This document shows, piece by piece, positions 1 through 64,000 of a stretch of DNA of 64,000 bases. The notes below the pieces were generated by a model. It ran no database searches, was not told where the DNA came from, and was given only the letters and a program-made list of their open reading frames with translations. Numbering within the stretch: the stretch's first letter is position 1; every line of letters begins with the position of its first letter. The stretch lies in the NCBI RefSeq assembly GCF_050320075.1, contig NZ_CP190022.1. One strand, written 5' to 3'. The translations under genes were made by a program, and so were the position numbers. The stretch comes from Escherichia coli (GTDB lineage Bacteria; Pseudomonadota; Gammaproteobacteria; Enterobacterales; Enterobacteriaceae).

Positions 1-873
1 GTGGCGGCCCTGAACCAGACCTCATTTACTGAAAGCACATACCGTCAGGTAAAGAACCCGAATCCGGTATTCACACCCCGTGAAGGTGCCGGGACGCTGA
101 AGTTCTGCGAAAAACTGATGGAAAAGGCCGTGGGCTTCACCTCCCGTTTTGATTTTGCCGCGCATGTGGCGTATGCCCGTTCGCGCGGCCTGCGCCGGCG
201 TATGCCGCCGGTGCTGCGCCGCCGGGCGATTGATGCGCTGCTGCAGGGGCTGTGTTTCCACTATGACCCGCTGGCCAACCGCGTGCAGTGCTCCATCACC
301 ACGCTGGCCATTGAGTGCGGACTGGCGACGGAGTCTGAGGCCGGGAAACTCTCCATCACCCGTGCCACCCGTGCCCTGAAGTTCCTGGCTGAGCTGGGGC
401 TGATAACCTACCAGACGGAATACGACCCGACAATTGGCTGTAATATCCCGACCGACATCACGTTCACGCCGGCACTGTTTGCCTCACTCGATATCTCAGA
501 AGAGGCAGTGGCTTCCGCACGCCGCAGCCGCGTGGAATGGGAAAACAGGCTGCGCAAAAAGCAGGGGCTGGATGCGCTGGGTATGGATGAACTGATAGCG
601 AAAGCCTGGCGTTTTGTGCGCGAGCGTTTCCGCAGTTATCAGGCAGAGCTTAAGTCCCACGGCATGAAACGTGCCCGTGCGCGCCGCGATGCAGGCAGGA
701 CCCGTCAGGACATTGTCACCCTGGTGAAACGGCAGCTGACACGTGAAATCGCGGAAGGGCGTTTCCGGGGAAGCCTGGAGGCCGTGAAGCGCGAAATCGA
801 CCGTCGCGTGAAGGAACGCATGATAATGTCGCGGAACAACAACTACACACGGCTGGCCACAGCCTCACCCTGA
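1..873 (+). CDS. repA: Replication initiator RepA (IncFII-family RepA1/RepZ type), 5'-partial at window edge
   Basis: ORF runs from window start to TGA at 871-873; translation ([33 protein letters not shown]...[13 protein letters not shown]) matches the IncFII RepA family as I remember it; true start lies upstream of the window. Confidence 0.9.
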
Positions 874-949
874 GTTTGACCTCATCTGAATAATCCGGCC
901 TTCGCCGGAGGCTTCCGCACGTCTGAAGCCCGGTGACGCACAAAAAAGC

Positions 950-1300
950 AGCACAGCACACAAAAAACAGCCTCATTATCTGCCTTCCGGCTCGCCTTGC
1001 TCCCCCTGTTTTTCACGCAAAACAGGTATCACAGACGGGGAATTCTGTTTATCCACATTTAACTGCAAGGGACTTCTCCGTAAGGTTACAACCGTTCATG
1101 CTATAAAGCGCCAGCCGCAGGCGTTACAGGGTGCAATGTTTCTTTTAAACCCCAGTAATGTATTTCCTTTAAACTACTTAATTACTTCCATTTAAAAAAA
1201 AGACCTATTCAGTGCCTGTCCTGTGGACAGACAAATATGCACCTCCCACGCTAACGCGCGGGCCCCGAACCTCACCGTTCTGGAACCACAAAAAAAAGAC
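950..1300. other. Putative vegetative origin (oriR) downstream of repA
   Basis: Non-coding stretch after repA with a consensus DnaA box TTATCCACA at 1049-1057 followed by an AT-rich segment (about 1140-1200); position matches IncFII-type ori; boundaries approximate. Confidence 0.45.
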
Positions 1301-1776
1301 ATCAGGAATAAAAACACCACACAAACGCAGCACCGTGCCCACCCCTCATAACTGAAAAGCGAGGCCGCCCCCGCCCGAAGGGCGGGAACAACATCGCTTT
1401 TAATTATGAATGTTGTAACTAAACATCTTCATCGCTGTTAGTCTTCTGGCTGGAAGTCCTCAGTACACGCTCGTAAGCGGCCCTCACGGCCCGCTAACGC
1501 GGAGATACGCCCCGACTTCGGGTAAACCCTCGTCAGGACCACTCCGACCGCGCACAGAAGCTCTCTCATGGCTGAAAGCGGGTATGGTCTGGCAGGGCTG
1601 GGGATGGGTAAGGTGAAATCTATCAATCCGTACCGGCTGACGCCGGGCTTCGGCGGTTTTACTCCGTATATCATATGAAACAACGGAGTGCCGCCTTCCA
1701 TGCCGCTGACGCGGCATTAAAAAGATGCTAAAATTGCAACATTTTCTATATAAATTCAATTAATTACCTAAGCAAG

Positions 1777-2262
1777 GTGAGACTTTTGGAAGAAATGGGC
1801 GCGGAACCCCTTTATCTGACAAATATAATTGAAGCAATAAGTAGGCTAATTATCGTCGTTAACAACAAAGTTATTTTCTCTTTAGATTTCAACATAACGA
1901 TAAAATTCAAAATAGCGAGAGCCACCACCCCCCACTCAAAAAAATTATCTGTTATCAGTTCCACATTAAATCCCTTCTATAATCAAATAAACTTCACAAT
2001 CACCGCACATCAGATTAGCGCCCCATATAACGATTACGTAAAAATATTTATCATTCCAACAGCCAGCATAATGGGGTTCCAAGCCGGAAACCTAGATTTT
2101 TCCGCGACCAGTAACGGCGTGGGTTGTCACATAAAGGGCTGCGTTTGGGAAACGTACAATATTGTACGGTTGCGCTATTGCGGTAGGGTATACTCTATTG
2201 CGATAGGCAATCCTGTTCAAAAAATAGGCTTGCCGTACAATAATTATCTATATCCAAACTGA
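1777..2262 (+). CDS. Hypothetical protein (AT-rich, Ile/Asn-rich; GTG start in track, ATG at 1795)
   Basis: 161-codon ORF in an AT-rich block with no competing ORF on the other strand; no recognisable family; weak RBS. Confidence 0.3.
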   Translation: MRLLEEMGAEPLYLTNIIEAISRLIIVVNNKVIFSLDFNITIKFKIARATTPHSKKLSVISSTLNPFYNQINFTITAHQISAPYNDYVKIFIIPTASIMGFQAGNLDFSATSNGVGCHIKGCVWETYNIVRLRYCGRVYSIAIGNPVQKIGLPYNNYLYPN

Positions 2263-2272
2263 CCCCTTTATA

Positions 2273-2569
2273 TCAATTTCCTCCCCCCTGGATGAGCGTG
2301 ACGATTACTGACGGACCCTTGACGCTCCAGCAAATTCCCCTGTTCCACATAGGTTTCCAGATATGACCGGTTATTTTCACATTCGGTGTACGAGTTACAG
2401 ATGCAAATAATACAGGTGCATTATCAATATCATCAGGGATGAAATGGTAAGATCGTGGAAAATGTTTATTCATAGCCCGGATGATGGCTGTCTGTGCATC
2501 CTTTGTTCGGGCGCGGTGTGTCCATTCACGCCAGCTATTCATCTCAGAAATAATAACAGTAATCATCAA
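2273..2569 (-). CDS. Hypothetical protein, 98 aa; second gene of a two-gene minus-strand operon
   Basis: ORF with GAGG about 7 nt upstream of the ATG at 2569; starts 26 bp after the stop of the upstream ORF (2596); no family recognised. Confidence 0.5.
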   Translation of the reverse strand: MMITVIISEMNSWREWTHRARTKDAQTAIIRAMNKHFPRSYHFIPDDIDNAPVLFASVTRTPNVKITGHIWKPMWNRGICWSVKGPSVIVTLIQGGGN

Positions 2570-2595
2570 AACCTCGTGCCGTTACCGGGGTCAGT

Positions 2596-3210
2596 CTATC
2601 GATGGTTGATTGCGGCGAGCACATCCTCTGTCTCTTTCATCCTGGCGTTATAACGCTGCGTGTGTTTTTCAAGTTTTGCCTGCGCATGCAGCGCTTCTTC
2701 TTCCGTTACAGTTCCATGAACTTTGCCATCCAGACCATAACGCGGCGTACCTGCGACTGATATACGCTGCAGATATTTGTAACCGCCAGTAATCATTCTT
2801 ACAGCACAATTCCATTCTTTTACAGTTAGTCCACACTCAGGACTGGCCGAAATAAAAGCCATGACATCCTTTGAGATGCCTATTTTAAATGCATGATATC
2901 CCCCCTCTTCAGCCCGTAACTGAGGGAATGTTTTTTTAACACAGTCCAGACTGTGTCGGATAAACTCATGATTCCATCTATTGTTCTTCTTTTTTTTCTT
3001 CTTCTTACGTCCTGTTTTTTTCTGTTGTTCCGGGGAACCGGCCACTGTGGCTGGTATTTCAGGAGGTAATGAGTCGGTTTTAAATTCCATTACTGGCGCT
3101 GGTTTTATATCATCAGGAACAGCCTGTACGGCATCATCCTGGTGAAAAAGAATTCGTCTTTTTTTCTTAATAATAACAACAGGTGACGGTTTCTTTGTGA
3201 CACTGCCCAT
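2596..3210 (-). CDS. Hypothetical protein with an internal poly-lysine tract (about 204 aa from ATG at 3210; track ORF extends to GTG at 3246)
   Basis: ORF 2596-3246 in track; ATG at 3210 preferred because GAGGTG sits 6-7 nt upstream; product has a K-rich run encoded by a poly-purine tract and a C-terminal globular part I cannot place. Confidence 0.5.
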   Translation of the reverse strand: MGSVTKKPSPVVIIKKKRRILFHQDDAVQAVPDDIKPAPVMEFKTDSLPPEIPATVAGSPEQQKKTGRKKKKKKKNNRWNHEFIRHSLDCVKKTFPQLRAEEGGYHAFKIGISKDVMAFISASPECGLTVKEWNCAVRMITGGYKYLQRISVAGTPRYGLDGKVHGTVTEEEALHAQAKLEKHTQRYNARMKETEDVLAAINHR

Positions 3211-3309
3211 ATACACACCTCTGCGTATCGTTAATCTGTAATTCACGACATACAGATAGTATATATCTAAGTCAGCAAAGTCACCAACAGAATAATGATG
3301 ATATTTATT

Positions 3310-4020
3310 TCATGACTGTTCACGAATTATCACTCTGGATTCCTTCCTGGTGACATAAGTACAGTTATCAGGTACATCTTCCATAATAAAAGACATGGCT
3401 CCAATTTTTACATTACTGCCTATTTTTACGTTAAGCCCGATAATACACGTATGGGCACCTACATCGACATTATCACCAATAACGATATAATTCTCTCTGC
3501 TGTCAGATTCCTTTTCGCCAATGGTCGTATTCTGCCGTATAATCACATTCTCACCGATCTTTACATTTCCGTGAATGACGACACCTGAATGGTGGGGCAG
3601 CACGAGGCCTTTACCAATCTGCGCCCCCAAACCAATATCACATCCATACTTTGCCATAAGCGCATTTTTTATCTTGATCGCACATTTTCGTTGTTTTTTA
3701 TTCCCCGATATATACATTTCATTAGCCAGACGCCACCACAGAAGAAAACCTCTCTGCCTCTGCATACCGTTCCTGATAAGCCGGTGAAAAACAATCTTAT
3801 CCCGCATGATAACTTCTGCTTTCCAGTATTCCAGAAGATGACGTTTTTTTCCTGATAATAAAAATGTGCCAATATGGAAATAAGAAATAGGATTTTTTAT
3901 CAGCATACGCAAATTTTCAGATAACAATGAATACAGATGTATTTTATATACACAGATAAAACCGCGCAACAGACATAAATATGACAGTAGCCATGAAAAA
4001 GCAGAGTGTCCTTGACCCAC
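3310..4020 (-). CDS. Hexapeptide-repeat acyl/acetyltransferase (serine O-acetyltransferase-like left-handed beta-helix); start uncertain (internal ATG at 3906 would give about 198 aa)
   Basis: C-terminal half is a classic hexapeptide repeat run (GCDIGLGAQIGKGLVLPHHSGVVIHGNVKIGENVIIRQNTTIG...IGDNVDVGAHTCIIGLNVKIGSNVKIG); track ORF start at 4020 abuts the miniature transposable element. Confidence 0.6.
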   Translation of the reverse strand: MGQGHSAFSWLLSYLCLLRGFICVYKIHLYSLLSENLRMLIKNPISYFHIGTFLLSGKKRHLLEYWKAEVIMRDKIVFHRLIRNGMQRQRGFLLWWRLANEMYISGNKKQRKCAIKIKNALMAKYGCDIGLGAQIGKGLVLPHHSGVVIHGNVKIGENVIIRQNTTIGEKESDSRENYIVIGDNVDVGAHTCIIGLNVKIGSNVKIGAMSFIMEDVPDNCTYVTRKESRVIIREQS

Positions 4021-4026
4021 GATATT

Positions 4027-4312
4027 GGGGTCCGCTTGGAATTCGGAAATTTTCCCACGCTAAGAGAATTGAGTTGAACGAGTGGTTACATCCAGGCCAG
4101 CTAACTCACTGAACGTAAAGGCTGTACGAAATGTTCTGACCGTCCGATAACCGTTTGGCTTACTTCCGTACATTCCCTTGCGTGGATGTACAGAATTGTA
4201 CGATTTCGGACACCAAAACCGCTGTTGTCCCGCCATTCTGGCGATTCCTGAAAGTTATTTGACTAAAAAACAGTCTTAACGTGGTTTATTTTCCGAATTC
4301 CAAGCGGACCCC
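4027..4312. mobile_element. Tn3-family-derived miniature inverted-repeat element (TIME-like), 286 bp, no transposase
   Basis: 38-bp terminal inverted repeats beginning GGGG and ending ACGCTAAG / ACGTTAAG (4027-4064 and 4275-4312, outer 23 bp identical), the hallmark of Tn3-family ends; interior too small to encode a protein; no 5-bp target duplication visible. Confidence 0.6.
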
Positions 4313-4675
4313 TGTACACGCCCCGATACTGAACTGGTCAACACTATGCTGGATAGCTCTGTCGAAACGTTAAATGCTGGCGAACGACCGGTGATACACA
4401 GTGACAGAGGTGGGCATTATCGCTGGCCAGGCTGGCTGGAAAGAGTGAATGCAGCAGGTCTTATTCGCTCAATGTCCCGTAAAGGATGTTCACCTGATAA
4501 TGCCGCATGCGAAGGCTTTTTCGGCAGACTGAAAACGGAAATGTATTATGGGCGTAAATGGTCGGGCATCACGCCAGAAAAGTTCATGCAGCAAGTGGAT
4601 GCTTACATCAGATGGTATAACGAGCGGCGTATAAAATTCTCGCTGGGTGCCGTCAGCCCCAAAATGTACCGCTAA
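4313..4675 (+). pseudogene. IS3-family transposase (OrfB) C-terminal fragment, 5'-truncated at the miniature element
   Basis: In-frame translation from 4313 (CTRPDTELVNTMLDSSVETLNAGERPVIHSDRGGHY...SMSRKGCSPDNAACEGFFGRLKTEMYYGRKW...YIRWYNERRIKFSLG) carries the DDE-domain C-terminal motifs of IS3/IS150-group transposases; the N-terminal two thirds are absent. Confidence 0.7.
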
Positions 4676-5139
4676 CAATGCGGGCTGGAATGATAAAGCA
4701 GTCCAGGAAATCGTCCGCATCCCCAAAACGGCCAATAATCTTGGCGTTGACACCACCGCCAGATCAGTGGCAGAAGTGCCGTCTGCGGGCAGACCTGCGG
4801 CCGGGACCAGCGGCAGTACGACGACTTCTGCCGCACGCTGTTCTGCCCGGAGGCGGTCCTGTTCTGCCAGCAGCAGAGGCTGTGCCACGGCCCGGCCGGC
4901 GTCCGTCAGCTCCACTGCCTGCTGCAGGTTCAGTTTTTTTCTGAATTTTAACTGTATTTGTCCTTTATTGTTCTTGTTTGTTCCCTGGTGTGCTATTTGA
5001 GTCGGTTTTTGTCTTCATTTTTCTTTATTTTTCTGTTTGTGGACGATATCAGGTCTTTACTGATGCGTGTTTTTAGGTGATAATCTTTTTCGGCGCCATA
5101 TTTTTCTAAAAAAATCCATTTTATTCTGTGAGGTTCTGG

Positions 5140-6120
5140 ATGCGTATCTTTGTAGATGACGGTTCTACCAACATCAAACTGGCCTGGGTTGAAGACGGTG
5201 CAGTGAAAACGTTAATTAGTCCGAATAGTTTTAAACCGGAATGGTCTATGACGCTGCAGGGACTGACTGATGCCACTATACCCGCTTCCGCAAACTATGA
5301 GATTGATGGAGAGAAATACAGCTTTGATCAATTGAGTCCGGATGCAGTGCGCACCACAGAAACGCGTTATCAGTACAGCGACGTTAATGTGGTTGCTATT
5401 CATCATGCGTTGATGCAGTCAGGTATTGCTCCGCAACCTGTTGATATTGTTGTGACTTTACCTTTAGGTGAGTATCTGGATGAGAACGATCAGCCAAATC
5501 TGGCTAATATCGAACGTAAGAAAAATAATGTCAGACGAGCTGTAACAGTTCAGGGGCGTGAAAACTTTACCATTCGTAAAGTCAGTGTCTTGCCTGAGTC
5601 CGTGCCTGCCGGTTTTGACGTGCTGAAAGATCTGAATGATCTGGAGTCGCTGTTGATCGTTGATATCGGTGGAACGACCCTTGATATTGCACATGTCCGC
5701 AGCAAAATGTCCGGTTTCACAAAAACTTATTGTGACCCCAAGACAGGCGTTTCCATCATTACTGAAGCAGTTAAGCATGCGATGGATGTGAATGTGAGTA
5801 CACGAACCAGTTCTTATTTTGCAGATCGTCTAATCCAGGGCCGGGATGACAATGAATTCCTGACTCGTTATATCCCGAATGCAGAACAGCGTGAGCAGAT
5901 CCTGACAGTATTATGTGACCGGGAAAAAAAACTGCAGCATCGTGTGGCGGATTCAGTAGGACGCTTTGCTGGTTTTACTCATGTTATGGTTGTTGGCGGT
6001 GGTGCCAGCCTTGTGGCTGGGGCAGTAAAAAAAGCGACAGGAGTGGGTGATAACCGTTTCTTTGTCAGTGACAATCCTCAGTTCGATCTGGTGTTGGGAA
6101 TGATGGCAATGAAGGGATGA
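5140..6120 (+). CDS. parM: Actin-like partition ATPase ParM/StbA
   Basis: Translation MRIFVDDGSTNIKL...DIGGTTLDI...VMVVGGGA matches ParM/StbA actin-fold motifs; GAGG RBS 8 nt upstream of ATG 5140 (track ORF begins at GTG 5128). Confidence 0.9.
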   Translation: MRIFVDDGSTNIKLAWVEDGAVKTLISPNSFKPEWSMTLQGLTDATIPASANYEIDGEKYSFDQLSPDAVRTTETRYQYSDVNVVAIHHALMQSGIAPQPVDIVVTLPLGEYLDENDQPNLANIERKKNNVRRAVTVQGRENFTIRKVSVLPESVPAGFDVLKDLNDLESLLIVDIGGTTLDIAHVRSKMSGFTKTYCDPKTGVSIITEAVKHAMDVNVSTRTSSYFADRLIQGRDDNEFLTRYIPNAEQREQILTVLCDREKKLQHRVADSVGRFAGFTHVMVVGGGASLVAGAVKKATGVGDNRFFVSDNPQFDLVLGMMAMKG

Positions 6121-6545
6121 GTATGGCTGATAATCGTAAGTGCTCTTTTTATATTTATCCGGAACGAAATGCAGCTGATCGGGTGGCTGACAGGTTTCTT
6201 GAAAAATTGCCTCAGAAAGAACGTGGTCGGGCAATGCGGGCCATGATGTTGTGTGGTGCTGCATTGATGAAACAGGATGAACGATTGCCGTTCCTGATAG
6301 CTGAATTCCTGACAGACAGCACGTCTATGCAGGATATTCAACGAATTATCAGTAGTACGCTACCACAACAGGAAAATGGTGAAGTTGTTCGTTTGCTGGA
6401 GGCATTTCTGCAGTCTGCCGGTAATAATGCAAAAACGATCCTGCCTGCGGTTGATTCTGCTTCGCAAGAAATATCTGCTCCAGTCGATCAGAATCTCCTG
6501 GAAACAAGAAACAACATTAAGAACTTGTTTCCGGATGATGAATAA
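6117..6545 (+). CDS. parR: Partition adaptor ParR/StbB (ribbon-helix-helix centromere-binding protein)
   Basis: ATG overlaps parM stop (ATGA at 6117-6120); product resembles ParR/StbB and sits in the expected position downstream of parM. Confidence 0.8.
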   Translation: MSMADNRKCSFYIYPERNAADRVADRFLEKLPQKERGRAMRAMMLCGAALMKQDERLPFLIAEFLTDSTSMQDIQRIISSTLPQQENGEVVRLLEAFLQSAGNNAKTILPAVDSASQEISAPVDQNLLETRNNIKNLFPDDE

Positions 6546-6560
6546 GAACTGAACTCTGTT

Positions 6561-6590
6561 AAAGGACGCTGTTGCGTCCTTTTTTCTTTT
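6561..6590 (+). terminator. Rho-independent terminator of the parMR operon
   Basis: GGACGC-TGTT-GCGTCC hairpin followed by a T-run immediately after the parR stop. Confidence 0.6.
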
Positions 6591-6944
6591 CCGACAAAGG
6601 ATGTCGCCGGGCTCCTCTTTTTACTGCGCCGGCTGACGCGGCGCGGCAGAAACGCTGCCTGTGGTCAGTGTCCCGCGTCCGGCGGGCACGGGACGGGCGC
6701 TTTTACCGCTCCCGGCTGGCGTCGGTGACAGTGTACGCCAGCCAGTCGCCCTTTTCTGATGAACGCCCTTCAAGCCGCTTTCGCGGCATAACCTTGCCGT
6801 CAAAAAGACGACGGCTGCGGTATTCCACGGTCGGCCTGACCCGTTACCGGACGCGGTGAACAGCCCACAGGCAGCGGGGAACGGGCGCTACAGGGGCGCC
6901 CTCCCGGTGCTCTCTGCTGAAGCAGAAGTGAGAGGAAAATTCCC

Positions 6945-7250
6945 ATGCCAAACTGGTGCTCGAATCGTATGTATTTTTCTGGTGAACCGGCACAGATCGC
7001 TGAGATTAAACGACTGGCCAGCGGCGCAGTCACACCGTTTTATCGCCGCGCCACAAATGAAGGTATTCAGCTGTTTCTGGCCGGAAGTGCCGGACTTCTG
7101 CAGACCACTGAAGATGTGCGGTTTGAACCATGTCCCGGACTGACGCCTGCCGGAAACGCGGGGTGCAGCGCCTGCGGCGCTGCCGGCCCGGCTTTCCGGT
7201 CAGAAGGTAGTGTATGGCTGTATGCCAGGAACAGGTGTGATATTCCGTGA
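6945..7250 (+). CDS. Hypothetical leading-region protein (about 100 aa), possibly 3'-truncated by the Frpo-like repeat
   Basis: AGAGGAAA RBS 8 nt upstream of ATG 6945; ORF runs to within about 40 bp of repeat copy 1 (7288). Confidence 0.35.
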   Translation: MPNWCSNRMYFSGEPAQIAEIKRLASGAVTPFYRRATNEGIQLFLAGSAGLLQTTEDVRFEPCPGLTPAGNAGCSACGAAGPAFRSEGSVWLYARNRCDIP

Positions 7251-7287
7251 CACTGTCACCGTTTCTGGCTGTTTTTTGTTGCGCCCA

Positions 7288-7790
7288 CTTCGGCTCCCGG
7301 CTGCCTGGCGGCATCCGGTCGTCAGGCCCGACTACGACAGGCAGCTGCTGGCGCACCCGCCAGTCTCCGCCGAACCCGCTGGCGCGGTTTCGGGCTGTCG
7401 CTACGGTCCGATGCGTGAAAACCCGGGCTTGCAGCGACCGTTCCGGTCGCGCCGCCCCTGTCGCGCCGTGACCTGCGCTCCCTGCACACCTGACGGTGTG
7501 TGAGGAAACTGCGCCTGATGGCGCAGCAGTCTTCCCTCCTGCCGCCACCTCTGCGGCCTGTTTCCCGCTGTGGACTTTCCGGGGGGCAGACGTAACCCCC
7601 TCCCGTTCCATCTGTCCAGGGTGAGATGCACCGGCCACAAAATTTTTAGCCATGAACCCGGCTAAAAATTTTGCGTCCGCCCCCGGACAGCTGTCCCGTG
7701 AGGCGGTAAACGGGCCCCCATCGGAAAGGTCCACTGCGGGGAGAAACCCCTGTGAAGTGGACGGCAGGAGGAGCTTTCGCTCCTCTGAAG
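7288..7790 (+). repeat. Frpo/ssi-like single-strand promoter repeat, copy 1 (upstream of ssb)
   Basis: About 500 bp GC-rich non-coding block shared near-identically with 13641-14140 and (3' half) 16717-17045; contains long imperfect palindromes; ends about 60 bp before the ssb RBS. Confidence 0.7.
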
Positions 7791-7854
7791 GGGCACATGA
7801 ACGTCCCGTCGCCGGTATCCGGTTTATCTCACATCTTTCAGTCAGGAGGTTCTT

Positions 7855-8382
7855 ATGAGTGCACGTGGTATCAACAAGGTCATCCTCGTCGGGCGTCTGG
7901 GCAATGATCCGGAAGTCCGTTACATCCCCAACGGGGGCGCAGTGGCAAACCTGCAGGTGGCCACGTCAGAAAGCTGGCGCGACAAACAGACGGGGGAGAT
8001 GCGGGAGCAGACGGAATGGCACCGCGTGGTGCTGTTCGGCAAGCTCGCGGAAGTGGCAGGTGAATATCTGCGCAAGGGCGCGCAGGTCTACATCGAGGGG
8101 CAACTCCGTACCCGTAGCTGGGAAGATAACGGTATCACCCGTTACGTCACTGAAATTCTTGTTAAGACCACGGGCACCATGCAGATGCTGGGGAGTGCAC
8201 CACAGCAGAACGCTCAGGCGCAACCGAAGCCTCAGCAGAATGGGCAGCCACAGAGTGCTGACGCGACGAAAAAAGGTGGCGCGAAAACGAAAGGCCGTGG
8301 ACGTAAGGCCGCGCAGCCCGAGTCTCAGCCGCAACCGCCGGAGGGGGAGGATTACGGGTTTTCAGACGATATCCCGTTCTGA
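7855..8382 (+). CDS. ssb: Plasmid single-stranded DNA-binding protein
   Basis: OB-fold SSB N-terminus ([24 protein letters not shown]), Gly/Gln/Pro-rich linker and acidic C-terminal tail DDIPF; AGGAGG RBS. Confidence 0.95.
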
Positions 8383-8400
8383 CTGGCCTGACTGTGATAA

Positions 8401-8673
<273 letters not shown>

Positions 8674-8736
8674 GAGAGGTGCCGGACGGGAACGCGTCCG
8701 GCAGACATACAACCATCCCGGTCAAAGGAGAAATAT

Positions 8737-10695
8737 ATGTCAGTTACAGAGTCTAAGACAAAAACGGAGCGTAAATCCAGCCGTAAACCTGCAAAAACGC
8801 AGGAAACTGCACTGTCTGCCCTGCTGGCGCAGACGGAGGAAGTGAGCGTGCCGCTGGATTCACTGATTAAATCACCGCTGAATGTGCGCACGGTGCCGTA
8901 TTCTGCGGAGTCCGTCAGTGAACTGGCTGATTCCATTAAGGGAGTCGGCCTGCTGCAGAATCTGGTTGTTCATGCCCTGCCAGGTGACCGTTACGGTGTC
9001 GCCGCAGGTGGTCGCCGACTGGCAGCACTCAACATGCTGGCAGAGCGTGACATCATTCAGGCTGACTGGCCTGTCCGCGTGAAAATTATTCCGCAGGAGC
9101 TGGCGACGGCTGCATCGATGACCGAGAACGGTCATCGTCGGGATATGCACCCTGCCGAACAGATTGCCGGATTCCGCGCAATGGCGCAGGAAGGCAAAAC
9201 ACCTGCGCAAATCGGTGATTTGCTGGGTTATTCGCCTCGCCACGTTCAGCGAATGCTGAAACTGGCAGACCTTGCGCCTGTCATTCTCGATGCGCTGGCA
9301 GAAGACCGCATCACCACCGAACACTGTCAGGCGCTGGCGCTGGAGAACGACACCGCGCGTCAGGTGCAGGTGTTTGAAGCCGCCTGCCAGTCAGGATGGG
9401 GCGGTAAACCGGATGTGCGGGTTATCCGCAACCTGATTACCGAAAGTGAAGTGGCGGTGGCGGGGAACAGTAAATTCCGCTTCGTGGGGGCTGATGCCTT
9501 CTCGCCAGACGAACTGCGCACCGATTTGTTCAGCGATGACGGGGACGGTTATGTCGACCGCGTGGCGCTCGATGCCGCCCTGCTGGAAAAACTCCAGGCT
9601 GTCGCTGAACACCTTCGGGAAGCCGAAGGCTGGGAATGGTGCACCGGACGTATGGAGCCTGTCGGTGAGTGCCGTGAGGATGCCGGAACATACCGCAGCC
9701 TGCCGGAGCCGGAAGCGGTGCTGACGGAGGCGGAAGAAGAACGCCTGAACGAACTGATGGCACGTTACGACGCGCCGGAAAATCAGTGTGAGGAATCCGA
9801 CCTGCTGGAAGCAGAAATGAAGCTGATGCGCTGCATGGCGAAGGTCAGGGCGTGGACGCCGGAGATGCGTGCCGGAAGTGGCGTGGTGGTGTCCTGGCGT
9901 TATGGAAACGTATGTGTCCAGCGTGGTGTGCAGTTGCGCAGTGAGGATGACGTGGCTGACGACGCTGACCGCACGGAACAGGTGCAGGAGAAAGCGTCAG
10001 TGGAGGAAATCAGTCTGCCACTGCTGACGAAAATGTCTTCCGAACGCACGCTGGCAGTCCAGGCGGCACTGATGCAGCAACCGGACAAATCCCTGACACT
10101 GCTGGCATGGACGCTCTGCCTGAATGTGTTTGGCAGCGGAGCGTACAGTAAACCAGCACAAATCAGCCTGGAATGTAAACATTATTCGCTGACCAGCGAT
10201 GCGCCGTCAGGGAAGGAAGGTGCCGCATTCATGGCGCTGATTGCAGAAAAAGCCCGTCTTGCGGCCCTGTTACCGGAGGGATGGTCACGGGACATGACGA
10301 CATTCCTTTCACTCAGTCAGGAGGTGCTGTTATCCCTGCTCAGTTTCTGCACCGCGTGCAGCATCCACGGCGTTCAGACCCGCGAGTGTGGTCACACGTC
10401 ACGCAGCCCGCTGGACACGCTGGAGAGCGCCATCGGTTTTCACATGCGCGACTGGTGGCAGCCGACAAAAGCAAACTTCTTCGGACACCTGAAAAAGCCG
10501 CAGATTATCGCAGCCCTGAATGAGGCAGGATTGTCCGGTGCCGCACGGGACGCGGAGAAGATGAAGAAAGGCGATGCGGCTGAACATGCAGAGTTCCATA
10601 TGAAAGACAACCGCTGGGTGCCTGGCTGGATGTGTGCACCACGTCCACAGACGGATACCACTGAACGCACTGATAACCTGGCTGATGCCGCCTGA
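8737..10695 (+). CDS. ParB-like nuclease-domain protein of the leading region (652 aa)
   Basis: N-terminal ParB/Srx-type domain (VPLDSLIKSPLNVRTV...LLQNLVVHALPGDRYGVAAGGRRLAAL) with a helix-turn-helix segment; AAAGGAGA RBS; conserved position between ssb and psiB. Confidence 0.8.
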   Translation: MSVTESKTKTERKSSRKPAKTQETALSALLAQTEEVSVPLDSLIKSPLNVRTVPYSAESVSELADSIKGVGLLQNLVVHALPGDRYGVAAGGRRLAALNMLAERDIIQADWPVRVKIIPQELATAASMTENGHRRDMHPAEQIAGFRAMAQEGKTPAQIGDLLGYSPRHVQRMLKLADLAPVILDALAEDRITTEHCQALALENDTARQVQVFEAACQSGWGGKPDVRVIRNLITESEVAVAGNSKFRFVGADAFSPDELRTDLFSDDGDGYVDRVALDAALLEKLQAVAEHLREAEGWEWCTGRMEPVGECREDAGTYRSLPEPEAVLTEAEEERLNELMARYDAPENQCEESDLLEAEMKLMRCMAKVRAWTPEMRAGSGVVVSWRYGNVCVQRGVQLRSEDDVADDADRTEQVQEKASVEEISLPLLTKMSSERTLAVQAALMQQPDKSLTLLAWTLCLNVFGSGAYSKPAQISLECKHYSLTSDAPSGKEGAAFMALIAEKARLAALLPEGWSRDMTTFLSLSQEVLLSLLSFCTACSIHGVQTRECGHTSRSPLDTLESAIGFHMRDWWQPTKANFFGHLKKPQIIAALNEAGLSGAARDAEKMKKGDAAEHAEFHMKDNRWVPGWMCAPRPQTDTTERTDNLADAA

Positions 10696-10749
10696 TGAAC
10701 AACCACACCGCCCCGCCGGAGACGGGGCGGCAGCAAGGGAGATACCGTG

Positions 10750-11184
10750 ATGAAAACTGAACTGACCCTGAATGTCCTGCAGACCATGAACGCACAGGAA
10801 TATGAAGATATCCGTGCTGCGGGAAGCGATATGCGCCGTAATCTCACTCACGAGGTGATGCGTAAAGTGGACGCACCGGCTAACTGGATGATGAATGGCG
10901 AGTATGGCAGTGAGTTCGGGGGCTTTTTCCCCGTCCAGGTTCGTTTCACGCCAGCCCACGAACGTTTCCACCTGGCATTATGTTCGCCGGGAGACGTCTC
11001 TCAGCTCTGGATGCTGGTTCTGGTGAATGCCGGTGGTGAGCCGTTTGCGGTGGTTCAGGTACAGCGGCGGTTTGCACCGGAAGCCGTCAGCCATTCACTG
11101 GCACTGGCGGCGTCACTGGATACGCAGGGGTACAGCGTTAACGACATCATCCATATCCTGATGGCGGAAGGAGGTCAGGCATGA
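10750..11184 (+). CDS. psiB: Plasmid SOS-inhibition protein PsiB
   Basis: Translation [25 protein letters not shown]...[14 protein letters not shown] is PsiB as I remember it; AAGGGAGA RBS; track ORF starts at the adjacent GTG 10747. Confidence 0.9.
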
Positions 11185-11900
11185 GCGCACGTTCACGGGC
11201 ACTGATCCCCCTCAGCGCAGAGCAACAGGCCGCCATGCAGGCTGTGGCTGTCACCGAACAACGTCGTCGTCAGGGACGCACACTTTCAGCATGGCCTTAT
11301 GCCAGCGCTTTCTTTCGCTGCCTGAATGGCAGTCGCCGGATTTCGCTGACCGATCTCCGCTTTTTTGCCCCTGCGCTGACGAAGGAGGAATTTCATGGCA
11401 ACCGTCTCCTGTGGCTGGCTGCCGTGGATAAACTGATTGAAAGTTTTGGTGAAGTCTGTGTTCTTCCCCTGCCATCCGATGCGGGGCATCGTCTGTTCCC
11501 GTCCGTTCCTTTTCGTGAAGGTGAGCGTCGTCGTCAGAAAACCACGCTGACAGAGCAGAAATACAGCCGCCAGCGGGAACGTGAGGCAGAACGACGGGAA
11601 CTGGAATACCAGACATGTTTTGCTCAGGCGCAGATTGACCTTGCGTTTCATACTCCCGCCACGGTCGGAAGCTGGTTGTCCCGCTGGTCTGGTGTTGTTG
11701 AGGAGCATGATCTGGAAACGATTTTCTGGGGGTGGTGCGGGCGTTTTCCGTCACTGTCATCATTTGACCGGTTTTTCTGGCAGGAGGAACCACTCTGGCG
11801 GCTGATTTTTGAAGCCGGTGAGGCCGGTCGTGGTGCACCGGTACAGGTACGTGCACTTGAGCAGTGGATGATCCCGAACAAGCTGGAGAACGTAATATGA
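11181..11900 (+). CDS. psiA: Plasmid SOS-inhibition protein PsiA
   Basis: 239-aa product immediately downstream of and overlapping psiB stop (ATGA); sequence and position typical of PsiA. Confidence 0.85.
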
Positions 11901-12493
11901 TGAAATCAGACGAAAAATATCAGGTTCCCGTGTGGATGCGACCTCTGTTGCCGTTGCTCTGCAACACCGGGGGGAACGATCCGGAAGAACTGCTGAATGA
12001 TACAGCAACCACTGTCAGTGCGAATGTTGTCCGTTATGTTCTGATAGTTGCTGTGCGGTCGCAGGTTGATCTGCTGCAGATTCTGTACAGGAAAGGGCTG
12101 TTGCGCACAGAGATACCAGGTGGCTTTTCACCGGAAGAAGCGCAGGCACTCCTGGATAATCTGGTGCGCAGCCATATCAGCAGGGCGCTGTCGGGTGAGC
12201 GAATGGCAGCCCGTGACAGAAATGCCGATCTGGCCTGGATTCGACAGCAACTGGTCGATGCCGCCTGGTTTGTCCGTGCCACACTGGAGGCGCATGGGAT
12301 GGGCGTCGGAAATGAGAGTCCCCCTGCTCAGCCGGAGACAATGCCGGACATACAGACACGGGAACTGGTGATGTTGATCAAGCGACTGGCATCATCGCTG
12401 AAAGCGGTGAAACCGGACAGTTGTGTGGTGCGTGAAGCGCAGGACTGGCTGCGCGACAGAAAACTTGTGGGCATCACGGATGTTCTTCGGTGA
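11897..12493 (+). CDS. Hypothetical leading-region protein (198 aa), translationally coupled to psiA
   Basis: ATG 11897 overlaps the psiA stop (ATGA) with GGAGAA RBS inside psiA; no family recognised. Confidence 0.55.
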   Translation: MMKSDEKYQVPVWMRPLLPLLCNTGGNDPEELLNDTATTVSANVVRYVLIVAVRSQVDLLQILYRKGLLRTEIPGGFSPEEAQALLDNLVRSHISRALSGERMAARDRNADLAWIRQQLVDAAWFVRATLEAHGMGVGNESPPAQPETMPDIQTRELVMLIKRLASSLKAVKPDSCVVREAQDWLRDRKLVGITDVLR

Positions 12494-12957
12494 ACCAGTG
12501 GAGGTATGCTTGAGGGGCAGGGACATGCCGGTCATGATCGTTTCGTTCCAGGGGTGGTCTGGAGATCATGCGGCGTGTCCTCTGCTCTCGCCGGAATAAG
12601 GACGTCGCCGGCGGCTCCGCTTTTACCCGGCCATGCGGGGCATGGCCTTGTGGGTTTTCAGGTATGAAGCCATCGTGTCGTGTGCGGGCTGTGCCGTGCC
12701 TCCATCGTAGCCGGGCTTCTGTGGGCGGGATGCAAGGTAAGATGAACCGCTGCGGTCACCCGGTCCCTCCTTCCCGTCTGCCGTGATTTTCCGGTCGTTC
12801 ACCCGCTCAGATTTCGCGGTCTCACCCTCCAACTCCCGTCAGCCGTGCGCGTCGGGCTGCGGCTTTCCTTGCGCCCTTGCATCCCTGCAGGCCCGGCAAA
12901 GATGGAGGCACGGCACCGCCCGGTGTCGCAGAACATGTGACTATGGAGGATTCGGGA

Positions 12958-13458
12958 ATGTCTGTTGTTGCACCTGCTGTATACGTTGGAACCTGGCACA
13001 AATATAACTGCGGAAGCATCGCCGGCCGCTGGTTTGACCTGACCACGTTTGATGATGAACGCGATTTTTTCGCCGCCTGCCGTGCCCTTCACCAGGATGA
13101 AACCGATCCGGAACTGATGTTTCAGGATTATGAGGGATTCCCGGGGAATATGGCCTCTGAATGTCATATCAACTGGGCCTGGGTTGAAGGCTTCCGCCGG
13201 GCACGGGATGAAGGCTGCGAAGAGGCTTATCGTCTCTGGGTGGATGATACCGGTGAGACGGATTTTGACAGCTTCCGCGATGCCTGGTGGGGCGAGGCTG
13301 ACAGTGAGGAGGCTTTTGCGGTTGAGTTCGTCAGTGATACCGGCCTGCTGGCTGACGTGCCGGAGACGGTGGCGCTCTATTTTGACTATGAGGCGTATGC
13401 GCGGGATTTATTCCTGGACTCCTTCACCTTTATTGACGGTCATGTGTTCCGTCGGTGA
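12958..13458 (+). CDS. ardA: Antirestriction protein ArdA (DNA mimic inhibiting type I restriction-modification)
   Basis: Translation MSVVAPAVYVGTWHKYNCGSIAGRWFDLTTFDDERDFFAACRALHQDE...DSFTFIDGHVFRR matches ArdA; very acidic; GGAGG RBS; track ORF extends upstream to 12877. Confidence 0.9.
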   Translation: MSVVAPAVYVGTWHKYNCGSIAGRWFDLTTFDDERDFFAACRALHQDETDPELMFQDYEGFPGNMASECHINWAWVEGFRRARDEGCEEAYRLWVDDTGETDFDSFRDAWWGEADSEEAFAVEFVSDTGLLADVPETVALYFDYEAYARDLFLDSFTFIDGHVFRR

Positions 13459-13640
13459 TTTACTCCCCCGCTCCGGCGGGGGTATGGCCTGCCGGGCCGC
13501 CGGAAAACCCTGGCAGGCTTACGCCTGCCTGAAATACAGGAGGGCCGCGCCTGCGGCGCTGCCCTTCCTGCCCGTCATGGTGTGAGGCATTTTTCTGTTT
13601 TGTCGTTTCTGTTGTTCTGATGCCCGGAGGCGGGGACACC

Positions 13641-14140
13641 CTTCGGCTCCCGGCTGCCTGGCGGCATCCGGTCGTCGGCCCGACTCCGACAGGCAGCTGC
13701 TGGCGCACCCGCCAGTCTCCGCCGAACCCGCTGGCGCGGTTTCGGGCTGCCGCTACGGTCCGATGTCTGAAAAACCAGGCCTGCAGCGACCGTTCCGGTC
13801 GCGCCGCCCCTGTCGCGCCGGAAACGGCGCTCCCTGCACACCTGACGGTGTGTAAGGCCACTGCGCCTGATGGCGCAGTTGTCTGCCCTTCCGCCGCCAC
13901 CCCTGCGGCCTGTTTCCCGCTGTGGACTTTCCGGGGGCTGAAGCGGCCACAACACGTCTCAGCCGTCCAGGGGAAGATGTACCAGCCACAAAACTTTTTG
14001 CCGCAGGCGTCAAAAACTTTTGCGTCTGCCCCCGGACAACTGCCCCGTGCCGTGGCAGTCGCTGCCCCATCGGAAAGGTCCACTGCGGGGAGAAACCCCG
14101 AAGAAGTGGACGGCAGAAGGGGCTTTCGCCCCTCCGGGGA
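13641..14140 (+). repeat. Frpo/ssi-like single-strand promoter repeat, copy 2 (upstream of the 14188 ORF)
   Basis: Near-identical to copy 1 over about 500 bp; ends about 50 bp before ATG 14188. Confidence 0.7.
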
Positions 14141-14187
14141 ATAACCGGTCGGCCCGGCGACCTGATTCAGCAGAAGGAGACGTTTTC

Positions 14188-14622
14188 ATGACAGTCAGCA
14201 GCACGATTTCCGTTTTTTGCCGAGACGGGGTGTTCCGTACCGTTTACTGCCACCTGCACGGTGAGCCGACCTGGAACGGTCGCATCCTGCATACCCACTA
14301 TGCCACCGGTCAGCTGGCCGAAGCCCTGGTTGAACACGGAGATATCCGTTGCCTCGGTCCCCGTTGCGACAAACCCGCCGGGCATACGCTTCAGAACCCG
14401 GTGGACGGTGTGACGGCTTATTACGGACGTGACAGTGGTTTCCGGATGGACAGTGAAGCGCGTGAGTACCGCTCTTTCAGGGAGGCTATTGCCACTGAAA
14501 GCACAGAAGAGGTGCGCTTCCATTATGTGTTCATCGACGGCTACTGGAAGGTGATGTACCGCACGCCGGAAGGCTGGAAGATGAAAGCGCTCGCGCTGGC
14601 ACTGCGTCGCTGTCCGGAATGA
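14188..14622 (+). CDS. Hypothetical leading-region protein (144 aa), first gene after repeat copy 2
   Basis: GAAGGAGA RBS 7 nt upstream of ATG 14188; Cys/His-rich (CHLHGEP...CLGPRCDKPAGH); no family recognised. Confidence 0.6.
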   Translation: MTVSSTISVFCRDGVFRTVYCHLHGEPTWNGRILHTHYATGQLAEALVEHGDIRCLGPRCDKPAGHTLQNPVDGVTAYYGRDSGFRMDSEAREYRSFREAIATESTEEVRFHYVFIDGYWKVMYRTPEGWKMKALALALRRCPE

Positions 14623-14625
14623 AAA

Positions 14626-14653
14626 AAAGCAGGGCGATAAACCCTGCCTTTCT
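14626..14653 (+). terminator. Hairpin terminator between the 14188 and 14715 ORFs
   Basis: GCAGGGC-GATAAA-CCCTGC stem-loop followed by CTTTCT. Confidence 0.4.
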
Positions 14654-14714
14654 CCGCCGGCGCTTCCCCGTACGGAAGTCCGGCATCTCATTCACTAACT
14701 ATGGAGATTATGCT

Positions 14715-14981
14715 ATGAGGCCATCAATTATCTTCGCAACCGCCGAGTATGTAAAGCGTCTGCGTGAAGAGTGCCGGCGGGAGAACAAACCCCTGCACCG
14801 CCATACCCGCTTCAGACGCCAGGAACTGGCACCGGATGAGATTAACCCGGACGTCCTGGCGATGGGCGGTCATATCGCCAGACGCTGCAGTGAGCGGAAG
14901 CGGGTGCGTATCCCCGCCATGAAAGTCAGCGAATGGGGCCACCTGCTCCGCGCGCTTGAAATTGAGCGGGTCTGCCACTGA
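14715..14981 (+). CDS. Hypothetical small basic protein (88 aa)
   Basis: ATG 14715 with GGAG 8 nt upstream (track ORF 14619-14981 includes an unlikely upstream extension); Arg/Lys-rich. Confidence 0.45.
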   Translation: MRPSIIFATAEYVKRLREECRRENKPLHRHTRFRRQELAPDEINPDVLAMGGHIARRCSERKRVRIPAMKVSEWGHLLRALEIERVCH

Positions 14982-15045
14982 TTAACCCTTGCCGTCTGCC
15001 TGTGCAGGCGGCAGGATACGTTCAGACATCTCACCAGGAGGAACC

Positions 15046-15984
15046 GTGAGTAAGAAGAAAACCACCACGACGCCCACGCCGCATGATGCCGCGTTCCGGT
15101 CGTTCCTGGCGAACCCCGACGTCGCCAGAGATTTTCTGGAACTGCATCTTCCGGCGGAGTACCGGCAGTTGTGCGACCTGTCCACGCTGAAGCTGGAACC
15201 CGCCACCTTTGTTGAGCCGGACCTGCATCAGTACGCCAGCGATATCCTCTGGAGTGTGAAAACCACCGGGGGTGAAGACGGCTATATTTATACGCTCATC
15301 GAGCACCAGAGCACCGAAAATCTGTACATGCCTTTCCGCATGTTACGTTACAGTGTGGCGGCGATGCAGAGACATCTGGAGCAGCACAAAACATTGCCAC
15401 TGGTGATTCCGGTGCTGTTCTATCATGGTGAGCGCAGCCCGTACCCGTACAGCATGAACTGGCTGGACTGTTTTGAGGATCCGGCGCTTGCGGCTAAAAT
15501 ATACACAAAGCCGTTTCCGCTGGTTGATATCACTGTCGTTGATGACAATGAAATCATGAACCATCGCCGGATGGCCGCACTGACGCTGCTGATGAAGCAT
15601 ATCCGCCATCGTGACATGATGGAGCTGCTGGACAAACTCCCGCAGGTCATGGTGGAAATTTCAGACGAGCAGGTGCGTGTTCTGATTCATTACATCGTTA
15701 ACGCAGGGGACTCTGTATCACCGGAATTTATGCGGGCGCTGGCTGAGCGTCTGCCGCAGCATGAGGATAAACTGATGACTATTGCCGAACGTCTTGAGCA
15801 GCAAGGAATACAGAAAGGAATACAGCAGGGAATACAGCAGGGAATACAGCAGGGAATACAGAAAGGCCGCATGGAGGAGAAGCAGGATATTGCGCGTCAG
15901 CTTCAGAAAACGGGAATGCCATCTGCACAAATCTGTCAGATCACCGGACTTTCCGAAGCTGAACTGAAGAACATCACTCACTGA
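15046..15984 (+). CDS. Rpn-family (YhgA-like, PD-(D/E)xK) recombination-promoting nuclease with C-terminal QGIQ-repeat tail
   Basis: N-terminal TPTPHDAAFRSFLANPDVARDFLELHLP...YIYTLIEHQS is the Rpn/YhgA signature; AGGAGG RBS 6 nt upstream of GTG 15046 (track ORF starts at 14989). Confidence 0.8.
   Translation: MSKKKTTTTPTPHDAAFRSFLANPDVARDFLELHLPAEYRQLCDLSTLKLEPATFVEPDLHQYASDILWSVKTTGGEDGYIYTLIEHQSTENLYMPFRMLRYSVAAMQRHLEQHKTLPLVIPVLFYHGERSPYPYSMNWLDCFEDPALAAKIYTKPFPLVDITVVDDNEIMNHRRMAALTLLMKHIRHRDMMELLDKLPQVMVEISDEQVRVLIHYIVNAGDSVSPEFMRALAERLPQHEDKLMTIAERLEQQGIQKGIQQGIQQGIQQGIQKGRMEEKQDIARQLQKTGMPSAQICQITGLSEAELKNITH
15805..15864 (+). repeat. Five tandem 12-bp units (GGAATACAG + AAA/CAG) inside rpn encoding (QGIQ)n
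   Basis: Perfect tandem 12-mers 15805-15816, 15817-15828, 15829-15840, 15841-15852, 15853-15864. Confidence 0.9.
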
Positions 15985-15993
15985 TGAGAACCA

Positions 15994-16023
15994 CAAAGCC
16001 CGGCAAAATGCCGGGTTTTTTTG
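15994..16023 (+). terminator. Rho-independent terminator after rpn
   Basis: AAAGCCCGGCA-AAA-TGCCGGGTTTTTTTT hairpin plus T-run right after the rpn stop (15982-15984). Confidence 0.65.
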
Positions 16024-16046
16024 TCAGCAGGAGCAGAGCAAACAGC

Positions 16047-16229
16047 ATGACGATTGCAGAACGTCTTATACAGAAAGGTTTCGACGAAGGTTTTAAGAAA
16101 GGTGCGCTTGAAGTGGCGCGGGAAATAGCCTGCCGGCTTCGGGATATAGGCTGGTCGCCGGAACGGATTCAGGAGGTCACGGGACTTTCCGGTGAAGAAC
16201 TGAAAAAACTGTTTCCTGATGAGCTGTAG
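16047..16229 (+). CDS. Small stand-alone protein (60 aa) paralogous to the Rpn C-terminal tail
   Basis: Own AGGAG RBS after the rpn terminator; MTIAERLIQKGFDEGFKKG...EVTGLSGEELKKL parallels the tail of the upstream Rpn (MTIAERLEQQGIQKG...QITGLSEAELKNI). Confidence 0.55.
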   Translation: MTIAERLIQKGFDEGFKKGALEVAREIACRLRDIGWSPERIQEVTGLSGEELKKLFPDEL

Positions 16230-16259
16230 CCTGGCATTCTGCCAGGCTGTGAATCACGC

Positions 16260-16511
16260 TCACACATCCTCTGCCGTTTCCCCCAGTTCATTTTCCAGTC
16301 GCCTGATGATATCTGCCTTACGCATCCCCTGCATGTGAGGCAGCAGGTCACGGACTGAAAGAGCCTGGGTGGTCCTCCAGACGGTGACGTCCACCTGTTC
16401 CGCATTTTCCCAGGCGTGCCATGTTCTCTGCGTCACGCCAAATTCTCTGGCCGCTTTTTCGCGTGACCAGAGCATGCTTTTTCGCCAGATTCGCAGTTCC
16501 CAGCCGGTCAT
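16260..16511 (-). CDS. Small helix-turn-helix transcriptional regulator (83 aa)
   Basis: Product contains an HTH-like segment (AAREFGVTQRTWHAWEN); sits directly next to two palindromic operator-like sites. Confidence 0.55.
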   Translation of the reverse strand: MTGWELRIWRKSMLWSREKAAREFGVTQRTWHAWENAEQVDVTVWRTTQALSVRDLLPHMQGMRKADIIRRLENELGETAEDV

Positions 16512-16527
16512 AAAACACCTTTGAAAA

Positions 16528-16611
16528 AGTGAAAAAACTTCACTTTATTTTATCATCATAATCATCAAATCAGCGCGATAAATAAGTGTGAAAAAGTGAA
16601 GAAATTTCACT
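16528..16611. promoter_or_regulatory. Two operator-like palindromes (AGTGAA-N5-TTCACT) in an AT-rich promoter region
   Basis: AGTGAAAAAACTTCACT at 16528-16544 and AGTGAAGAAATTTCACT at 16595-16611, each embedded in AAAAGTGAA...TTCACTTTT; immediately upstream of the minus-strand HTH gene start (16511). Confidence 0.45.
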
Positions 16612-16716
16612 TTTTTTTGATTGTGGGTGTCGTGCTGTTTTCTCTGTTTTCACCTGTGCGGGAGTGGTGTGCCAGTGACCACCACATGCCATTGTTGTGC
16701 CGTCGTTTTTCTTCAG

Positions 16717-17045
16717 TCGCGCCGGATGCGGCGCTCCCTGCACACCTGACGGTGTGTAAGGCCACTGCGCCTGATGGCGCAGCTGTCTCTGCCTGTCTGC
16801 CGCCGCACTGCGGCCCGTTTTCCGCAGACGGACTTTCCGGGGGTACATACACGACCACATCCCGTTTCAGTCGTCCAGGGGAGAGATGTACCAGCCACAA
16901 AACTTTTTGCCGCAGGCGTCAAAAACTTTTGCGTCTGCCCCCGGACAACTGCCCCGTGACGTGGTGAGCGTCCCCCGTCGGAAAGGTCCACTGCGGGGAA
17001 ATCCCCGAAGACCCGGACGGCAGAAGGAGCTTCGCTCCTCCGGGA
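16717..17045 (+). repeat. Frpo/ssi-like single-strand promoter repeat, copy 3 (5'-truncated; upstream of the 17089 ORF)
   Basis: Matches the 3' 330 bp of copies 1 and 2; ends about 45 bp before the 17089 start. Confidence 0.7.
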
Positions 17046-17088
17046 AATGACCTGGCTGACCCGGCAGTCGTGACGATGAGGAGACAAT

Positions 17089-17940
17089 GTGATGAATCAG
17101 ACTTTACCCACTGCTGACCTGAATACTGCCGGCACGACAGATGTTATTCCGTCTGTGGCTATCGACCGCATCATCGCGCAGCGTAACGAAGGTATTGCAC
17201 TGTTCATGCAGGCGATGGAATGCCTGGCGACAGCGCGCAGGATTCTGCTCGATGCTTCCGGTGACATTTTTCTCTACGGGTTTGAAGACTGCGTGACTGA
17301 TTCCGTTCGTCGCATGGATAAACCGGAAGAAGCGAAAAGGAATATCACCCGTCTTGCCGACCGGAAAATCTGGGACCGCCTGATGACAGATACGGGCATG
17401 TACACCTTCATGAGTTCATGCCAGCGTGATGAGTGGAACAGCCAGCTGATGAGCGACACCTGTCCTGAAATCATCCTGGACAATGTACTGGCAACATTCC
17501 GCCATCTGAATGCCAGCAAAATGCAGACATTTGAACAGGGACTGATTGATGTCTACCGGAAATTGTCATGGGATTACAGAACCAATAATCCCTGCCGTCT
17601 GGGCAAGAGAATCATTATTGAAAACCTGCTGTACCGCTGGAGTAACGGGCGTGTGACGCTGGACTGCAGCGGGCGGGAGGCACTGGATGACCTGGTACGT
17701 CCGTTTTATCTGCTGGATGGGCGCAACATTCCTGACTTCCGGAGCAGCATCGGGGCGCAGTATGGTGAATTTCTCGGGAACGGCGACAATGTCGGTAAGC
17801 TGTTAGAAGGGGAATATTTTACGGTGCGTGGCTACCAGAAAGGGACCGTACACATTGTCTTTAAGCGTTCTGACCTTGTTGAAAAACTGAATGATATTAT
17901 TGCACGGCATTATCCTGGTGCATTGCCGCCACGAGTCTGA
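17089..17940 (+). CDS. Hypothetical leading-region protein (283 aa)
   Basis: GAGGAG RBS; followed by a clean terminator; no family recognised. Confidence 0.6.
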   Translation: MMNQTLPTADLNTAGTTDVIPSVAIDRIIAQRNEGIALFMQAMECLATARRILLDASGDIFLYGFEDCVTDSVRRMDKPEEAKRNITRLADRKIWDRLMTDTGMYTFMSSCQRDEWNSQLMSDTCPEIILDNVLATFRHLNASKMQTFEQGLIDVYRKLSWDYRTNNPCRLGKRIIIENLLYRWSNGRVTLDCSGREALDDLVRPFYLLDGRNIPDFRSSIGAQYGEFLGNGDNVGKLLEGEYFTVRGYQKGTVHIVFKRSDLVEKLNDIIARHYPGALPPRV

Positions 17941-17948
17941 TTAAAAAG

Positions 17949-17984
17949 AAAAGCCCTGGTATTTATGCCGGGGCTTTTTTTTCT
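17949..17984 (+). terminator. Rho-independent terminator after the 17089 ORF
   Basis: AAAAGCCCTGG...CCGGGGCTTTTTTTT hairpin with T-run. Confidence 0.6.
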
Positions 17985-18025
17985 GTAATCATCATAATCT
18001 CAGAACATGATGTGACATTGTCACA

Positions 18026-18361
18026 TCAATTGTTGTTCATATCGATGCCATCTTTTCTGCCTGAATCTGTCTTTTTAGGTGCTGTTTTAGAGGAAGAACG
18101 GCGGGATGGTTTTTTCGATTCTGCTTCCCGAATAATGTCACGAAGTGCCTTCTCTCCTACTTCATACCCTGCATTTTTGAGCGTGTCACGAACATCTGCC
18201 AGTGTATAACCCTTTGTCCTTACCAGGACAATGATGTCATCACGAATGGCATCAAGAAAATCACGCAATGTTTTCCGTTGAGCGGTGAGGTCCGGCAATT
18301 CCGATAAGGCAGATTTTGCCAGCTGGATGTCATCATCTGAGTAAAATTTTTTAGAAGCCAT
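18026..18361 (-). CDS. Hypothetical small protein with basic C-terminal tail (111 aa), divergent from oriT
   Basis: ATG at 18361 with GGAGAG about 10 nt upstream (track ORF starts at GTG 18367); C-terminus KKPSRRSSSKTAPKKTDSGRK suggests nucleic-acid binding. Confidence 0.5.
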   Translation of the reverse strand: MASKKFYSDDDIQLAKSALSELPDLTAQRKTLRDFLDAIRDDIIVLVRTKGYTLADVRDTLKNAGYEVGEKALRDIIREAESKKPSRRSSSKTAPKKTDSGRKDGIDMNNN

Positions 18362-18399
18362 TAGCACTTTCTCTCCGTTTCATGTTGAAGTCTGATTTT

Positions 18400-18590
18400 A
18401 TCATCAAAAACTGACTCCTGGCAGGGCTGCGCCCTGCCTCTGCCGTCTGCATAAGACTATGATGCACAAAAATAACAGGCTATAATGGCCTGAAAAACGG
18501 GACAGGATGTGGGAATGTCGGACCGCGCACGCGCACTCAGACATTCCCCACCTGGTCAGGGCTTTGCCCCGACACCCCGGTAAGGAGCAG
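18400..18590 (-). other. Origin of transfer (oriT), IncI/IncP-like, with predicted nick core on the minus strand
   Basis: Immediately upstream of nikA; minus-strand reads ...GGGGAATGTCTGAGTGCGCGTGCGCGGTCCGACATTCCCACATCCTG/TCCCG with the ATCCTG nick-core motif (plus 18503-18508) and a 12-bp-arm inverted repeat (18511-18522 / 18537-18548). Confidence 0.75.
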
Positions 18591-18593
18591 ACC

Positions 18594-18926
18594 ATGAGTG
18601 AGAAGAAAACCCGAACGGGCAGTGAGAACAGGAAGAGAATTGTAAAATTCACGGCGAGATTCACGGAGGATGAGGCTGAAATCGTAAGAGAAAAAGCGGA
18701 GTCAAGTGGACAGACGGTTTCAACATTTATACGAAGCTCTTCACTGGATAAGGTGGTTAACTGCCGTACTGACGACCGTATGATTGATGAGATTATGCGT
18801 CTTGGCCGCCTTCAGAAGCATCTGTTTGTGGAGGGAAAACGCACTGGTGATAAGGAGTATGCAGAGGTTCTTGTTGCCATTACTGAATATGTCAATGCTC
18901 TGCGAAGAGACTTAATGGGACGCTGA
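18594..18926 (+). CDS. nikA: Relaxosome accessory protein NikA (ribbon-helix-helix, oriT-binding)
   Basis: AAGGAG RBS; product (MSEKKTRTGSENRKRIVKFTARFTEDEAEIVREKAESSGQTVSTFIRSS...RLGRLQKHLFVEGKRTGDKEYAEVLVAITEY) matches NikA. Confidence 0.85.
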   Translation: MSEKKTRTGSENRKRIVKFTARFTEDEAEIVREKAESSGQTVSTFIRSSSLDKVVNCRTDDRMIDEIMRLGRLQKHLFVEGKRTGDKEYAEVLVAITEYVNALRRDLMGR

Positions 18927-18937
18927 GATAACTGCTG

Positions 18938-21658
18938 ATGAATGCCATTATTCCGCACAAAAGACGTGACGGCAGGTCTTCCTTTGAAGACCTGATTGCG
19001 TACACGTCTGTGCGGGATGATGTGCAGGAAAATGAGCTCACAGAAGACAGCGAAATCAAGAGTGATGTCCCTCACCGCAACCGTTTCAGACGGCTTGTTG
19101 ATTATGCAACACGCCTGCGTAACGAAAAATTTGTCTCCCTGATTGATGTGATGAAAGACGGCAGTCAGTGGGTAAATTTCTATGGCGTAACCTGTTTCCA
19201 TAACTGCAATTCACTGGAAACAGCTGCTGAAGAGATGCAGTACAAGGCGGACAAAGCTGTTTTTTCCCGTAATGATACAGACCCCGTTTTCCACTACATT
19301 CTTTCCTGGCCTGCGCATGAAAGCCCGCGTCCTGAGCAGCTTTTTGACTGTGTGCGTCACACACTGAAATCTCTTGAACTCTCAAAACATCAGTACGTGG
19401 CTGCCGTTCATACGGACACGGATAATCTGCATGTGCATGTTGCCGTGAATCGTGTACATCCTGAAACTGGTTATATTAACTGGCTTTCCTGGAGCCAGGA
19501 AAAACTCAGTCGTGCATGCCGTGAACTTGAACTTAAGCACGGATTTGCGCCGGATAATGGCTGCTTTGTGCATGCACCCGGCAACCGTATTGTGCGCAAA
19601 ACAGCGCTGGTACGTGAGCGCCGTAATGCCTGGCGACGCGGGAAAAAGCAGACGTTCAGGGAATATATTGCGCAGATGTCGATTGCCGGGCTGCGTGAAG
19701 AGCCCGCACAGGACTGGTTATCTTTGCATAAACGGCTGGCCAGTGATGGTCTGTATATCACGATGCAGGAAGGGGAACTGGTGGTGAAGGATGGCTGGGA
19801 CAGAGCGCGGGAAGGTGTTGCACTCAGTTCGTTCGGACCGTCATGGACAGCTGAAAAACTGGGGCGGAAACTGGGGGAATATCAGCCTGTACCGACAGAT
19901 ATTTTCAGTCAGGTGGGGACACCCGGTCGTTATGATCCGGAAGCCATAAACGTGGATATCCGGCCGGAAAAAGTGGCAGAAACGGAGAGTCTGAAACAGT
20001 ACGCCTGTCGTCACTTTGCTGAACGCTTACCGGAAATGGCGCGAAATGGTGAACTGAAAAGTTGCCTGGCTGTACACCGTACTCTGGCAGAGGCGGGATT
20101 ATGGATGGGGATTCAGCACGGGCATCTGGTACTGCATGATGGATTTGATAAACAACAGACACCAGTACGTGCAGACAGTGTGTGGCCGTTAATGACGCTG
20201 GATTATATGCAGGATCTGGATGGTGGATGGCACTCTGTACCGAAGGATATTTTTACTCAGGTTATACCCGAAGAACGATTCCGGGGACACAGTATTGGCA
20301 CTCAGGCTGTCAGCGATTACGAATGGTATCGCATGAGGATGGGCACTGGTCCACAGGGTGCCATAAAGCGTGAACTGTTTTCCGATAAGGAAAGTCTGTG
20401 GGGATACGCTCTTATTCAGTGCAGGAGCCAGATTGAAGAGATGATAGCTGGCGGGGATTTCAGCTGGCAGGCATGTCATGAGATGTTTGCGCGTAAAGGG
20501 CTTATGCTGCAGAAACAGCATCATGGTCTCGTGATTGTGGATGCGTTTAATCATGAACTGACACCGGTGAAGGCCAGCAGTATCCACCCGGATTTGACGT
20601 TATCCCGGGCCGAGCCTCAGGCCGGGCCATTTGAAATTGCGGCTGCAGATATTTTCGAACGGGTGAAGCCTGAATGTCGCTACAATCCGGAACTTGCTGC
20701 CAGTGATGAAGTGGAGCCCGGCTTCCGGCGCGATCCTGAGCTGCGTCGTGAGCGCCGTGAAGCCCGTGCAGCTGCGCGGGAAGATTTGCGTGCGCGTTAT
20801 CTTGCATGGAAGGAACACTGGCGTAAACCCGATTTACGTTACGGCGAACGGTTGCGGGAAATTCATGCTGCCTGCCGTCGTCGCAAGGCTCATATCCGCG
20901 TGCAGTTCCGGGATCCACAATTGCGTAAACTGCATTACCATATTGCAGAAGTGCAACGTATGCAGGCGCTGATCAGACTGAAGGAAAATGTCAGGGAAGA
21001 GCGACTGGCGCTGATGGCGGAGGGTAAGTGGTATCCGTTGTCCTACCGGCAGTGGGTGGAACAACAGGCGGCGCAAGGCGACAGAGCTGCAGTGTCACAG
21101 CTCCGAGGCTGGGATTATCGCGATCGTCGCTCGCGTAATAAGGATAAAAGACGCACAACTAATGCTGATCGTTGTGTCGTTCTCTGCGAACCCGGAGGAA
21201 CGCCACTTTTTAATAATGTTGCAAAACTTGAAGCTCGTCTTCAGAAAAATGGAAGTGTTCATTTCAGGGATACGCGGACAGGAAAAAATGTCTGTACGGA
21301 TTACGGAGATCGGGTTGTGTTCTACCATCACACGGACCGAAATGAACTGGCAGAGAAGCTTGATTTAATTGCGCCAGTTCTGTTCAGCCGCAACGGAAAG
21401 CTTGGTTTTGAGCCGGAAGGTTCATACCAGCAGTTTAATGATGTGTTTGCAGAAATGGTGGCCTGGCACAATGCAGCGGGAATAACCGGAAACGGACACT
21501 TCACCATTACTCGTCCGGACGTGGATTTGCACCGTCAACGCAGTGAGCAGTATTACCGGGAATATATCAGACAGCAGACCCGTTTATCGGAGAGCCATGA
21601 TGATAATTATACGTTACGGCAGGAGAAAACATGGGAGCCACCATCACCTGGAATGTAA
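18938..21658 (+). CDS. nikB: Relaxase NikB (MOBP family)
   Basis: 906-aa product with the MOBP metal-binding motif HTDTDNLHVHVAVNRVH near the N-terminus; directly downstream of nikA. Confidence 0.9.
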   Translation: MNAIIPHKRRDGRSSFEDLIAYTSVRDDVQENELTEDSEIKSDVPHRNRFRRLVDYATRLRNEKFVSLIDVMKDGSQWVNFYGVTCFHNCNSLETAAEEMQYKADKAVFSRNDTDPVFHYILSWPAHESPRPEQLFDCVRHTLKSLELSKHQYVAAVHTDTDNLHVHVAVNRVHPETGYINWLSWSQEKLSRACRELELKHGFAPDNGCFVHAPGNRIVRKTALVRERRNAWRRGKKQTFREYIAQMSIAGLREEPAQDWLSLHKRLASDGLYITMQEGELVVKDGWDRAREGVALSSFGPSWTAEKLGRKLGEYQPVPTDIFSQVGTPGRYDPEAINVDIRPEKVAETESLKQYACRHFAERLPEMARNGELKSCLAVHRTLAEAGLWMGIQHGHLVLHDGFDKQQTPVRADSVWPLMTLDYMQDLDGGWHSVPKDIFTQVIPEERFRGHSIGTQAVSDYEWYRMRMGTGPQGAIKRELFSDKESLWGYALIQCRSQIEEMIAGGDFSWQACHEMFARKGLMLQKQHHGLVIVDAFNHELTPVKASSIHPDLTLSRAEPQAGPFEIAAADIFERVKPECRYNPELAASDEVEPGFRRDPELRRERREARAAAREDLRARYLAWKEHWRKPDLRYGERLREIHAACRRRKAHIRVQFRDPQLRKLHYHIAEVQRMQALIRLKENVREERLALMAEGKWYPLSYRQWVEQQAAQGDRAAVSQLRGWDYRDRRSRNKDKRRTTNADRCVVLCEPGGTPLFNNVAKLEARLQKNGSVHFRDTRTGKNVCTDYGDRVVFYHHTDRNELAEKLDLIAPVLFSRNGKLGFEPEGSYQQFNDVFAEMVAWHNAAGITGNGHFTITRPDVDLHRQRSEQYYREYIRQQTRLSESHDDNYTLRQEKTWEPPSPGM

Positions 21659-21877
21659 GCCCGGATAAGTGATGGTGCAAAGATTCAGCCCAAAAACGGC
21701 AGGAACCTTCGTCAATAAGGGCGGGAGTAGTCACTGAATTGAGTTTATACCCGGTTAACTCTGAATTAAGGGCCGTGTCTGCGGCCCTTATCCAGTGCGC
21801 CGTAAACCCCGGACTTAGTGAACAGGGTTTTACAGTCTGATTGACAGATATGGTCACCAGAAAATATTTGTATTCCT

Positions 21878-24178
21878 TCAGTATTTTTCGTCAGTTGTTG
21901 GTTGTGCTCCACATGATTTCTGGGGATGATCATTATTTATTGTCTGCGATTTATTATTTTCAGCGACCGGTAACAGTATCTCCAGGGGGAGCAGGGTATT
22001 CAGAATCGCCTTCACTGAAGGTATATCTTCAGGACCGGAGTGTTCCTCTTCCGGACGATTCAGTGTGATATAACATACCCGGCGTTCTTCCCTGGTTGTG
22101 TTATTGATAGTGTGCACAGCCTTTTTCCACAGTTCGTTTGCCCGGGATTCGATATCTGTATCATATTGCGGAAGCAGATCCAGTGATGTCTGCGCTGTTG
22201 CCAACCGGCGCTGGAATGTATCAATGATACGGTAAGGCTCTGTACGGTTTTTACGACGTTTACGGGATGGTTTTGCTGTCAGTACACCAATAATGCTGCT
22301 GACATGCTCCGGTGTGGGAAAACGGCGCTGCACTGTCCTGGGGACAAGACGGCGGAGACGTTCCAGTCGGGGGGCTTCAACAGAGATATAACGGTTGATG
22401 ACCACTGGATCACTGTCGCAACTTTTTTCGCTGTCCGGAATATACACAGAGGCTGACGGCACCACATCCCCCTGGAAAACGGTAAAGAATTCACCGGCAT
22501 TCAGTTTGATTAAATCCTGCACGTTGATTTTGCTTTCCATCTGGATTGTGATCTGGTTACCGTCCACCCAGGACTCTCCCATCACACCATCGTGGCGCTG
22601 CAGGCTGCCCATTCTGGCGCGGGCCTCTTCACCGGCGGCATTTTTCACCGTCCTTGCTGTTTTGTCGTCACTGACAATGCGTCCGGCGAATTTGGTGCCG
22701 GCGTTCTGCATCAGCGTGGCGGTGTTGGTGGCAGAAGTCTGCCCTTCGATTCGCTCCTGATCCTGCGCCGTCATTATCAGGGAGAACTCCAGTGAACGTA
22801 CCTGGGTGGCCTCCACTGCAATGCGGTCCGTGTAGTAGGCACCGACTTCGTCAAGGATACAGATATAGGGGAAGCGGCCTTTGTATTTTTTGACTTCCAG
22901 GGTCTGTGCATCTGTGCCTTCCAGGCGGTAGCCCAGGTCACGGGCGAGGATCATGCTCTGCTGGGTGATGAACATACGACCGAGTGCCGACGTGGTATGG
23001 GCTGATGTGTCCAGTGCGGGGATCATCACAATCAGAATTCGGTCGCTGTGGATACTGTCGCGAATATCGATGTCGCCGGCATCTGCCGCAAAGACGTCCC
23101 CGAAGGTTTCGGCAAAGGTTGTGAACGTTTCCGAGAACTGACCGGAGAGATAAGCATGCTGTTTACGGGGCTCCTCAGTCCAGGCTGACGGCGTTCTCAC
23201 CAGTGACATATCGAATCCCGGGACATCCTGCAGGTAGTTTCGCAGTGGTGCGATAGCTTCTTCCGGCCACTGGTCATCAAGGCCACGGCAATAGAGTTTT
23301 GCCATCCCTTCCAGCGTCATATGTTCCCGTAACATATGCAGGGACATGGTTTTACCTTCCCGGACGCACCAGAATTTTGTGCCAAAGACCAGGGCCTTGT
23401 TCATGGCTATCGCCCGTGACTGCCATTCTCCCCCCTGAACGTTCTGGGGCAGCATGGACTGCATGGTTTCGGCGGTGAAGGCTTCGGTGCTGAATGCGAA
23501 CGGGTTCCAGGTGTTTGACTGTGGGCGGGATTTATCGCCACTCTGAATGACTTCACTGCGGGATTTTCCGCCGTTCATGAAGTTGATGACCTCGATATCA
23601 TCCTCCCGGCCAAAACGTCGGGAGAGATACCAGATTGTCCTCGTGGTATCGTTCTGTGCCTTTCCGTCAACAAAGGTAAAGCCTCTTCCCCAGCAGAGCG
23701 GGTTGAGCAGCCAGGCAAAGGTGGTTTCTGTTTTACCGCCACCGGTGGTGGAAAAAAATATGATATGCCGGGTGAGGTCATCCATGCTCAGCCAGAGCTC
23801 ACGACCGATATCGTTGATACGGCGGTAACCGACATAAAAAATCCCCCGTGCGGGGGATGTTTCATCTGCTTCATACTGAAACAGGGTAGGCCAGAAGCTG
23901 AAGAGGCTTCGCCTGACCTTTCTGTCCTGGGAGGGGTCATCAAGGCTGAGCGTCATGGGCATACGCAGGGGGCATCGCCAGCGTTGCAGCGTGAATATCA
24001 CGGAGGTGACCAGGGTGAACAGCAGACAGACAGGAAGGGCCAGTGGCCATATCAGGGCCGTAATGATACTGCCAGCCAGACACAGACCAATGATGTTCAG
24101 GTTGTGCAGTGCATTCCACAGCGGGTTTCCCCAGGCCGTGCGGTGTATGAGGTCAGGATTAACGTGATGCTGGCTCAT
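21878..24178 (-). CDS. trbC: Type IV coupling protein (DotL/IcmO-like; TrbC of IncI-type systems)
   Basis: 766-aa product with N-terminal transmembrane segments and Walker A FFSTTGGGKTE; convergent with nikB; last gene of a three-gene minus-strand operon. Confidence 0.7.
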   Translation of the reverse strand: MSQHHVNPDLIHRTAWGNPLWNALHNLNIIGLCLAGSIITALIWPLALPVCLLFTLVTSVIFTLQRWRCPLRMPMTLSLDDPSQDRKVRRSLFSFWPTLFQYEADETSPARGIFYVGYRRINDIGRELWLSMDDLTRHIIFFSTTGGGKTETTFAWLLNPLCWGRGFTFVDGKAQNDTTRTIWYLSRRFGREDDIEVINFMNGGKSRSEVIQSGDKSRPQSNTWNPFAFSTEAFTAETMQSMLPQNVQGGEWQSRAIAMNKALVFGTKFWCVREGKTMSLHMLREHMTLEGMAKLYCRGLDDQWPEEAIAPLRNYLQDVPGFDMSLVRTPSAWTEEPRKQHAYLSGQFSETFTTFAETFGDVFAADAGDIDIRDSIHSDRILIVMIPALDTSAHTTSALGRMFITQQSMILARDLGYRLEGTDAQTLEVKKYKGRFPYICILDEVGAYYTDRIAVEATQVRSLEFSLIMTAQDQERIEGQTSATNTATLMQNAGTKFAGRIVSDDKTARTVKNAAGEEARARMGSLQRHDGVMGESWVDGNQITIQMESKINVQDLIKLNAGEFFTVFQGDVVPSASVYIPDSEKSCDSDPVVINRYISVEAPRLERLRRLVPRTVQRRFPTPEHVSSIIGVLTAKPSRKRRKNRTEPYRIIDTFQRRLATAQTSLDLLPQYDTDIESRANELWKKAVHTINNTTREERRVCYITLNRPEEEHSGPEDIPSVKAILNTLLPLEILLPVAENNKSQTINNDHPQKSCGAQPTTDEKY

Positions 24179-25283
24179 TGTGATTATCCTCGGTATCTGT
24201 GGCTTTCAGGAACAGGCTGACGGTAGTGGCGTCTTTCAGGATGCCGGACGGCAGGTGCCAGCCGGTATCGGATAACACCCATGGGGTACCGCCAAAACCG
24301 AACTGGCGGAAAGCCTGGTTATTGACATCGATGGCAGCACGAGCAGCGGTCAGACACTTTTCATCCGGTGCAGCCGGTGCATCGACGGTGGGTGCCATAC
24401 CACCGTCTGCGGAATACAGCTGATGCCATCCGGTCGCCCGTTTTTGTGCGTCCGGTTCACACAGCAGTGGCGCAGTCCGGTTTGTGCTGGCCTCTCCGCC
24501 GATTACGGAGACCGGATAAATCACCACGCTGAATTCCCGGGCCAGTTGCTTAAGCGCGGGCTCCAGAAGACGGCAGTTGATGCATGCGGGGTCAAGGAAG
24601 GCGTAGAGTGTGCGTTCATGACCAGTGGAGAGATTAATGGTGAACATACCCCGGTCCGCGTTGCGTTTAAGTACTGTGGACAGATTACGGCGGGCCTCAG
24701 CGGCCTGAACGTGTTGTTCTTCCGTCACTGCCGTCGGGGCGGGGGCAGAAGAAGGTTCCTGCTGTGTGGGAGCCGGGCGGGCCGGGATGCTGTTAACATG
24801 ATGTTCCGTATGTGGGCGTGGTGTCTCTGTGTCGGTTACTGGTTCAGCTCTCCATTCCTGAGATGTAGGGTAAGCCAGCGTGGAAGGGGGCTCTGCCTTC
24901 ATCCAGTGGTAACCTGCAACTGTCGCCGGCAGAGCAATTCCGGCGATAAAGCCACACATCAGTGTCCGCCAGAAGCCATATTTCCGGGAGGGATGTTTTC
25001 CTTTTCCGGCATATTCGGCATCCAGGCAGGCATCAATCGCTGAGAGCATTCTGCCGATGTGATGTCCGGGACGTTCTGCATCAACGGTATCAACAAGCAC
25101 CGTTTCGGTTATTTCGCGAAAAGGGGAACTGAAGGACAGGTGCATCAGCCTGTTATTACGGTTAATCAGTGCGCCCAGTTCTGTTACCGGCAGGATGGCA
25201 ATCACCTCCCGATTACCGTCAGGGTACAGGGCGGTCAGGGACAGGTGTTTATTATTCAGGGTTGCAGTGTAGCGGATGGTCAT
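24159..25283 (-). CDS. trbB: TrbB-like membrane-anchored thioredoxin-fold protein (CxxC motif)
   Basis: Product has a TM segment and a C-terminal thioredoxin-like region with C-I-N-C; sits between trbA and trbC with overlapping stops and starts. Confidence 0.5.
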   Translation of the reverse strand: MTIRYTATLNNKHLSLTALYPDGNREVIAILPVTELGALINRNNRLMHLSFSSPFREITETVLVDTVDAERPGHHIGRMLSAIDACLDAEYAGKGKHPSRKYGFWRTLMCGFIAGIALPATVAGYHWMKAEPPSTLAYPTSQEWRAEPVTDTETPRPHTEHHVNSIPARPAPTQQEPSSAPAPTAVTEEQHVQAAEARRNLSTVLKRNADRGMFTINLSTGHERTLYAFLDPACINCRLLEPALKQLAREFSVVIYPVSVIGGEASTNRTAPLLCEPDAQKRATGWHQLYSADGGMAPTVDAPAAPDEKCLTAARAAIDVNNQAFRQFGFGGTPWVLSDTGWHLPSGILKDATTVSLFLKATDTEDNHNEPASR

Positions 25284-26542
25284 TGTGCTTTTTCCTTGTC
25301 TGCGGGATGCCGGGTTTCGGTGGTTTCACCAGTGTCAGTGTCTTCGTCGTTATCATGGCGGCGGGGTATCACGTCATCCGTGAGTGACCAGCGGGTCCTG
25401 ATCTGACGTTTACGATCGCGATCTGGCTGAGGTTCGTCCCATATCAGGCCCAGCCCCAGCATGTCCCGTCGAAGCCCTTCAATGGCCTCTTCCACACAGG
25501 GTTCCGGGCAGGGGAGGCCGAGACGGCTGGCTTCATTTTCTGCCCGGGCAACGGCCACCACGCCGGCCCCTTCGATGAAGCCTTTTGTGGTGTTTGCCCG
25601 GTGAAGGGCATAGAAGAGCGTCCGGTCAACGCCCTTGAGCCACAGCCAGTTCGGAGGCGTCAGGCGCAAATCATGTGCGTAAAGCCAGACCAGACCGCTG
25701 CGAACGTAACGGTGCTGCCTGAGCCACTTTTGTGCGCCTTCTGTTTTGATGACCCGGATAAAGGCGTTTCTGGCCAGTGAATACACCGGCGTGCTGAAAC
25801 GCCCCTGGTCCCGTTTACTTTTGAGCCTGCAGGAGAGATTGAGGTTGTTCATCAGGGCTACCGCTGCTTTCCGGTCACCGAGGAAGAACTGCAGGCCAAA
25901 GATGGCAAAGAGCGCTTTTTCATGTGGGGCCATGTCTTTCCAGCTGGTCAGTGGTTGCCCCAGTTGCGCCATGAAGCACTGGCGTGTGGACGCAACATCG
26001 AGCTGCATGTTGCGGATAAGGTTGTTCTGCTCCACAAAGGCTTCGGGGGTTAGTGCGACACGGCGCTCGGGACGTTTTTGTCCGTGGAAGAGTCTGTTGT
26101 TGTCTCCATCAGCCAGAACGGGGGCGATCGCCGGTGACAGAGCTGAAAAAATATGGGGCAGTGTGTGGATATTCAGTGGCCTGCGGGTAAAACGGGGCTG
26201 GGCCGGATGGTGAAACCACATCCACAGAAAGCCGAATGTCATGGGAAGCAGAATCAACCAGAGGATCCCCACTGTCCGGGACATAACATCCAGCCACTGG
26301 CTGAAAGTGATGGTTGCCGCGTTGTTAGCAGTGATGGCCAGCAGGTTGTAACGGGGGGCGGCAAAGTTGTGAAAGGGCCCCCAGTCAATCATGCCCCACA
26401 GTGTGTGCAGGATCAGGCAGGAGGCGAAGACGATTTCAGGTAAAAAGCGCCAGATGATAATCGCAAAGAGCAGGCATATGGCACCGACGATATACCATAT
26501 AGCCATTGGATCTTCGGCGGCAGACGTCTGTTGGTAAGACAC
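25280..26542 (-). CDS. trbA: TrbA-like inner-membrane protein (DotM/IcmP-like partner of the coupling protein)
   Basis: 420-aa product with several N-terminal TM helices; first gene of the trbABC-like operon. Confidence 0.5.
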   Translation of the reverse strand: MSYQQTSAAEDPMAIWYIVGAICLLFAIIIWRFLPEIVFASCLILHTLWGMIDWGPFHNFAAPRYNLLAITANNAATITFSQWLDVMSRTVGILWLILLPMTFGFLWMWFHHPAQPRFTRRPLNIHTLPHIFSALSPAIAPVLADGDNNRLFHGQKRPERRVALTPEAFVEQNNLIRNMQLDVASTRQCFMAQLGQPLTSWKDMAPHEKALFAIFGLQFFLGDRKAAVALMNNLNLSCRLKSKRDQGRFSTPVYSLARNAFIRVIKTEGAQKWLRQHRYVRSGLVWLYAHDLRLTPPNWLWLKGVDRTLFYALHRANTTKGFIEGAGVVAVARAENEASRLGLPCPEPCVEEAIEGLRRDMLGLGLIWDEPQPDRDRKRQIRTRWSLTDDVIPRRHDNDEDTDTGETTETRHPADKEKAQ

Positions 26543-26734
26543 GGGGATTCCTCCATAGATGAATGGATAAATTTCGGGATTAAGTCGGGTGGCATGAATG
26601 CGAATCAGCGCCGGTAATAACCGGACAGGAATGAGTTCAACAGGACATTTTCACAGAGAAGAGCGTGGGAGACAGGTACAAAAAAACCGACTGGTGAGGC
26701 CGGTTTTTTTGCGATTCCGGGGTGGAGTTGGTGG

Positions 26735-26766
26735 CTCTGACCGGAGGAAGTCTCTTTTCAACTAAC
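26735..26766 (+). repeat. Direct repeat A (about 32 bp, CTCTG-CCGGAGGAAGTCTCTTTTCA-CTAAC)
   Basis: Repeated with two mismatches at 26969-27000, 234 bp downstream. Confidence 0.8.
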
Positions 26767-26968
26767 GTTACCAGAATAGCGTTATATTCACCTGATCGCA
26801 ATCTGTCAGTTACAATCTATTATTCTGGGAGTAGCGATATCGCCTGAAACAAGTATAATCAGTAAGTTAGCCTTGTCTGGAGACTTACCTTCGCATCAAT
26901 CCATCGGGACTATGGATCTGTGCTATTCAAAGACCTGGCCGGACAAACAGGTGGTGCTGTGTCTGGTG

Positions 26969-27000
26969 CTCTGGCCGGAGGAAGTCTCTTTTCAGCTAAC
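26969..27000 (+). repeat. Direct repeat B (copy of 26735-26766), 70 bp upstream of the small toxin-like ORF
   Basis: See repeat A. Confidence 0.8.
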
Positions 27001-27071
27001 AATGAGAGAGCTGTTGTGACAGGCAATGTAAGAGTAAGCAGCAGTGATTTCCTCCATTGACGGAGAAACGG

Positions 27072-27167
27072 ATGATTAACCTGTTAATCATCGTTCTCAG
27101 GGCAGTTGTTGCTGTGGTCAATGCAGTGATAGCAATCCTGGAACTGATCCGGGAGCTTATTGACTGA
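27072..27167 (+). CDS. Small hydrophobic peptide (31 aa, MINLLIIVLRAVVAVVNAVIAILELIRELID), TisB/DinQ/ZorO-like type I toxin candidate
   Basis: Not in the 60-aa ORF track; found by reading the intergenic DNA: GGAG 6 nt upstream of ATG 27072, single predicted TM helix, C-terminal ELIR motif as in DinQ; an upstream TTTCCTCC (27048-27055) can pair with the SD. Confidence 0.4.
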   Translation: MINLLIIVLRAVVAVVNAVIAILELIRELID

Positions 27168-27556
27168 TAATCCCGGAAACGTACTTAAGGGCAGCGGGTA
27201 ACCGCCCTCTGCCCTTTAACAAAATATGCTCAGGTTAAAAATCGAAAACCTTCCTGCACTTCCTGCGCCTGTTCCCGTGAGTCAAACATGAGCCGGCTTT
27301 TCCCCGGAACTCCCCAGGAAATATATTCTACATCCACCCACCATTTTCCGTATTCTTCATACGGTCCGGATATCACTTTAGTGACAAATGCATCAACCAG
27401 GTTCATTTTTACACCTTTCTGTTATTCTGCTTATTACGGCCAGCAAACAGCAAATATTAAAAATAACGCGGCGGTAAAAATGGCAATTTTTTCCCATACT
27501 GTATTTTTTCCATTTATTTGCTTTGAAATGTTTTTTTGCTTCATATCAGTAAATGA

Positions 27557-28024
27557 TTATTTTTTATTCTGTTTCCTCCAGGCCCATGGTGGCACCGGAT
27601 TTTCATCTGCCCATAATCCCCGTTTAAGGGCACGGGCATCGCGCTGGAGAGCCGGGAGAGTATAGTCCTTGTTGTAGTCCGGGTATACCCAGGCCGCTCC
27701 CTTCCTGATTTGCTCACGATTCGCTTCAGTGCCGTCAGCGGTATAGACTCTGCCGAGAATACGGTTATATCTGTCGGTCTGTAAGTATTGTACGGTTACA
27801 GGCTTACCGGCCACCAGGTCTTTTAACTGAGAGGCAGACCAGCGTCCAAAGGGCTGTTTCTTTTCCGGTGCATCAATATTTGCCAGGCGGACCCTGACAG
27901 TTTTTTTATCCTGTAATATTTCCAGTGTATCACCATCAAGAACGCGGATAACGTTTCCCTGAATCTGTGCAGCGCAGAGGGAACCTGAAAAAATAATAGC
28001 GAGAGAGAATATATATTTTATCAT
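27557..28024 (-). CDS. nuc: Secreted thermonuclease (staphylococcal-nuclease fold), plasmid Nuc
   Basis: Signal peptide then SNase motifs (VIRVLDGDTL...VRVRLANIDAPE...GRVYTADG...GLWAD). Confidence 0.85.
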   Translation of the reverse strand: MIKYIFSLAIIFSGSLCAAQIQGNVIRVLDGDTLEILQDKKTVRVRLANIDAPEKKQPFGRWSASQLKDLVAGKPVTVQYLQTDRYNRILGRVYTADGTEANREQIRKGAAWVYPDYNKDYTLPALQRDARALKRGLWADENPVPPWAWRKQNKK

Positions 28025-28187
28025 TTTATTACATCCTTTTTATTCATGAAAAACAGGCGGCGTTTATATTATGGAATAATATCGTTAAGTTGAGTTTATG
28101 TTTCCGGTAATGTAATGCTTCACGCAGCGCATGAATTCCAGTAGGCTAATATTCATGATGATATAGTAACAGATATCCGGTGACAGT

Positions 28188-28811
28188 ATGCAGGAACATA
28201 TTGATTATCAGATTGAGAAATATCAGTTCAGGGCCAGGAATGAGTCTCCGCGACTGATGCGCCAGTGGGCAGATGTCATGCGTGAATGCCGTGATACCGG
28301 AGCAGGAGCCAGGGAGCGGCTGCGGATTGCCTTACTTAATGTTGATTATGTGACCAGTTTTGAGCTGCCGTTTCGTCTGCTGTTAACCCGGACACCGCAG
28401 ATGATTGACAGCATGCGGCGGGAATGGCAGCTCAGCCAGAAAAAAGTCGTCTTCAATGAGCGGCAGCGGGGATGTGTATACAGTCTGCAGAATGACTTAT
28501 CCGGCGTGCCGGATAGCTTCAGTTACAGTCTTGCGACGCGAATACGGCGGATGGACTGCTATGGCATGACGACGCGTTGTTTTACTGATATCGCCGGGCA
28601 GGTTAAAGCCCCGACGGCACGGCTGAAACTAGCGCTGGAAAGCGGGTTGCTGGTAACGGCACTGGATGGCCTGTTCTGGCTGGGAACTCAGCGAATTGCA
28701 GCTGATGTGCAGAGACTGCGTCAGTCAGGTATGGTTATAGTCACCCGGGAAGTTGAGGTATCAGACTCCCTGACCGGAACCACCAGACTGGTTTCTGCCT
28801 ACACACTTTAA
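28188..28811 (+). CDS. Hypothetical protein (207 aa)
   Basis: First of three same-strand ORFs in an AT-rich block; no family recognised. Confidence 0.5.
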   Translation: MQEHIDYQIEKYQFRARNESPRLMRQWADVMRECRDTGAGARERLRIALLNVDYVTSFELPFRLLLTRTPQMIDSMRREWQLSQKKVVFNERQRGCVYSLQNDLSGVPDSFSYSLATRIRRMDCYGMTTRCFTDIAGQVKAPTARLKLALESGLLVTALDGLFWLGTQRIAADVQRLRQSGMVIVTREVEVSDSLTGTTRLVSAYTL

Positions 28812-28898
28812 AGCACAGGAGGAATCTTTGTTACCGTATTCGCACTGATTCTGAAATTTACCATTGTTTACCGGGACAGATTACAGACAGGATATTTT

Positions 28899-29354
28899 AT
28901 GCGAGATAAATCAGAAGTATTAACCGGAGCGCAGAAAAACAGATTTGGTCTGATTCTTTATATTATACTATTATCAGTTGTTTATATATTGATAACAAGA
29001 CTTAATCTCACAACCACATATTATTCGCTGTATTCATCTCTGGATGAGAATTCACAGGTGACGGAGTATTTTATAATATCCATAGCTACCTTTCTTTTTC
29101 TGGCGGCTTTATGTTTGTTCTTCATTTATTCTTTCTTTAAACGGAAAAGAGTTGTCGGGAAATTACTTCTGTGTATTTATATTCTTTATATATCACACTA
29201 TGCTATCACTTTTGTTTATTGTCTTTATGTTGTCGGTGCTGAGTGTATGGCAACCGGAAAGATTGAGCATATTTTGATTGATATTATTATAGCCATGCTT
29301 TCTCTTTCGTATGTTTGCCTTTCCGGGAGGGCAAGACATATTTTTGTTAACTAA
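28899..29354 (+). CDS. Hypothetical small integral membrane protein (151 aa, about 4 TM helices)
   Basis: Strongly hydrophobic, AT-rich codon usage; directly upstream of the transferase-like gene. Confidence 0.5.
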   Translation: MRDKSEVLTGAQKNRFGLILYIILLSVVYILITRLNLTTTYYSLYSSLDENSQVTEYFIISIATFLFLAALCLFFIYSFFKRKRVVGKLLLCIYILYISHYAITFVYCLYVVGAECMATGKIEHILIDIIIAMLSLSYVCLSGRARHIFVN

Positions 29355-29532
29355 ATGTATTCTGAGTGTTTTATGGTTATGAGGCCTTCATCGGGTTATG
29401 CGAATAATCTGGTTCGGGGAGCAGTTGCTGTAAGCACAGAACCTGATAATATGTAAATCCTGCTGGACAGGGTAGGGTATTTTTGTGAACTGTTTCATAT
29501 AAATATCCATGCGTTGAAATGATCGTCTGTGT

Positions 29533-31089
29533 TTGTACAGGAAAATGACTGGCGTGTCTTGTATTAAAGAAAAATCAAAATATACTTTTGAGAGAGCAAA
29601 ACAGTTTTATTTTATGTTGTGGTGTAAAGAGTCACTGATTTATCTGTTGTTTTCTGTGCTTGTTACATGGTGTTGCGGATATACAGTGAAAAACACCCTG
29701 GGGAATGTGCTTATATTGTTCCTGATGTTGTTGTTGGGGCGGCAGAATGTTATTTCAGCAACGTGTGTCTGTATCTTTCTTTTGTTAAGTGCATTCTATG
29801 CTCCGGTTGGGATGATTTACGGAAAAATAAACAACAGTTTTATTGCGTCTGTAATGCAGACAAATCTAAATGAGGCAGGTGAATTTATCACAGGCATACC
29901 TGTTCTTTATTTTATTGTTTCACTGATTATTGCTGCTTTTACATTCTGGTTCTGGCGTAAGCGTGATAAAAGCCACCAGGGATTTATCTTTCTGTTGTTC
30001 TTTATCGTATTGTCAGTAAATGCATGGCCAAAACGTATGGTTACGAATGTAATGACAGGGATAGCTGAAACCAGAGAAGAAATGATGCGATATGAATCGC
30101 TGAAACACAATCAGAAAGATTCATGGGATATTGTGAATGTGGAGAAGAAATATAAAACCATAATTATCGTAATTGGTGAAAGTGTCAGACGGGATTATCT
30201 TTCTGTTTATGGGTATCCTTTGCCGACAACACCATGGTTGAATTCTGCTCCGGGTATATTTATTAATGGGTATTTCTCCGCAGCTCCGAATACGATAGGT
30301 TCACTCAGCAGAACACTGACTCTTGATTACACTGAAACAGGTAATCCGGGTAATAATATTGTTACGCTTGCCAGAAAAGCCGGATATGAGACGTGGTGGA
30401 TATCAAATCAGGGCTCTTTAGGGCGACATGATACGCTGATTTCTGTCATCGCCGCCAATGCGGATAAGAAATATTTTCTTAAGGAAGGGAGCTCTTCTTC
30501 CCGTCGCATTGATGATGAAGATATGCTTCAGTATGTCAGGGAAGCTGTTAATTCGTCTTCTCCAAAAGTGATTTTCATTCATATGCTGGGGTCCCATCCT
30601 AATCCCTGTGACAGACTTTTTAATGATGCACAGCCGTTCAGGGAATTATTCGGAAATAAAGTATCCTGTTATTTATCAACATTGCTTAAGCTGGATCGGT
30701 TTCTTCAGGCAATTTATAACATGACGACAGAGCATGGCGATGATTTTGCCATGCTGTATTTTTCTGATCATGGGCAATCCGTCACTTCAGACAGCACCCC
30801 TGTGCATCATGCGCCAGGTTTGCGTTCGGGATACGATGTACCTCTCATGATGATGGCCAGTGATATTACTGAGCACCACCTCAATCATGTGCATATCAGT
30901 GCACGTCGTTTTCCCGAGATTTTTCAATGGATCACAGGGATACAAACCAAAAATCTGCCGTTAAGTTTTTCTTTGTTACAGAATGATTTCGCTGAAAGTG
31001 TTTCTGTATTCAATGGTGAACGTGACGTTCCGGTAATGTCTTTGCCAGAAGAGCCGATACTGACCGGAAATGCTGAATCAGAAAAATAA
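29533..31089 (+). CDS. Phosphoethanolamine-transferase-like membrane protein (N-terminal multi-TM domain + sulfatase/alkaline-phosphatase-type catalytic domain, EptA/MCR-like architecture)
   Basis: Five predicted N-terminal TM helices then sulfatase-type motifs (IIVIGESVRRDY, HMLGSHPNP, YFSDHGQS); alternative start at ATG 29545. Confidence 0.65.
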   Translation: MYRKMTGVSCIKEKSKYTFERAKQFYFMLWCKESLIYLLFSVLVTWCCGYTVKNTLGNVLILFLMLLLGRQNVISATCVCIFLLLSAFYAPVGMIYGKINNSFIASVMQTNLNEAGEFITGIPVLYFIVSLIIAAFTFWFWRKRDKSHQGFIFLLFFIVLSVNAWPKRMVTNVMTGIAETREEMMRYESLKHNQKDSWDIVNVEKKYKTIIIVIGESVRRDYLSVYGYPLPTTPWLNSAPGIFINGYFSAAPNTIGSLSRTLTLDYTETGNPGNNIVTLARKAGYETWWISNQGSLGRHDTLISVIAANADKKYFLKEGSSSSRRIDDEDMLQYVREAVNSSSPKVIFIHMLGSHPNPCDRLFNDAQPFRELFGNKVSCYLSTLLKLDRFLQAIYNMTTEHGDDFAMLYFSDHGQSVTSDSTPVHHAPGLRSGYDVPLMMMASDITEHHLNHVHISARRFPEIFQWITGIQTKNLPLSFSLLQNDFAESVSVFNGERDVPVMSLPEEPILTGNAESEK

Positions 31090-31110
31090 TAAAGATTATT
31101 TATGACCGAG

Positions 31111-31140
31111 CTCAATGCCTCATGTGTATGAGGCATTGAG
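31111..31140. terminator. Bidirectional hairpin terminator between the transferase-like gene and the convergent 80-aa ORF
   Basis: Perfect 13-bp stem CTCAATGCCTCAT-GTGT-ATGAGGCATTGAG followed by CGTTTATTT. Confidence 0.6.
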
Positions 31141-31181
31141 CGTTTATTTCAGGCTGACACTGTTTTCAGCCCATACCTGGA

Positions 31182-31424
31182 TCAGTGAATATGCTGACCT
31201 GTTTTTTCGCGAATATCAGCCCCCTGTAATTGTATCAATATACCCTCTCCGTTGAGCATCAGGCTGTCCAGTGAATGGATCCCACTCCTCCTCATCAGTT
31301 CGTAGCAGAGTGTACTCAGCATGGCAAGTGCAGCTTCTGATGATTTACAGTGTGTATTCAGGAGGGTAAAAAATTGTTCAAAAACATCCGGGTTTATACT
31401 GGTGCTTTGATATTCGTTACTCAT
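31182..31424 (-). CDS. Hypothetical small protein (80 aa from ATG 31424)
   Basis: GGAAGGAAA RBS 7 nt upstream of ATG 31424 (track ORF 31182-31544 has an unlikely N-terminal extension); no family recognised. Confidence 0.45.
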   Translation of the reverse strand: MSNEYQSTSINPDVFEQFFTLLNTHCKSSEAALAMLSTLCYELMRRSGIHSLDSLMLNGEGILIQLQGADIREKTGQHIH

Positions 31425-31608
31425 AGTATTTCCTTCCAGGTCATTATTACTTCCAGATTTAACATGATGTCTGTAACCATAAAATAATGAACGTGTTCCG
31501 GGAATCCTTGCCGTGTAGTTTCCCGTAAAAATACTGTTGTGCATTACATGTCATTAGGTGGAAACCGATTGTGGCAGACTGAAAATCGATTAGAATAGCG
31601 GCGGGCGC

Positions 31609-31902
31609 TTGAGGCTGTATGCTGAAAGCGTTTTGTGGACGGCATGCAGCAGAAAGCCCCAGGCGATTTTTTTATCAATCAACCCAGGGCCCACTGTAAT
31701 GCCTCAACAACATTATAGTAGCCCGATGACGGCCGAAAGGCAATGGAGGGGCTGCGATGCCACAACGAACGTTTTTAATAATGTTAATCGTCGTCTGTGT
31801 GACGATACTGTGTTTTGTCTGGATGGTGAGGGATTCGCTTTGCGGATTTCGTATCGAGCAGGGAAATACAGTGCTTGTGGCAACGTTAGCCTACGAAGTT
31901 AA
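31609..31902 (+). CDS. pndC: Overlapping translational-coupling reading frame of the hok-family module (mok/PndC-like)
   Basis: 97-codon ORF overlapping the toxin ORF in another frame, as in hok/mok and pndA/pndC. Confidence 0.55.
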   Translation: MRLYAESVLWTACSRKPQAIFLSINPGPTVMPQQHYSSPMTAERQWRGCDATTNVFNNVNRRLCDDTVFCLDGEGFALRISYRAGKYSACGNVSLRS

Positions 31903-31909
31903 ACGTTAA
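31757..31909 (+). CDS. pndA: Hok/Gef-family type I membrane toxin (50 aa, MPQRTFLIMLIVVCVTILCFVWMVRDSLCGFRIEQGNTVLVATLAYEVKR)
   Basis: Not in the 60-aa track; found by reading: GGAGGGG RBS, ATG 31757, TM helix followed by the conserved hok-family C-terminal segment; downstream GGCGGCAGG-AAAT-CTGCCGCC hairpin. Confidence 0.85.
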   Translation: MPQRTFLIMLIVVCVTILCFVWMVRDSLCGFRIEQGNTVLVATLAYEVKR

Positions 31910-32067
31910 CGGGCAACATGGCGGCAGGAAATCTGCCGCCGGATTGTTGCGAAAGCAAACCTCAATGCGCCCTTTTTTACCTGGATTTCTGCAGCGCGTT
32001 TCAGCATAGCATGCAGTTCTGTGCTGATCCTTGCTTCCAGTCGGGCAGTTTGTGTTGCTGATGGCAT
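31906..32067 (-). CDS. Small ORF (53 aa, MPSATQTARLEARISTELHAMLKRAAEIQ...), ribbon-helix-helix-like N-terminus
   Basis: Not in track; AGGAAG 9 nt upstream of ATG 32067; stop overlaps the pndA stop on the opposite strand; downstream of the excA terminator; N-terminus resembles RHH / DUF1778-type antitoxins but no partner gene present. Confidence 0.3.
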   Translation of the reverse strand: MPSATQTARLEARISTELHAMLKRAAEIQVKKGALRFAFATIRRQISCRHVAR

Positions 32068-32222
32068 GATTTGTACTTCCTGAATACACTGAACGTCAAA
32101 TTGCCGTATTGTGCTAATTACAGTCTGATACAGGGACGGCAGACAGGCATTCTGCCTGAAAAGAAAAAGCCGGTTCAGAGAAAACCGGCTGACGGATTAT
32201 CGTCTAACAGTTGGTCGCTACC

Positions 32223-32873
32223 TTAAAATACTTCTGCAACAGGAACACCGGCAACTTTTTCCCACTCTTTAACCCGATACCGAATCATCTGCGGGAAACG
32301 TTCCTTGTACTCATATCCACGTGCAGCCATGGTGTGCATGGTGTTGGCCAGCGTCCTTGATGAGATGCCGGAGATTTCCAGTGGGATCATCGGCAGACTC
32401 ACATATGTAGTGTGGATTTCCAGCTTGCCGTCTTCAGCAACCGTGCGGGTAAAGTTGTGAATATCCAGACCAATCACATCCATCACATTGTTTGGGTAAA
32501 TGCGCACATACAGCATGGTGCCGTTTTTAATGTCGATCCCGAAATAACAACTCTTCGAGAATGACAGTTGCTCGTAATCGCTGGTCGGCGCAAAGAGACA
32601 GCTTTCTTTTATCTGCTTAACAACCTGCTGGATTTTCTTTTTCTTCGCTCTGGTTCTCAGATATAGCCAGAGTGGGGGAATAAAAAGAAGAAAATAACAT
32701 CCATATGCCAGAATAAAAAGGCTTGTTGAATTCGTTAGTTTATCATCTAATAAATATGATGTATAAGCTGTTGCGTATAAAGCTAAGCACGGAATGCCTA
32801 ATAAAAAATAAGCGTTGCGGGCCAAGTGGTAATATGCCCACCAGGAAGGATATCTGCTTTTTGTTTTGTTCAT
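32223..32873 (-). CDS. excA: Inner-membrane protein in the entry-exclusion position (ExcA-like)
   Basis: 216-aa protein with two N-terminal TM helices immediately downstream of traY; followed by a hairpin terminator (about 32165-32200). Confidence 0.5.
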   Translation of the reverse strand: MNKTKSRYPSWWAYYHLARNAYFLLGIPCLALYATAYTSYLLDDKLTNSTSLFILAYGCYFLLFIPPLWLYLRTRAKKKKIQQVVKQIKESCLFAPTSDYEQLSFSKSCYFGIDIKNGTMLYVRIYPNNVMDVIGLDIHNFTRTVAEDGKLEIHTTYVSLPMIPLEISGISSRTLANTMHTMAARGYEYKERFPQMIRYRVKEWEKVAGVPVAEVF

Positions 32874-32961
32874 AATAAACCTCCATATTCACCTGAATAT
32901 ATTTTAAACTCTTCAGGTGAATATGGCAATGCTGTTTTATTGGTTTTTCTATGTTTTCATT

Positions 32962-35127
32962 TTATTGTTTTATTCCGTCTTTATCATCTCTATTAATATT
33001 TTTCAGTTTTTCTTCACGAACGCCAGGTGTTCTGCGCATATTGGTATTACCTCCGGCAATAATATCTTTGACTGAAGAAACCATATTCCCCAGCATATTA
33101 ACACCGTCACGCCCGCCCAGAAAATTAATTACATGGTCAGGCAGATAAGCCTGAAGTGCAAAAATGGCCGCAACCAGCGTGGTACAGGCTCGGGCATAAA
33201 TCATCAAAAATCCCGCCATGCTGAACACGCCCGTCACAGAATTTATCTGGACATTCATCAGCGCAGCAGCAAACAGCGCATTCAGGATTGTGCCGCCGGC
33301 CACGATGGCGACCGATGCAAAAAAGAATCCGAACACCATCAGCAGCGGTCTGATCATGCTGTCTATCAGGTAGATGTAACCGTAAGCGGCCCGGCTTCCC
33401 CGGTCCTGACTTGTTCCCAGATGGGTGGCGGCCCACAGGGGGCCAGCAGCACATCCAATCAGTACGCTGAGTATCCAGTTGCCGATGCCGGTCATCCAGA
33501 AGATAAACGGAATAAACGGCAGGTAAATGGATAACGAAAAACCGGCACAGAACAGCAAAAACAGCAGGAAGTAGAGCGGTGGTGCGGATGCTTCCAGAAA
33601 AGCCTTTGCGGCGTCAGATAAGCCGCTGACGGCATTGACCAGTCGGCCAAAAACGGAGTTGCTGCCGGCAGTTGAAAGCACCCTGACGGTGGTATAACCC
33701 GCCCAGATGGTTTCGGTTGTGACCATGGTGTAATCACCAATGTTTTTCATTTTTATTAGCGGATTTAGTTGGTCCGAGGTGGTTCCAGTTCCTGAATGTA
33801 TGGTTGCAATTTGATTGGTAAATAACGTCAGGTCATTCCCTAGGAGTTTTAACAGGGCTGATTGAGGATTCTGTGTATTAGATGCCTGGTATTCACTGGC
33901 TGAGGTGGCTGTTCCCAGTGCAGGTGTATATGGTGAGTTTTGCAACTGTGCCTGGTAAGCCCCCTTGACTTCCTTCAGGAACTCCGTATCCCCGGCTTCG
34001 CCCAGTGACGAGACGCCACTCACAGTAGGAGCGCGGTTGGCCAGGTCTTCCAGTCGCTGGTTGGCGGTGGCAAAGGTCTGGTACCAGGCGCCCAGGGCAA
34101 CCCAGCCGTAGGTGGTCAGGTAGGATTTCAGCTGCTCCCTGCGCTCAGTTTCTGCGTTATCTGCCGGCAACGCCTTCTGCACCGTTTCTTCATACCGGTT
34201 GGCAGCCTTCTGAATACGGCTTTCAATATCCGGCAGGTTGCCGTTACCCGTGTCGCGTCGGGTCCGGTACGCTGACACAAATTCCTGCGCCGCGCTGTCC
34301 AGGTCACGGAGCATGGTATCCATGGCGGAGCGCTGTGCCGTCAGAACCCCCTGATATTCCGTTTCAATGAAGGGATTGAAAAAATGGGCCAGCGCGGACT
34401 GCTTGTTACTGCCGTTTCCTTTCACGGAGAGACTCACACTCCCGCAGGTGGCGCTGCCATTTGAGACGGTGACGGTATATCTGCCATTCTCTGTCCGTGA
34501 GGATTCGCTCATGGGCGGCGTTGATGAACGTGCGGTACGGTTAAAGTCATCGAGGCCCGTATTCATGGCGTGTTTGCACAGTTCCATCTCCAGTATTCCC
34601 CGTGCTGCCGTGCGGGTGGAGACATGTACTGGCTGTACGGTCATTGAATAGCCTTCAGCGATGTTTTCTGCCGCTGTCTGAACCATGATATTGGCGGAAC
34701 CGATGCCCATGATGGATGCGCCCCACAGCATGACCAGTTGTGCCAGACTCCAGCCGGAAGCGGTGGGCACAATCATCATAAAACCGCTCACAATACTGAG
34801 CATTCCGACGACGTCCCGTCCGTTGTTAAAGACATTGCCCTGGTGTCCCGTGCGGACAGCATGACGGATACCAATAAACAGAAACCAGACTATCCCCATC
34901 GTGGCGATAATTGCGTTAAACACCATGAACAGGTTGCCAATGATGGTGTTGCTGCTGGCTGTCAGGGGATTTGTGACCACATCACCAAAAATGGTGACCA
35001 GTGCCTGGCGCGACAGGTCATCCGGATTGGTGGCGGCACTCACAATGTCCTGATAGGTGACGAAAGCCTGTGCAGGTACGGCAGCCAGCGCCAGACCTGC
35101 ACTCAGTGCTCTGGGTATGATTTTCAC
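32962..35127 (-). CDS. traY: Polytopic inner-membrane transfer protein TraY (DotA-like)
   Basis: 721-aa protein with signal-like N-terminus, central soluble region and many C-terminal TM helices; position before excA as in IncI-type transfer regions. Confidence 0.7.
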   Translation of the reverse strand: MKIIPRALSAGLALAAVPAQAFVTYQDIVSAATNPDDLSRQALVTIFGDVVTNPLTASSNTIIGNLFMVFNAIIATMGIVWFLFIGIRHAVRTGHQGNVFNNGRDVVGMLSIVSGFMMIVPTASGWSLAQLVMLWGASIMGIGSANIMVQTAAENIAEGYSMTVQPVHVSTRTAARGILEMELCKHAMNTGLDDFNRTARSSTPPMSESSRTENGRYTVTVSNGSATCGSVSLSVKGNGSNKQSALAHFFNPFIETEYQGVLTAQRSAMDTMLRDLDSAAQEFVSAYRTRRDTGNGNLPDIESRIQKAANRYEETVQKALPADNAETERREQLKSYLTTYGWVALGAWYQTFATANQRLEDLANRAPTVSGVSSLGEAGDTEFLKEVKGAYQAQLQNSPYTPALGTATSASEYQASNTQNPQSALLKLLGNDLTLFTNQIATIHSGTGTTSDQLNPLIKMKNIGDYTMVTTETIWAGYTTVRVLSTAGSNSVFGRLVNAVSGLSDAAKAFLEASAPPLYFLLFLLFCAGFSLSIYLPFIPFIFWMTGIGNWILSVLIGCAAGPLWAATHLGTSQDRGSRAAYGYIYLIDSMIRPLLMVFGFFFASVAIVAGGTILNALFAAALMNVQINSVTGVFSMAGFLMIYARACTTLVAAIFALQAYLPDHVINFLGGRDGVNMLGNMVSSVKDIIAGGNTNMRRTPGVREEKLKNINRDDKDGIKQ

Positions 35128-35199
35128 GATAACTCCGGAACCGAAGGGATGCAGGGCATCAGCCTCCGGAATGAGGAAAAGAAATTGCAGACCGGACGG

Positions 35200-35769
35200 T
35201 CAGTACTGCCGGTGGGTAATGGCCAGCCATGTGGCCTGTTTCCAGCCGTGCCGGGCCTGCAGGTAATCGGGGAAGGTGCCCTGTTCGTCCTCGCTGACCC
35301 GCCGTTCATTCAGTTGCCAGAGGCGGTATGACACAATCAGGGTTTTTGAGGCACACAGTGCTGCAATGGCACTCATCAGTAACAGGCAGGCCAGTATACG
35401 TATCAGGGTGATGGCCGGAAGCGCTGTGGCAGCAAGGGCCATGCCGCACAGCAGAAGTACCGGTATCATCATCAGCCAGAATCCTGTCCGCCAGAACATC
35501 CTGCGACGTCGCAGACGCCGATCCAGTTCGTTGACCGTAAGGCCGCTGGCCCTGACGGCTTCTTCCCAGGTCATACAGACCGGAATCTCCGGTTGCCGGT
35601 CGGGCATGAGGCGCTTCAGGCGCGTTTTATGCTGGCCCAGCATATGGCGGCAGCTGCGCAGCATCCACCGGGTTTCGGCCAGTGGTGCGAACAGGTTTAT
35701 CCCGATGTCACCGATGCGGCGGAGACGGGGGGCCGGTTTTTTTTTGTCGGTGCTGTTGTCGTCTTTCAT
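35200..35769 (-). CDS. Transfer-region membrane protein (position of traX)
   Basis: 189-aa, two TM segments; gene order only. Confidence 0.5.
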   Translation of the reverse strand: MKDDNSTDKKKPAPRLRRIGDIGINLFAPLAETRWMLRSCRHMLGQHKTRLKRLMPDRQPEIPVCMTWEEAVRASGLTVNELDRRLRRRRMFWRTGFWLMMIPVLLLCGMALAATALPAITLIRILACLLLMSAIAALCASKTLIVSYRLWQLNERRVSEDEQGTFPDYLQARHGWKQATWLAITHRQY

Positions 35770-36971
35770 CTTACGCTCCCCTGGCTCATGGCCTGTGACA
35801 GTTCACCGAGACGCTGTCCGTAATACTGTCGTGCCGCCAGTGCCAGCTGCTGCCCGGCGATAACATTACCCTGGCGTATCTGCTCTTTCAGGTCGTTCAT
35901 CTGCCAGTTCAGCAGGGCGGTAGTGCGCAGCAGTTCACGGAGAAGGTTATCGCCTTCCATGCCCTGCAGATCCTGCTGCCAGTCGGTGTTTGCATAGCGT
36001 CTGCCGGCTTCAAAGGCCTCAAACTCCCGCTGGCTCATGTGACCACGGGTGCGGGCCTCTGATGATGCGGTCCGGTCAAAATATGCCGCAGCGGATGGTG
36101 ACTGCAGGGCTTCAGTCAGTGCTCCACGGGTGGCCTCATTAGGGGTACTGTCAGCTATCAGTGACAGTTGCGGATGAGAGGCGGCATCGATGATGCCGTT
36201 GTATTCATTCTGCAGGCCCACATACGTGCGCCCGGTCTGTGTTCCCACTTCACCTTTCCCCGGGGCACGACCCGCTGACGGTCTGGCGGTGTTTTTCATG
36301 TAAGCCGTGGCAGCATCAATCTGTTTCTGATCCCAGGTGAGGGCGGCAGGGGTATCAGCTGTGCCTGCACCCTGATAGAGCGATCGCACCTGGCTGTCTC
36401 CGCCCGGCAGCTCGCCCACGGCAGGGCAGACATCGGTTCCGCCAAAGCGGGCATATTCAGCTTCCGTGCAGTAACCGGCATGAATGCCTGCACTGTCATA
36501 TGCCTCGCGGGTTGGTGAGTCTGCTGCCCGGGAGAGACGTTCACGGATGGGTTTACTGCTGACGCCTCCTCCCTGACTCAGACGTGCAGCCGCAGACGCT
36601 GCTGCACGGCGACTTTCAGCTGCAACTCCGGAGGCGGATTCACTGCAGATGGAGTCCGGCACGCTGAAGCTTTTCCTGGCCTCCTCAAGCCGGCGGGTTT
36701 CATTACTGAATATCATCTGCTGACGGGTGGCCTGCCCGTCCTGTGCGATGACAGAGGCCAGCTTCTCTGAACTCTGGTTGATGGCTGTGCCGGTGGCTGT
36801 CTGCATACGGACCATCTCTGCCATCACGCCCTGAATGGCGGCCAGCTCCGGCATGATTTGTGTGGTGACAGGCTGGCTGGCCACTACGGTCACAGAATAG
36901 GCATGGGTGGCAGGAATAACCGCACAGCCTATCAGGAGTGCAAGCAGTGTGGTTGCAGATTGTCTTTGCAT
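35766..36971 (-). CDS. Transfer-region exported protein (position of traW); start at ATG 36971
   Basis: GGAGAAAA RBS before ATG 36971 gives a signal-peptide N-terminus (MQRQSATTLLALLIGCAVIPATHA); track ORF extends to 37076. Confidence 0.5.
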   Translation of the reverse strand: MQRQSATTLLALLIGCAVIPATHAYSVTVVASQPVTTQIMPELAAIQGVMAEMVRMQTATGTAINQSSEKLASVIAQDGQATRQQMIFSNETRRLEEARKSFSVPDSICSESASGVAAESRRAAASAAARLSQGGGVSSKPIRERLSRAADSPTREAYDSAGIHAGYCTEAEYARFGGTDVCPAVGELPGGDSQVRSLYQGAGTADTPAALTWDQKQIDAATAYMKNTARPSAGRAPGKGEVGTQTGRTYVGLQNEYNGIIDAASHPQLSLIADSTPNEATRGALTEALQSPSAAAYFDRTASSEARTRGHMSQREFEAFEAGRRYANTDWQQDLQGMEGDNLLRELLRTTALLNWQMNDLKEQIRQGNVIAGQQLALAARQYYGQRLGELSQAMSQGSVR

Positions 36972-37549
36972 TCTTTTTTCTCCGTTTTCGGGGGATACAG
37001 GATGTCTGGTACGCGATGACTGAGTGATTCCGGCAGCGGAGCCAGCGGGAAACACTGGAAGCGGCGCGTGATCCATCCCTGACGGTTACGGTTATCGATG
37101 AGCGTGAAGGTACGACGCTTCACGCGTTTCAGTGTCGGGGTGTCGCTTTCCATGACCGGCCAGTCTCCGGCTGTGAGTGCCGGTGTGCCGGGGACATCCG
37201 GCCACAGCCAGGTGTTGTCAGACATCAGCGCCGTGAGAGGCGAGGGCAGAAGCCAGTGAATGACATGCTGTATATCAAAAGGCGGTCGCTCCGGCACGTT
37301 AACCTGCCAGGTGGCCGTTGTTATCAGCGTGCCTGTCTCTCCGGGCAGGGCCAGGCGAATACCACTCATCTCCCCGTCAGCCCGTCTGTCACTGGCAAAA
37401 ATGACCCGGGGATTGGGGGACGGTCGCAGTGTGAAGCAGGCGGACGGCAGGGTGAAGCTGAAACTGTCACCGTCCACGCGCAGCGTTTTCAGGAAGACCT
37501 GTCCCCGTGCAGGACGCCGGCAGCGGGGAGTGATGTGTATGCTGTACAT
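36932..37549 (-). CDS. Transfer-region protein (position of traV)
   Basis: 205-aa ORF between the traU-like and traW-like genes; gene order only. Confidence 0.45.
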   Translation of the reverse strand: MYSIHITPRCRRPARGQVFLKTLRVDGDSFSFTLPSACFTLRPSPNPRVIFASDRRADGEMSGIRLALPGETGTLITTATWQVNVPERPPFDIQHVIHWLLPSPLTALMSDNTWLWPDVPGTPALTAGDWPVMESDTPTLKRVKRRTFTLIDNRNRQGWITRRFQCFPLAPLPESLSHRVPDILYPPKTEKKECKDNLQPHCLHS

Positions 37550-40500
37550 CAGAGGTGATATCCCTGCTTACGGATGAGTTCCGCAGCCAGATCATGGATG
37601 ACGTTTTCACTGTCATGTGTACGGGCGCGGTGTTCTATCAGTGAGGTGGCTGAACCACGGGGAAAGTTTTCTGCCAGGATCTGGCGTGCCCGCAGTGACC
37701 CGAGCTCCTGCGTCAGCGCACGTCTCAGGGCGCTGTCTTTGGGTGAGGAATTCAGAGCCCACAGCTCCAGTGGACCGAGAGTGAATTTCAGGATCCGGGC
37801 CAGCGTACCGTTTTTTACACGGAACACAGCCAGTACCGGGACACCGCTGCCATCCGGTGCAGCCCCTTCCGGCATTTTCAGAAAGCGCCGCAGGGTGACT
37901 TCAGGGACACCAAAATTATCCCGCAGAAACGGAATTTCGTCAGGGCGGTAACGCAGCAACCAGAGGGTGTTGGCGGATTTGAGAACTGCCGGTGGATAGT
38001 CCTGCAGTAGCTGGGTGCTCAGCACTGTGCGTATCCCGAACTTACGCTGCTCCAGCTCCTGGGTGTCCAGGGCTTCCCAGATGAAGTTGATCCCTTTTGC
38101 ATTGTGCAGTTCGTCATAGACTTTGGTCTTGACCTCCTGATCAAGCTGTTCAATGCGGCGGAAAATCACCTCATGGTAGCGTGGGTCGAGATTTTTCCGT
38201 ATTTCCTCCTGATACTGCGGCAGGACAAAATCCCCGCCGGCGATTTGTCCTGCCAGCAGGTACATGATGCCGGTGCGCAGACGCCCGGCAGGTGTCTTGT
38301 CACCGGCCACATTGTTCAGATCAACGGCCACAACGCGGGTGTCGGGGCTGAGCATAAACCGGGTACAGCCGGACATCATCGGGTAGTCACTGTGTCCCTG
38401 ATCGAGGGCACGGCGGATGTAGTCCAGTAACAATTCTGCTGAGTTATCGCGCTGAACTGTGCCGAACACATCCCGGATGGATGGCTGTCCCAGCAGGGCG
38501 GACATTTCAGCCAGCAGGGGCATGGCCTGGTAGTGTGCCCGCTGGGCTGCGGGGATATTGCCAGCCATATGCAGCATGTCCCTGATTTCAAACCAGGTGG
38601 CAGCATTCCACCATCCAGCGTCATGTTGTTCTGCGATGCCACTCTCTTCCAGGGCGAGATCCACAAGGGGCTCTGTTCCTGCACGGTACAGTCTGGGGTT
38701 GTTTTCGCCATACTCCCTGAAGGCCAGATCCACCAGGTTGCTTATGATTTGCCGGGTGTCACCGGGATTACAGGGCTGACCGGTGCCGGTATCCACGCAC
38801 AGTGCGCAGAGTACAGATACCATGAAGTTCTTTTCCGGGGTGGCGGGTTTTTTAGCACCGTACATCACATCAAACAGGTTACGGGTGTGTTCCGGATCAT
38901 TGCTCAGAATGATCCCCACGGCTTCGTCCTTTCTCTGCTCCGGCAGGCTGTCACGGATAAGCTGTACCAGTCCCTGTGCACTGAATCCCTTGTCGATATA
39001 GGCAATGAAAGGCAGGTTCTTCTGGGCTGAGGCTATCTGGATCTCCGACAGTGCGTTGATGAGTACCGATTTGCCCAGACCGGGTGCGCCGGGCGTCAGT
39101 TCCGTGTGCTTGTTCTGTTGTGACGATGCCAGTGCGACCTCCCATGCAGAGCCGTCCTCGGTGTGCATCATCAGATTTCCCTGTCCCCGCCAGACAGAGC
39201 CTGCCCTGTTCAGGGGAAACAGGGAAAGGGCGTGTGAAAGGGGCGGGTAAAGGGGGACTGGACCGGAACCGTGGGAGGCTGCCAGAACCGTGTTCACCCA
39301 GGCACGTCTCGGATCACCGAAGGTGGTGGTGGTGCCGCATACCCCCCAGCCTTCCAGCGCAGATTTCAGGAGAGCCTGGTTACGGGTACAGACTTCCCGG
39401 CTGTTTCCCCATGTGGTGGCAACAATGGTCATGATACAGACCGGATCATGTTTGTTGATGTCATTCAGCATCATCACCGAGTCATACATGGGCCGGAGAG
39501 GGGAAATAAAGCTGCTGTAGGTCAGCAGGGTTTTCTTGACCCCAAGCGCCTTCATGCCGCCGGGCATCAGATCCATCCGGATACGCCAGGGGATTGCGCG
39601 GGGCACATCCCTGACCAGCTGGTTGAATGTCCGCAGATTCTGGGGGGGCAGGGTAATGGCGACCATACCGTGCCAGAGGTCACCGGCCTTTATCAGGCTG
39701 CCGTGTGTTTCAGGCTGTGTGGTGAATAACTGCAGATTCAGCGACGGTGCGTGGAATACAGAGGTATCCTCGCCCTGTCGCCAGCCGGCAGGACGGGCAT
39801 CTTCAGGCAGATGAGGCTGCCATACTGCAGGTGTGCTGTTGCGCTCCAGTTGACGGCGGATTTCCCGTCCCACTTCATGAATATCTATCAGGCGAACCAG
39901 CAGACCATCAGAATCATGTGTCAGGGCCTGCTCCAGCGTGTCCAGAAAGGCGTCATGCCGTATTTTGAGTGCGGAAAGTGTCCAGCGCCATGGATCCTGC
40001 GCAAATCGGGCTGGCGGAGCGTGTTCAGCGAGTTTCCTGATACGGGTCTGGTGGTCCTTGCGATCGGTCCGGCTCAGCAGTTCTTCAGAGCTCCAGACGG
40101 TCAGCCAGCAGCGTTCCCGGACAAGCCAGGGGGTGAGCGTGGTGACTTTTTCATCCAGAACGTCCTGAAGCAGGATCCCCGTGCGTGCGATGGATTTTCG
40201 CTGGGGTAAGAGCATGGCTTCGATTTCATCCCTTCCACGCTCCGGATCGCGTTCGAAAACAAAACTGATTTTGTGACCGATGTTTTTCCAGGCAGTGTTC
40301 ATTCGCTCTGCCAGCGCTGTAATCAGTGATTCCAGTGTGCCGGGGGCTGTCAGGTCCGGGTTTTCATCCATTTCTTTCAGGGCACCGCTGATTTCAAAGA
40401 CGGAAAGGTAATACCCCTGTTTGGTGGTGGCAATGTAGGGGGCTTTCAGCCAGGGGCGGCGTTCGCGGTCCTGCTGGTCCAGACCGATGACGGTGTGCAG

Positions 40501-40605
40501 ATCACAGTAATCGGGGAAGAATGCGGAAACGGAATACCGTGACAGGGTACTGATACAGTCTTCAATGGCAAAAATAATGCGGTTGATATTCATGGCATGG
40601 AGCAC
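37549..40605 (-). CDS. traU: Large transfer ATPase TraU (DotO/IcmB-like, VirB4-class)
   Basis: 1018-aa product with Walker A GAPGLGKS and size/position typical of the IncI-type TraU / DotO ATPase. Confidence 0.75.
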   Translation of the reverse strand: MLHAMNINRIIFAIEDCISTLSRYSVSAFFPDYCDLHTVIGLDQQDRERRPWLKAPYIATTKQGYYLSVFEISGALKEMDENPDLTAPGTLESLITALAERMNTAWKNIGHKISFVFERDPERGRDEIEAMLLPQRKSIARTGILLQDVLDEKVTTLTPWLVRERCWLTVWSSEELLSRTDRKDHQTRIRKLAEHAPPARFAQDPWRWTLSALKIRHDAFLDTLEQALTHDSDGLLVRLIDIHEVGREIRRQLERNSTPAVWQPHLPEDARPAGWRQGEDTSVFHAPSLNLQLFTTQPETHGSLIKAGDLWHGMVAITLPPQNLRTFNQLVRDVPRAIPWRIRMDLMPGGMKALGVKKTLLTYSSFISPLRPMYDSVMMLNDINKHDPVCIMTIVATTWGNSREVCTRNQALLKSALEGWGVCGTTTTFGDPRRAWVNTVLAASHGSGPVPLYPPLSHALSLFPLNRAGSVWRGQGNLMMHTEDGSAWEVALASSQQNKHTELTPGAPGLGKSVLINALSEIQIASAQKNLPFIAYIDKGFSAQGLVQLIRDSLPEQRKDEAVGIILSNDPEHTRNLFDVMYGAKKPATPEKNFMVSVLCALCVDTGTGQPCNPGDTRQIISNLVDLAFREYGENNPRLYRAGTEPLVDLALEESGIAEQHDAGWWNAATWFEIRDMLHMAGNIPAAQRAHYQAMPLLAEMSALLGQPSIRDVFGTVQRDNSAELLLDYIRRALDQGHSDYPMMSGCTRFMLSPDTRVVAVDLNNVAGDKTPAGRLRTGIMYLLAGQIAGGDFVLPQYQEEIRKNLDPRYHEVIFRRIEQLDQEVKTKVYDELHNAKGINFIWEALDTQELEQRKFGIRTVLSTQLLQDYPPAVLKSANTLWLLRYRPDEIPFLRDNFGVPEVTLRRFLKMPEGAAPDGSGVPVLAVFRVKNGTLARILKFTLGPLELWALNSSPKDSALRRALTQELGSLRARQILAENFPRGSATSLIEHRARTHDSENVIHDLAAELIRKQGYHL

Positions 40606-40768
40606 TCCGGTAAGGATGAATCATCACGGTCTGATATTTTTTGATGCCACAGCAGGGGATGTGGCATGAAAAAACAGCAGAGAAAATAAATAATCTGTTG
40701 AGGGGCAGGTGCGTATTTCTGTGTGATTACAGTAAATAATAAAAATGTAATAAGGTGGAAACACGCTG

Positions 40769-41152
40769 TCAGCGTAGTGAATTTACTGGCGGATAAGTGA
40801 TTTTATTAATATGTACAACAATAGATTTTCTTCTTTTATTTTGTATAAATACCGGTGGGACATAAAAGAAACGGAGACTGCAGAGACAGAGATGCAGTTG
40901 TTTTCCCCGTTTCCTTAATGAAAATTCAGTCAGGGGTGTGGCCGGATAATTATGCCGGGCGCTTAATTCCCTGTTGAACTGAAGTATTCCGGCAATATTC
41001 AGCAGTATGCCGGCCAGCCTGCCGTCATCATCCCGAAGGAACCGACGGAGTAGCCGGTGCTCTTCTTTGGCGGTACTGTCAGCTTTTCCGGCCAGGTGTG
41101 CGAGGATGAGTGTTATAAGCGTCTCCGGGGATATGCGGTGAATTTTCATCAT
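40769..41152 (-). CDS. Transfer-region small protein (127 aa)
   Basis: ORF with overlapping stop/start to the upstream gene; no family recognised. Confidence 0.4.
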   Translation of the reverse strand: MMKIHRISPETLITLILAHLAGKADSTAKEEHRLLRRFLRDDDGRLAGILLNIAGILQFNRELSARHNYPATPLTEFSLRKRGKQLHLCLCSLRFFYVPPVFIQNKRRKSIVVHINKITYPPVNSLR

Positions 41153-41508
41153 TCTTCTCCTGATTTTGTCGGGGGTACACCCGGATAAATAAACTGCTGG
41201 CGGCGAATGAAAAAATCACAGAAGGGCATATCCGGTAATTCCGGGAGACCGGATACGGCAATATCCATCCATGAGAGATAGTTATCGACACTCACTGTGA
41301 CGGTGATGCTGTTATGGGTACGGGATCTTTCATGAATTTCTGCAGCCAGAAAGAGCAGCCAGCCGCCGTTAAATGCCGGGTGGCGGAGAATGAACCGGGC
41401 AATTTCTTTTTCATCTCCGTCAGGCGGAATATTGTCAGTCAGCGTCCGTATAATAAAACGCCGGAATGAATCTGCAGTGAACTGATATCCGGCAGAGTGT
41501 GTATCCAT
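41149..41508 (-). CDS. Transfer-region small protein (119 aa)
   Basis: ORF in operon context. Confidence 0.4.
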   Translation of the reverse strand: MDTHSAGYQFTADSFRRFIIRTLTDNIPPDGDEKEIARFILRHPAFNGGWLLFLAAEIHERSRTHNSITVTVSVDNYLSWMDIAVSGLPELPDMPFCDFFIRRQQFIYPGVPPTKSGEE

Positions 41509-41575
41509 TTTTGTTCCTCTGTAAGTTGAATGTGTGCCGGCAGAATGTCATCGGTACCGGTGTGGGAGGGCTGCA

Positions 41576-42394
41576 TCACCAGACGAACTCCCTGTCAGGA
41601 AACGAATCCGGCAGCAGAATGAGCGCCACCCCGTCCATTTTCTCCCTCAACGTTTTACGCTGTGCCGGCGGCCAGCGGCGCAGTGCATCAGCAAAATCCG
41701 CCGGACGCCAGGTGCGAAATTTCTCCTCAACGGCCAGGCGGTTCTGTACCAGGGCATTCAGTACGGCCCGTCCCTGTCTGACTCGCTTACGCTCATCGCT
41801 GAAAATTTCCTTCAGTGCCCGTGCATTGAGAGCAACTACCGAGGCCGGATGCAAATCAGGGAGCCAGACCATCACCCCCTGTGCGGCAGCGTAGCCGTTC
41901 AGGCAGTGCCAGGCGTGGCAGAAGACACAGAGATGAAAGGGCGGGCCTTCCGGCTGCAGCAGTTCACTTTCATTTTCGCTGAGTGCATCTGTTGTGACGA
42001 TTTGTGACTTTTCCACATGACGCAGGGCCAGTCGCCTGGCCGACAGGCGGGCCTGTGCCAGGGACCGCTCCGCATCCTGCAGGGTTCGGGTGTGTTTCTT
42101 TTTTTCGTCAGCGTTTTCCGGTACCGGATGTTTTTTCAGGCGCATCACCCGGGTGAGGTTTTTTTCCAGCAGGACGACCGTATCCCGGCAGGTGTCAGCC
42201 ATCTGCTGTAATGGCCATGAATCCTCCAGAATGAAGCGGTGAGTGACGGTCCTGCGACAGCAGGGACAGCGTCCGGGTGTTGAGAGCACGGGTGGTGGCA
42301 GCAGGGATTCACCGCTGAATACCGTGTCCGGTTGCGGGAGCGGGAAAAGCCAGCGTTCCCGGGCCGGGGCGATGAGTGGCGGTGTTTTGTTCAT
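41576..42394 (-). CDS. Transfer-region protein (272 aa, Cys-rich)
   Basis: ORF in operon context; several CxxC-like pairs. Confidence 0.45.
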   Translation of the reverse strand: MNKTPPLIAPARERWLFPLPQPDTVFSGESLLPPPVLSTPGRCPCCRRTVTHRFILEDSWPLQQMADTCRDTVVLLEKNLTRVMRLKKHPVPENADEKKKHTRTLQDAERSLAQARLSARRLALRHVEKSQIVTTDALSENESELLQPEGPPFHLCVFCHAWHCLNGYAAAQGVMVWLPDLHPASVVALNARALKEIFSDERKRVRQGRAVLNALVQNRLAVEEKFRTWRPADFADALRRWPPAQRKTLREKMDGVALILLPDSFPDREFVW

Positions 42395-42616
42395 ACGTTT
42401 TTCTCTCTGTATACAGGGTGACGGCAGCCAGAATCAGTGCTGCGATGGCGGTGGAATAACATTCTGCAAACACAAACTCCTGATTATCCCGGTTGTCGCG
42501 GGCAATCACGTTGCCGTGCTCTGTTCTGAGCAGGGTGAAAGGGGGCAGCTCACAGGACATGGTCTGGTCCTCTTCATTGTGTGAAGACGGCACCGGGAAA
42601 CCGGTGCCGTTGTGGA

Positions 42617-43015
42617 TTAACTGATGGAGACCGGAGAAAGACCGAGCGTTTTCTGTCCACTGCTCATCATTTCCGGTACGACGGCAAGACAGGCACCGAC
42701 CACAATGGACAGTATGCAGGCCACCCCTGCTCCGGGTTTTTTACCGATTTGTTTGAGGCCAAGCAGGCCGGCAATAAAGAGCACCAGACCAATAACCTGA
42801 GCGATGGTCACAAATGAACTGCTGGAGCCTTTTGCACCATCGCCAACGGTTTTGATCATATCGAATAGGGTGTTTGCCATCGCTGTGTGGGGCAGCAGTA
42901 TCACGGGAAGCAGAAGTAACAGGCGTATCAGCCGATCACGGCAGGCCACCAGGCATAACTGAACATAAATAAATGCAGCGCACAGACGCGCCGCCATGGC
43001 ACGGAATCGTGACAT
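42617..43015 (-). CDS. Small polytopic membrane protein (position of traR)
   Basis: Hydrophobic 132-aa ORF; likely start at internal ATG (MANTLFDMIK...). Confidence 0.45.
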   Translation of the reverse strand: MSRFRAMAARLCAAFIYVQLCLVACRDRLIRLLLLLPVILLPHTAMANTLFDMIKTVGDGAKGSSSSFVTIAQVIGLVLFIAGLLGLKQIGKKPGAGVACILSIVVGACLAVVPEMMSSGQKTLGLSPVSIS

Positions 43016-43061
43016 ATAGTCTCCTTAACTAACAGACTGAATTACTGAAAATGAATGTGGA

Positions 43062-43592
43062 TCAGAAGGCGAGACCAAGACTCGCCAGAGAGGCATCGAT
43101 GACGCGATCGATAAAAACCAGCAGAACGCCGGCAACAAACTTGACGTTTCCTTTGCTGATGGACTCACTGCTGCTCAGGGCGGTATGCCCGTCCAGCAGG
43201 GATTTACGCCAGATGGAAATGCCGTTCATGGCAAACCCCACTCCGGCCAGTTTTACCAGTGAGAGCATGGCATTGGCGGCACCGGCAGCGGCACCAAAGG
43301 TGGTTGGTTGTACATAAGCGATAGGGCCGAAGGAATCTGCCCTGAATCCCATCTGGGTACCCCCGGCATTGATGAAGGATGGCAGGGCGACCAGCATGCC
43401 GCAGATGACGATACCGGCGATAAATTTTCCCGGTCCCATACTGTGACGCCCTTCAGCCCGGGCACGCATCAGATGACCAATCAGGCCGATAATCCCCAGC
43501 AGCTCTCCCCAGGTGAAGAGAAACTCCATGCCTGCACTGAATATACCGCTGGCAAAGTTCTCTATGGCTGTCAGGGCATCAATGCTCATCAT
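43062..43592 (-). CDS. Polytopic inner-membrane protein (position of traQ)
   Basis: 176-aa, 4-5 TM helices. Confidence 0.5.
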   Translation of the reverse strand: MMSIDALTAIENFASGIFSAGMEFLFTWGELLGIIGLIGHLMRARAEGRHSMGPGKFIAGIVICGMLVALPSFINAGGTQMGFRADSFGPIAYVQPTTFGAAAGAANAMLSLVKLAGVGFAMNGISIWRKSLLDGHTALSSSESISKGNVKFVAGVLLVFIDRVIDASLASLGLAF

Positions 43593-44302
43593 CGTAATGT
43601 ACCGGCAGAGGTGATGACTGAGCGGCTGGACGGTTCAATCCGGGTGATGGTGATATTCCCCAGCCTGTCACCTTCCCGTACTGCCCAGGCGCTACCCTGC
43701 CAGCGGATCCAGGCCATTCCTTTTTCCACCGACATGATTTGCATGCCCTGCAGGCGGGAAGGCGGGGTTTTCGTTGACTGGCCGTTATTCCCGGTCGGGA
43801 TTTGCAGTGGTCCCTGCATCTGCAGGGCATGCACCTGCTTACGGGTTTCATCAAGCAACTGACGGGTTTCCTGTGCCCAGGCCTCATCTTTCCGTATGGT
43901 GTCGCCAAGGGTTGTGATGCTCTCTTTCAGCATGGTCAGGGTACGTCGGATTTCCTCATCCCGCCTGTCCAGCTCTGCTTTCAGGTCACGGGCAAGCTGC
44001 TGCATGTCTGCCTGTGGGGTGACAGGAGGCGCGGACATGGTGTTTCCGCTCCCGGTCTCCGTTATGGGCATGGGCTCTGCCCAGCTTTCGGCTGCGGGCG
44101 GTGTGACATCGAAGCCTGCATCTGCAGGGGGCTCTGAGGGTGTCCGCAGAAACTTGTACCAGATGGCGGCCAGGATGATGAGGGCACAGCCGGCCCAGAC
44201 CGGCAGGCTGTATCCCATATACTGGCGTTTCAGGAAGGATTTGCCGGATGCCGGTGCCGGCGTTTCGCCAAAGCTGCCGGGATCTTCATGTTCGTTTTTC
44301 AT
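43589..44302 (-). CDS. Bitopic membrane protein with coiled-coil periplasmic part (position of traP, DotF-like)
   Basis: 237-aa, one TM helix then helical region; overlapping stop/start with neighbours. Confidence 0.5.
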   Translation of the reverse strand: MKNEHEDPGSFGETPAPASGKSFLKRQYMGYSLPVWAGCALIILAAIWYKFLRTPSEPPADAGFDVTPPAAESWAEPMPITETGSGNTMSAPPVTPQADMQQLARDLKAELDRRDEEIRRTLTMLKESITTLGDTIRKDEAWAQETRQLLDETRKQVHALQMQGPLQIPTGNNGQSTKTPPSRLQGMQIMSVEKGMAWIRWQGSAWAVREGDRLGNITITRIEPSSRSVITSAGTLR

Positions 44303-45630
44303 GGATAACTTTCCTGTTGTATGCCGTAGCGTTGCCGCATTTCATTCTGTTTACGGAGGACAGCTGCCTGGATTCTGTCAGAGGCCTGGTGCTCGGCCTC
44401 CGCCTGGGTGAGCGGACGTCCTGAGGATGGTGGCACTGAAGGGATACTCCCGGAGGAGGTGGGACTGATATCGTTGCTCATGACCGGCTCAACAAACAGA
44501 ATTGAGACGACCTCGCCCCGTGATACTGTCACCTGACGGTAAGGTTCGCTCTCCGCCTGGCGGGTCAGCAGCTCGCTGCCCCGTTCGGCCATGCCGCCTG
44601 CCATGACGCCGGCCAGCGCCCTGCCATCAGGCATTCCCACCCTGCCGGTAAGACTGCCGTAGTTTCCCTGAAGGATCTGTGTGTTGGCGTCTTTGTAAAG
44701 ACTCCCTCCCTTTCCCGCACCGCCAAGTATGGACGGCAGAACAATGTGCTTAAACCAGCGGTGGTTCACGTCGCTGGCCACGGTTGACATTCCTGTTCGT
44801 TCATTCAGGGCATATGCATTGACCTTCAGAAACATGCCCCGCCACATCATCCGGTCAAAGTGGATATCCATTCCCTTGCCGGCGAGTCTGGCGTCCTGGC
44901 TGTAGAGAACGGCTCCGGCCCATGGCCCGGCAGGTACGGAGGCCACCACGCGGGAGACAGCATTGTCAGAGTCCACTTCCGTATCAATGAAGGCAGGTAC
45001 GCGGGTCAGTGCCGGTATCAGCTGGATCCCCTGACGTGTAGCCGGTGTTGCCAGACTCGTCTCCTGCAGACGGGGATGCTGTGATGTAACGGTACCGGAC
45101 GGTGACGCATGAGGGGCTGTCCCGGGCGCGCCGGTGGTGCTCCACATGGCAGCTGCCACTACCGGTGGCCGGGCATCCTGATGCTGTGTGTTGATACGGG
45201 CAAGCAGTTTCTGTAATGCCTCACGCCGTTTTTCCCGGGCCGTCTGATCTTCCTGAGGAGGGGATGCGTTTTGCCCGGAAGTGCCTGACTGATCATCGGG
45301 GGGATTATCCCTTTTCTGATCGTTTCCGGTATCGGTATCCAGTCCCCGGGGCAGACTGGCGATAAACGTCTCGTTATTACGTAACGCTTCTGCAGCACCA
45401 CGTTCATTGTCAGCCCGCAGTAAATCCCGGTAGTGCTGTGTCTCCATCACGGTCCGCCCGCTGCCTGTTGTCGTGCTGTTGATATTGACTGACGAGAGCG
45501 ATGCGCTGTTTTCGGGGGAAAGCCAGGTGAGCAGCAGGTATCCGCCCCCGATGATAATCACGCCCCCGAGAACCAGCAGGGCTGACAGTTTTTTGCCGGA
45601 CTTTGCGGCTGTGTCCTGTTCTGCGCTCAT
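44299..45630 (-). CDS. traO: Core-complex inner-membrane protein TraO (DotG/IcmE-like)
   Basis: 443-aa, single N-terminal TM helix, Pro/Gln-rich linker, conserved C-terminal domain; GGAG RBS; gene order. Confidence 0.55.
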   Translation of the reverse strand: MSAEQDTAAKSGKKLSALLVLGGVIIIGGGYLLLTWLSPENSASLSSVNINSTTTGSGRTVMETQHYRDLLRADNERGAAEALRNNETFIASLPRGLDTDTGNDQKRDNPPDDQSGTSGQNASPPQEDQTAREKRREALQKLLARINTQHQDARPPVVAAAMWSTTGAPGTAPHASPSGTVTSQHPRLQETSLATPATRQGIQLIPALTRVPAFIDTEVDSDNAVSRVVASVPAGPWAGAVLYSQDARLAGKGMDIHFDRMMWRGMFLKVNAYALNERTGMSTVASDVNHRWFKHIVLPSILGGAGKGGSLYKDANTQILQGNYGSLTGRVGMPDGRALAGVMAGGMAERGSELLTRQAESEPYRQVTVSRGEVVSILFVEPVMSNDISPTSSGSIPSVPPSSGRPLTQAEAEHQASDRIQAAVLRKQNEMRQRYGIQQESYP

Positions 45631-45633
45631 GAT

Positions 45634-46608
45634 TTACTCCAGTTCAGGGGTGACGTGAATGGACTGACCATTCACGGAGAAGGTGAGTAAGGGAGTCACC
45701 GGCAGTTTCCACAGACGCGTACCGTCAGCAGATGCCAGCGTCTGTTCAAATTCATCCCGCAGCATGGCCCGCGATCGCACGAGCAGATCATCGCCGTGCT
45801 GCCAGATGGTGGTGTCCGGAACATTTCCGGAGAATTTCAGCCGACGCACGGTGGGATCATCGGGAGGAACACCGTCCAGAAAGGCCTGCAGGGTGGCATC
45901 ATGCAGGGCAATCTTCTCTGATGGTACGGCTACCACAGGACTGGCAGGTCCCTGACGGGGAATGCGCAGATCCAGACGGCTGTCGATCTCCTGACTCAGG
46001 GTATTGGTGTCGGTTTCACCACTGGTGATATTCAGAATGACCGGTACAGACAGTCCTTTGAGGTAGACCGTTACATTCCCTGCAGCCCAGGCGCGCAGGG
46101 GGGTGACGGAGACCATATTGCCGTTGAACTGCACATCAAAGTGACCGGGTGCCGCGTTATAAGGCGGATCCGACTGAGGCCACGGGGAGCCGTTGATGTC
46201 CGTGAACGTTACCACGCTGACGTTATGCAGTGCGGTTCGGACAAGCGGCAGACTGGCCCCGGGTGACAGATTTACCGTGAGGGAGCTGATACGGGGCACC
46301 ACACTGGTGACAGGTGCGCTGATGGCCCGTTCGTTATCGGCCATTCGTCCCCGCAGTTCCCGAATTTCACCTGCATTCAGGGGGGAATCCAGTGATGCGG
46401 CTTCCTGAACAAGAGGAGAGGCAGGTGGCGGCAGGGGGCCTGTGAGTTGTGTGGCTGGCGGGGGGCCGCCTGCGGGGGCGCTCCCGGGAGTCTGTCCTGT
46501 CTTTCCGCCAGCCTGTGGGGTTCGTGCGTTCTGCCAGCCCGGGTTATCTGCAGCCGTGACAGTGCCGCACACAATAAGCAGTGCGCCAAGAAGATGATGT
46601 ATTTGCAT
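45634..46608 (-). CDS. traN: Outer-membrane core protein TraN (DotH/IcmK-like); start at ATG 46608
   Basis: From ATG 46608 the product begins with a signal peptide (MQIHHLLGALLIVCGTVTAADNPGW); track ORF extends to 46713 across the upstream gene stop. Confidence 0.55.
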   Translation of the reverse strand: MQIHHLLGALLIVCGTVTAADNPGWQNARTPQAGGKTGQTPGSAPAGGPPPATQLTGPLPPPASPLVQEAASLDSPLNAGEIRELRGRMADNERAISAPVTSVVPRISSLTVNLSPGASLPLVRTALHNVSVVTFTDINGSPWPQSDPPYNAAPGHFDVQFNGNMVSVTPLRAWAAGNVTVYLKGLSVPVILNITSGETDTNTLSQEIDSRLDLRIPRQGPASPVVAVPSEKIALHDATLQAFLDGVPPDDPTVRRLKFSGNVPDTTIWQHGDDLLVRSRAMLRDEFEQTLASADGTRLWKLPVTPLLTFSVNGQSIHVTPELE

Positions 46609-46618
46609 GATATGAGTC

Positions 46619-47314
46619 TCAGATTCCTGCTGCGGCGTTACGGGAAACCATCTGGCTGATTTCCATGCCGCCGGGTTTGATTCGTGGGTCCACGCGCCGG
46701 ACAGTGATTTCAAAGGTGAAGGCCTGCTCGGGGCGGGTGCTGGTCTGACCGACCAGACGCATCCTGACCGGATACTGGAATTTCCAGAACCAGATGCCGT
46801 TTTCCATCTGCCCCTGATTCACCAGCGTGCCGGCCCCGATAGTGGTTGTGAGGTTAAATTTCTCCTTTTTAATGGTGTCCAGAATGTTGGAGGCCTGAAG
46901 AGCATTCACATAGCCGGCAAAACCGGCTTCGGAAAAGCGTGGAGCCAGTGTCGTGATTTGTTTCCTGTAGTGGACAAAATCCAGATTAAAAGCTTCGCTC
47001 AGCGTCATGCTGCCAAACGTCATGACGTCGCTCTGACTCCAGGCTGGCTGACTGGTGGGGGCCAGGCGGACCAGCCGGCCATTGTCGGTGGCAAAGTATT
47101 CGCGCGTCACGTCGGTGGCATGCCAGTACTGTATGATATTGCCGGTCAGACTGATGACGAGAGCTGCGCTGCTACACAGCAAGGCCCTGACCAGTCCGGG
47201 AACCAGTGCGGCCCGTTGTTCTGACTGTGCGATGGTTCTGAGCACGGGGTTATAAATATCTCCGCTGTTATCCGCTTCCGGTGAGACAGGGGAGGTGGGT
47301 TGTGCTTCGCTCAT
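46619..47314 (-). CDS. traM: Bitopic inner-membrane protein TraM (DotI/IcmL-like)
   Basis: 231-aa, one TM helix then periplasmic domain; AGGAG RBS. Confidence 0.55.
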   Translation of the reverse strand: MSEAQPTSPVSPEADNSGDIYNPVLRTIAQSEQRAALVPGLVRALLCSSAALVISLTGNIIQYWHATDVTREYFATDNGRLVRLAPTSQPAWSQSDVMTFGSMTLSEAFNLDFVHYRKQITTLAPRFSEAGFAGYVNALQASNILDTIKKEKFNLTTTIGAGTLVNQGQMENGIWFWKFQYPVRMRLVGQTSTRPEQAFTFEITVRRVDPRIKPGGMEISQMVSRNAAAGI

Positions 47315-47325
47315 GGTGCTCCTGT

Positions 47326-47676
47326 TCAGAGGTTATAGTCTTTCCAGGGGTCGATATTCCCCGGCAGATGTTCATTCACCCGATCCACGACGGCATCACA
47401 GACCTGGTTTTCCAGGTCGCGGAGGAGTTTGTCCAGGCTGGGGAACTGCGGAAGAGTGATGCTGACGTCCTTGATGCGGGACAGGCAGGACTGCAGGGAA
47501 GAGGCGACGTCATTCTCCCGCTGTGACCATGCCTGGCTGGCTGTGCGCGCCCGCTCCCAGGCGGCTCTGCTGCCGGCTTCGGCAGCGGCCCCCGCCCGGC
47601 AGGTGGCGGCACCTGCCACCGGTGATGCCAGGGTGATGCCGGTCAGTATGACCAGCAGCGTTTTTTTCATGTTCAT
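47326..47676 (-). CDS. Small secreted/lipoprotein-like protein (position of traL); start at ATG 47676
   Basis: AAGGA RBS; signal peptide MNMKKTLLVILTGITLASPVAGAA; track ORF 47326-47847 overlaps the end of the primase gene. Confidence 0.5.
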   Translation of the reverse strand: MNMKKTLLVILTGITLASPVAGAATCRAGAAAEAGSRAAWERARTASQAWSQRENDVASSLQSCLSRIKDVSITLPQFPSLDKLLRDLENQVCDAVVDRVNEHLPGNIDPWKDYNL

Positions 47677-47692
47677 GGTCGTCCTTACCGGC

Positions 47693-50600
47693 TCATCGGC
47701 CGGGGCTGTGAGATTGTGCCTGTTGCAGAGTTTTTTCCTGCCTGTCCTCCGCCTTTTGGCTGTCAGACCACTCTTTCCAGGTCTGCTCAAAACCCAGAGA
47801 GCGGAAAAGCTTGTCCGGCTGCTCTTCCGGTTTATGGATGGCGGCAAACAACGGCGTATCCTGTTGCTTCAGGTGAAACTGCATCATTTGTGGGGCCGGA
47901 CGCTGATGAGTATTCTCATCGTGGTTGACAGCTTCACCGTAGCCGGCAAACTGCAGACCGTTATCCGTCAGTGCATTGATGACCAGCTGACGGTTGTTTG
48001 TTGTCGGGGTGGCCAGTGCCGGGTAGAGGGTGCCGTTCAGACGGACCACTCCCTGCAGATGCTCATCTGCGCTGTGGACCAGCAGAAGATTCAACTGACG
48101 ATTGTCCTTATCGGCGGAGGCGACGGCAGGAATCAGTTCATCGGGGGCTTTACCAGCGAGGGGGAGTCGCATTGATTGATCCTGAGGTTCTGATGCCGGT
48201 TGTCTGTCCTCACCAATGTACAGATTATTGGGAGGATTTTTGGGGGAACGAACTTCCTGCATTATCTGTGGCCAGTGTTGCTGCATTTGTGACATTACCT
48301 GACTGAATGTTTTCATCGGAAATTCCAGGATATGCTGACCAGCATGAGGAAGGTCATTATCGACGGTAATGCCGTTACTGACAGGAGTCATGGCCCAGAT
48401 ATTTCGCACCCATTCCGGTTTGCCCGGTGATGAAGGTAATCTCTCCCGGGCCTGCAATGTCAGCGTGACGGGGTCGCCTTTCTGGTGGTTTTTGACCAGT
48501 TCTTCCAGGCCTTTTCCCCAGTATTCCCGTTTGCCACTGCGGTTGGTGAGCTCCACAAAAAAGCAGCGCCCTTTTCCGGGCGCATACTCTTTTTCTCCGT
48601 AGTTTGTCAGGACGGCAGTCACACTTTCACCGGGGCTGAGCTTGCCGGGCGGCTCTTCCTCCGGTGTGTCGGGTTGCTGCGGCTGTGCACTGACAGGGGC
48701 TTTTTCTGGCGCTGACGACGGGGCGGCTGGTTGTTCCGGTCTGTCGGCCCGGGGGGCTTCAGCTTTTGCCGTGACCGGCGCTTCCGGATGCGGTGTTTCA
48801 GCCGTACTGCCTGCTGTTTGTTCAGCCTCTGCCTTCGGTGACACAGGGGGTTCCGGTTGTGCCATTGTTGTTTCTTCCGGTGACTGGCGGTTGAGTTCCG
48901 GCGTGGGTCTGTGGGTGACAATGGCATCATGCACCATCTCTTTTTCCTTGCGGAGTTTTTCCAGTGCTGCCCTCTGGGCCGGGAGTTTCATGCGAACCTT
49001 GATGTCGTATTCGACAATCAGCTGCATGGCTTTTTGTTTAAAGGCATCACTGCCGGTCAGCTCGATAACGCCGCCATAGAAGTTGGTGGCCACAGCAAGG
49101 GCAGCCAGAACCTTTTTGTCATCCGCGCTGGCACCATCCACCATTTCGAGACAATAGAGTCTGTCCAGGAAGGCTGGTTCGCCGTCAACACGGAAGAGCG
49201 CTGTCCTGTCGGGAAACTCTTCGTGCTCAAGATTTTTAATAATCTCGTCCAGGTTGTGCCGCTGCGGACTGTCGGGACGGCGGGGCGCAAAGATAATCGT
49301 GTCCGGTTCCGCTGACGATGTGTCTTCCGGGCTGTTTTCCGGTGGTGATGGTGGTGCGACCTCCTCTGTTGCTGTTTCAGCCTCCGTGGGCTTTTTCTCC
49401 TGAATAACGGAAGGTTCTGAGGTACGTGATTTCCCACCGGTCAGAAAACGGCGCAGACGGCTGAAAAGCGATGGCGTTTCAGGGTGGGCTGCTTCATTCG
49501 CTGTGCTGGTCTCAGTGGCAGACACAGGACGCTCTTCCTGCAGTTTATCTTCAGCCGTCGGTTCAGCGGTGGCCTGCCGGACTGGCTGAGTTTCTGCAGG
49601 TTCAGAAGGTGAGGCTGTTTCTGCTGTGCCGGTGTTGTGAACAGCAACCGTGGCATCGGCATTGAGCTCCTCAGCGGGTGCGTTCCTGTTGTCATCGGTG
49701 ATGTCAGAGGAGTTCTCTGCGCCGGTCTCAGCGGCAGACGCAACGCTCTTTTCCTGTGCTTTATCTTCTGCCGTCAGTTCAGTGGTCACCTGCTGAACTG
49801 GCCGCATCCCGGCCGGTTCAGAAACTGTGTTTGTCTCCGCGTTGTCGGTGTTGTGAACAGTGGGGGCCCCCGGAGTGTCAGCGTTGAGATCTTCCGCAAA
49901 TGCGCTCCAGTCGTCAGCGGTGGCCATGGAGACCTGCACTTGTTCTTCAGACTGCGTTGTGGTGGAGTGCTGTATCCCGGCCGCGTCGGAGAGGGAGGTT
50001 TCCGGTGTGTCTTCACTCCGGGGATGTTCTTCTGCCTGCGTGCTCTGGTTGTCAGCGGTGGTGGCAGAGGCTTTTTCTTCACCGGTATCAGCGGTAGCCA
50101 CAGAGGCATTTTCTTCCCTGGTATCGGCAGCGGAAACAACGTTCTCGTGTGGTTTATCTTCTGCGGTCGGTTCAGTGGTTGCCTGCTGCACGGACTGCAT
50201 CCCGGCAGGTTCAGGAAGCGTTCCTGTTTCTGCTGTGTTGGTGTTGTGAGCGGTGTCTGTACCTGTGGCGTCTGTATTGAGGTCTTCCTGGTCGCCAGCG
50301 GTAGCCGCAGAGGTATTCTCTGTGCCGGTATCAGCGGCAGACGCAATATTCTCCAGTGGTTTATCCGGGGATAACGTCTCCGTAGTTACTGACTGCAGGG
50401 ATGCATAGGCGGCATAGTCATCTTCATATGCCTGGTTTTCTGTCTCTTCAGTGTGGATGTCATAAGGCGTATCCGGTGTCGCCAGCACCGTTTCCGGGGC
50501 TGTGCTCTGTTTGTTTTCAGGGGACATTTGTGGCTTCTCATCTTTTACCGGTGTGAATATCAGGTTGCCGATCACGACAGCTTCACGGTGGTCGGCAGTG

Positions 50601-51754
50601 TCACTGTTGGGTGTGGGGATACCGATATGTTTTAACTGTGCGTTCATGACATGCTGAAAGTCGTCCCGTCCCCGGCTGGCGTCCAGGTCATTGAAATCGG
50701 TCAGTCCCTGTGCTTTTTCCTCCTCCGTAAAGGCCGGAATAATGACTTCGCCATTCGTGACTTCTGCGGCTTTTGTTGCACTAAAAACCCCCTTGTTAAT
50801 TTCCCGTTGATGATCGTTGTCGGCACAGAAGACAAAGGGGCTGTCAGTCCAGATTTGGCGGGCATTTTCTGCCACGGCAATCATATTGCCGGCATCAACT
50901 GTCATCAGAACCGGAAGGCCGGTGGCTTCGTGCAGGGAGGCGGCAGTAGCGTAACCTTCCGCAAATAACAGGGGACGGCCATTTTCCGGGGTTCCGAAGG
51001 TGAACCAGTTGCCGGTTTTCTCGGAGTCTTTCAGAATGCGGGCATCCTTCCCGCCGGTGACCGGAATACGCTGGTACGAACGTATTTCCCCCCGGCCGTT
51101 GCTGAAGGGAATAACCAGCTCATTTTTATTGTTCAGCCGCACGCCAGGCGCGGCCCGGATGCCCTTGCGCGTCAGGTATTCATGTGCTGTTGCCTGTGGC
51201 AACCCGTTAATATAGGAGCGGGCATACCGGGCCTGTTTGTTGTACTGTTGCTGCAGTTTACGTGCGTTATCATCGCGCTGTTGCTGAGCGAATGCCCGCA
51301 GATGCAGTCTGGCCAGAGGATCGTGTTGTTCTCCGCCGGAAAATACCCAGTTTGTGGGACTGTCATCGGCGCTCCGGTAGTCGCGGTACCAGCCAGCGGG
51401 GCGCCCATCAAGATAGGCTTTGTATGCGCCACTTTTGGCCCCTTTTTTGTCATCCCGGGTGGCGACTCTGTGTATGGCGCCATCCATCTGTGGCAATCCC
51501 TGAATAACCAGCCCGGCGTTTTCCAGGACCTGAGCAAATTCGGTGACCGGATCGCCGGCATCCATCGACAGTTCCTGCGGCCGGGGTAACCAGCGCTCCA
51601 GCAGAGAAAGTTCGGTACCTGCCCGGGCATACCAGAGTTTTTTTTCTGGATCCCATGCGACAGCTTTGCGGCCATTTAACGGGGGTACTGCATTTTTTAC
51701 GGCTTCTGTCTCCTCAGGCGGGACAGCAAGCCAGGTACGATATCTGGACTTCAT
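47693..51754 (-). CDS. sog: Conjugative DNA primase Sog (Toprim-type primase N-domain, repetitive acidic linker, C-terminal domain)
   Basis: 1353-aa product; N-terminal region has primase/Toprim motifs (EGYATAASL ... FCADNDH); lies between the traK-like and traL-like genes as in IncI-type systems. Confidence 0.75.
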   Translation of the reverse strand: MKSRYRTWLAVPPEETEAVKNAVPPLNGRKAVAWDPEKKLWYARAGTELSLLERWLPRPQELSMDAGDPVTEFAQVLENAGLVIQGLPQMDGAIHRVATRDDKKGAKSGAYKAYLDGRPAGWYRDYRSADDSPTNWVFSGGEQHDPLARLHLRAFAQQQRDDNARKLQQQYNKQARYARSYINGLPQATAHEYLTRKGIRAAPGVRLNNKNELVIPFSNGRGEIRSYQRIPVTGGKDARILKDSEKTGNWFTFGTPENGRPLLFAEGYATAASLHEATGLPVLMTVDAGNMIAVAENARQIWTDSPFVFCADNDHQREINKGVFSATKAAEVTNGEVIIPAFTEEEKAQGLTDFNDLDASRGRDDFQHVMNAQLKHIGIPTPNSDTADHREAVVIGNLIFTPVKDEKPQMSPENKQSTAPETVLATPDTPYDIHTEETENQAYEDDYAAYASLQSVTTETLSPDKPLENIASAADTGTENTSAATAGDQEDLNTDATGTDTAHNTNTAETGTLPEPAGMQSVQQATTEPTAEDKPHENVVSAADTREENASVATADTGEEKASATTADNQSTQAEEHPRSEDTPETSLSDAAGIQHSTTTQSEEQVQVSMATADDWSAFAEDLNADTPGAPTVHNTDNAETNTVSEPAGMRPVQQVTTELTAEDKAQEKSVASAAETGAENSSDITDDNRNAPAEELNADATVAVHNTGTAETASPSEPAETQPVRQATAEPTAEDKLQEERPVSATETSTANEAAHPETPSLFSRLRRFLTGGKSRTSEPSVIQEKKPTEAETATEEVAPPSPPENSPEDTSSAEPDTIIFAPRRPDSPQRHNLDEIIKNLEHEEFPDRTALFRVDGEPAFLDRLYCLEMVDGASADDKKVLAALAVATNFYGGVIELTGSDAFKQKAMQLIVEYDIKVRMKLPAQRAALEKLRKEKEMVHDAIVTHRPTPELNRQSPEETTMAQPEPPVSPKAEAEQTAGSTAETPHPEAPVTAKAEAPRADRPEQPAAPSSAPEKAPVSAQPQQPDTPEEEPPGKLSPGESVTAVLTNYGEKEYAPGKGRCFFVELTNRSGKREYWGKGLEELVKNHQKGDPVTLTLQARERLPSSPGKPEWVRNIWAMTPVSNGITVDNDLPHAGQHILEFPMKTFSQVMSQMQQHWPQIMQEVRSPKNPPNNLYIGEDRQPASEPQDQSMRLPLAGKAPDELIPAVASADKDNRQLNLLLVHSADEHLQGVVRLNGTLYPALATPTTNNRQLVINALTDNGLQFAGYGEAVNHDENTHQRPAPQMMQFHLKQQDTPLFAAIHKPEEQPDKLFRSLGFEQTWKEWSDSQKAEDRQEKTLQQAQSHSPGR
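49480..50390 (-). repeat. Imperfect long tandem repeats inside sog (acidic Thr/Ala/Glu-rich linker)
   Basis: At least three copies of a block encoding AETxTxxEPAxxxPVxQxTTEPTAEDKxxE visible in DNA and protein; boundaries approximate. Confidence 0.6.
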
Positions 51755-51817
51755 GTCGTTCTCCGGGGATTAAAGATGAGGGCGTTGTGATACGCCGGGA
51801 TGATGGACAAAAGAGGG

Positions 51818-52108
51818 CTATTCTGGTCCGTGCCATTCACGGGGTAATTCTGTGCGGTGTCGGTACCACCAGGGACGTCCTGATGCCTGCTTACCCTGAA
51901 GCAGGCTGTACAGACGTATACAGAGGGTGCGGACTGTCCAGCCGGAATATCCCAGGAGCATAAAAAACAGCAGAATGCCGCTGCACACCCAGAATGTCGT
52001 TTTTGACGGATACGGAAACAACAGCAGGTAAATCATGGTAAACGGCAGGGGGACACCATAAATGTTGAGCGGTGGAGTTACATCCCGCCAGAAGCCTTCG
52101 CGTTTCAT
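51818..52108 (-). CDS. Small membrane protein (position of traK, IcmT-like)
   Basis: 96-aa hydrophobic ORF downstream of the ATPase gene. Confidence 0.5.
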   Translation of the reverse strand: MKREGFWRDVTPPLNIYGVPLPFTMIYLLLFPYPSKTTFWVCSGILLFFMLLGYSGWTVRTLCIRLYSLLQGKQASGRPWWYRHRTELPREWHGPE

Positions 52109-53253
52109 CGGGGGAACTCTCCGGCCGGGATGAAGAGCGCTGCTTCTGATTTCTCAATGCGGTCGTTCTGATACATGGTCAGAACCTGATCCCTTATCCG
52201 CCGTTTTTCCTGACGAATGATTTCGTCAATGTAATGTCCCCATGTTGCATGGGATTGTCCGGAGAGCGTATTGCGCAGTTCGTCAGTCATGACGATGTAT
52301 TCCCGGACAGCCTGCCTGCCGCCGTCATTTGTTCTGACCAGTACCTGCACCAGAATGAACTGTACGAGGGAAAGCGTGGCTGCAGCCATCGAATCCCTGA
52401 TTTCAGGAGGAAACAATCCCAGCAGGCGGGCAAAGGTTTCTCCGGGTGATTTTGTGTGCATGGTGCCGATACAAAAGTGTCCGGTATTACCCGCCTGGAC
52501 TGCGGCATCTGCTGTTTCATAATCCCTGATTTCACCGATACCAATGATGTCCGGATTACGGCGAACGGCAGAGCGAAGTCCTGCAGCAAAACTTTCCACA
52601 TCGCGCCCGATTTCGGCCTGATGGGGAGGCAGAAGGTCATTCTCTCCGCCCAGAATGTATTCCACCGGATCTTCATAGGTCACTATTTTGCGATCGTGGA
52701 AATTTTTCAGAATGTGGCGATACAGTGCCGCCGCCAGTGTGGATTTCCCGGAGCCGGTTTCTCCGCAGATGAATCCCAGGCCGGTTTTTCTGAGCATGGC
52801 ATCCAGCAGATCCGGTTCAATATTCATAGTGAGGATGTCCGGAATATCTGACGGGATCACCCGCATGGTGACGGAAATGGCTTTTTCTTCTGTTGCCGAT
52901 GTTCCCTGTATCAGGTGGCAGCGCAGGCGAACACGCTGACCTCGTTGCAGGCCATAGCGACCGGAGGCATCTCCGCTGACCTGAATGGTACGATCCACGG
53001 GATGACCTGACAGAACCCGGGGAAGAACCTCCCGCCCAAACAGCTCATCACTCAGTGCCATCATGATGGAGGACGGAAGGGGATTTACGGATGAGCGAAC
53101 CCGCCGTCCAAAGCGACTGACGGATACCGGTGAACCGCCGGTCAGATCAATATCACTGACGCGGTGGCGGGCACACCAGGCAAAAAAATGGCGAAACTCT
53201 TCTGCCGTAAAACGGGAGAAGGGGAAGGTACCGAAGTCATCTGGTGATATCAT
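52105..53253 (-). CDS. traJ: Secretion ATPase TraJ (DotB / PilT / VirB11 family)
   Basis: Walker A GETGSGKST plus downstream Asp/His boxes; ATG 53253 (MISPDDF...) preferred over track start 53316. Confidence 0.8.
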   Translation of the reverse strand: MISPDDFGTFPFSRFTAEEFRHFFAWCARHRVSDIDLTGGSPVSVSRFGRRVRSSVNPLPSSIMMALSDELFGREVLPRVLSGHPVDRTIQVSGDASGRYGLQRGQRVRLRCHLIQGTSATEEKAISVTMRVIPSDIPDILTMNIEPDLLDAMLRKTGLGFICGETGSGKSTLAAALYRHILKNFHDRKIVTYEDPVEYILGGENDLLPPHQAEIGRDVESFAAGLRSAVRRNPDIIGIGEIRDYETADAAVQAGNTGHFCIGTMHTKSPGETFARLLGLFPPEIRDSMAAATLSLVQFILVQVLVRTNDGGRQAVREYIVMTDELRNTLSGQSHATWGHYIDEIIRQEKRRIRDQVLTMYQNDRIEKSEAALFIPAGEFPR

Positions 53254-54073
53254 TTTTCTCTCCTTCGGTGCTGACAAGAGGGCGCCAGCGCGATTTCTGC
53301 AGCGTAAATTCAGCATGTGTTTTCAGGCGGCGGACGCGATCGCCAGTGATGAGTTTTTGCCCGTTGCCGGTAACCGTCTGCATCTGCTCTGTGACATCTG
53401 GACGTGTGATCATGCCCTGACGCCACAGAAGGGCGTAAAGCATCATGCCCCGGTAATCACGGGTCAGGCGCTTCTGATTAGCTTCCAGTGTGAGATCTGC
53501 GTTGAGGCGCCCTTCCTGCCATCCCTGACGTAAGGCGTTTTCCCATAGTCTGCGTTGTGCCCGGTCTTCCGGCACAACCCGGCCTTCAGTGCCTGGTGTG
53601 GCGGTGGTTGAGAGTCCTTTCAGCAGCCAGTCACGCCATCCAGGAGGATTACTGACAAAGCGTTCCGGGCGGAGGATAGTCCAGACACGGGAGGCTGTTC
53701 TTATCTGGTCCGGTCTGATGTGTGCAACATCCTGCGCTTCATCGATAACAGGAGGCAGCCAGCCTTCCTTGCTGATGAGAGGCCGGAAATCATACAGGGC
53801 ATTCAGGGTACTTTCCCGGGCATTCAGTGCCTGAATCAGTTCCCATGAGCGCTGTGCTTTTCCACCACGGAATCCCAGCGTTCTGCCGGCATCCGTGAGC
53901 ATCTGACGACGGGTATCTGAAATACCATCATCCTGGTTGCCGGAGGGCGTCAGCCATGCACGGATATCCGGGGGCGGTGCGTTTTCTGTCATGACGGCAG
54001 AAGAACGGTGATGCTGTCCGGCACAGCCTGTAAGCAGGAGAGCAGACAGCAGGAGACACAGGTGTGTTTTCAT
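53237..54073 (-). CDS. traI: Outer-membrane lipoprotein TraI (DotC-like)
   Basis: Lipoprotein signal MKTHLCLLLSALLLTGC; size and position as DotC-like TraI. Confidence 0.65.
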   Translation of the reverse strand: MKTHLCLLLSALLLTGCAGQHHRSSAVMTENAPPPDIRAWLTPSGNQDDGISDTRRQMLTDAGRTLGFRGGKAQRSWELIQALNARESTLNALYDFRPLISKEGWLPPVIDEAQDVAHIRPDQIRTASRVWTILRPERFVSNPPGWRDWLLKGLSTTATPGTEGRVVPEDRAQRRLWENALRQGWQEGRLNADLTLEANQKRLTRDYRGMMLYALLWRQGMITRPDVTEQMQTVTGNGQKLITGDRVRRLKTHAEFTLQKSRWRPLVSTEGEKNDITR

Positions 54074-54522
54074 TTTTTCTCCGGCGTCATAAAAGACAGA
54101 TGTAAACGCCCGGCTGACTGCGAGAGTGTTGCCCGCCAGGCAGTCTGGGCTTCAGTGAGACGAAGGACATCAGCAAAGGTCATGTCGCGGACGTGCAGTG
54201 AGACGGGTAAGGGGAGACGGACGCCGCTGTAGCTGAACTGCTGGCCGCGCAGACGGGCCAGTTCGTTGAGCAATTCCAGGGCATCGCCTTCCCAGTCAAA
54301 GGAAACACGGTCGCTGTGAGCCTTCAGACTGCCGCCGGACTGACGCTCCGGAAGGGCTGCAGAGTAAATTCCCTGCCCCCATAGCTGATACTGCGCATGC
54401 CGGGCGACGGCGACATCAGAGGCAGCACCATACTTTCTGGTCGGAGCTGTATTATCCGGGGGGAGATGGCAGCCGTTCAGGCAGAGTACGGCGAGACATC
54501 CCGCAGGTATCATACGGTTCAT
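54070..54522 (-). CDS. traH: Lipoprotein TraH (DotD-like)
   Basis: Lipoprotein signal (LAVLCLNGC), 150 aa, overlapping stop/start with the downstream gene. Confidence 0.6.
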   Translation of the reverse strand: MNRMIPAGCLAVLCLNGCHLPPDNTAPTRKYGAASDVAVARHAQYQLWGQGIYSAALPERQSGGSLKAHSDRVSFDWEGDALELLNELARLRGQQFSYSGVRLPLPVSLHVRDMTFADVLRLTEAQTAWRATLSQSAGRLHLSFMTPEKK

Positions 54523-54880
54523 GGTGTATTTTTCCTGAGCAGTGAAAGAAGAAAGCGTTGTGGGGAGGATTTACTGGTTCGTGTTTTTGCTGAATGGCTG
54601 GAACACCTCAGAGGGTGACAGTGCTACCCGGATACAAATATCGTTTGCTATCACGATATTACATTCGTTAGCTGTCGGATCCCGGAACGGTTCCACCATA
54701 AAGGCTTTGTTTTCGATATGCGTTTTATTTTTGTTAAACATGCATTTCCTCATGCGAAAATGATATGTCAGATAACAGCCAGATCAGAGGCAGCACTACA
54801 GGTCTGGCTGTGTCGTTTGATGGTCGGAAAACGCGAGGATGCAGGTCTGGATACCCCGGTCAGTACCGGGGCAGAGATGA

Positions 54881-56083
54881 TCAGAATGTGAACTGCAGTT
54901 GTGCAACGGCACCGTAGTTGTTGTCTGTGCCTGCTATACCCGCCACATCAATATGGACGACATCAAATGGTGAGATACCCAGCCCGGCGGTGAACGCACT
55001 GTCATCATTGCTGGCCAGATTCTGGCGGTAGCCTGCACGTAACTGTGCCCATTTCCAGGCATTAAATTCAGCACCAATGGCAGCAAACTGACGTTTACTG
55101 TCTGATGTGAAGCCACTGGCCGGGGTCAGGTCAACATCCAGTGCTGTAGTGAACATGTCGTTGTGCCAGGAGACACCGGCAGTCACCTGCGGGCGGATCC
55201 TGAAAGTTTCAGTGACACCATGTACCTCTTTGGTCTCAATGCTGCGTGGGATCAGGTTCTGTGCGACCAGACCCAGCGTCCAGTTGTCATCCAGGTCCAT
55301 GCTGGCACCGATATCAGCGTTAATACCGTTTTGGGTGTTGTGGTAACGGTTACCTTTGAATGCGCTGCTGTCATAGTTTTTGATCAGCGTATTGTAGTTA
55401 AACAGGTCAACACGCTGGAATTTTGGTGTGAAGCCCAGTGACCATTTTTGTCCGGCCGTTTCCAGTTCAGTGGCCAGCGCAACGCCCACATCGGTGATCA
55501 GTGCGGCACGGGCAAAAGCCTGTGAGGTCAGTCTGTTTTTATCCACATCCTGGCTGCCACTGTCTGCAATGCTTTCCAGATAGTTCAGGTCGGCATCGCT
55601 GACTTTACCGTCGACGCTGACAGTCCCGAACGTTTTCAGCATCAGTGCAGCAGCGAGGGTATCACCGGGAAGGGCCGCCACAGCAGATGTTCCCACCTGT
55701 GCGTCAGCATGCGTGTGACGGAAGTCCTGAAGTCGCGTCTTCAGACGTGCAGCAGTCTGCGACACGTTGCTCTGACTGTCGATGGCACGATCAAAGGCTT
55801 TCCAGTCATCGCTGATTTTGTCGGCGTTGTCGGCGATATTACCCGGATCGGACAGCTGCGCACCCACGGACGGAAGCAGAAGACTGAAGTCATCTTTTGC
55901 ACCGGATTTTGTCAGCAGTGCCGGGTTTGCCAGTGGGGCCACACCATAGTGAGAGGAGGCTACCCCGGTTCCCCCCATTGCATCATTGCGGGCTTCAAAA
56001 TATGAAGTTGCGGCTGTTGAATTAAAGGAAAATAAAACAGCAGATGCGATGAGAGTTCGGGTAATGTGCATATTCATCATCAT
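54881..56083 (-). CDS. Secreted outer-membrane beta-barrel-like protein of the transfer region (start at ATG 56083)
   Basis: AGGAAA RBS; signal peptide MMMNMHITRTLIASAVLFSFNSTAA; Gly/Ala/Thr-rich with C-terminal aromatic residue (QLQFTF) typical of OMPs; hairpin terminator just downstream (about 54853-54875). Confidence 0.55.
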   Translation of the reverse strand: MMMNMHITRTLIASAVLFSFNSTAATSYFEARNDAMGGTGVASSHYGVAPLANPALLTKSGAKDDFSLLLPSVGAQLSDPGNIADNADKISDDWKAFDRAIDSQSNVSQTAARLKTRLQDFRHTHADAQVGTSAVAALPGDTLAAALMLKTFGTVSVDGKVSDADLNYLESIADSGSQDVDKNRLTSQAFARAALITDVGVALATELETAGQKWSLGFTPKFQRVDLFNYNTLIKNYDSSAFKGNRYHNTQNGINADIGASMDLDDNWTLGLVAQNLIPRSIETKEVHGVTETFRIRPQVTAGVSWHNDMFTTALDVDLTPASGFTSDSKRQFAAIGAEFNAWKWAQLRAGYRQNLASNDDSAFTAGLGISPFDVVHIDVAGIAGTDNNYGAVAQLQFTF

Positions 56084-56172
56084 TTCAGTTTCCTGGTTTG
56101 AGGTGTTTTGGGTACAGCAACGGTATGACACGACTGTGCCATTAAAAATTTACTGGTTTTTTCTCTGCGTTA

Positions 56173-56994
56173 TTACCAGGGTAATAACGGTATACTGAAT
56201 AACTCAGCAGGTAATATTTTTCCTGTCATCAGATATTCTGCCTGTGCCGGACGAAGCGTTACGGTCCGGACGGATGTCTTTGCATATAAATTGCGGGCAG
56301 TGTGAAACCAGTTTTCTTTTTCCTTATTCATTCTTACAGGTGATAAAGAAAGTACAGGATAAATGATGGCTTTATTAATTTCTTTTTTCTTGCGGAACAG
56401 TACACCGCAATATTCCTGTGAATGAACACCGGCAAAAGGAAAACTGTGCCAGATAATAATATCCACATTATCGCTGGCTGAAATAAGCTGGCAGAACGCA
56501 TCCTGTGTTGCTGGCCACTCACCGGCACGGCTTAAAGGATAACGTACCCTGCCGTTCAGCCATTCCGGGTTGAGATAAAACCAGTCAGCCAGAGCAGTCA
56601 GAATCTCTCCTGTCAGATAATCTGCGAGTTTGTCCGGGTCACGGAAAACGGCAGGACGGATATTCCAGGGAGCCAGTAACGTTGTCATCGTTGTTACGCA
56701 GACATCATGTGCCTGCATGATGTGTTCTGTCCGGCAGATAAGACGGTGAACGATGTTTTCAGCCGGGAGAAACATTTCAGTTAATGCATCTTCGACCAGG
56801 ATACGCGTCAGGTCGGATACAGAAAGGGAGAGTTGCTCGCTCATTATTCCGAGTGCTTCTCTGACGCCCTGCGGATAACGGATCTGCAGGGGAGTGGACT
56901 GCAACTGGCGGTTATTGAGCAGAGCTTCGCTAATCCGGGCCCTGTCAATGGAGAGCATCATGCGGGCAGCAATGCCTGTGCTGTTTGGTTTCAT
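56173..56994 (-). CDS. Transfer-region protein of unknown function (273 aa)
   Basis: ORF in operon context between the rci side and the OMP gene. Confidence 0.45.
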   Translation of the reverse strand: MKPNSTGIAARMMLSIDRARISEALLNNRQLQSTPLQIRYPQGVREALGIMSEQLSLSVSDLTRILVEDALTEMFLPAENIVHRLICRTEHIMQAHDVCVTTMTTLLAPWNIRPAVFRDPDKLADYLTGEILTALADWFYLNPEWLNGRVRYPLSRAGEWPATQDAFCQLISASDNVDIIIWHSFPFAGVHSQEYCGVLFRKKKEINKAIIYPVLSLSPVRMNKEKENWFHTARNLYAKTSVRTVTLRPAQAEYLMTGKILPAELFSIPLLPW

Positions 56995-57244
56995 TTCACC
57001 TCCGTGCGGTTCATATGTTAAGTCTAAAGAGCGTGTTTACTGAACGGAAACGAGTTATTTCGATCGTTATGATCGAGTGTGTTTCAAGAGTGCTTTTAAC
57101 TCTGTTTTAAGCGTGAATGAAAAGGATTCGGACAGGACGTGATTTAGCATGCCGCTGGTCTGGCATTATGCTGCAGAGCAGACGGAGTCAGGAGATTGAA
57201 GGGCGGTACAGTCTGCGAAGACTGGACACGGGGTGTGTCGGGAA

Positions 57245-57790
57245 TTAACGCACGTGAGGCGTAATGAGAACGACGCGTTTTTCGCTAGCTCCACCTCCGG
57301 CGAATCCATTCATGACAAGGGACTGTTCCGGTCTGAGAGAAATGCTCTGCTCAACAGTCTGGTTTCGTTTCTGGTCTGTGGTCGAGAGTCGCAGAGTGAT
57401 ATTGCCCCCCTTAATATCCGGCGATATCTGCATTCTGACATCGGGGGATACATCAGCAGTAAAGGCATCCGGACCTACGGATGTTACCTGTGATTCAACA
57501 CAGGACGTATTCTGCATCATCCCGTGGAGCGTTTCAGGTGTCAGCGTCAGGCTGTCATTAAAAAAAGCACTGTGTGAAATGACCCCCTGAGCATCGGCAA
57601 ACAGGTCCGGATGGCGCTCATTAAGAAGGCTTCCGTATTTTTCCGCCAGGCAGATTGGGTTGCTGGCCGTTGTGTCTGTTCGCACGGTATCGACCGTGAA
57701 TGTCACCTGCGGGTGATGTTCCCTGTGGCCTGTGCAGCCGGACAGCAGTGCGGCGGCTATCGTCATCCAGAGTAGTGGTTGTTTTTTCAT
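57245..57790 (-). CDS. Lipoprotein of unknown function (181 aa)
   Basis: Lipobox MKKQPLLWMTIAAALLSGC. Confidence 0.5.
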   Translation of the reverse strand: MKKQPLLWMTIAAALLSGCTGHREHHPQVTFTVDTVRTDTTASNPICLAEKYGSLLNERHPDLFADAQGVISHSAFFNDSLTLTPETLHGMMQNTSCVESQVTSVGPDAFTADVSPDVRMQISPDIKGGNITLRLSTTDQKRNQTVEQSISLRPEQSLVMNGFAGGGASEKRVVLITPHVR

Positions 57791-57908
57791 GCTGTTAATT
57801 TCCTCTCAGGGTAAAAAGAAAGACTCGCACCGTCATGTCAATGGTAAGCGTACAGCCTGAACCGTCTGGTCAGAATCTGACGAATTAGACATAGGGGCAA
57901 ATCCATGT

Positions 57909-58190
57909 TTATTTTGCATCCATCATCTCGCCCATCAGCAGTCGGATACGCTGCCAGGTGTCATGATCCAGTACAGGTGATGGTATTACCATGCAAGCAC
58001 TGTGCCCGGTAGCGGCGGCAGAAAGCATGGCTTTAACTTCGTAGGCATTGCCAGTAAGGATAACCCTCCCCGTCAACCCCAACACTGAGTTGGCGTGAAT
58101 TGGTGGTGTGAATTCGATTTCGTTAATGTCCCGGCCAGTTAGGATGCGATTATTATCCGCATTGGCAGCACGGGAGGATACGTGTTTCAT
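57909..58190 (-). CDS. Hypothetical small protein (93 aa from ATG 58190)
   Basis: GAGG RBS 8 nt upstream of ATG 58190; no family recognised. Confidence 0.4.
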   Translation of the reverse strand: MKHVSSRAANADNNRILTGRDINEIEFTPPIHANSVLGLTGRVILTGNAYEVKAMLSAAATGHSACMVIPSPVLDHDTWQRIRLLMGEMMDAK

Positions 58191-58230
58191 AAAGAACCTC
58201 ATTGCGTTAATTTTGAACAAAATTGTTTGC

Positions 58231-59400
58231 TCAGCAAGGGGATGTGAGAATAGTGGTTGATTTTGTCATAAGCTGGTCGTTTGTTAACGGACAAATCATT
58301 ACCCGTTCATCAATGTTTGTAGGAAGTTCGCCAGGAGTTGGGACACGCTCTCCTCGCTGGGCGGCTTGTGCCAGTGTTCGTAGCAGCAACACGCTGGCAT
58401 GAAATATGGCCTGTTCTTTTGTGGCTGCGCTTGTTTCCAGGTCGAAATCACTCAGAGTCACAACGACTTGCCCGTTTCTGTTCTCGACCGTTGCCGGGTA
58501 GGGAACAAAATAGGGAGCGATTTTGCTGGTTTGCTTGCGTCGGGCATCGAGTTTACTGACAAGTTGATAAGCCCGAAGGTGTGTGTATCGTTTCAACATG
58601 TTCAGGGAGCGATGGCCTGAAATAGCGGCAACTTCAATGACGTTCAATGTACCAAGTTCGAAAAATCGGCTGATAGCCTCATGACGGAGGTCATGAAAAT
58701 GCAAGTTTTCTATATTCAGTTCCTGAAGTGCTGTTCGCCAGGCACTTTTGAATCCCGAAGATGTATAAGAAAAAATATTACCGTTAAGCTGTATTGGCAG
58801 CATTTGCAGGTAACTACGGGCTTTCCTGGATAGCGGAACATCGCGTGGAGCACCATTTTTGGTTGTTGGAAGATGAGCTACCCCATGTTGCAGATCGACG
58901 TGTTCCCAACGCAATGACAAGATTTCACCTTGTCGCATTGCTGTTTCCAGCGCCAGATGAAAAATGACGTAAAGAGCCTGATTTTTTTCTTTGAAATACC
59001 GCGAAAGTCGGCGTTCTTCTCCTGAAGTCAGGCGACGATCGCGCCCGCTACTGATTTTGGGTTTTCTGACCAGTTCGACAGGATTCATACGGCATGTTCC
59101 CCATTCCACACGGGCGATATTGAATAATGATGATAAAAGGGCAAGTTCAAGACGGACGGTATTTCCGGTGATTTGACGCCCTGTTCGTGGGTTAATTTGA
59201 GCTAAACGCTGATCCCGGTAACCGGCGATATCAATGGTAGTGATTTCATCCATATAGCGCTCGGCCATAGGGTGACGTTTAATCACATTGACGCGATAAA
59301 ACTCCTGCAGATGACCTTTTTTATGGACGGAAACGGTTTTCAGGTATTTGTCCAGCGCCCGGTTGAGAGTCATTTTGCGAATTTTGATTTTTCGAAACAT
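58231..59400 (-). CDS. rci: Shufflon-specific tyrosine recombinase Rci
   Basis: From ATG 59400: [34 protein letters not shown]... with integrase-family catalytic residues (R...HDLRH...Y); directly beside the shufflon repeats; track ORF has a 59-codon upstream extension. Confidence 0.9.
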
Positions 59401-59462
59401 ATCTGCCTTCCACGATAAAAACGGGGAAGGTAGGAATAGTGAAACGGAAATGCAATATCGCC

Positions 59463-61836
59463 GTGCCAATCCGGTATCTGGACAACGACAAAAATGAACT
59501 TCACTACCAGTACATACAATATCGGGAAAAATACCGTAATCTGAGCATTGGCGTACATGCGTACTGCTCGTGGACATACCTTAATGGCTCGCCTTTTGGT
59601 GGTTTTCAGCAGATATACGCCGACCAAAACAAGGTTTGGTATGTGAATAATTATGCGTGGGGAAATTATGAGTCCGGTGGCACAATTACAGTGACATGCC
59701 TCAACCTTCCTGGTGCCGGAATCTAACCAAAAGGGCAACAGTAAGCATCGACGTGCTCTTCATCAACACCATCTCCGATGCCGTACATTCTTGTACCTGT
59801 CATGACGTACCCGGCAGGGCACTGAATCGGCTTGTAATAAATAGAACCTCCACTTCTGCCACCGATAAAATGTGCGGAGGTCGCTTCATACCATTTACAG
59901 GCAGAATAGTTCACTTTATTGCCTCCAAGCCACAAACCGGATTGGCACTGGCCTCCGTGCCAATCCGGTTCGTGGACAAGTAGCCAAAAGAAAGAACGTT
60001 TCACGGTATACGGAATAAGTGGATGTGGGCATACACCGTCCTATGCGGTATGTCCTGATGGCAGTGATTTAGTTTCTGGTGGGTATCAGTTAACGGCTTG
60101 GTCCCAGGATAACCGGAACCCGTTTAACTCACCAGACTCAAGTTACCCAGACTGGAATAATAAACGTTGGGTTGTCGGAGGTACCGGAACTATCACGAGC
60201 TGTTTCCGCTCAGTAGCTGTATGTGCCAGATAATGTGCGACAGAGCTTTCAACGGAAACAGTGAACAGTGATGTAATAGCTGCTATACAATGTGCCATTG
60301 TACGCACTCCAATTCATCTCGCCGTTTACATCTGGATTATCTGTCGGCCAGACTCTTGTCATTGCAGTTTCCTTTCCGTCTATACGATATGTATTAACGC
60401 AAAGTTTGAATTTTCCCAGAGCCTTCGTTGTGGTTGGGTACAAGGTGAAGGATGTTACTGATGTCCACGGCGCAGCAGAACCGATTGATTTCCACGAACC
60501 GGATTGGCACTGGCCTCCGTGCCAATCCGGTTCGTGGAAAAATGCAGGAAAAGGCGATATTGAAATCGTCAAAGTAACAGCATCAAAACTCCGCTGGCCT
60601 GGTGCTACTGCCACCTGCCCAATGGGTAAGAAGGTGATCGGGGGTGGTGCAGAATGCAGCTCTGGAATTGGCTTTATCTGGCTTGTCCGTTCAATACCTG
60701 TAAACAATAATGCCTGGTATGGCTATTGCGATACGACAGAACACATCATTGGAAAAATAACTGTACATGCCATTTGCCAATGACAAAGTGATTTACTGGC
60801 AAACCACAATGTAACTACATTTCCCCGTCAGGTCGTTCCTGTTTGTACCGCCGTGAAAATTGTATTCATCGTAGTAACCACACTTCACAATCCTGTTCGA
60901 ATCATATGTCGCAACAGAACCTGCGAAGTAATTTGGCTTCCAGCCATGCGGGTTTTCAGCATTGCTGACGCTCCAGGTACACTGGCTGGCAGAAAAACCA
61001 GACGGCAAAGGTAGTCGTTCTCCATTTGCGATTTTTCCTGTCAGAACAGTGCTACCTGATACCCTAATCCACGAACCGGATTGGCACTGGCCTCCGTGCC
61101 AATCCGGTGTGTGGGTTGGCTTTGAATCGGACCCTGTGGGAAGCCCTATCCCGTGGCCATCTGCCACTCCTCCACAAGGCTATCTGTTGATGAACGGCCA
61201 GTCGTTTTCCTGTTCCCGGTATCCTCAGCTTGCCCGTGCTTATCCTGGCTGTAAATTGCCCGATCTGCGCGGTGTTTTTATCCGTGGCTGGGATAACGGG
61301 AAGGGACTTGCATGGTGATCCACAGACAACTCCTGGTTATCAGGCCGATCAATCAGGCGTCTATCACGAACGTGGCGGATGGCTGAAAGGGCATCATAGT
61401 TATGCCATACTGGGCACAGGGGAGTACCACATGTGAAATGCGTCCCAAAAATATTGCATTCAACTACATTGTTAAAGCCAGCTAGGGACTCACATCTGAT
61501 AGGCATACACAGATAACACCGTTACCACAGGCGTAAATTTTGTGTTGGTCTGGAGATGATTTGATATGACGCTCCCACTGGCACGGCAAATGAAATAAAT
61601 GCTGTCTTTCCGTAGGAGGGGTTATTGCTGGCATTCATACCAATGAAAGCGCCGTTCACATAGCCCTGAAGATTTGATGTGTTGGCGCAATCACCGCCAC
61701 CGGCACCATTTCCACCGGAAGCGTACACAAACAAAGCCTGCCGTTATTTCTCCCGTTAAATGTTCCCCGGTGAGAACCCAGATTGCTGTAACTTCCGTCA
61801 GGTGCACCAATCGTTCGCCACACACCGGATTGGCAC
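59463..61836. other. Shufflon: four invertible segments bounded by 19-bp sfx repeats, carrying alternative pilV C-terminal exons on both strands
   Basis: Repeat GTGCCAATCCGGT(a/t)(t/c)(c/g)TGG at 59463-59481, 59957-59975, 60519-60537, 61096-61114 and inverse copies at 59931-59948, 60493-60510, 61070-61087, 61821-61836; inner pairs separated by TGGCCTCC; eight short ORFs start at repeats and converge within segments. Confidence 0.85.
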
Positions 61837-62819
61837 GAAAGTATTGCCCCTTTACTGTCGCGGCCTACAAGTCCGTCCGGTGAGCAGGAAGTACCTGCGG
61901 TGGCTGTTTTTTCCAGCTGTAAATACTCACCTGTGGAAAGACGACCGTCAGACCGGACAGTTCCACCACTGACTTTTCCTCCTTTGAGCTCTCCTTCGGT
62001 TGTGATCCCTTTGTTGTTAACAGCACGTATCCATTCGCTGTCCGTCATGGTGAAACCGCCTCCGTGCGTCGTGTTCATCCACCCCTTGTTGTTTCTGGTG
62101 ATAAACCAGCCGTCTTCGCTGGTTATATCGCCTTTCACCGTGGCTTTCTGACCATTGAGGTTACCGGCGTTATTGATGTCATTTCCGCCCATGTTGATAG
62201 CTGTGTGCATCTGGTTCAGCTCTGGTCTCTCCGGGACCTGGAAACGATACAACCTGTCGCTTTCCTGCAGATCATCACCCGTCATGACGACGGCAATGTG
62301 ACCTGCCGAACAGGTGAGTCCGTAATCCCCCGGTTTGTCTGTCCAGGCGCCGAATGCGCCGGTTGCTGTTCCGTTTTTACCAATATAACCACCCAGCCCG
62401 GGAAGCTGTCCTGCCACACTGCGCAGACCATCTTCTTTGATATTCTGCCCCCCTGTTGAGCAGGTCAGGGCTTCAAGACGTCCTGTAGTCTGGTTACGGC
62501 GGATACCCGTGATATAACTCTGCCCAAACGGAGAATGATTAAATCCCTGTTTCAGGTATCCCTTGCGAATCAAATCATCGGCTGTAAAGTTTGCCGGAAG
62601 GCTGCCGTTGTGCAGAGTGGCATTGTTATCGGCAATGTAATTTCTGGCTGCGGTATTGTAGGCATCTGCATGAGAAGCAGCACTCTGGTAAAGCTGTTCA
62701 TTCAGCCAGTTTTCTATTTCGGAATAAATCAGCGGCGTGGCGATACCAATCACTATCAGTCCCGCCAGTATTTCAAGCAGAATAAAACCTTTGTCGTCAT
62801 CGTGTCTGAACTTTTTCAC
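61656..62819 (-). CDS. pilV: Thin-pilus minor pilin/adhesin PilV (constant N-terminal region fused to the currently adjacent shufflon exon)
   Basis: Type IV prepilin-like N-terminus (MKKFRHDDDKGFILLEILAGLIVIGIA); ORF crosses the outermost sfx repeat (61821-61836) into the shufflon. Confidence 0.85.
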   Translation of the reverse strand: MKKFRHDDDKGFILLEILAGLIVIGIATPLIYSEIENWLNEQLYQSAASHADAYNTAARNYIADNNATLHNGSLPANFTADDLIRKGYLKQGFNHSPFGQSYITGIRRNQTTGRLEALTCSTGGQNIKEDGLRSVAGQLPGLGGYIGKNGTATGAFGAWTDKPGDYGLTCSAGHIAVVMTGDDLQESDRLYRFQVPERPELNQMHTAINMGGNDINNAGNLNGQKATVKGDITSEDGWFITRNNKGWMNTTHGGGFTMTDSEWIRAVNNKGITTEGELKGGKVSGGTVRSDGRLSTGEYLQLEKTATAGTSCSPDGLVGRDSKGAILSCQSGVWRTIGAPDGSYSNLGSHRGTFNGRNNGRLCLCTLPVEMVPVAVIAPTHQIFRAM

Positions 62820-63523
62820 GTGAATATCTCCGAAGTGCGGAAAACGGAATCAGGGAGGAGGGTTAGTGCATACAGTGATGCGCAGAGAAACGGGGCGAAC
62901 GGCAGTGCCTGCTGATGTCTGTGACGGCAGAAGAGGAGGATAAACAGAAATGCCCCGGAAGCTGCGGCGGTGATTAGCAGCGGCGTGTGTTGTGGCTGTG
63001 TCCACATTGCAATTCCTGCTATCAGGAATACATCACCAAGGCCGAGTGCTTCTGTTCCTTTTGCCGTTATGAAAAACTGCCGTAGCAGGTATGTCATGCC
63101 GAACCAGAGTGATGCGTTGAGGAGGCTGTATGTGAGCTCCTCCAGGCTGTACCTGAACGCTGCCCCCAGAACAATCAGTGAAAGCGTGAATATCCGGGGA
63201 AGCCGACAGACGGCGATGTCCGTCAGCGTCATTACAGTTAATAATCCCGTCAGAATGGAAAGGAATAACAGCCCCGTGGCTTCAACACCATATGCGCCGT
63301 TGAGGCTGACACTCACTATGGCCAGAAGGCAACACACGTACACCACCGGCCTGGGCGGCCGGGTGTCGTGTACTGCTGACAGGTAGAGAGCGGCGGTGAT
63401 GTATGCAAGATAAAGAATAACCGCCAGGATGATGATTATTATTGTCATGCTCAGTAATGCGCTCACCGTCACCTCGTATTTATTAATATTGTCTGAAATA
63501 CCGGTTGTGGATTTTTCGGGCAT
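62816..63523 (-). CDS. pilU: Prepilin peptidase PilU (A24 family)
   Basis: Polytopic membrane protein with prepilin-peptidase-like organisation; immediately upstream of pilV. Confidence 0.7.
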   Translation of the reverse strand: MPEKSTTGISDNINKYEVTVSALLSMTIIIIILAVILYLAYITAALYLSAVHDTRPPRPVVYVCCLLAIVSVSLNGAYGVEATGLLFLSILTGLLTVMTLTDIAVCRLPRIFTLSLIVLGAAFRYSLEELTYSLLNASLWFGMTYLLRQFFITAKGTEALGLGDVFLIAGIAMWTQPQHTPLLITAAASGAFLFILLFCRHRHQQALPFAPFLCASLYALTLLPDSVFRTSEIFT

Positions 63524-63959
63524 ATATCATGCGCCGGGCTGTGTTATTTTTGCTGAAACCGGCGTTATAGCTGCCCAGGCATTCCCAGTTAACGCCGCAG
63601 CGTTGAAAATGGCGGGCCAGTATCCAGGCACCGGTATGAATATTCAGGCAGGGCTTTTTAAGCAGTTCATCCTTGTTTTTAATGACGCCCAGTTTTTTCA
63701 GTTCAGGAATATGCACTGAATTAATCTGCATTATTCCGTAATCCGTACTGATGATTTTTCCGGATTTGTTTTTATTGTGATTTATCGCAGTGGCGACCAG
63801 GCCGCTTTCCTGCTGTGCAATGGTTTTCAGAAGCTCAGGGGCAATCAGGTAACGTTTTCCGGCCTGAATAAAACAGGAATCGAGATGATTATTATTCATC
63901 ACAGATGCGATTGATGTGTTACTGAATAAAAGCAGGACAGAGAGATATAACCATTTCAT
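63483..63959 (-). CDS. pilT: Lytic transglycosylase PilT (Slt-domain)
   Basis: Signal peptide plus transglycosylase motif region (ESGLVATAINHNKN...DYGIMQINS...AGAWIL...YNAG). Confidence 0.75.
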   Translation of the reverse strand: MKWLYLSVLLLFSNTSIASVMNNNHLDSCFIQAGKRYLIAPELLKTIAQQESGLVATAINHNKNKSGKIISTDYGIMQINSVHIPELKKLGVIKNKDELLKKPCLNIHTGAWILARHFQRCGVNWECLGSYNAGFSKNNTARRMIYARKIHNRYFRQY

Positions 63960-64000
63960 TATGATAATCCCGGCAGTGACAGCATCCTCTGGTATTTAAG

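Follow-up and report, generated by a model that had tools for sequence, protein, structure and literature searches.

Related genes in described plasmids

Among the main vehicles of ESBL and further resistance genes in E. coli, Salmonella and Shigella are the I-complex plasmids. The gene examined here, which we call ORF80, belongs to a plasmid of this kind and was found in a 64,000-nucleotide stretch of Escherichia coli DNA (hereafter the window). It is an already catalogued hypothetical protein gene, covered by two transposon screens, and is one of the ordinary conserved hypotheticals of a plasmid group that has been studied well; nothing points to a new type of system.

In the Tn-seq screen of pESBL, the homologue O3K_25992 (Hp25, 80048-80299) scored 1.00 as non-essential, 0.00 as essential for maintenance and 0.00 as required for transfer (Yamaichi et al.; PMC4288162, Table 2). 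Hp25 was confirmed as WP_001291964.1, the same protein as in the prototype IncI1 plasmid R64. Like ORF80 it lies in the excA-trbA stretch, co-oriented with excA, and encodes a small acidic protein (83 aa) that carries the shared motif and is annotated as hypothetical. Unlike ORF80, which is head-to-head with pnd, Hp25 is tail-to-tail with pndA and lies 3′ of an AgrB-like RNA.

In the TraDIS screen of the IncB/O/Z plasmid pMS7163B, the homologue pMS7163B_00550 (52354..52596) gave a Log2MPM of 12.9 and a Log2FC of -0.78 with an FDR of 0.011, and was neither a maintenance nor a conjugation gene under that study's thresholds (Lian et al.; PMC10286972, S1 Table A). Its product ('530', WP_001363144.1) aligns with the window protein without gaps along all 80 residues, at 70% identity. 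This gene is likewise of 80 aa and head-to-head with pnd; it differs from ORF80 in that two small genes of its own orientation (122 and 71 aa) come after it, and in lacking both the convergent transferase cargo and the 14-bp hairpin downstream.

The two screens show that ORF80 homologues are dispensable for plasmid maintenance and conjugation in the laboratory, because transposons hit both deep lineages of the family without effect on replication, stability or mating. The matings in question were surface or standard matings with E. coli K-12. Beyond the screens, no papers were matched by the RefSeq protein accessions of family members, and no published expression value for the gene was found; the RNA-seq study of pESBL conjugation (PMC12672017) has no per-gene text tables. 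In the author annotation of pSTM709 the ORF80 homologue is uncalled.

Plasmid setting and gene order

Around ORF80, the window is 99-100% identical to many conjugative plasmids of E. coli and Shigella, which belong to the I-complex: they type as IncK2/Z or IncI1/B/O and have a MOBP relaxase and MPF_I mating-pair formation. The features around ORF80 are as follows.

28188-28811, plus strand: helix-turn-helix gene of the ECs1377 family
28899-29354, plus strand: DUF2569 gene
29533..31089, plus strand: Sulfatase/EptA-family phosphoethanolamine transferase, 518 aa
31110..31141, plus strand: perfect hairpin with a 14-bp stem and a 4-nt loop (GTGT), -24.6 kcal/mol, z = -4.3 against shuffles
31142..31181, minus strand: 3′ untranslated stretch of ORF80, with the motif CTGAAAAC kept in all alleles (alignment A4, columns 600-625)
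31182..31424, minus strand: ORF80 CDS, 80 codons and TGA; product MSNEYQSTSINPDVFEQFFTLLNTHCKSSEAALAMLSTLCYELMRRSGIHSLDSLMLNGEGILIQLQGADIREKTGQHIH, 9.0 kDa, pI 5.4
31425..31568, no strand assigned: spacer from the ORF80 ATG to the pnd -35 box, strongly divergent between allele groups, unlike the adjoining pnd cassette
31431..31437, minus strand: Shine-Dalgarno sequence GGAAGGA of ORF80
31443..31448, minus strand: weak candidate -10 hexamer AATAAT (5/6 matches)
31603-31909, plus strand: pnd leader and pndA, the leader (31603-31759) being a match to Rfam sok, RF01794
31906-32067, minus strand: short remnant ORF
32223..32873, minus strand: excA
32962..35127, minus strand: traY

ORF80 lies within the accessory stretch between excA and trbA of this MPF_I / MOBP plasmid, and is co-oriented with traY-excA. 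The layout, including this co-orientation, is repeated in contexts L001-L007 and L013 and in R64. The excA-trbA stretch also carries hha, finQ, a nuclease gene and type I toxins. A regularity in the position of antitoxin sRNAs can also be seen here, with PndB in the window lineage and an AgrB-like RNA in the R64 lineage and in L009.

What follows the 3′ end of ORF80 varies. In pMS7163B, pHUSEC41-1, p135-2 and pSTEC2018_607-b there are two or three small hypothetical genes of the same orientation (63, 121 and 70 aa), which then meet the convergent helix-turn-helix gene. In the window and in L005 the DUF2569 and transferase genes, 3′ of the helix-turn-helix gene, take the place of the small genes, none of which was found anywhere in the window. 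An E. coli context with a distant homologue (L010) has, all in one direction, a C-terminal excA remnant, an Hha-family gene, the homologue P0037, a 140-aa gene and a gene related to the one for the 70-aa protein found after ORF80 in L007. The 140-aa gene 3′ of P0037 and the 121-aa gene 3′ of ORF80 in L007 have no homology. Because L010 keeps its order in the absence of pnd, the comparison suggests that the order excA, (hha), ORF80, small genes is old, and that pnd is placed variably relative to it. ORF80 is a plasmid backbone gene, not cargo.

The downstream hairpin and the transferase cargo

ORF80 was originally predicted to be convergent with a transferase-like gene and to share with it a bidirectional terminator formed by a perfect 13-bp stem. 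The convergence was borne out, the partner being the 518-aa transferase gene at 29533..31089 on the plus strand. The perfect stem is also real, at a length of 14 bp. The terms bidirectional and shared had to be abandoned. The T-run GTTTATTT follows the stem on the plus (transferase) strand alone; the ORF80 strand has TCGGTCATAAAT after the stem, without a U-tract, and the terminator scan called an intrinsic terminator on the plus strand only. In alignment A4 the hairpin is present in the window and in L005, which are the transferase contexts, and absent in L003 and L004; it is thus limited to transferase plasmids and is missing 3′ of ORF80 in the other allele contexts.

Homology to plasmids that lack the transferase stops about 25-30 nt past the ORF80 stop codon, after which those plasmids have other genes, and this end of homology marks the junction with the cargo. 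The transferase and DUF2569 genes have 33-40% G+C, compared with 53% for the whole window. We conclude that the hairpin is in all likelihood the intrinsic terminator of an acquired DUF2569-phosphoethanolamine-transferase cargo unit, and is not shared by design, because it has a T-tail on the plus strand only, occurs only beside the transferase and ends a cargo of low G+C content. ORF80 and the transferase have no relation beyond adjacency. Just past the ORF80 stop codon a consensus hairpin is weakly supported (-6.3 kcal/mol).

ORF80 as a coding gene

The 80-aa ORF first noticed at 31182-31424 is on the minus strand, and the same CDS has been called by PGAP: in near-identical plasmids the identical gene is annotated as hypothetical protein WP_000064387.1 (PGAP / RefSeq), in agreement with the unknown function given in the original prediction. 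The good ribosome-binding site also claimed there can be read directly from the sequence. The Shine-Dalgarno GGAAGGA is separated by a 6-nt spacer (AATACT) from the ATG at 31424-31422, and its AAGGA core is invariant across four divergent alleles in the DNA alignment. A longer reading of 120 aa would begin with the ATG at 31544, but no Shine-Dalgarno sequence precedes that codon and the extension is disrupted in other alleles by a 7-nt indel; the 80-aa start is therefore the true one.

The AATAAT hexamer at 31443..31448, from our own scan and without a convincing -35 element, is the sole promoter-like candidate seen for ORF80. At an equal distance in other ORF80 alleles there is an A/T-rich -10-like motif (AATAAT or CAAAAT). 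Between ORF80 and pnd the sigma-70 scan gave no promoter on the minus strand, and no convincing sigma-70 promoter was seen 5′ of ORF80 in any allele scanned.

Four allele classes were compared, from the IncI1-type plasmid pHUSEC41-1, two IncK2/Z plasmids and the window. Their DNA identity is merely 68-78%, yet each has exactly 80 codons, and this length is retained among alleles that are 59-73% identical in protein. By the Nei-Gojobori method, dN/dS in the ORF80 frame is 0.13-0.22 for most allele pairs and 0.51 in one closer pair. Of the five other frames, the antisense -1 frame gives 0.31-0.52 by the same calculation, and the remaining four give values near or above 1. Substitutions between alleles number 30-38 at third positions, against 9-17 at second positions. 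Because of the frame-specific low dN/dS, the third-position excess and the fixed 80-codon length, ORF80 is a genuine protein gene kept by purifying selection, and its description as a compact gene is sound on the same dN/dS values and constant length.

Family and distribution

By blastn, ORF80 was matched in 479 PLSDB plasmid records, and in 466 of these the match covers 80% or more of the ORF. A tblastn search with ORF80 gave a weak match, at 35% identity, in a further ~1,400 PLSDB plasmids. This weak match is the annotated 83-aa hypothetical protein WP_001291964.1, which is found in 1,389 plasmids, including R64 and pESBL-EA11. It is about 30-35% identical to the ORF80 product, and comparison of the ORF80 family with it by hhalign gave a probability of 95% and E = 3.5e-8. 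The gene had been called an orphan, a name that does not suit one with about 466 PLSDB plasmids carrying the 80-aa allele and about 1,370 carrying the 83-aa relative; absence of conservation had been named as an outcome that would count against the gene, and the homology searches gave the opposite, strong conservation.

A probe covering pnd and the adjoining gene matched 1,870 PLSDB records, of which about 466 would carry the 80-aa allele and about 1,373 the 83-aa allele, or about 1,840 in all, assuming that the 80-aa and 83-aa types sit on different plasmids. On that assumption the ORF80/83 family would be nearly universal in I-complex (IncI1/B/O/K/Z) conjugative plasmids.

An exhaustive HMMER search of 1.84 billion representative proteins yielded 18 matches, and a profile search of 5.8 billion clusters yielded 202. 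Among the 120 matches listed of these 202, the source names are all Escherichia, Salmonella, Shigella or Klebsiella, and all the proteins are 'hypothetical'. These protein and cluster searches found no homologue outside enterobacterial I-complex-type DNA, and the family appears to be essentially absent outside I-complex plasmids.

We took WP_000064387.1, WP_001363144.1 and WP_001291964.1 as reference members of the family, which has no Pfam or NCBIfam model. ORF80 shares its features: a length of 80-85 aa, the core S-x-E-x-x-L-x-M-L, a G-x-G-I turn and a C-terminal His. In family alignment A5 the residues E30, L36, G61, I62 and H80 (the C-terminal His) are invariant, and S28, L33, M44, G48, G59 and G68 nearly so. 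Allelic divergence within the family is deep, at 30-70% protein identity; by our reading of alignment A5, the L009 homologue is about 55% identical to the R64-type protein.

Protein properties and predicted fold

Both main forms of the protein are acidic, with a pI of 5.4 for the ORF80 product and 4.7 for the R64-type 83-aa protein. Direct reading of the ORF80 product finds neither a signal peptide nor a hydrophobic segment (GRAVY -0.16). It has no recognisable DNA-binding domain and no basic surface of the kind that a DNA-binding regulator would have. Scans of ORF80 and 12 family members against Pfam, NCBIfam, PHROGs and PADLOC gave nothing meaningful, and the PDB sequence-profile search returned designed helical proteins alone, at E values of at least 0.5.

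AlphaFold gave a poor model with eight close sequences (pLDDT 60). With a shallow 12-sequence alignment that included distant members, the model was of moderate confidence (pLDDT 79, pTM 0.60), with predicted helices at 12-25 and 29-47 and strands at 49-55, 61-65 and 77-79. No significant structural match to this model was found. The best fold resemblances are to the phage proteins A0A1U9WR47 (Escherichia phage vB_EcoS_ESCO41) and A0A346FIU3, with TM scores of 0.57-0.60 query-normalised and 0.72-0.75 target-normalised; the likeness is not significant (E 0.5-0.7, identity 16-19%), and these phage proteins are uncharacterised.

Proposed role

We think it fairly probable that ORF80 is a stand-alone I-complex backbone gene, encoding a small protein-binding and conditionally useful accessory factor, whose position beside pnd and the transferase has come about by shuffling. 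Its acidic product, of only 9 kDa, would be a cytoplasmic protein, predicted to fold into two helices and three strands, from a family that appears restricted to I-complex plasmids. Because of its size, its charge and its lack of a DNA-binding domain, it may act by binding another protein rather than DNA. It could serve as a conditional accessory factor in host interaction or in competition between mobile elements, and would not be a component of the replication, partition, post-segregational killing or transfer machinery. The adjacency to pnd and to the transferase would reflect module shuffling rather than functional coupling.

The residual interest of the gene is modest, and rests on its wide retention together with its lack of a recognisable fold or family. 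About 1,800 sequenced plasmids retain the gene intact and under purifying selection although both laboratory screens show it to be dispensable, which makes it a candidate for a role that counts only in nature, for instance in the gut, in other recipients or against competing elements.

Alternative roles

A role in conflict is one that we consider unlikely: ORF80 would be an anti-defence, fertility-inhibition or inter-element competition factor, useful only against particular recipients, phages or co-resident plasmids. Standard matings and growth of E. coli K-12 do not require the gene, yet it is under purifying selection and near-universal; its deep allelic divergence (30-70% protein identity) is as expected for conflict genes, and finQ, a thermonuclease gene and type I toxins lie nearby. 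The best, non-significant fold resemblances also happen to be to small uncharacterised phage proteins. However, the dN/dS values speak of purifying, not diversifying, selection, and there is no PADLOC, Pfam or PHROG match; with respect to known anti-defence or anti-restriction proteins such as ArdA and KlcA/ArdB, PADLOC gave only sub-threshold noise (E 0.03-0.04). Location also argues against it, in that the gene lies between excA and trbA, away from ardA, psiB and ssb and outside the leading region that holds the early anti-defence genes ardA and psiB. This placing is drawn from the gene orders seen and from the polarity of IncI1 transfer.

It is quite improbable that ORF80 acts with the plasmid's Hha/H-NS silencing module, as a partner or modulator that might bind Hha itself or a protein like H-NS. 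The L010 homologue P0037 begins 111 nt 3′ of a co-oriented PF05321 Hha gene, itself placed after the excA remnant, and on pESBL hha is on the same strand as Hp25, about 1 kb from it. This direct adjacency was seen once, in L010; where hha would lie, R64 and L001 encode a different protein of 69 aa, and the 64-kb window has no hha or HEAT-like gene. The predicted form of a small, acidic, helical protein would be compatible with a protein-protein modulator. The resemblance to the Hha/YmoA family with TomB is in kind only, all of these being small, soluble, largely helical and plasmid-encoded. ORF80 differs from them in its predicted beta-sheet and in having no PF05321 or TomB profile similarity: no family member matched PF05321 or YbaJ/TomB at E <= 5, and no structural match was found either.

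We would give little weight to a broader proposal, in which the ORF80/ORF83 family has a new small alpha/beta fold and serves all I-complex plasmids as an accessory factor, linked either with their type I toxin loci or with Hha/H-NS silencing. In one version it would be expressed by read-through from the PndB or AgrB promoter, and would tune killing, silencing or competition outside laboratory mating conditions. Compatible with this are the co-oriented antitoxin sRNA upstream in two deep lineages, the adjacency to hha in L010, and the fact that neither a promoter of its own nor a fold match was found.

We regard it as very unlikely that ORF80 belongs to a toxin-antitoxin pair, or that its expression depends on read-through from a promoter for the antisense antitoxin RNA of a type I system. 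In the window ORF80 is 3′ of the PndB antisense RNA region and co-oriented with it; the 83-85-aa homologues of L006 and L009 are placed 150-180 nt 3′ of a co-oriented AgrB-like RNA (RF02891) of the dqlB toxin locus; and ORF80 has no recognisable promoter of its own. Insertions are, however, well tolerated in both allele types, and ORF80 is therefore not an essential antitoxin. As for a type II pair, R64-type plasmids have no adjoining partner ORF. In L006 a strong A-run/T-run terminator follows AgrB, while L010, L008 and L014 have no such antisense RNA at all. The region is moreover dense with type I loci, so adjacency to antitoxin RNAs could be chance.

The original prediction also had ORF80 next to the pnd promoter region and possibly regulatory. 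The position was correct. The ATG of ORF80 is 144 bp from the pnd -35 box, head-to-head, and the pnd leader starts at 31603, 178 bp beyond the ATG. In the 80-aa lineage this head-to-head junction is kept in eight of the eight contexts examined (window, L001-L005, L007, L013), with about 330 bp between the two start codons, and pnd is adjacent in both major lineages. That ORF80 encodes a protein controlling the divergent promoter of pnd (hok-family), or promoters nearby, is nevertheless highly improbable, and several observations weigh against it. The acidic product has no HTH, RHH or other DNA-binding domain. ORF80 lies outside the pnd cassette: columns 1-205 of alignment A4 (pnd leader and promoter) are nearly invariant, and from CCACAATC (the pnd -35 box on the ORF80 strand) onward the IncI1-type and window-type sequences diverge, with indels, so that high conservation stops at the -35 box. 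Linkage and geometry are not constant either. In the 83-aa lineage (R64, pESBL and ~1,370 others) the gene is 3′ of pndA, tail-to-tail with it and 71 bp off, and in the fetched DNA of five distant homologues (L008, L009, L010, L014 and L015, including P0032, P0035, P0036 and P0037) no pnd was found nearby.

A pnd::Cm mutant of pMS7163B conjugated at wild-type frequency, and the TraDIS signal on pnd in that plasmid is therefore not confirmed; nor did TraDIS pick out the ORF80 homologue of pMS7163B. The pnd locus probably needs no protein regulator here. Loci of the hok/sok type, such as pnd, are controlled post-transcriptionally, through an antisense RNA (PndB) and mRNA folding (Nielsen and Gerdes 1995, cited in PMC7602700). 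For the reading of the window, the corrections are that ORF80 is backbone and not an orphan, that the hairpin is the likely terminator of the transferase module, and that pnd probably has no need of a protein regulator.

The notion that ORF80 is not a gene, being a chance ORF or a conserved cis-acting or RNA element, could draw on the lack of a recognised promoter in the scans and of a known domain in the product, and is hardly tenable, being effectively refuted by the frame-specific dN/dS, the third-position excess and the exact length at 68-78% DNA identity, and by the relatives at 30% protein identity that profile comparison still detects. Frameshifted or truncated ORF80 variants are present in databases, and the gene is therefore sometimes lost.

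The pnd cassette and its surroundings

The spacer between ORF80, the 80-aa gene (window 31182–31424, minus strand), and pnd, the hok/sok-type type I toxin-antitoxin locus arranged head-to-head with it, contains a promoter-like site:

31459–31488, plus strand: TTAACA, 18-nt spacer, AATAAT (10/12 matches)

This site is directed at pnd and lies upstream of the usual pnd promoter, and the count of promoter-like sites in the region does not exceed that in shuffled sequence. Three tandem pnd copies are found in the closest relative, pSTEC2018_553-a (L001 6758–8351, with a 60-aa minus-strand ORF in each repeat), versus one in the window, and L002 and L004 have two each; the cassette seems to be readily amplified or recombined.

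Just downstream of the toxin gene pndA is a short reading frame:

31906–32067, minus strand: 53-aa ORF, starting MPSATQTARLEARISTELHAMLKRAAEIQ

Its product matches the N-terminal part of the TacA/DUF1778 family of antitoxins; the PF08681 hit, at E 4e-4, is just under the cutoff. A complete DUF1778 and GNAT-toxin pair occupies the equivalent position in L005, another I-complex locus. The 53-aa ORF seems to be the sole remnant of such a type II toxin-antitoxin pair.

On its other side ORF80 converges with a cargo unit:

28899–31141, plus strand: DUF2569 membrane protein and CptA/EptA-like phosphoethanolamine transferase, with a 14-bp terminator at the end

The unit is of low GC content (33–40%), and its transferase scored far under the curated cut-offs of all NCBIfam MCR models. 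Other I-complex plasmids have small genes of 63, 121, and 70 aa downstream of ORF80, where the window instead has the cargo unit.

Antisense RNAs resembling AgrB (RF02891), which belong to DinQ-like (dqlB) type I toxin loci, were found in the window, in the I-complex locus L006 and in L009, a locus of a distant ORF80 homolog without pnd:

Window 26678–26765, minus strand
L006 4711–4798, plus strand
L009 220–307, plus strand

In L006 and L009, the ORF83-type homolog (83–85 aa) lies 150–180 nt downstream of this RNA and is co-oriented with it. The window shows a parallel placement, with the antisense RNA PndB lying upstream of ORF80. The parallel may be coincidence, or a sign of read-through expression.

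Homologs in other loci

The accessory stretch of pMS7163B that holds its ORF80 homolog also includes the 58-aa hypothetical gene '610' (WP_001054907.1; L013 6081–6257, pMS7163B 55080..55256). This gene has the top positive Log2FC, +4.69, in the published TraDIS table for the plasmid (PMC10286972), and therefore insertions in it were enriched after conjugation.

Two further loci of distant homologs, both without pnd, contributed these features:

L014 about 5950–6195, plus strand: ORF80 homolog P0036, 64 aa in the database
L010 5361–5582, plus strand: 73-aa ORF just upstream of hha

The database call of P0036 is probably too short: an in-frame ATG preceded by TTAAGGATAACTT lies 17 codons upstream of the called start, and from it the protein would have 81 aa and start MLNKEFESCVQTERIDEMANYF, in agreement with the family length. 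The end of the L010 ORF looks like the ExcA C-terminus when compared by eye with the ExcA sequence of the window; together with its position relative to hha, this likeness suggests that the contig carries an I-complex-like backbone that has decayed and is broken up by sugar-metabolism cargo.

Follow-up and report, generated by a model that had tools for sequence, protein, structure and literature searches.

The 64,000-nt stretch of Escherichia coli DNA analysed here (NZ_CP190022.1, assembly GCF_050320075.1; the window) carries an I-complex backbone with the gene order trbABC, a nuclease gene, genes for an ECs1377-family protein, a DUF2569 protein and a phosphoethanolamine transferase, then pnd, excA and traY. 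The plasmids nearest to the window are typed IncK2/Z. The pnd locus is a hok-family type I toxin–antitoxin module, and on the strand opposite to it a 53-codon open reading frame (ORF) begins between pnd and excA, crosses the 3′ end of the module and terminates at the stop codon of the toxin gene. The features of this region are collected in Table 1.

Table 1. Features of the pnd–excA region, with positions counted from the first nucleotide of the window
Feature	Positions	Strand	Description and basis
Candidate pnd mRNA promoter	31569–31596	+	TTGTGG-16-TAGAAT; relaxed hexamer scan (8/12 matches); predicted start near 31603
Full-length pnd mRNA	31603–31979	+	Leader, pndC/pndA coding region and 3′ fold-back end; Rfam, fold and homology limit
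5′ tac-like element	31603–31614	+	GGGCGCUUGAGG; pairs with the 3′ fbi-like element in the minimum free energy (MFE) structure
PndB (Sok-like) antisense RNA gene, approximate	31650–31743	−	Putative; opposite the pndC start
pndC (mok-like) overlapping frame	31699–31902	+	Frame open from 31609; in-frame ATG at 31699
pndA	31757–31909	+	Hok/Gef-family toxin, 50 aa, MPQRTFLIMLIVVCVTILCFVWMVRDSLCGFRIEQGNTVLVATLAYEVKR; ORF list and profile matches
fbi-like element and T-run	31960–31979	+	CCTCAATGCGCCC; 3′ end of the pnd mRNA; MFE pairing; last conserved pnd stretch
53-aa chimeric ORF	31906–32067	−	RefSeq WP_021580032.1; ATG start, AGGAAG 8 nt upstream
Read-through tail of the ORF	31906–31980	−	Codons 30–53 and stop; antisense of the pnd 3′ UTR, not tacA
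Deletion junction	31980–31988	.	CCTGGATTT; surviving copy of the imperfect 9-bp direct repeat CC(C/T)GGATTT
tacA-derived part of the ORF	31981–32067	−	Codons 1–29; of the ribbon–helix–helix (RHH) fold, strand A and helix A only; identical to full-length TacA at 29/29 aa
Retained tacA ribosome-binding site (RBS) and upstream region	32068–32185	−	Presumed promoter/operator, about 118 bp; homology to tacA upstream regions
Intrinsic terminator-like hairpin and T-run after excA	32168–32190	−	Insulates the tacA stump from excA read-through
excA	32223–32873	−	Right-hand neighbour; surface exclusion gene of IncI1 type; NCBIfam NF033891 (251 bits, cut-off 100)

The pnd module and its flanks

The PndA protein matches the Pfam HOK_GEF model (PF01848) with an E value of 2e-12, its residues 7–46 aligning to model positions 3–42 of 42, and it is annotated as ‘Hok/Gef family protein’ in all related records. 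The NCBIfam models for HokA (66 bits) and the Hok family (41 bits) match as well, both below their curated equivalog/subfamily cut-offs. The overlapping pndC frame is conserved, with the ATG at 31699 and the open frame kept in 12 of 12 distinct pnd copies, including an IncI1 copy that is only 90% identical. The leader of the mRNA, from 31603 to 31759 on the plus strand, is recognized over the full model length by Rfam RF01794 (‘sok’) with a score of 123.7 bits (gathering score 59; E = 4.4e-29). This match lies on the sense strand and has its 3′ limit at the pndA ATG; in practice RF01794, despite its name ‘sok antitoxin’, describes the leader of the hok/pnd mRNA rather than the strand of the antisense RNA.

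The tac/fbi fold-back is a defining trait of hok-family mRNAs. The 377-nt RNA from 31603 to 31979 folds with an MFE of −159.8 kcal/mol (z = −7.3) and its 5′ end is paired with its 3′ end: in the predicted structure, GGGCGCUUGAGG pairs with CCUCAAUGCGCCC (31960–31972), which is followed by a U-run. The position of the candidate pnd promoter agrees with the 5′ end of the Rfam leader match. In hok/sok, the antisense RNA sits opposite the mok start, and on the minus strand of the corresponding region a putative PndB promoter (TTGCCT-17-TACTAT, 31743–31715) was found with 8/12 matches in the relaxed hexamer scan; a stricter promoter scan returned none for PndB.

The closest known system is pnd (pndCA/pndB) of the I-complex plasmids R483, R64 and R16, a type I system of the hok/sok family. 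The module in the window shares with it the 50-aa Hok/Gef toxin, the pndC frame, the RF01794 leader and the tac/fbi fold-back, as well as the placement in the trb–exc leading part of the IncI-type transfer backbone. Its nucleotide identity to the IncI1 copy is about 90%, and PndA carries I8, V13, F31, I33 and E34 where the IncI1 protein has M, I, L, L and Q. Apart from these few residues and the 3′ neighbour, nothing of substance differs. Judged from its sequence, the pnd module is a genuine, intact and ordinary type I toxin–antitoxin (post-segregational killing) module. The Pfam and Rfam matches, the open pndC frame and the stable fold also uphold the original prediction, made from the sequence of the window, that a textbook hok-family pndCA arrangement lies here. 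In the IncK plasmid pCT, inactivation of pndACB was without effect on stability (PMC4083329).

Two genes on the 5′ side of pnd were also examined. The plasmid-borne phosphoethanolamine transferase gene just 5′ of the module (29533–31089, plus strand) encodes 518 aa and resembles CptA (107 bits) and EptA (79 bits), far under every curated cut-off, and it scores at most 28 bits against all MCR families. It is found in many, not all, relatives and is missing from the 100%-identical segment of pHB42-5. Upstream of pnd, an ORF at 31182–31544 on the minus strand is annotated in relatives as an 80-aa hypothetical protein. Its product shares 35% identity over 54 aa (E = 7e-9) with an 83-aa hypothetical protein of the IncI1 plasmid pHNAH4-1 (L003, 3416–3667, minus strand), the gene for which is convergent to pnd and follows it. 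Members of one uncharacterised family are therefore found on either side of pnd, depending on the I-complex plasmid.

Deletion of tacAT between pnd and excA

The 53-codon ORF is made of two unrelated parts. Residues 1–29, MPSATQTARLEARISTELHAMLKRAAEIQ, are identical to the N-terminus of a 93-aa TacA antitoxin, and residues 9–31 match the Pfam TacA1 model (PF08681) at positions 1–23 of 80 with an E value of 4.8e-4; the protein had no match in NCBIfam. From residue 30 on, no similarity to TacA was found. The stretch that encodes this tail is instead homologous to pnd modules that have no tacA, and it crosses the fbi element and the GGCGGCAG/CTGCCGCC hairpin of the pnd 3′ untranslated region. Neither the length of the tail nor its end goes beyond chance. 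The probability of a stop-free read-through of 24 codons is about (61/64)^24 = 0.32, and the overlap of the two stop codons (TAA of pndA at 31907–31909; TAA of the ORF as the complement of 31906–31908) arises because both lie in TTAA at 31906–31909, which is self-complementary. The retained region upstream of the ORF shares 91% identity with its counterpart at a full-length tacA of the chromosome and 96.6% with that of the plasmid NZ_OQ534116.1 (L006).

The origin of the chimera became apparent on comparison with other replicons. A megablast search of PLSDB with positions 31400–32300 identified pnd homologues in 1,880 plasmids. In the great majority of these (about 1,850 modules), homology stops at 31975–31978, which corresponds to the end of the pnd mRNA. 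The sequence from 31980 to 32185 shares 91% identity with a chromosomal E. coli locus, where it corresponds to the start of a gene for a TacA-family antitoxin of 93 aa together with the region upstream of this gene; a GNAT toxin gene follows. Two IncK2/Z plasmids, L006 and NZ_CP027324.1 (L007), carry at the same backbone position hok (plus strand) followed by tacT, tacA and excA (all minus strand). In these sister plasmids, which preserve the ancestral order, tacT encodes a GNAT protein of 162 aa and tacA a DUF1778 protein of 93 aa, and the two form a canonical tacA–tacT operon.

Alignment of the window to L006 gives two collinear blocks, in which 31636–31988 corresponds to 3153–3505 and 31980–32300 to 4201–4521. 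The blocks overlap by 9 bp in the window (31980–31988), and 704 bp are missing between them. In the parental sequences one copy, CCCGGATTT, directly follows the pnd T-run and the other, CCTGGATTT, lies within tacA codons 27–30, whereas the window has a single copy, CCTGGATTT. The 704-bp deletion took out all of tacT together with tacA codons 30–93, and tblastn found no TacT-like sequence anywhere in the 64-kb window. The converse event, insertion of the pnd module into tacA, was considered and rejected: intact tacAT lies beside the same pnd 3′ end in the sister plasmids, and the junction is that of a repeat-mediated deletion.

These comparisons bear out much of what had been predicted for the minus strand, namely a 53-codon ORF with a good RBS, stop codons that overlap those of the toxin frame, an N-terminus of RHH/DUF1778 type, which is a real homology, and the absence of a partner toxin gene. 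We consider it very probable that the locus consists of an intact pnd module beside an inert remnant of a tacAT deletion and that the 53-codon ORF is the stump of tacA. The tacAT operon would once have been convergent to pnd, between pnd and excA, and one 704-bp deletion between the two copies of CC(C/T)GGATTT would have created the remnant. The surviving tacA start would then read by accident through 24 codons of the antisense of the pnd 3′ untranslated region, and the 53-aa product would be a pseudogene remnant that drifts neutrally. We infer that the deletion had a single origin.

The remnant can be set against the known families. The 29 codons of the stump, its RBS and its upstream region are those of a TacA-family gene, as in the type II systems TacAT, KacAT and AtaRT, which pair a GNAT toxin with an RHH/DUF1778 antitoxin. 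Unlike these systems, the window has no toxin gene and its antitoxin is cut after helix A, which makes it a remnant of the family and not a member. As in other decayed or orphan toxin–antitoxin remnants, a repeat-mediated deletion has cost the locus its toxin gene along with the portion of the antitoxin that neutralises, the surviving frame runs on into foreign DNA under relaxed constraint, and the remnant is annotated inconsistently. It differs from them in that its tail is the antisense of the mRNA 3′ end of another toxin–antitoxin system, which explains the eye-catching stop-to-stop overlap.

Related arrangements were observed in other replicons. In the E. coli chromosome NZ_AP042574.1 (L004), a 137-nt fragment of a hok/pnd 3′ end lies directly after the tacT stop (1666–1801). 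It spans the final third of the coding region plus the 3′ untranslated region, is 88% identical to positions 31859–31992 of the window and is inverted relative to the plasmid arrangement, which suggests that tacAT and pieces of pnd have travelled jointly between plasmid and chromosome. In some IncK2/Z plasmids, pnd is present as two tandem modules (L007, 1859–3496; L005, 481–1580), with either a convergent vapBC pair (L007, 2256–2830) or a 100-aa hypothetical gene (L005, 843–1145) between the copies. Convergent type II toxin–antitoxin cargo appears to settle repeatedly on the 3′ flank of pnd. More speculatively, chromosomal tacAT copies, which encode a TacA identical at 92 of 93 positions, could have neutralised what plasmid TacT remained and thereby made the plasmid copy dispensable, a form of anti-addiction.

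On the right-hand side, the 50 bp at 32135–32185, which include the excA terminator hairpin, are common to plasmids without tacA, in which homology resumes at 32135. The same 50 bp also match the region upstream of chromosomal tacA, in which homology extends up to 32185, which leaves it ambiguous where the original tacAT insertion stopped on the right. Some relatives (L010, 1825–1956; L002, 5057–5266) have extra features between the tacA stump and the full excA, in the form of a partial excA duplicate, annotated as a pseudogene with its N-terminus missing, and a 70-aa ‘HEAT repeat’ ORF. These point to further rearrangement at the pnd–excA site.

Distribution of the junction and a published association

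The junction is confined to a small part of the plasmids that carry pnd. A junction-spanning query of 31880–32100 matched 136 PLSDB plasmids at a coverage of at least 80%, and a query of 31900–32230, which also spans the junction, matched 104 records at the same coverage, in 99 of 5,426 complete E. coli genomes. Intact tacAT was found in 9 plasmids of PLSDB, and about 1,700 other pnd-bearing plasmids have different neighbours, for example the 83-aa hypothetical gene in IncI1. The original prediction had treated the ORF as a discrete gene, for which conservation alongside pnd would be expected. With the junction in 136 of about 1,850 pnd-bearing PLSDB plasmids, the ORF does not follow the module; it is instead what remains of the 5′ end of tacA, joined to antisense sequence of the pnd 3′ untranslated region, with no detectable constraint.

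The WP_021580032.1 protein is found in public databases on more than 1,000 contigs, where it is called ‘antitoxin’, ‘DUF1778 family’ or ‘hypothetical protein’; in several RefSeq records the ORF is not called at all. Our literature search found no specific description of a truncated TacA on these plasmids, and PMC9431474 contained no match. A genome-wide association study (GWAS) published in 2026 reports a ‘hypothetical gene adjacent to hok/sok’, formerly ‘antitoxin’, that shares 60 nt with hok/sok and is associated with chicken-derived IncK2 plasmids at p = 0.045, and its authors ask for functional work on this gene (PMC12987596). The description of the GWAS gene (WP_001546474) fits the family of the 53-aa ORF, to which it may belong. 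The association could reflect a function of the gene and could equally reflect plasmid lineage. An origin as a deletion stump explains the roughly 60–70 nt shared with the hok/pnd module as well as the missing toxin partner, and with such an origin the association probably marks lineage and not function.

Fate of the truncated antitoxin

To define which parts of the antitoxin have been lost, we compared the stump with structurally characterized members of the TacA family. Full-length TacA can be aligned over its entire length with KacA (5ZGN), AtaR (6AJM) and TacA (7AK7), and TacT from the intact copies aligns over its full length with AtaT, KacT and TacT. In KacA, the RHH domain consists of strand A (residues 5–13), helix A (14–28) and helix B (31–51), of which helix B supplies much of the dimer core; R8 and R12 contact DNA, and the C-terminal region (residues 52–86) wraps the toxin (PMC6698736). 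KacA with an N-terminal truncation still neutralises its toxin, and neutralisation resides in the C-terminus (PMC6698736). In KacA numbering, the stump stops at residue 28 (alignment offset +1). It has no helix B, in place of which stands unrelated read-through sequence, and the toxin-binding C-terminus is absent with the deleted codons 30–93. Because only strand A and helix A are retained, the stump is without the parts for dimerisation, operator binding and neutralisation. By analogy with KacA, it would be unable to dimerise, to bind the operator or to neutralise TacT.

The substitution pattern was examined in the window and eight relatives with the same junction; the ORF is intact and has a usable Shine–Dalgarno sequence in all nine sequences. 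Variable sites make up 8 of 162 nt in the ORF (4.9%) and 29 of 539 flanking nt (5.4%). Six of the eight are non-synonymous (R13M, I14S, T16A, M21V, A40T and H50R), the other two being synonymous; R13 aligns with the DNA-contacting R12 of KacA. By contrast, three intact tacA genes, at 3–9% DNA divergence, differ by seven synonymous and no non-synonymous changes in the same 29 codons. The ratios of 6:2 and 0:7 differ by Fisher’s exact test (p = 0.02), on counts that are low and lack phylogenetic independence. Such a pattern is consistent with a relaxation of constraint once the gene had been truncated. Most of the listed cluster members of the 53-aa protein are also 53 aa long; at a divergence of 4% or less, an intact 53-codon frame carries little weight.

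The original prediction had proposed that convergent transcription modulates the toxin mRNA. In its fullest form, a retained tacA promoter would drive a convergent antisense RNA over the fbi element and 3′ fold and so alter 3′ processing, stability or translational activation of the pnd mRNA, tuning killing. The tacA upstream region (32068–32185) did survive the deletion, the minus strand carries no intrinsic terminator from the ORF start to pndA, and the deletion brings this transcription start 704 bp nearer to pnd. Moreover, TacA and KacA are autoregulated (PMC6698736), so that loss of the autorepressor DNA-binding domain would derepress any promoter in cis. Upstream of the ORF, however, the standard scan found no minus-strand sigma-70 site and the relaxed scan none with more than 7/12 matches; a search with a 6-nt seed found no operator-like inverted repeats there. 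The fold of the minus-strand RNA is unremarkable (z = −1.2). The same geometry pre-dates the deletion, as it existed with intact tacAT and only the distance has become shorter, about 1,700 pnd modules function elsewhere with no such neighbour, and a simple repeat-mediated deletion explains the junction. We therefore regard this mechanism as improbable, and the proposed regulatory link of the ORF to pnd finds no support. A later co-option of the stump, whether through an unrepressed promoter that yields antisense RNA on the pnd fbi/3′ region or through a new role for the 53-aa peptide that would explain the chicken GWAS marker, is similarly doubtful.

It is still less probable that the chimera is a functional small protein in its own right, acting as an orphan or anti-addiction antitoxin against TacT of other replicons, as a repressor of tacAT promoters or as a factor in host adaptation. 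Such a role could be read from the intact ORF and RBS in all relatives, the ‘antitoxin’ label given by some pipelines and the GWAS association of an ORF of matching description (PMC12987596). AlphaFold2, run on the 53-aa single sequence, also returned one continuous helix over residues 4–52 with a pLDDT of 92.8; this one long helix is not an RHH fold, and we set it aside as evidence, since such a model is uninformative for a short single-sequence monomer. Helix B, the dimer core, and the whole toxin-binding C-terminus are absent, the substitutions are six non-synonymous to two synonymous and include R13M at the DNA-contact arginine, and what constrains the sequence of the tail is the pnd RNA fold, not the 53-aa frame. 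The p value of the GWAS is marginal, and its signal is a presence/absence marker of the deletion lineage. We infer that the peptide is non-functional. The notion that the ORF is purely a chance frame with a spurious resemblance to antitoxins, to which the 27 ORFs of at least 20 aa that overlap the 1.1-kb region and the read-through tail, indeed a chance extension, might lend weight, has a negligible probability, being refuted by the 29/29 aa identity, the 91–97% nucleotide identity to genuine tacA 5′ ends with their upstream regions and the Pfam TacA1 match (E = 4.8e-4).

The feature at this locus is an ordinary remnant of toxin–antitoxin decay next to a textbook pnd module, with no sign that the 53-codon ORF is a working gene. 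The main value of the finding is a correction of annotation for an ORF that stands on more than 1,000 contigs as ‘antitoxin’ or ‘hypothetical protein’, and, if the ORF is the same, its origin as a stump accounts for an oddity of the published IncK2 GWAS. For the I-complex plasmids, the locus documents the pnd–excA site as a slot for convergent type II toxin–antitoxin cargo, such as tacAT and vapBC, and shows this cargo in the process of being lost.

Follow-up and report, generated by a model that had tools for sequence, protein, structure and literature searches.

The linker of a sog orthologue, encoded in the window analysed here (64,000 nt of Escherichia coli contig NZ_CP190022.1), is built from about 3.5 degenerate units of some 70 residues, which are arranged head-to-tail and in frame (49472-50392, minus strand; aa 455-761). 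We consider it highly probable that this region is a disordered, acidic and length-variable spacer which has grown by unit duplication and is still gaining and losing units. It would thus be an ordinary length-variable spacer and not a new functional element.

In the proposed scheme, the spacer would connect the Toprim primase domain at the N-terminus with the LPD7- and transfer-related part at the C-terminus in the long Sog form and would double as the N-terminal tail of the presumed SogS starting at Met410. Within the IncK/B/O/Z branch of the I-complex, it would have grown as a unit of about 69-72 aa (207-216 nt) was duplicated head-to-tail and in frame, the duplicated units flanking an older core that bears DDWSAFAEDL. 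The copies would since have diverged to a present protein identity of about 55%. Unequal recombination between the degenerate copies, or slippage between them during replication, would add and remove whole units as well as 12-aa mini-units, and this continuing turnover would account for circulating plasmids with two to four modules. The region is probably a flexible tether, for which precise length and sequence count for little.

A sog orthologue and its putative internal start

The repeats are internal to an ORF of 1353 aa (47693-51754) on the minus strand, which also carries all features given below unless the plus strand is stated. The ORF product was 100% identical to WP_096986286.1 on NZ_MG825371.1, where the annotated neighbours of the gene are homologues of traJ/traK and traL/traM. 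The annotated sogL on LC567050.1 occupies the equivalent slot in a traJ/traK - traL/traM layout, and tblastn against it yielded 51.2% identity over aa 3-1353 of the window ORF. A Toprim primase domain was recognised at aa 264-364 (50663-50965; Pfam Toprim_3, 28.2 bits in a scan restricted to aa 1-400, cut-off 27.2). The translation contains EGYATA (aa 266-271; 50942-50959), the defining motif of I- and P-type plasmid primases. The first folded domain past the linker is an LPD7 domain (aa 855-935; 48950-49192; Pfam PF18821, 37.3 bits versus a cut-off of 27). A search of NCBIfam with the whole protein retrieved no family. The gene had been called a sog primase in the initial annotation, and the slot, the 51% full-length identity to SogL, Toprim, EGYATA and LPD7 agree with that name. 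Judged by these sequence features, the ORF is the sog orthologue (conjugative DNA primase and transferred protein) of an I-complex plasmid of the type MPF_I, MOBP, IncK2/Z. The PGAP product names on most sampled records are 'LPD7 domain-containing protein' or 'DUF5710 domain-containing protein'; the assignment of this gene to sog is therefore of value for annotation. Primase activity and the transfer of Sog into the recipient are known from the literature on ColIb-P9 and R64 only (PMC8406263, PMC6112013).

Met410 (50525-50527) aligned with Met412 of SogL and is the likely counterpart of the internal in-frame start of SogS. From Met412 onward the R64-type SogL comprises exactly 844 aa, which fits the published length of SogS of 844 aa (PMC6112013). 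The short form predicted from Met410 has 944 aa and carries the linker at its N-terminus. Methionine was kept at position 410 in 119 of 120 close homologues; in CP057343 GTG replaces ATG, and the 40-nt upstream sequence is identical. As a ribosome-binding site, the hexamer GAGAAG upstream of Met410 matches less well than GAGGA, its counterpart in R64-type SogL. The SogS start may be used in this plasmid. Met610 (VSMATADDW) was rejected as an alternative internal start: IncI-gamma SogL has Val at this place, and the published length of SogS fits Met412/Met410.

Architecture and constraint of the linker repeats

The repeats had first been noted at 49480-50390 as at least three degenerate copies. 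Diagonals, unit alignment and a profile search resolved three full units and a partial fourth, and the unit boundaries moved the limits slightly, to those given above. R1 (aa 455-523; 50186-50392; 69 aa, 207 nt) was detected by the unit HMM with an i-E value of 9e-39 and R3 (aa 655-726; 49577-49792; 72 aa, 216 nt) with 1.8e-33. R2 (aa 524-654; 49793-50185; 131 aa, 393 nt), defined by unit alignment, is split by an insert of about 60 aa and was matched by the HMM as two half-domains, aa 524-568 and aa 600-654. The partial R4 (aa 727-761; 49472-49576; 35 aa) contains the head of the unit only, its match (i-E 1.4e-4) covering positions 1-28 of the HMM. The full units share 52-58% identity at the protein and 67-69% at the DNA level, and the longest exact internal repeat of the window allele measures 16 nt. 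Nested inside R2 is a mini-repeat of 3 x 12 aa (36 nt) at aa 541-576 (50027-50134) with the copies SAADTREENASV, ATADTGEEKASA and TTADNQSTQAEE; its period of 36 was seen in the DNA repeat families D2 and D7 and as a diagonal offset of 36. Two anchors, each found in 121 of 121 homologues, delimit the region. Directly upstream lies the acidic, Tyr-rich motif YEDDYAAYASLQ (aa 443-454; 50393-50428), while the basic amphipathic motif SLFSRLRRFL (aa 762-771; 49442-49471) ends the repeats on the C-terminal side. Motifs resembling the former are found elsewhere in the linkers of SogL, pWEC2 and P0122, and motifs related to the latter in SogL and P0122.

Self-comparison of the linker, which had been proposed as a check on the repeats, revealed a periodicity well beyond composition-preserving shuffles. 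The best 30-aa diagonals within aa 401-800 contained 21, 20, 19 and 19 identities at offsets of 131, 203, 69 and 72 aa, compared with a mean of 10.4 and a maximum of 15 in 300 residue shuffles. At the DNA level, diagonals of 71/90, 70/90, 69/90 and 62/90 were obtained at offsets of 393, 216, 609 and 207 nt, compared with a mean of 46.1 and a maximum of 52 for 90-nt diagonals in 200 codon shuffles; all of these top offsets are divisible by 3. An independent DNA repeat search retrieved a three-copy family of 164 nt whose members are spaced 216 and 393 nt apart. The profile of the window's three units also found the 3.5-unit layout in the independent allele CP057343 (i-E 2e-19 to 4e-5). Tandem Repeats Finder, applied to 48500-51500 with a minimum score of 30, returned 0 rows because the copies are too diverged and the second unit has a large insertion; blastp of the protein against itself gave the identity match only. 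'Imperfect', the term originally chosen, is therefore apt. With no Tandem Repeats Finder rows and an exact repeat of just 16 nt, the region is not a classical VNTR or high-identity tandem array.

The linker, described at the outset as rich in Thr, Ala and Glu and placed between the primase and the C-terminal domain, lies between Toprim and LPD7 as stated, and its repeat region contains 16.9% A, 16.6% T, 12.7% E, 8.1% S and 7.5% D. Its 307 residues include 62 acidic and 12 basic ones, resulting in a pI of 4.05, and only one Trp and one Phe. AlphaFold2, run with an alignment depth of only 13 sequences, predicted aa 455-761 at a pLDDT of 31-36 with near-absent secondary structure, a short helix at aa 613-623 excepted; LPD7 reached 84-95 in the same model. 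Outside the repeats, a short helix was predicted over aa 439-454 (model residues 59-74), at YEDDYAAYASLQ, and another at SLFSRLRRFL (model residues 383-391, pLDDT about 56). A Pfam search with the linker alone found nothing at E values up to 10, and a PDB sequence search gave two chance-level matches, both outside the repeats.

Relaxed constraint accompanies the predicted disorder. Between the window and CP057343, dN/dS was 0.50 in the repeats and 0.16-0.26 in the folded domains, the linker value being the highest of the gene. Differences by codon position numbered 73/56/49 in the repeats, where the third-position excess was weak, versus 145/47/50 elsewhere, where it was strong. Between paralogous units dN/dS amounted to 0.28-0.45, a rough ratio because dS is near saturation. 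The values below 1, together with positions recurring in every unit (EP.AEDK, SA.(D/E)T, LN(A/T)DA, HNT..AET and EPA), are compatible with some selection on the unit sequence. Published IncI1 transposon data are polar on the C-terminal part of Sog and uninformative on the spacer (PMC4288162).

Length alleles and alternative explanations

Across 121 close homologues the linker varied from 187 to 417 aa, whereas the 442 aa upstream were constant in all 121. The length polymorphism suspected in the initial annotation is thus real, and the suggested comparison of repeat number among related plasmids gave two to four modules per allele. In an even sample of 60 complete plasmids, about 16 differed in length over the linker stretch; approximately 73% of the sampled complete plasmids matched the exact length of the window, a uniformity that could stem from clonal spread or from selection stabilising the length. 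The common 1284-aa allele lacks 50100-50306, as became apparent when L008 was aligned to the window at the DNA level. This deletion has exactly one 207-nt unit length, falls between R1 and R2, and has its junction within the shared GGCTACCGCTG, an 11-nt microhomology. Smaller changes affect the mini-repeat, where alleles of 1341 and 1343 aa are without 12 aa (linker classes 295/297 versus 307), and the complete plasmid H132 is 36 nt shorter over the linker stretch. In the expanded allele there is one more unit, of 360 nt, for which identities of up to 89/90 were obtained, and an allele of 1463 aa with four modules is present on a complete IncK2/Z plasmid. Backbones are nearly unchanged: the deletion allele P0082 differed from P0016 in 1 of 1046 flanking residues, and the deletion allele P0078 from P0009 in three. 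All length variants stay in the reading frame. Unequal recombination or slippage is the probable mechanism.

The consequences of a repeat-built linker are chiefly practical. Alleles of two to four modules recurring on near-identical backbones offer a possible marker for fine-scale typing of IncK2/Z and related plasmids, by which blaCMY-2 is spread in poultry. When sog genes are clustered by length or identity, these alleles inflate apparent divergence and the splitting of pan-genomes. The natural tolerance of 187-417 aa also suggests that the linker is permissive for tags in Sog protein-translocation assays.

Several observations are compatible with a more specific role, in which each unit is a docking module, a partner (for example the type IVB coupling complex, SSB or ssDNA-handling proteins) is bound multivalently to a degree set by copy number, and the repeats are selected as repeats. 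The dN/dS between units (0.28-0.45), the sub-motifs returning in every unit, the single length of most complete plasmids and the export of many Sog copies into the recipient (PMC8406263) would all fit. We nevertheless regard this role as unlikely. The IncI-gamma (R64-type) SogL has no such unit, and the Sog of R64/ColIb-P9 is the experimentally studied type; alleles with two, three and four modules are all in circulation, some of them recorded in dozens of contigs; the dN/dS of the linker tops the gene; unrelated repeats occupy the equivalent place in other lineages; and AlphaFold2 gave the units no predicted structure.

A conserved island, ATADDWSAFAEDL (aa 611-623; 49886-49924), stands out in the insert of R2 as a candidate short linear motif. 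Its D, W and F are invariant over five I-complex lineages with otherwise barely alignable linkers, and AlphaFold2 placed the sole helix inside the repeat region here (model residues 233-243, aa 613-623). The pattern DW..F...L was present in 4 of 40 representative Sog-like linkers versus 0.055 expected from shuffles, three of the four being close relatives. A family-wide motif was rejected: among the 40 distant linkers only close I-complex relatives and one doubtful match carried the pattern. DDWSAFAEDL (aa 614-623) is the single possibly functional motif in R2 and the linker, and it provides one concrete, testable element amid an otherwise featureless linker. The linker would be active if the D-W-x-x-F helix docked to the type IVB coupling/adaptor complex or to a recipient protein, with the acidic repeats serving as a nucleic-acid mimic or entropic 'bristle', an idea to which we give little credence. 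If true, the bristle would keep Sog export-competent or, within the recipient, shield Sog or the arriving DNA, and transfer efficiency would be tuned by repeat number.

The region had also been flagged as a likely site of assembly errors. That concern is weak for the window allele, whose longest exact repeat of 16 nt is below any usual k-mer; only the expanded alleles have long exact repeats (62 nt). The deletion alleles of 1233 and 1281 aa, known from a single contig each, may be assembly artefacts. It is very improbable, however, that the polymorphism mostly stems from collapse or expansion of repeats in short-read assemblies: the 1284-aa allele was recovered from different samples, in at least 24 contigs that are independent of one another, the 1458-aa allele in six contigs of 50-200 kb and the 1463-aa allele on a complete plasmid record, and the variants all preserve the frame.

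Long alternative reading frames accompany the repeats, with stop-free stretches of 253 and 130 codons in antisense and of 199 and 110 codons out of frame in the sense direction; one antisense ORF of 245 aa spans 49637-50374 on the plus strand. Such stretches were just as common in the non-repetitive IncI-type linkers and therefore result from codon composition. The 253-codon stretch becomes 183 + 117 codons in CP057343 and 176 + 169 in the P0001 allele, and none of the alternative-frame stretches had a Pfam match above cut-off (the sole match scored 19.1 bits versus a cut-off of 33.2). The antisense ORFs were rejected as genes on these two grounds, as their earlier designation as spurious had implied, and the alternative-frame ORFs of the linker, of up to 253 codons, are not to be annotated as genes. 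The overlap of the repeats with the 253-codon antisense and three 110-199-codon alternative-frame stretches would be expected if the periodicity served an element acting as DNA or RNA, or an antisense gene overlapping sog such as the 245-aa ORF, instead of the Sog protein. We judge this extremely improbable, given that the extents differ in every allele examined, that the Pfam matches are all below cut-off, that non-repetitive IncI-type linkers have long alternative frames equally often, and that the sog frame is open over 1353 codons and conserved family-wide.

The reading that Thr/Ala/Glu bias yields chance diagonals and no true repeat exists agrees with the low complexity of the region and the blank Tandem Repeats Finder result, but it is already refuted by shuffles that kept the composition and never came near the observed values (maximum 15 versus 21/30 and 52 versus 71/90), by recovery of the layout in CP057343 with the unit HMM at i-E values down to 3e-24, and by natural indels of whole units (207 and 360 nt).

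Comparison with known systems

SogL and SogS of IncI1 R64 and ColIb-P9 comprise 1255 and 844 aa, the former being 98 aa shorter than the window protein. SogL and the window protein occupy the equivalent slot in the tra operon, are 51% identical over their full length and combine Toprim with EGYATA, LPD7 and an acidic low-complexity linker in between; the methionine of the SogS start is aligned and the DW..F motif of the linker is conserved. In contrast, the IncI-gamma (R64-type) linker examined is without internal repeats (best diagonal 13/30, no match to the unit HMM), and at about 27% identity the two linkers are barely alignable. The repeats are therefore dispensable for Sog function as such.

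The two-part architecture with a variable linker is also found in Pri of the IncM plasmid pCTX-M3, for which an internal second product was proposed (PMC6112013), and in other Sog-like primases with Toprim and LPD7. Linkers of 42 Sog-like representatives were 62-760 aa long and in every case acidic, with an abundance of A, P, T, E and S; 20 of them were built from repeats with periods of 14-191 aa. The repeat units read in other Sog-like lineages were unrelated to the window unit in sequence and period; a Klebsiella plasmid, for instance, repeats PEAAAA (6 aa), and in P0143, P0126 and P0168 the units measure about 30-33 aa. The 70-aa unit was restricted to IncK2/Z-type sequences among those searched; the unit HMM gave nothing significant against the IncI-gamma SogL, pWEC2, a Serratia homologue and a Klebsiella homologue, and the unit is therefore lineage-specific. 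A modest generalisation is that unrelated repeats are found at one inter-domain position in about half of the Sog-like primases. The openly accessible literature searched on IncK2, sogL and LPD7 conjugative primases contained no mention of these repeats.

Primases annotated as TraC are homologous in their N-terminal part, with tblastn identities of 31-37% over aa 6-388. The likeness is limited to the N-terminal 390 aa or so, and TraC belongs to the P-type transfer system. TraC of the IncP plasmid RP4 shares the EGYATA motif and has two in-frame products. Compared with classical VNTR or contingency loci, the copies in the window are far more diverged (67-69% nucleotide identity) and show no sign of rapid phase-variable switching. 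The spacer resembles generic tandem-repeat disordered linkers of bacterial proteins, whose degenerate repeats grow and shrink by unequal recombination; these likewise consist of in-frame units set head to tail, are predicted to be disordered, evolve under relaxed constraint and vary in copy number between close alleles, with junctions in microhomology.

Gene context and anatomy of the repeats

The repeats are enclosed in a single long ORF of 1353 aa (47693-51754, minus strand), which has a 100%-identical counterpart on NZ_MG825371.1 (plasmid type IncK2/Z, MOBP, MPF_I), flanked there by traJ/traK and traL/traM homologues. An IncI-gamma/K1 plasmid carries an annotated sogL in the same slot, and its SogL shares 51% identity with the window ORF over the whole length (tblastn). 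Pfam searches placed DUF5710 at aa 6-57, LPD7 at aa 855-935 and Toprim_3 at aa 264-364, the last barely over the cut-off when the N-terminal 400 aa were scanned alone; the EGYATA primase motif was read from the translation at aa 266-271. Given these domain positions, the repeats form the linker that joins the primase domain to the C-terminal part, in agreement with the initial annotation, and they are an unremarkable feature of a known gene. The sogLS genes are required for transfer in IncI1 and I-complex plasmids (PMC4288162; PMC10286972), in studies that did not address the linker. A published account of these repeats was not found in a literature search, which did not reach the older sog papers.

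The span 49480-50390, described initially as at least three degenerate Thr/Ala/Glu-rich repeats, corresponds to aa 455-759. Its translation is rich in Thr, Ala, Glu, Ser and Asp and contains the recurring strings EPTAEDK..E...SAA.T and then LNADA...HNT.TAET...EPA. A diagonal scan of aa 401-800 against itself yielded 21, 20, 19 and 19 identities in the best 30-residue windows at offsets of 131, 203, 69 and 72 aa, while the best values over all offsets in 300 residue shuffles averaged 10.4 and never exceeded 15. At the DNA level, the best 90-nt windows held 71, 70, 69 and 62 identities at offsets of 393, 216, 609 and 207 nt, each divisible by three, compared with a mean of 46.1 and a maximum of 52 in 200 codon shuffles. 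The periodicity thus exceeds chance and compositional bias. A separate repeat search detected a three-copy family of 164 nt with spacings of 216 and 393 nt. Tandem Repeats Finder reported no repeats in the region, as expected for copies that are just 67-69% identical and of which one is interrupted.

The units are arranged head to tail on the minus strand: R1 (69 aa, aa 455-523, 50186-50392), R2 (131 aa, aa 524-654, 49793-50185), R3 (72 aa, aa 655-726, 49577-49792) and R4, present as a head of 35 aa only (aa 727-761, 49472-49576). R2 is an ordinary unit split by an insert of ~60 aa, which carries a 12-aa mini-repeat in three copies (aa 541-576, period 36 nt) together with the string ATADDWSAFAEDL. 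Between full units, identity is 52-58% as protein and 67-69% as DNA, with a dN/dS of 0.28-0.45 and dS near saturation. An HMM built from the three units of the window recovered the same architecture (i-E 2e-19 to 4e-5) in CP057343, an independent allele with 84% overall identity.

The published lengths are 1255 aa for SogL and 844 aa for SogS, the product of internal in-frame initiation (PMC6112013). The R64-type SogS start is Met412 with GAGGA upstream, which aligns with Met410 of the window protein (50525-50527, minus strand), the presumed SogS start. Of 120 close homologues, 119 have Met at this position; CP057343 has GTG, which is also a start codon, and its 40 nt upstream are identical to those in the window. 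The GAGAAG preceding Met410 is a weaker Shine-Dalgarno match than GAGGA. Initiation at this codon, if it occurs, would make the repeats the N-terminal third of SogS.

Length polymorphism among related plasmids

For the window protein and 120 cluster representatives, linker length was taken as the distance from the anchor YEDDYAAYASLQ to the anchor SLFSRLRRFL. The suspected length polymorphism was borne out: linkers measured 187, 235, 238, 285, 295, 297, 307 (window), 309, 359 or 417 aa, while the part upstream was 442 aa long in every one of the 121 sequences. Repeat number varied from two to four modules per allele (counted as LNAD...EPA), and alleles differed by whole units. The 1284-aa allele, represented by 24 or more independent contigs, is missing exactly 207 nt (window 50100-50306), with the junction inside the shared GGCTACCGCTG. 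The 1458-aa allele, present in six contigs of 50-200 kb, has an additional 360-nt unit with identities up to 89/90. The complete IncK2/Z plasmid NZ_OQ534117.1 encodes an allele of 1463 aa that has four modules and in which the DDWSAF motif occurs twice, and the 1341- and 1343-aa alleles are one 12-aa mini-unit short. The deletion allele P0082 differs from P0016 at one of 1046 flanking residues; since deletion alleles occur on almost identical backbones, the events are recent and recurrent. Among 60 plasmid records taken evenly from 444 matches, 44 had the exact window length over 49300-50600, and the other 16 differed or matched partly. One plasmid match, CP048936.1 (33775-35076), is 1 nt longer over this span (1302 versus 1301 nt) and has no annotated feature there, likely reflecting a frameshift or sequencing error in sog.

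The suggestion that the repeats invite assembly errors was not supported for the window allele, as its longest exact internal repeat, at 16 nt, is not long enough to confuse an assembler; in expanded alleles, exact repeats reach 62 nt. The 1233- and 1281-aa alleles, each seen in one contig, may be artefacts.

Stop-free stretches over the repeats reach 253 and 130 codons in antisense and 199 and 110 codons in sense out-of-frame, in line with the spurious antisense ORFs noted initially. Their interpretation as real genes was rejected: their extents vary between alleles, equally long stretches occur in non-repetitive IncI-type linkers, and Pfam gave no match above the cut-off. They are by-products of codon composition.

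Disorder and conserved motifs

Acidic residues outnumber basic ones by 62 to 12 in aa 455-761 (pI 4.05), which contain a single Trp and a single Phe. In an AlphaFold2 model of aa 381-960, based on an alignment of 13 sequences, the repeats had pLDDT values of 31-36 and nearly no secondary structure, against 84-95 for LPD7. Only three short helices were predicted within aa 401-830: aa 439-454 (YEDDYAAYASLQ), 613-623 (DDWSAFAEDL) and 763-771 (LFSRLRRFL). Relative to CP057343, dN/dS was 0.50 for the repeats, compared with 0.16-0.26 for the folded parts. Counted by codon position, changes in the repeats showed a weak third-position excess (73/56/49), which was strong outside them (145/47/50). All of this is consistent with a disordered spacer evolving under relaxed constraint, best explained as an acidic tether that would have been built and resized by in-frame duplication and deletion of units.

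The dS between the window and CP057343 (locus L003) was also raised in the repeats (49472-50392), at 0.40 versus 0.17-0.23 elsewhere. Possible causes are mis-pairing of paralogous units, gene conversion between them, or import of linker segments from plasmids of greater distance; mosaic-looking alleles, P0064 for instance, agree with these readings.

Five I-complex lineages were aligned (window, CP057343, IncI-gamma SogL, pWEC2 and the 51%-identical P0122). In their otherwise barely alignable linkers, the D-W-x-x-F of DDWSAFAEDL was the only invariant motif. It lies in the ATADDWSAFAEDL island (aa 611-623, 49886-49924, minus strand), the only predicted helix within the repeat region. The island is doubled in four-module alleles and deleted from the single-contig 1233-aa allele; a motif of this type was not found in the more distant Sog-like proteins searched. 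Judging by the alignment of its surroundings in R2 with IncI-type sequence, the R2 'insert' looks like an older core around which the units may have been duplicated. The acidic, Tyr-rich YEDDYAAYASLQ (aa 443-454, 50393-50428, minus strand) has counterparts in other Sog-like linkers. The motif precedes DW..F in the window and P0122 and follows it in IncI-gamma SogL and pWEC2; this varying position suggests that short motifs were shuffled within the linker.

Comparison with other Sog proteins and relaxases

The C-terminal domain (aa 1045-1335, 47750-48622, minus strand) resembles the last ~270 aa of relaxases of the MobQ family (~42% identity, E 5e-56) encoded on mobilizable plasmids of 3.5-6.7 kb, e.g. 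WP_001029353.1 on NZ_CP100681.1. A similarity of the Sog C-terminus is already on record for MOBQ4 relaxases (PMC6856555). The common module might serve as a recruitment domain for the I-type T4SS. LPD7 and this domain are separated by another low-complexity linker, in which Pro, Ala and Glu are abundant (aa 951-1040, 48635-48904, minus strand). Its anchor-to-anchor length is 77 aa in 120 of the 121 homologues; in P0112 it is 19 aa shorter.

A family search of 1.84 billion representatives retrieved 42 proteins with both primase and LPD7 regions. Their linkers of 62-760 aa are without exception acidic and enriched in A, P, T, E and S. Internal repeats (z >= 4; periods of 14-191 aa) occur in 20 of the 42, including two fragments of the window's own type. 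The units of other lineages, among those read, bear no relation to that of the window, indicating that repeat-driven spacer growth recurs in the family. The homologues P0143, P0126, P0168 and P0124 carry unrelated tandem repeats of their own at the same inter-domain position, including units of ~30-33 aa; the 78-aa unit of P0124 looks more structured on reading. A Klebsiella plasmid homologue (NZ_CP083034.1, locus L006) has a different array at that position, with a 6-aa PEAAAA unit. The unit HMM had no match in this protein or in the IncI-gamma SogL, pWEC2 and Serratia homologues, and the 70-aa unit was confined to IncK2/Z-type sequences among those searched. The pWEC2-type and Serratia linkers are acidic without significant repeats, and the same holds for R64-type (IncI-gamma) SogL, which in this respect differs from the Sog protein of the window.

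Follow-up and report, generated by a model that had tools for sequence, protein, structure and literature searches.

The window, a 64-kb stretch of DNA, belongs to an IncK2 resistance plasmid identical to pPK8275-82kb (100% over the 2.3 kb queried). Between rci and traF its minus strand carries three open reading frames of 273, 181 and 93 aa. Their coordinates, and their placement on the transfer-gene strand between rci and the core transfer genes, agree with a preliminary description of this DNA, and the same three coding sequences are called in the public annotation of identical plasmids. Several smaller elements share the interval, which is laid out as follows:

54881-56084/56131: traF, flanking the interval and followed by traH, traI and traJ
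56173-56994, minus strand: traE orthologue, 273 aa, with an ATG start and a Shine-Dalgarno sequence (GGAGG) at 56999-57003
57060-57076, no strand: palindrome TCGATC-N5-GATCGA, 66-82 bp upstream of the traE ATG, a candidate operator or promoter element
57087-57103, minus strand: second inverted repeat, AGAGT-N7-ACTCT, just upstream of the palindrome
57201-57843, minus strand: lipoprotein cassette of 643 bp, the gene together with flanks of its own, 54 bp upstream and 44 bp downstream
57245-57790, minus strand: gene for a 181-aa lipoprotein of outer-membrane type, with an ATG start and the Shine-Dalgarno sequence GAGAGGA
57844-57897, plus strand: 54-bp remnant (GTAAGCGTACAGCC...) of an IS66-family terminal inverted repeat, abutting the cassette exactly
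57909-58190, minus strand: 93-aa open reading frame, 40 bp downstream of rci, with an ATG at 58190 and a Shine-Dalgarno sequence (GAGG) at 58197-58200
58231-59400: rci, flanking the interval

None of the three predicted proteins matched a Pfam, NCBIfam or PHROGs family at threshold. An Rfam search of positions 55900-58400 returned no RNA family, and consensus scans for promoters and terminators found sites no more numerous than in shuffled sequence.

TraE and the palindrome upstream of its gene

Over 273/274 residues the 273-aa protein aligned with R64 TraE (WP_001238939; 57% identity, 72% positives, E = 1e-118), and its gene, like that of R64, opens the tra cluster, with the pil/shufflon/rci block on one side and traF on the other. 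Judged by full-length homology, near-identical length (273 versus 274 aa) and position, the protein is a straightforward syntenic orthologue of R64 TraE, of which it represents a divergent IncK2/Z-type allele. What had been described as a protein without a named match is an orthologue of a known transfer gene; TraE of R64 is itself functionally uncharacterised and has no assigned function, so that orthology supplies a name without an explanation. TraE homologues were found in 1913 plasmids, and the gene is under purifying selection (dN/dS 0.19-0.21). It is kept wherever an I-type type IV secretion system (T4SS) is joined to a thin-pilus cluster.

TraE has neither a signal peptide nor a membrane segment. 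Its AlphaFold model displays a five-helix helix-turn-helix (HTH) fold that matches Cro/C1-type regulators, and three parts are predicted:

Residues ~36-75: RHH-like N-terminus (predicted)
Residues ~77-146: Cro/C1-type HTH (predicted)
Residues ~160-273: C-terminal alpha/beta domain (predicted), no family assigned

The HTH assignment rests on predicted structure, because the window protein matched neither Pfam HTH_3 or HTH_31 at the gathering score nor any NCBIfam HTH model at threshold, and because the TraE profile, compared by hhalign with the 434 repressor, aligned over the last helix alone; among 28 family members a single one matched HTH_3 (E = 0.089). Compared with Cro/C1 (XRE-family) regulators such as phage TP901-1 CI, the N-domain of BldD and C.AhdI, TraE does not reach the HTH_3 threshold, has an unusually long loop between helices 2 and 3 that contains an invariant P-W-N-I-R motif, and carries an additional N-terminal RHH-like segment and a C-terminal domain of about 110 aa. 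Both the proposed HTH domain and the upstream palindrome hold for R64 TraE too.

The arms of the palindrome are invariant in seven lineages, which together show six spacer variants and encode TraE proteins of 28-57% identity. Each locus has one copy, always 82-103 bp upstream of traE. Both arms contain the Dam site GATC, the two sites lying 9 bp apart in all seven lineages, and the invariant block (TCGATC + GATCGAA) reaches beyond these tetranucleotides. With up to two mismatches allowed, no second copy was present in the 64-kb window, in the pil region or in 26 kb of plasmid sequence outside the window, and a wider TraE regulon was rejected on this basis. TraE and TCGATC-N5-GATCGA thus form a candidate regulator-operator pair for a gene without known function. 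In alignments, the neighbouring second inverted repeat keeps its stem through compensatory changes in R64 (GGCGAGTT-N5-AACTCGCC) and Pectobacterium (GTAGTC-N5-GACTAC); no T run follows it.

Dam-dependent control of transfer genes is known in other plasmid families. The palindrome could be a site sensitive to Dam methylation and SeqA, or to a host factor, that couples traE-traF expression to replication or transfer, with the HTH of TraE acting elsewhere or TraE being no regulator. The GATC in each arm and their fixed spacing across the seven lineages would fit such a site, and the pairing of TraE with the palindrome is one that we infer. We nevertheless regard this alternative as improbable: the conserved block is longer than the Dam sites, the half-site centres are 11 bp apart, which suits a dimeric HTH protein, and the palindrome occurs only beside traE, travelling with it across lineages in which the protein itself has diverged widely.

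We favour a reading of TraE as a soluble transcription factor that has a Cro/C1-type HTH and probably an N-terminal ribbon-helix-helix, and a dimer of which would bind the palindrome in its own promoter region. In this way it would autoregulate traE-traF(-traG), a dispensable unit, with repression the most likely mode of action. On the predicted model, TraE is probably a cytoplasmic, autoregulated DNA-binding protein and not a pilus part; with its predicted HTH and no export or membrane segment, the role in the pilus or in mating-pair stabilisation suggested for it earlier is unlikely.

TraE has never been functionally characterised, and transfer is possible without it (PMC6112013, PMC4288162, PMC4027160). 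According to PMC6112013, citing Komano 2000, TraE is dispensable for transfer in R64, and it is likewise dispensable in pESBL (PMC4288162) and pMS7163B (PMC10286972). In pMS7163B, transfer rose with transposon insertions in traE (log2FC +1.95, FDR 2e-94; PMC10286972, S1 Table A), a value just below the repressor cut-off of that study (PMC10286972). In the same TraDIS data, pil genes near traE respond similarly (pilO, +2.39; pilU, +1.88), and because these neighbours behave alike the positive value of traE may be a polar effect.

A lipoprotein cassette and an IS66-family scar

The 181-aa protein carries a canonical lipoprotein signal, MKKQPLLWMTIAAALLSGC. Its signal peptide (MKKQP...LLSGC19) ends in the lipobox L-S-G-C19, in agreement with the pattern [LVI][ASTVI][GAS]C, and no family member departs from L16, S17, G18 and C19. 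The residue at position +2 is Thr, not Asp, and under the Lol rule this leads one to expect sorting to the outer membrane. Two more Cys residues are invariant across the family, and the gene is under purifying selection (dN/dS 0.33-0.36). In our reading it encodes a periplasm-facing, probably outer-membrane-anchored and disulfide-containing protein.

About 950 plasmids carry the gene, all of them with a thin-pilus (pil/shufflon) cluster. The family is a narrow one, confined to MPF_I (I-complex) and MPF_T (IncI2) plasmids, whose T4SS types differ according to MOB-suite and which, at the loci inspected, have pil genes in common. Searched with the family profile, 1.84 billion representative proteins yielded two full-length clusters only, one from the I-complex and one from IncI2; the sole match outside them (P0117, 1105 aa) was discarded as a low-complexity repeat protein, and a wider family was rejected.

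The usual site of the gene is upstream of the thin-pilus genes, in the order traC-[traD]-lipoprotein-pilI. The cassette of the window is 93% identical at the nucleotide level to NZ_CP040536.1 (positions 5001-5653 of locus L002), where it lies between traC and pilI, and in the IncK2 plasmid the traC-pilI interval has no annotated gene. Homology to the IncK1/Z relatives (pL2, 99.7%) ends at 57200, immediately before the cassette. At its other end, the 54-bp remnant begins with the terminal inverted repeat start GTAAGCG and is 93-96% identical to ISEc8-like IS66 ends that lie beside tnpA/tnpB in unrelated plasmids; tnpA, tnpB and tnpC are absent here, and the 54-bp end alone remains. The junction between lipoprotein cassette and IS end was found in 58 records, all of IncK2 type, and none had an intact IS66 at the junction that would mark a donor or intermediate plasmid. 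In our reading, an IS66-family element in the IncK2 ancestor carried the cassette across the pil-shufflon-rci block to its opposite end, and the 54-bp scar is what it left behind.

TraD of R64, encoded between traC and pilI, occupies the same neighbourhood downstream of traC, and its position suggested that it might be the lipoprotein. This identity was rejected, since the two proteins show no sequence similarity (BLASTP E = 66) and pYZLc4-1_94k has one gene for a TraD homologue and another for the lipoprotein. Just after traD, R64 retains a trace of the lipoprotein gene, its final 44 bp, together with 46 bp of downstream sequence. The gene itself is missing from R64 and from pESBL, both of which are conjugation-competent.

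Over its C-terminal half the lipoprotein resembles the PilN secretin domain, weakly but specifically. In hhalign, the family profile scored 48.5 against R64 PilN (probability 89.9%, P = 1.7e-6), compared with a mean of 14.2 and a maximum of 23.3 for shuffled sequences and with 10-23 for unrelated plasmid proteins used as negative controls. Similarity to the plasmid's own IncK2 PilN was weak (probability 12.9-59.5%), the control comparison being made with mature sequences. The Pfam Secretin family (PF00263) was hit below threshold by three of 11 family members (best E = 0.0044) and was not matched by the window protein, while hmmsearch of the lipoprotein profile against PDB sequences returned nothing. 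The structural model is of low confidence (pLDDT 63), and Foldseek searches of the PDB with it yielded insignificant lectin-like matches and no secretin.

A complete secretin domain is absent from this protein, which has 181 aa as against at least 400 aa and is shorter than PilN by ~17 and ~20 residues within the aligned part. It is one third the size of the type IVb pilus secretins PilN (the thin-pilus secretin lipoprotein of R64) and BfpB and has no N0/N1 domains; since the two lacking segments are gate-forming, a channel is not expected. DotD/TraH of the I-type T4SS offers a precedent, on the same kind of plasmid, for a small lipoprotein that is a fragment of secretin architecture. DotD has a secretin N0-like fold, and the neighbouring TraH matches Pfam DotD. 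Whereas DotD corresponds to the N0 domain, the likeness of the 181-aa lipoprotein is to the C-terminal secretin domain, and the two shared no sequence similarity in an hhalign control.

From its sequence, a pilus-accessory role of the lipoprotein is plausible, because it is restricted to thin-pilus plasmids and weakly resembles PilN. Its C-terminal half would derive from, or resemble, the C-terminal portion of the secretin domain found in PilN-type proteins, and the protein is probably an accessory to the secretin complex of the thin pilus, which can do without it. One may instead see it as cargo unrelated to conjugation, for example an envelope protein affecting host fitness, exclusion or phage resistance, its secretin likeness being an artefact of modelling or composition. 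The presence and location of the gene vary among closely related plasmids, the model is of low confidence with no secretin among its structural matches, and no Pfam family or PHROG was assigned, all of which would agree with cargo; we consider this rather unlikely, and prefer the accessory role.

The 93-aa reading frame and the nature of the interval

The 93-aa frame is defined by its ATG at 58190; a mechanical call extends it to a TTG at 58220 (103 aa), and PGAP annotations give 93 or 97 aa. It occurs in 197 plasmids, exclusively of the IncK2/B/O/K1/Z types, and is 60% identical to a 96-aa frame beside rci in pL2. It matched nothing in Pfam, NCBIfam or PHROGs and has no export signal. Its dN/dS ranges from 0.87 to 1.19, the three codon positions contribute about equally to the differences (20/21/19), and close pairs differ by 21 non-synonymous and 4 synonymous codon changes. 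The frame is open in 196 of the 197 plasmids, being frameshifted in pHB42-5, and under simulated neutral drift it stayed open in 23% of trials. The sequence therefore exists as an open reading frame whose coding status is doubtful by these measures; common to IncB/O/K1/Z plasmids and evolving as if unconstrained, it may encode no functional protein.

It could still be a real small protein that evolves fast, conserved at its ends and diversifying in between, with a part in rci or shufflon function. A Shine-Dalgarno sequence is present, the frame is almost always open, the one indel preserves the reading frame, dN/dS falls to 0.32 in the N-terminal and 0.50 in the C-terminal segment (from small counts), and the frame adjoins rci/pilV in the six contexts inspected (L004, L012-L016). 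Against this stand the overall dN/dS with its even codon-position spread, the excess of non-synonymous changes in close pairs, the neutral simulations (23%) that leave the frame open, the frameshifts in one plasmid and the lack of a homologue beyond the IncK2/B/O/K1/Z group. We therefore give a functional protein a substantial chance, short of even.

The preliminary description had suggested that all three products may be lineage-specific parts of the pilus or of mating-pair stabilisation. In favour, all three frames share the tra/pil strand and sit where the pil-shufflon-rci block gives way to the T4SS genes; the lipoprotein is directed to the envelope and weakly resembles a secretin; in every lineage inspected the pil/shufflon block is immediately followed by traE; and the I-type plasmid pCTX-M3 is without traEFG homologues (PMC6112013). 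Yet TraE lacks both an export signal and a membrane segment, its model matches HTH proteins that bind DNA, and it occurs in too many plasmids to be lineage-specific. R64 transfer proceeds without traEFG (PMC6112013), R64 and pESBL make pili and transfer without the lipoprotein, and the 93-aa frame bears neither an export signal nor a signature of protein-level selection. As a joint account of the three frames the proposal is very unlikely. Of its parts, the pilus role is plausible for the lipoprotein alone, in an accessory capacity, and the restriction to a lineage holds for the 93-aa frame alone, for which no sign of selection as a protein was seen. The lipoprotein, correctly left without a named match since it has no name or described function, is lineage-specific in its IncK2 position only.

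In our judgement, the rci-traF interval of the IncK2 plasmid is, somewhat more probably than not, a variable accessory head of the I-type transfer region with three unrelated things inside, and no set of unknown core machinery. With similar, modest assurance we identify these as traE, an autoregulated regulator, a relocated cassette for a secretin-like lipoprotein, and the doubtful 93-aa frame. The comparisons show that the rci-traE and traC-pilI intervals are hot spots of small-gene swapping, which is of use in plasmid typing and in reading annotations.

In poultry and humans, blaCMY-2 and ESBL genes are carried to a large extent by IncK2 and other I-complex plasmids. For this group a false mystery is removed, as one of the three genes is simply traE, and practical impact is limited because transfer needs none of these genes in the systems tested so far. 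What is gained are two testable hypotheses on accessory parts of a well-studied conjugation system, namely TraE and its palindrome as a candidate regulator-operator pair and a small secretin-like lipoprotein that travels with the thin-pilus genes. Two linked and bolder readings of them we think improbable. If true, TraE would be an autoregulated repressor with RHH and HTH segments that reads a palindrome with two Dam sites and tunes the accessory traE-traF(-traG) unit, and perhaps transfer frequency, by the methylation or replication state of the plasmid; the lipoprotein would be a miniature secretin, a miniaturised secretin-domain paralogue that inserts into or caps the PilN ring. It would then be a new type of accessory for the thin-pilus secretin, one that an IS66 element has here carried from one end of the pil operon to the other.

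Three open reading frames between rci and traF

The 2.3 kb surrounding three minus-strand open reading frames, encoding a 273-aa protein (56173-56994), a 181-aa lipoprotein (57245-57790) and a potential 93-aa product (57909-58190), matches the E. coli plasmid pPK8275-82kb at 100% identity and IncK2 blaCMY-2 poultry plasmids at 99.9%. The full stretch occurs in 58 PLSDB records and parts of it in 2291. On the minus strand, pilV, the shufflon and rci are followed by the three frames and then by traF, a 56-aa open reading frame, traH, traI, traJ and traK; family labels assign traH to DotD, traI to DotC and traJ to a DotB-like ATPase. The preliminary description had placed the three frames on the tra strand and recognized a lipoprotein, and both observations were confirmed: the frames are present at these coordinates with plausible ribosome-binding sites, and the 181-aa product has a classical lipoprotein signal that ends in LSGC19. 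Its reading of the three as unassigned genes, possibly for lineage-specific pilus or mating-pair-stabilization components, is partly supported, as the lipoprotein is possibly pilus-related while the 273-aa gene is the known traE and the 93-aa frame is doubtful as a gene. No discussion of these three genes was found in the IncK2 literature checked.

In R64, traG (histidine phosphatase family) lies between traF and traH. The corresponding interval of the window (54523-54880) holds only a 56-aa hypothetical open reading frame (54571-54741), and traG is absent from this IncK2 plasmid. TraF (54881-56131; 416 aa from a GTG start in the ORF list, 400 aa as annotated) has a Pfam TraF_2 match and a weak NCBIfam match (E 3.5e-12) to the PorV/PorQ family, outer-membrane barrels of type IX secretion.

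TraE and its upstream palindrome

The 273-aa gene had been described as having no named match; comparison with an IncI-type reference instead returned orthology to R64 TraE over the full length (57% identity, E 1e-118), and the position corresponds as well, R64 traE likewise lying between rci and traF. By sequence comparison the protein is thus assigned as TraE, and such plain orthology is the outcome that the preliminary description had set as refuting its reading. Homologues were present in 1913 plasmids, and those at 28-37% identity occurred in Citrobacter, Enterobacter, Pectobacterium and Pantoea elements and in metagenome contigs; in every context inspected, the gene followed pilV/rci and preceded traF-traH-traI-traJ. 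The function of TraE was stated to be unknown in PMC4027160. For pESBL, PMC4288162 counts TraE, TraF and TraG as non-essential for transfer, and a passage of PMC6112013 citing Komano 2000 gives traEFG as not needed for R64 transfer.

The traE gene is under purifying selection (dN/dS 0.19-0.21), and neither a signal peptide nor a membrane segment was found in its product. The AlphaFold model, built with 28 family members, had a pLDDT of 79.8 and a pTM of 0.71, with a pLDDT of about 90 over residues 80-150. When the PDB was searched with the family profile, the top match, which was not significant, covered the same residues and was to the HTH domain of phage TP901-1 CI (E 0.13). Sub-threshold Pfam matches included RHH_3 (5 of the 28 members), RHH_1, RHH_5, RelB and HTH_3, which fits a strand-helix-helix pattern at residues 36-75. 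Since TraE had no Pfam or NCBIfam match at threshold, and only the last helix in its profile aligned to the 434 repressor, the domain assignment comes mainly from the predicted structure, according to which TraE is probably an HTH-domain protein.

Two inverted repeats were found upstream of traE:

57060-57076, palindrome TCGATC-N5-GATCGA, 66-82 bp ahead of the traE start codon
57087-57103, inverted repeat AGAGT-N7-ACTCT, a short way upstream of the palindrome

In seven lineages (IncK2, IncZ, R64, Citrobacter, Pectobacterium and two metagenome contigs), each locus has a single copy of the palindrome, 82-103 bp upstream of traE. Its 12 arm positions are invariant and its 5 spacer positions take six forms, among lineages whose TraE proteins share 28-57% identity. 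No second copy with up to two mismatches was present in the 64-kb window or in 26 kb covering the rest of the pil region. The half-sites are spaced by one helical turn, which would suit a dimeric HTH protein, and we infer that the palindrome is a TraE operator through which traE is autoregulated. The main alternative, a Dam/SeqA-sensitive element, is brought up by the Dam site in each arm (two in all). Repression by TraE fits the TraDIS screen of pMS7163B, where traE insertions raised transfer (log2FC +1.95, FDR 2e-94; PMC10286972, S1 Table A); neighbouring pil genes were positive as well, and the traE effect may therefore be polar. In R64 and Pectobacterium, compensatory changes preserve the stem of the second inverted repeat, which is not followed by a T run; this repeat could be a further operator or form an RNA stem-loop.

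The 93-aa open reading frame

The 93-aa frame was present in only 197 plasmids, at 98-100% identity in IncK2, 85% in a few and 56-60% in IncB/O/K1/Z, and lay directly after rci or pilV in six other contexts inspected. No homologue or domain was found outside these plasmids. As judged from the aligned sequences, its divergence is without a coding signature: overall dN/dS was 0.87-1.19, changes per codon position were 20/21/19, close pairs differed by 21 non-synonymous and 4 synonymous codon changes, and variable sites within the B/O/K1/Z group were distributed 3/7/1 by codon position. The frame is shifted in one plasmid, pHB42-5, and it stayed open in 23% of neutral simulations, so that its being open is weak evidence of coding. 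A real, fast-evolving small protein is the less probable but still serious reading, given that the ends are better conserved (dN/dS 0.32 and 0.50) than the middle (1.19). On balance its status as a gene is doubtful.

Origin and possible role of the lipoprotein

The lipoprotein shares 91% identity with a 183-aa 'hypothetical protein' of IncIγ/K1-type plasmids, whose gene lies between traC and pilI (context verified in two records), and 473 plasmids carry a homologue in the 90-95% identity band. In pYZLc4-1_94k, traC is followed in series by genes for a TraD homologue, a DUF7446 protein and the lipoprotein (65% identity); a 211-aa IncI2 homologue (43%) lies upstream of pilL and pilM. Identity with R64 TraD was ruled out by sequence comparison. 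All that R64 still has of the lipoprotein gene is its final 44 bp, with 46 bp of downstream sequence (29198-29287 of the R64 sequence), right after the unrelated traD; the R64 lineage therefore once carried the gene and lost it. The corresponding pESBL interval is empty. Because R64 and pESBL are without the gene, the lipoprotein is dispensable.

The spacer between rci and traE is a site of sequence swapping. It comprises 150 bp without a gene in R64, about 1 kb of other sequence in pSTEC636_2 and an unrelated 158-182-aa gene in Citrobacter-type elements, and only some 120 bp proximal to traE, with both inverted repeats, are conserved. IncB/O/K1/Z plasmids have a 96-aa open reading frame and, on the opposite strand, one of 106-112 aa with hydrophobic stretches, whose two versions share 48% identity and have no Pfam match. 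The latter sits where IncK2 has the lipoprotein cassette. Features of the spacer and of related plasmids are as follows:

57201-57843, traC-pilI cassette (643 bp) with the lipoprotein gene, 93% identity
57844-57897, initial 54 bp of a terminal repeat of the IS66 family (GTAAGCG...), between the 93-aa frame and the lipoprotein gene
57198-57247, about 50-bp direct repeat; in the IncIγ plasmid NZ_CP040536.1, 5001-5050 and 5715-5764
6255-6575 (+) and 6269-6607 (+), opposite-strand frame in two IncB/O/K1/Z plasmids (L004 and L003)

Homology to IncK1/Z relatives (99.7%) stops at 57200. The 54-bp remnant, which matches the termini of ISEc8-like elements carried by unrelated plasmids, marks a recombination junction; the 93-aa frame ends 11 bp beyond it, and the lipoprotein/IS junction was confined to 58 IncK2-type records. 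In the IncK2 plasmid, no gene is annotated between traC and pilI. In pESBL2073-IncI (2898-4149), the IS66-family element ISCro1 lies directly after pilI, beside a lipoprotein gene at its usual site, and such elements thus do visit this neighbourhood. We infer that an IS66-family element moved the cassette. In the IncIγ plasmid, one copy of the direct repeat follows traC and another the lipoprotein gene, so that the cassette is flanked by the repeat; it holds two short stem-loops (e.g. 57206-57227).

Sorting of lipoproteins according to their +2 residue is well established. Two invariant cysteines besides that of the lipobox, together with threonine at +2, suggest an outer-membrane-anchored, disulfide-bonded periplasmic protein, and a dN/dS of 0.33-0.36 indicates that it is maintained. 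Independently of the structure prediction, the profile of the mature protein matched the R64 PilN secretin domain (probability 89.9%, P 1.7e-6, score 48.5; maximum 23.3 in 150 shuffles, 10-23 for six unrelated plasmid proteins) and IncK2 PilN more weakly (12.9-59.5%). Smith-Waterman alignments with PilN were collinear and shared a terminal strand, VVLITP(H/N), and Pfam Secretin matched 3 of 11 family members below threshold. A Foldseek search with the low-confidence AlphaFold model (pLDDT 63, pTM 0.61) returned no secretin, and a sequence search of the PDB returned nothing. Two segments of the secretin domain are missing, so the protein cannot be classed as a secretin; with moderate confidence, we regard it as a small accessory protein of the PilN complex that derives from a secretin. 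Among 1.84 billion representative proteins, the profile found only two full-length clusters (I-complex type and IncI2), so that the family is restricted to plasmids with an R64-type thin pilus. Since the T4SS of IncI2 plasmids is typed MPF_T, not MPF_I, its presence in both points to the pilus, not the T4SS, as the partner.

The lipoprotein gene is an unnamed accessory gene, possibly pilus-related, that is newly positioned in IncK2. The main yield is two hypotheses testable at the bench, the pairing of TraE with its palindrome and the secretin-like nature of the lipoprotein.
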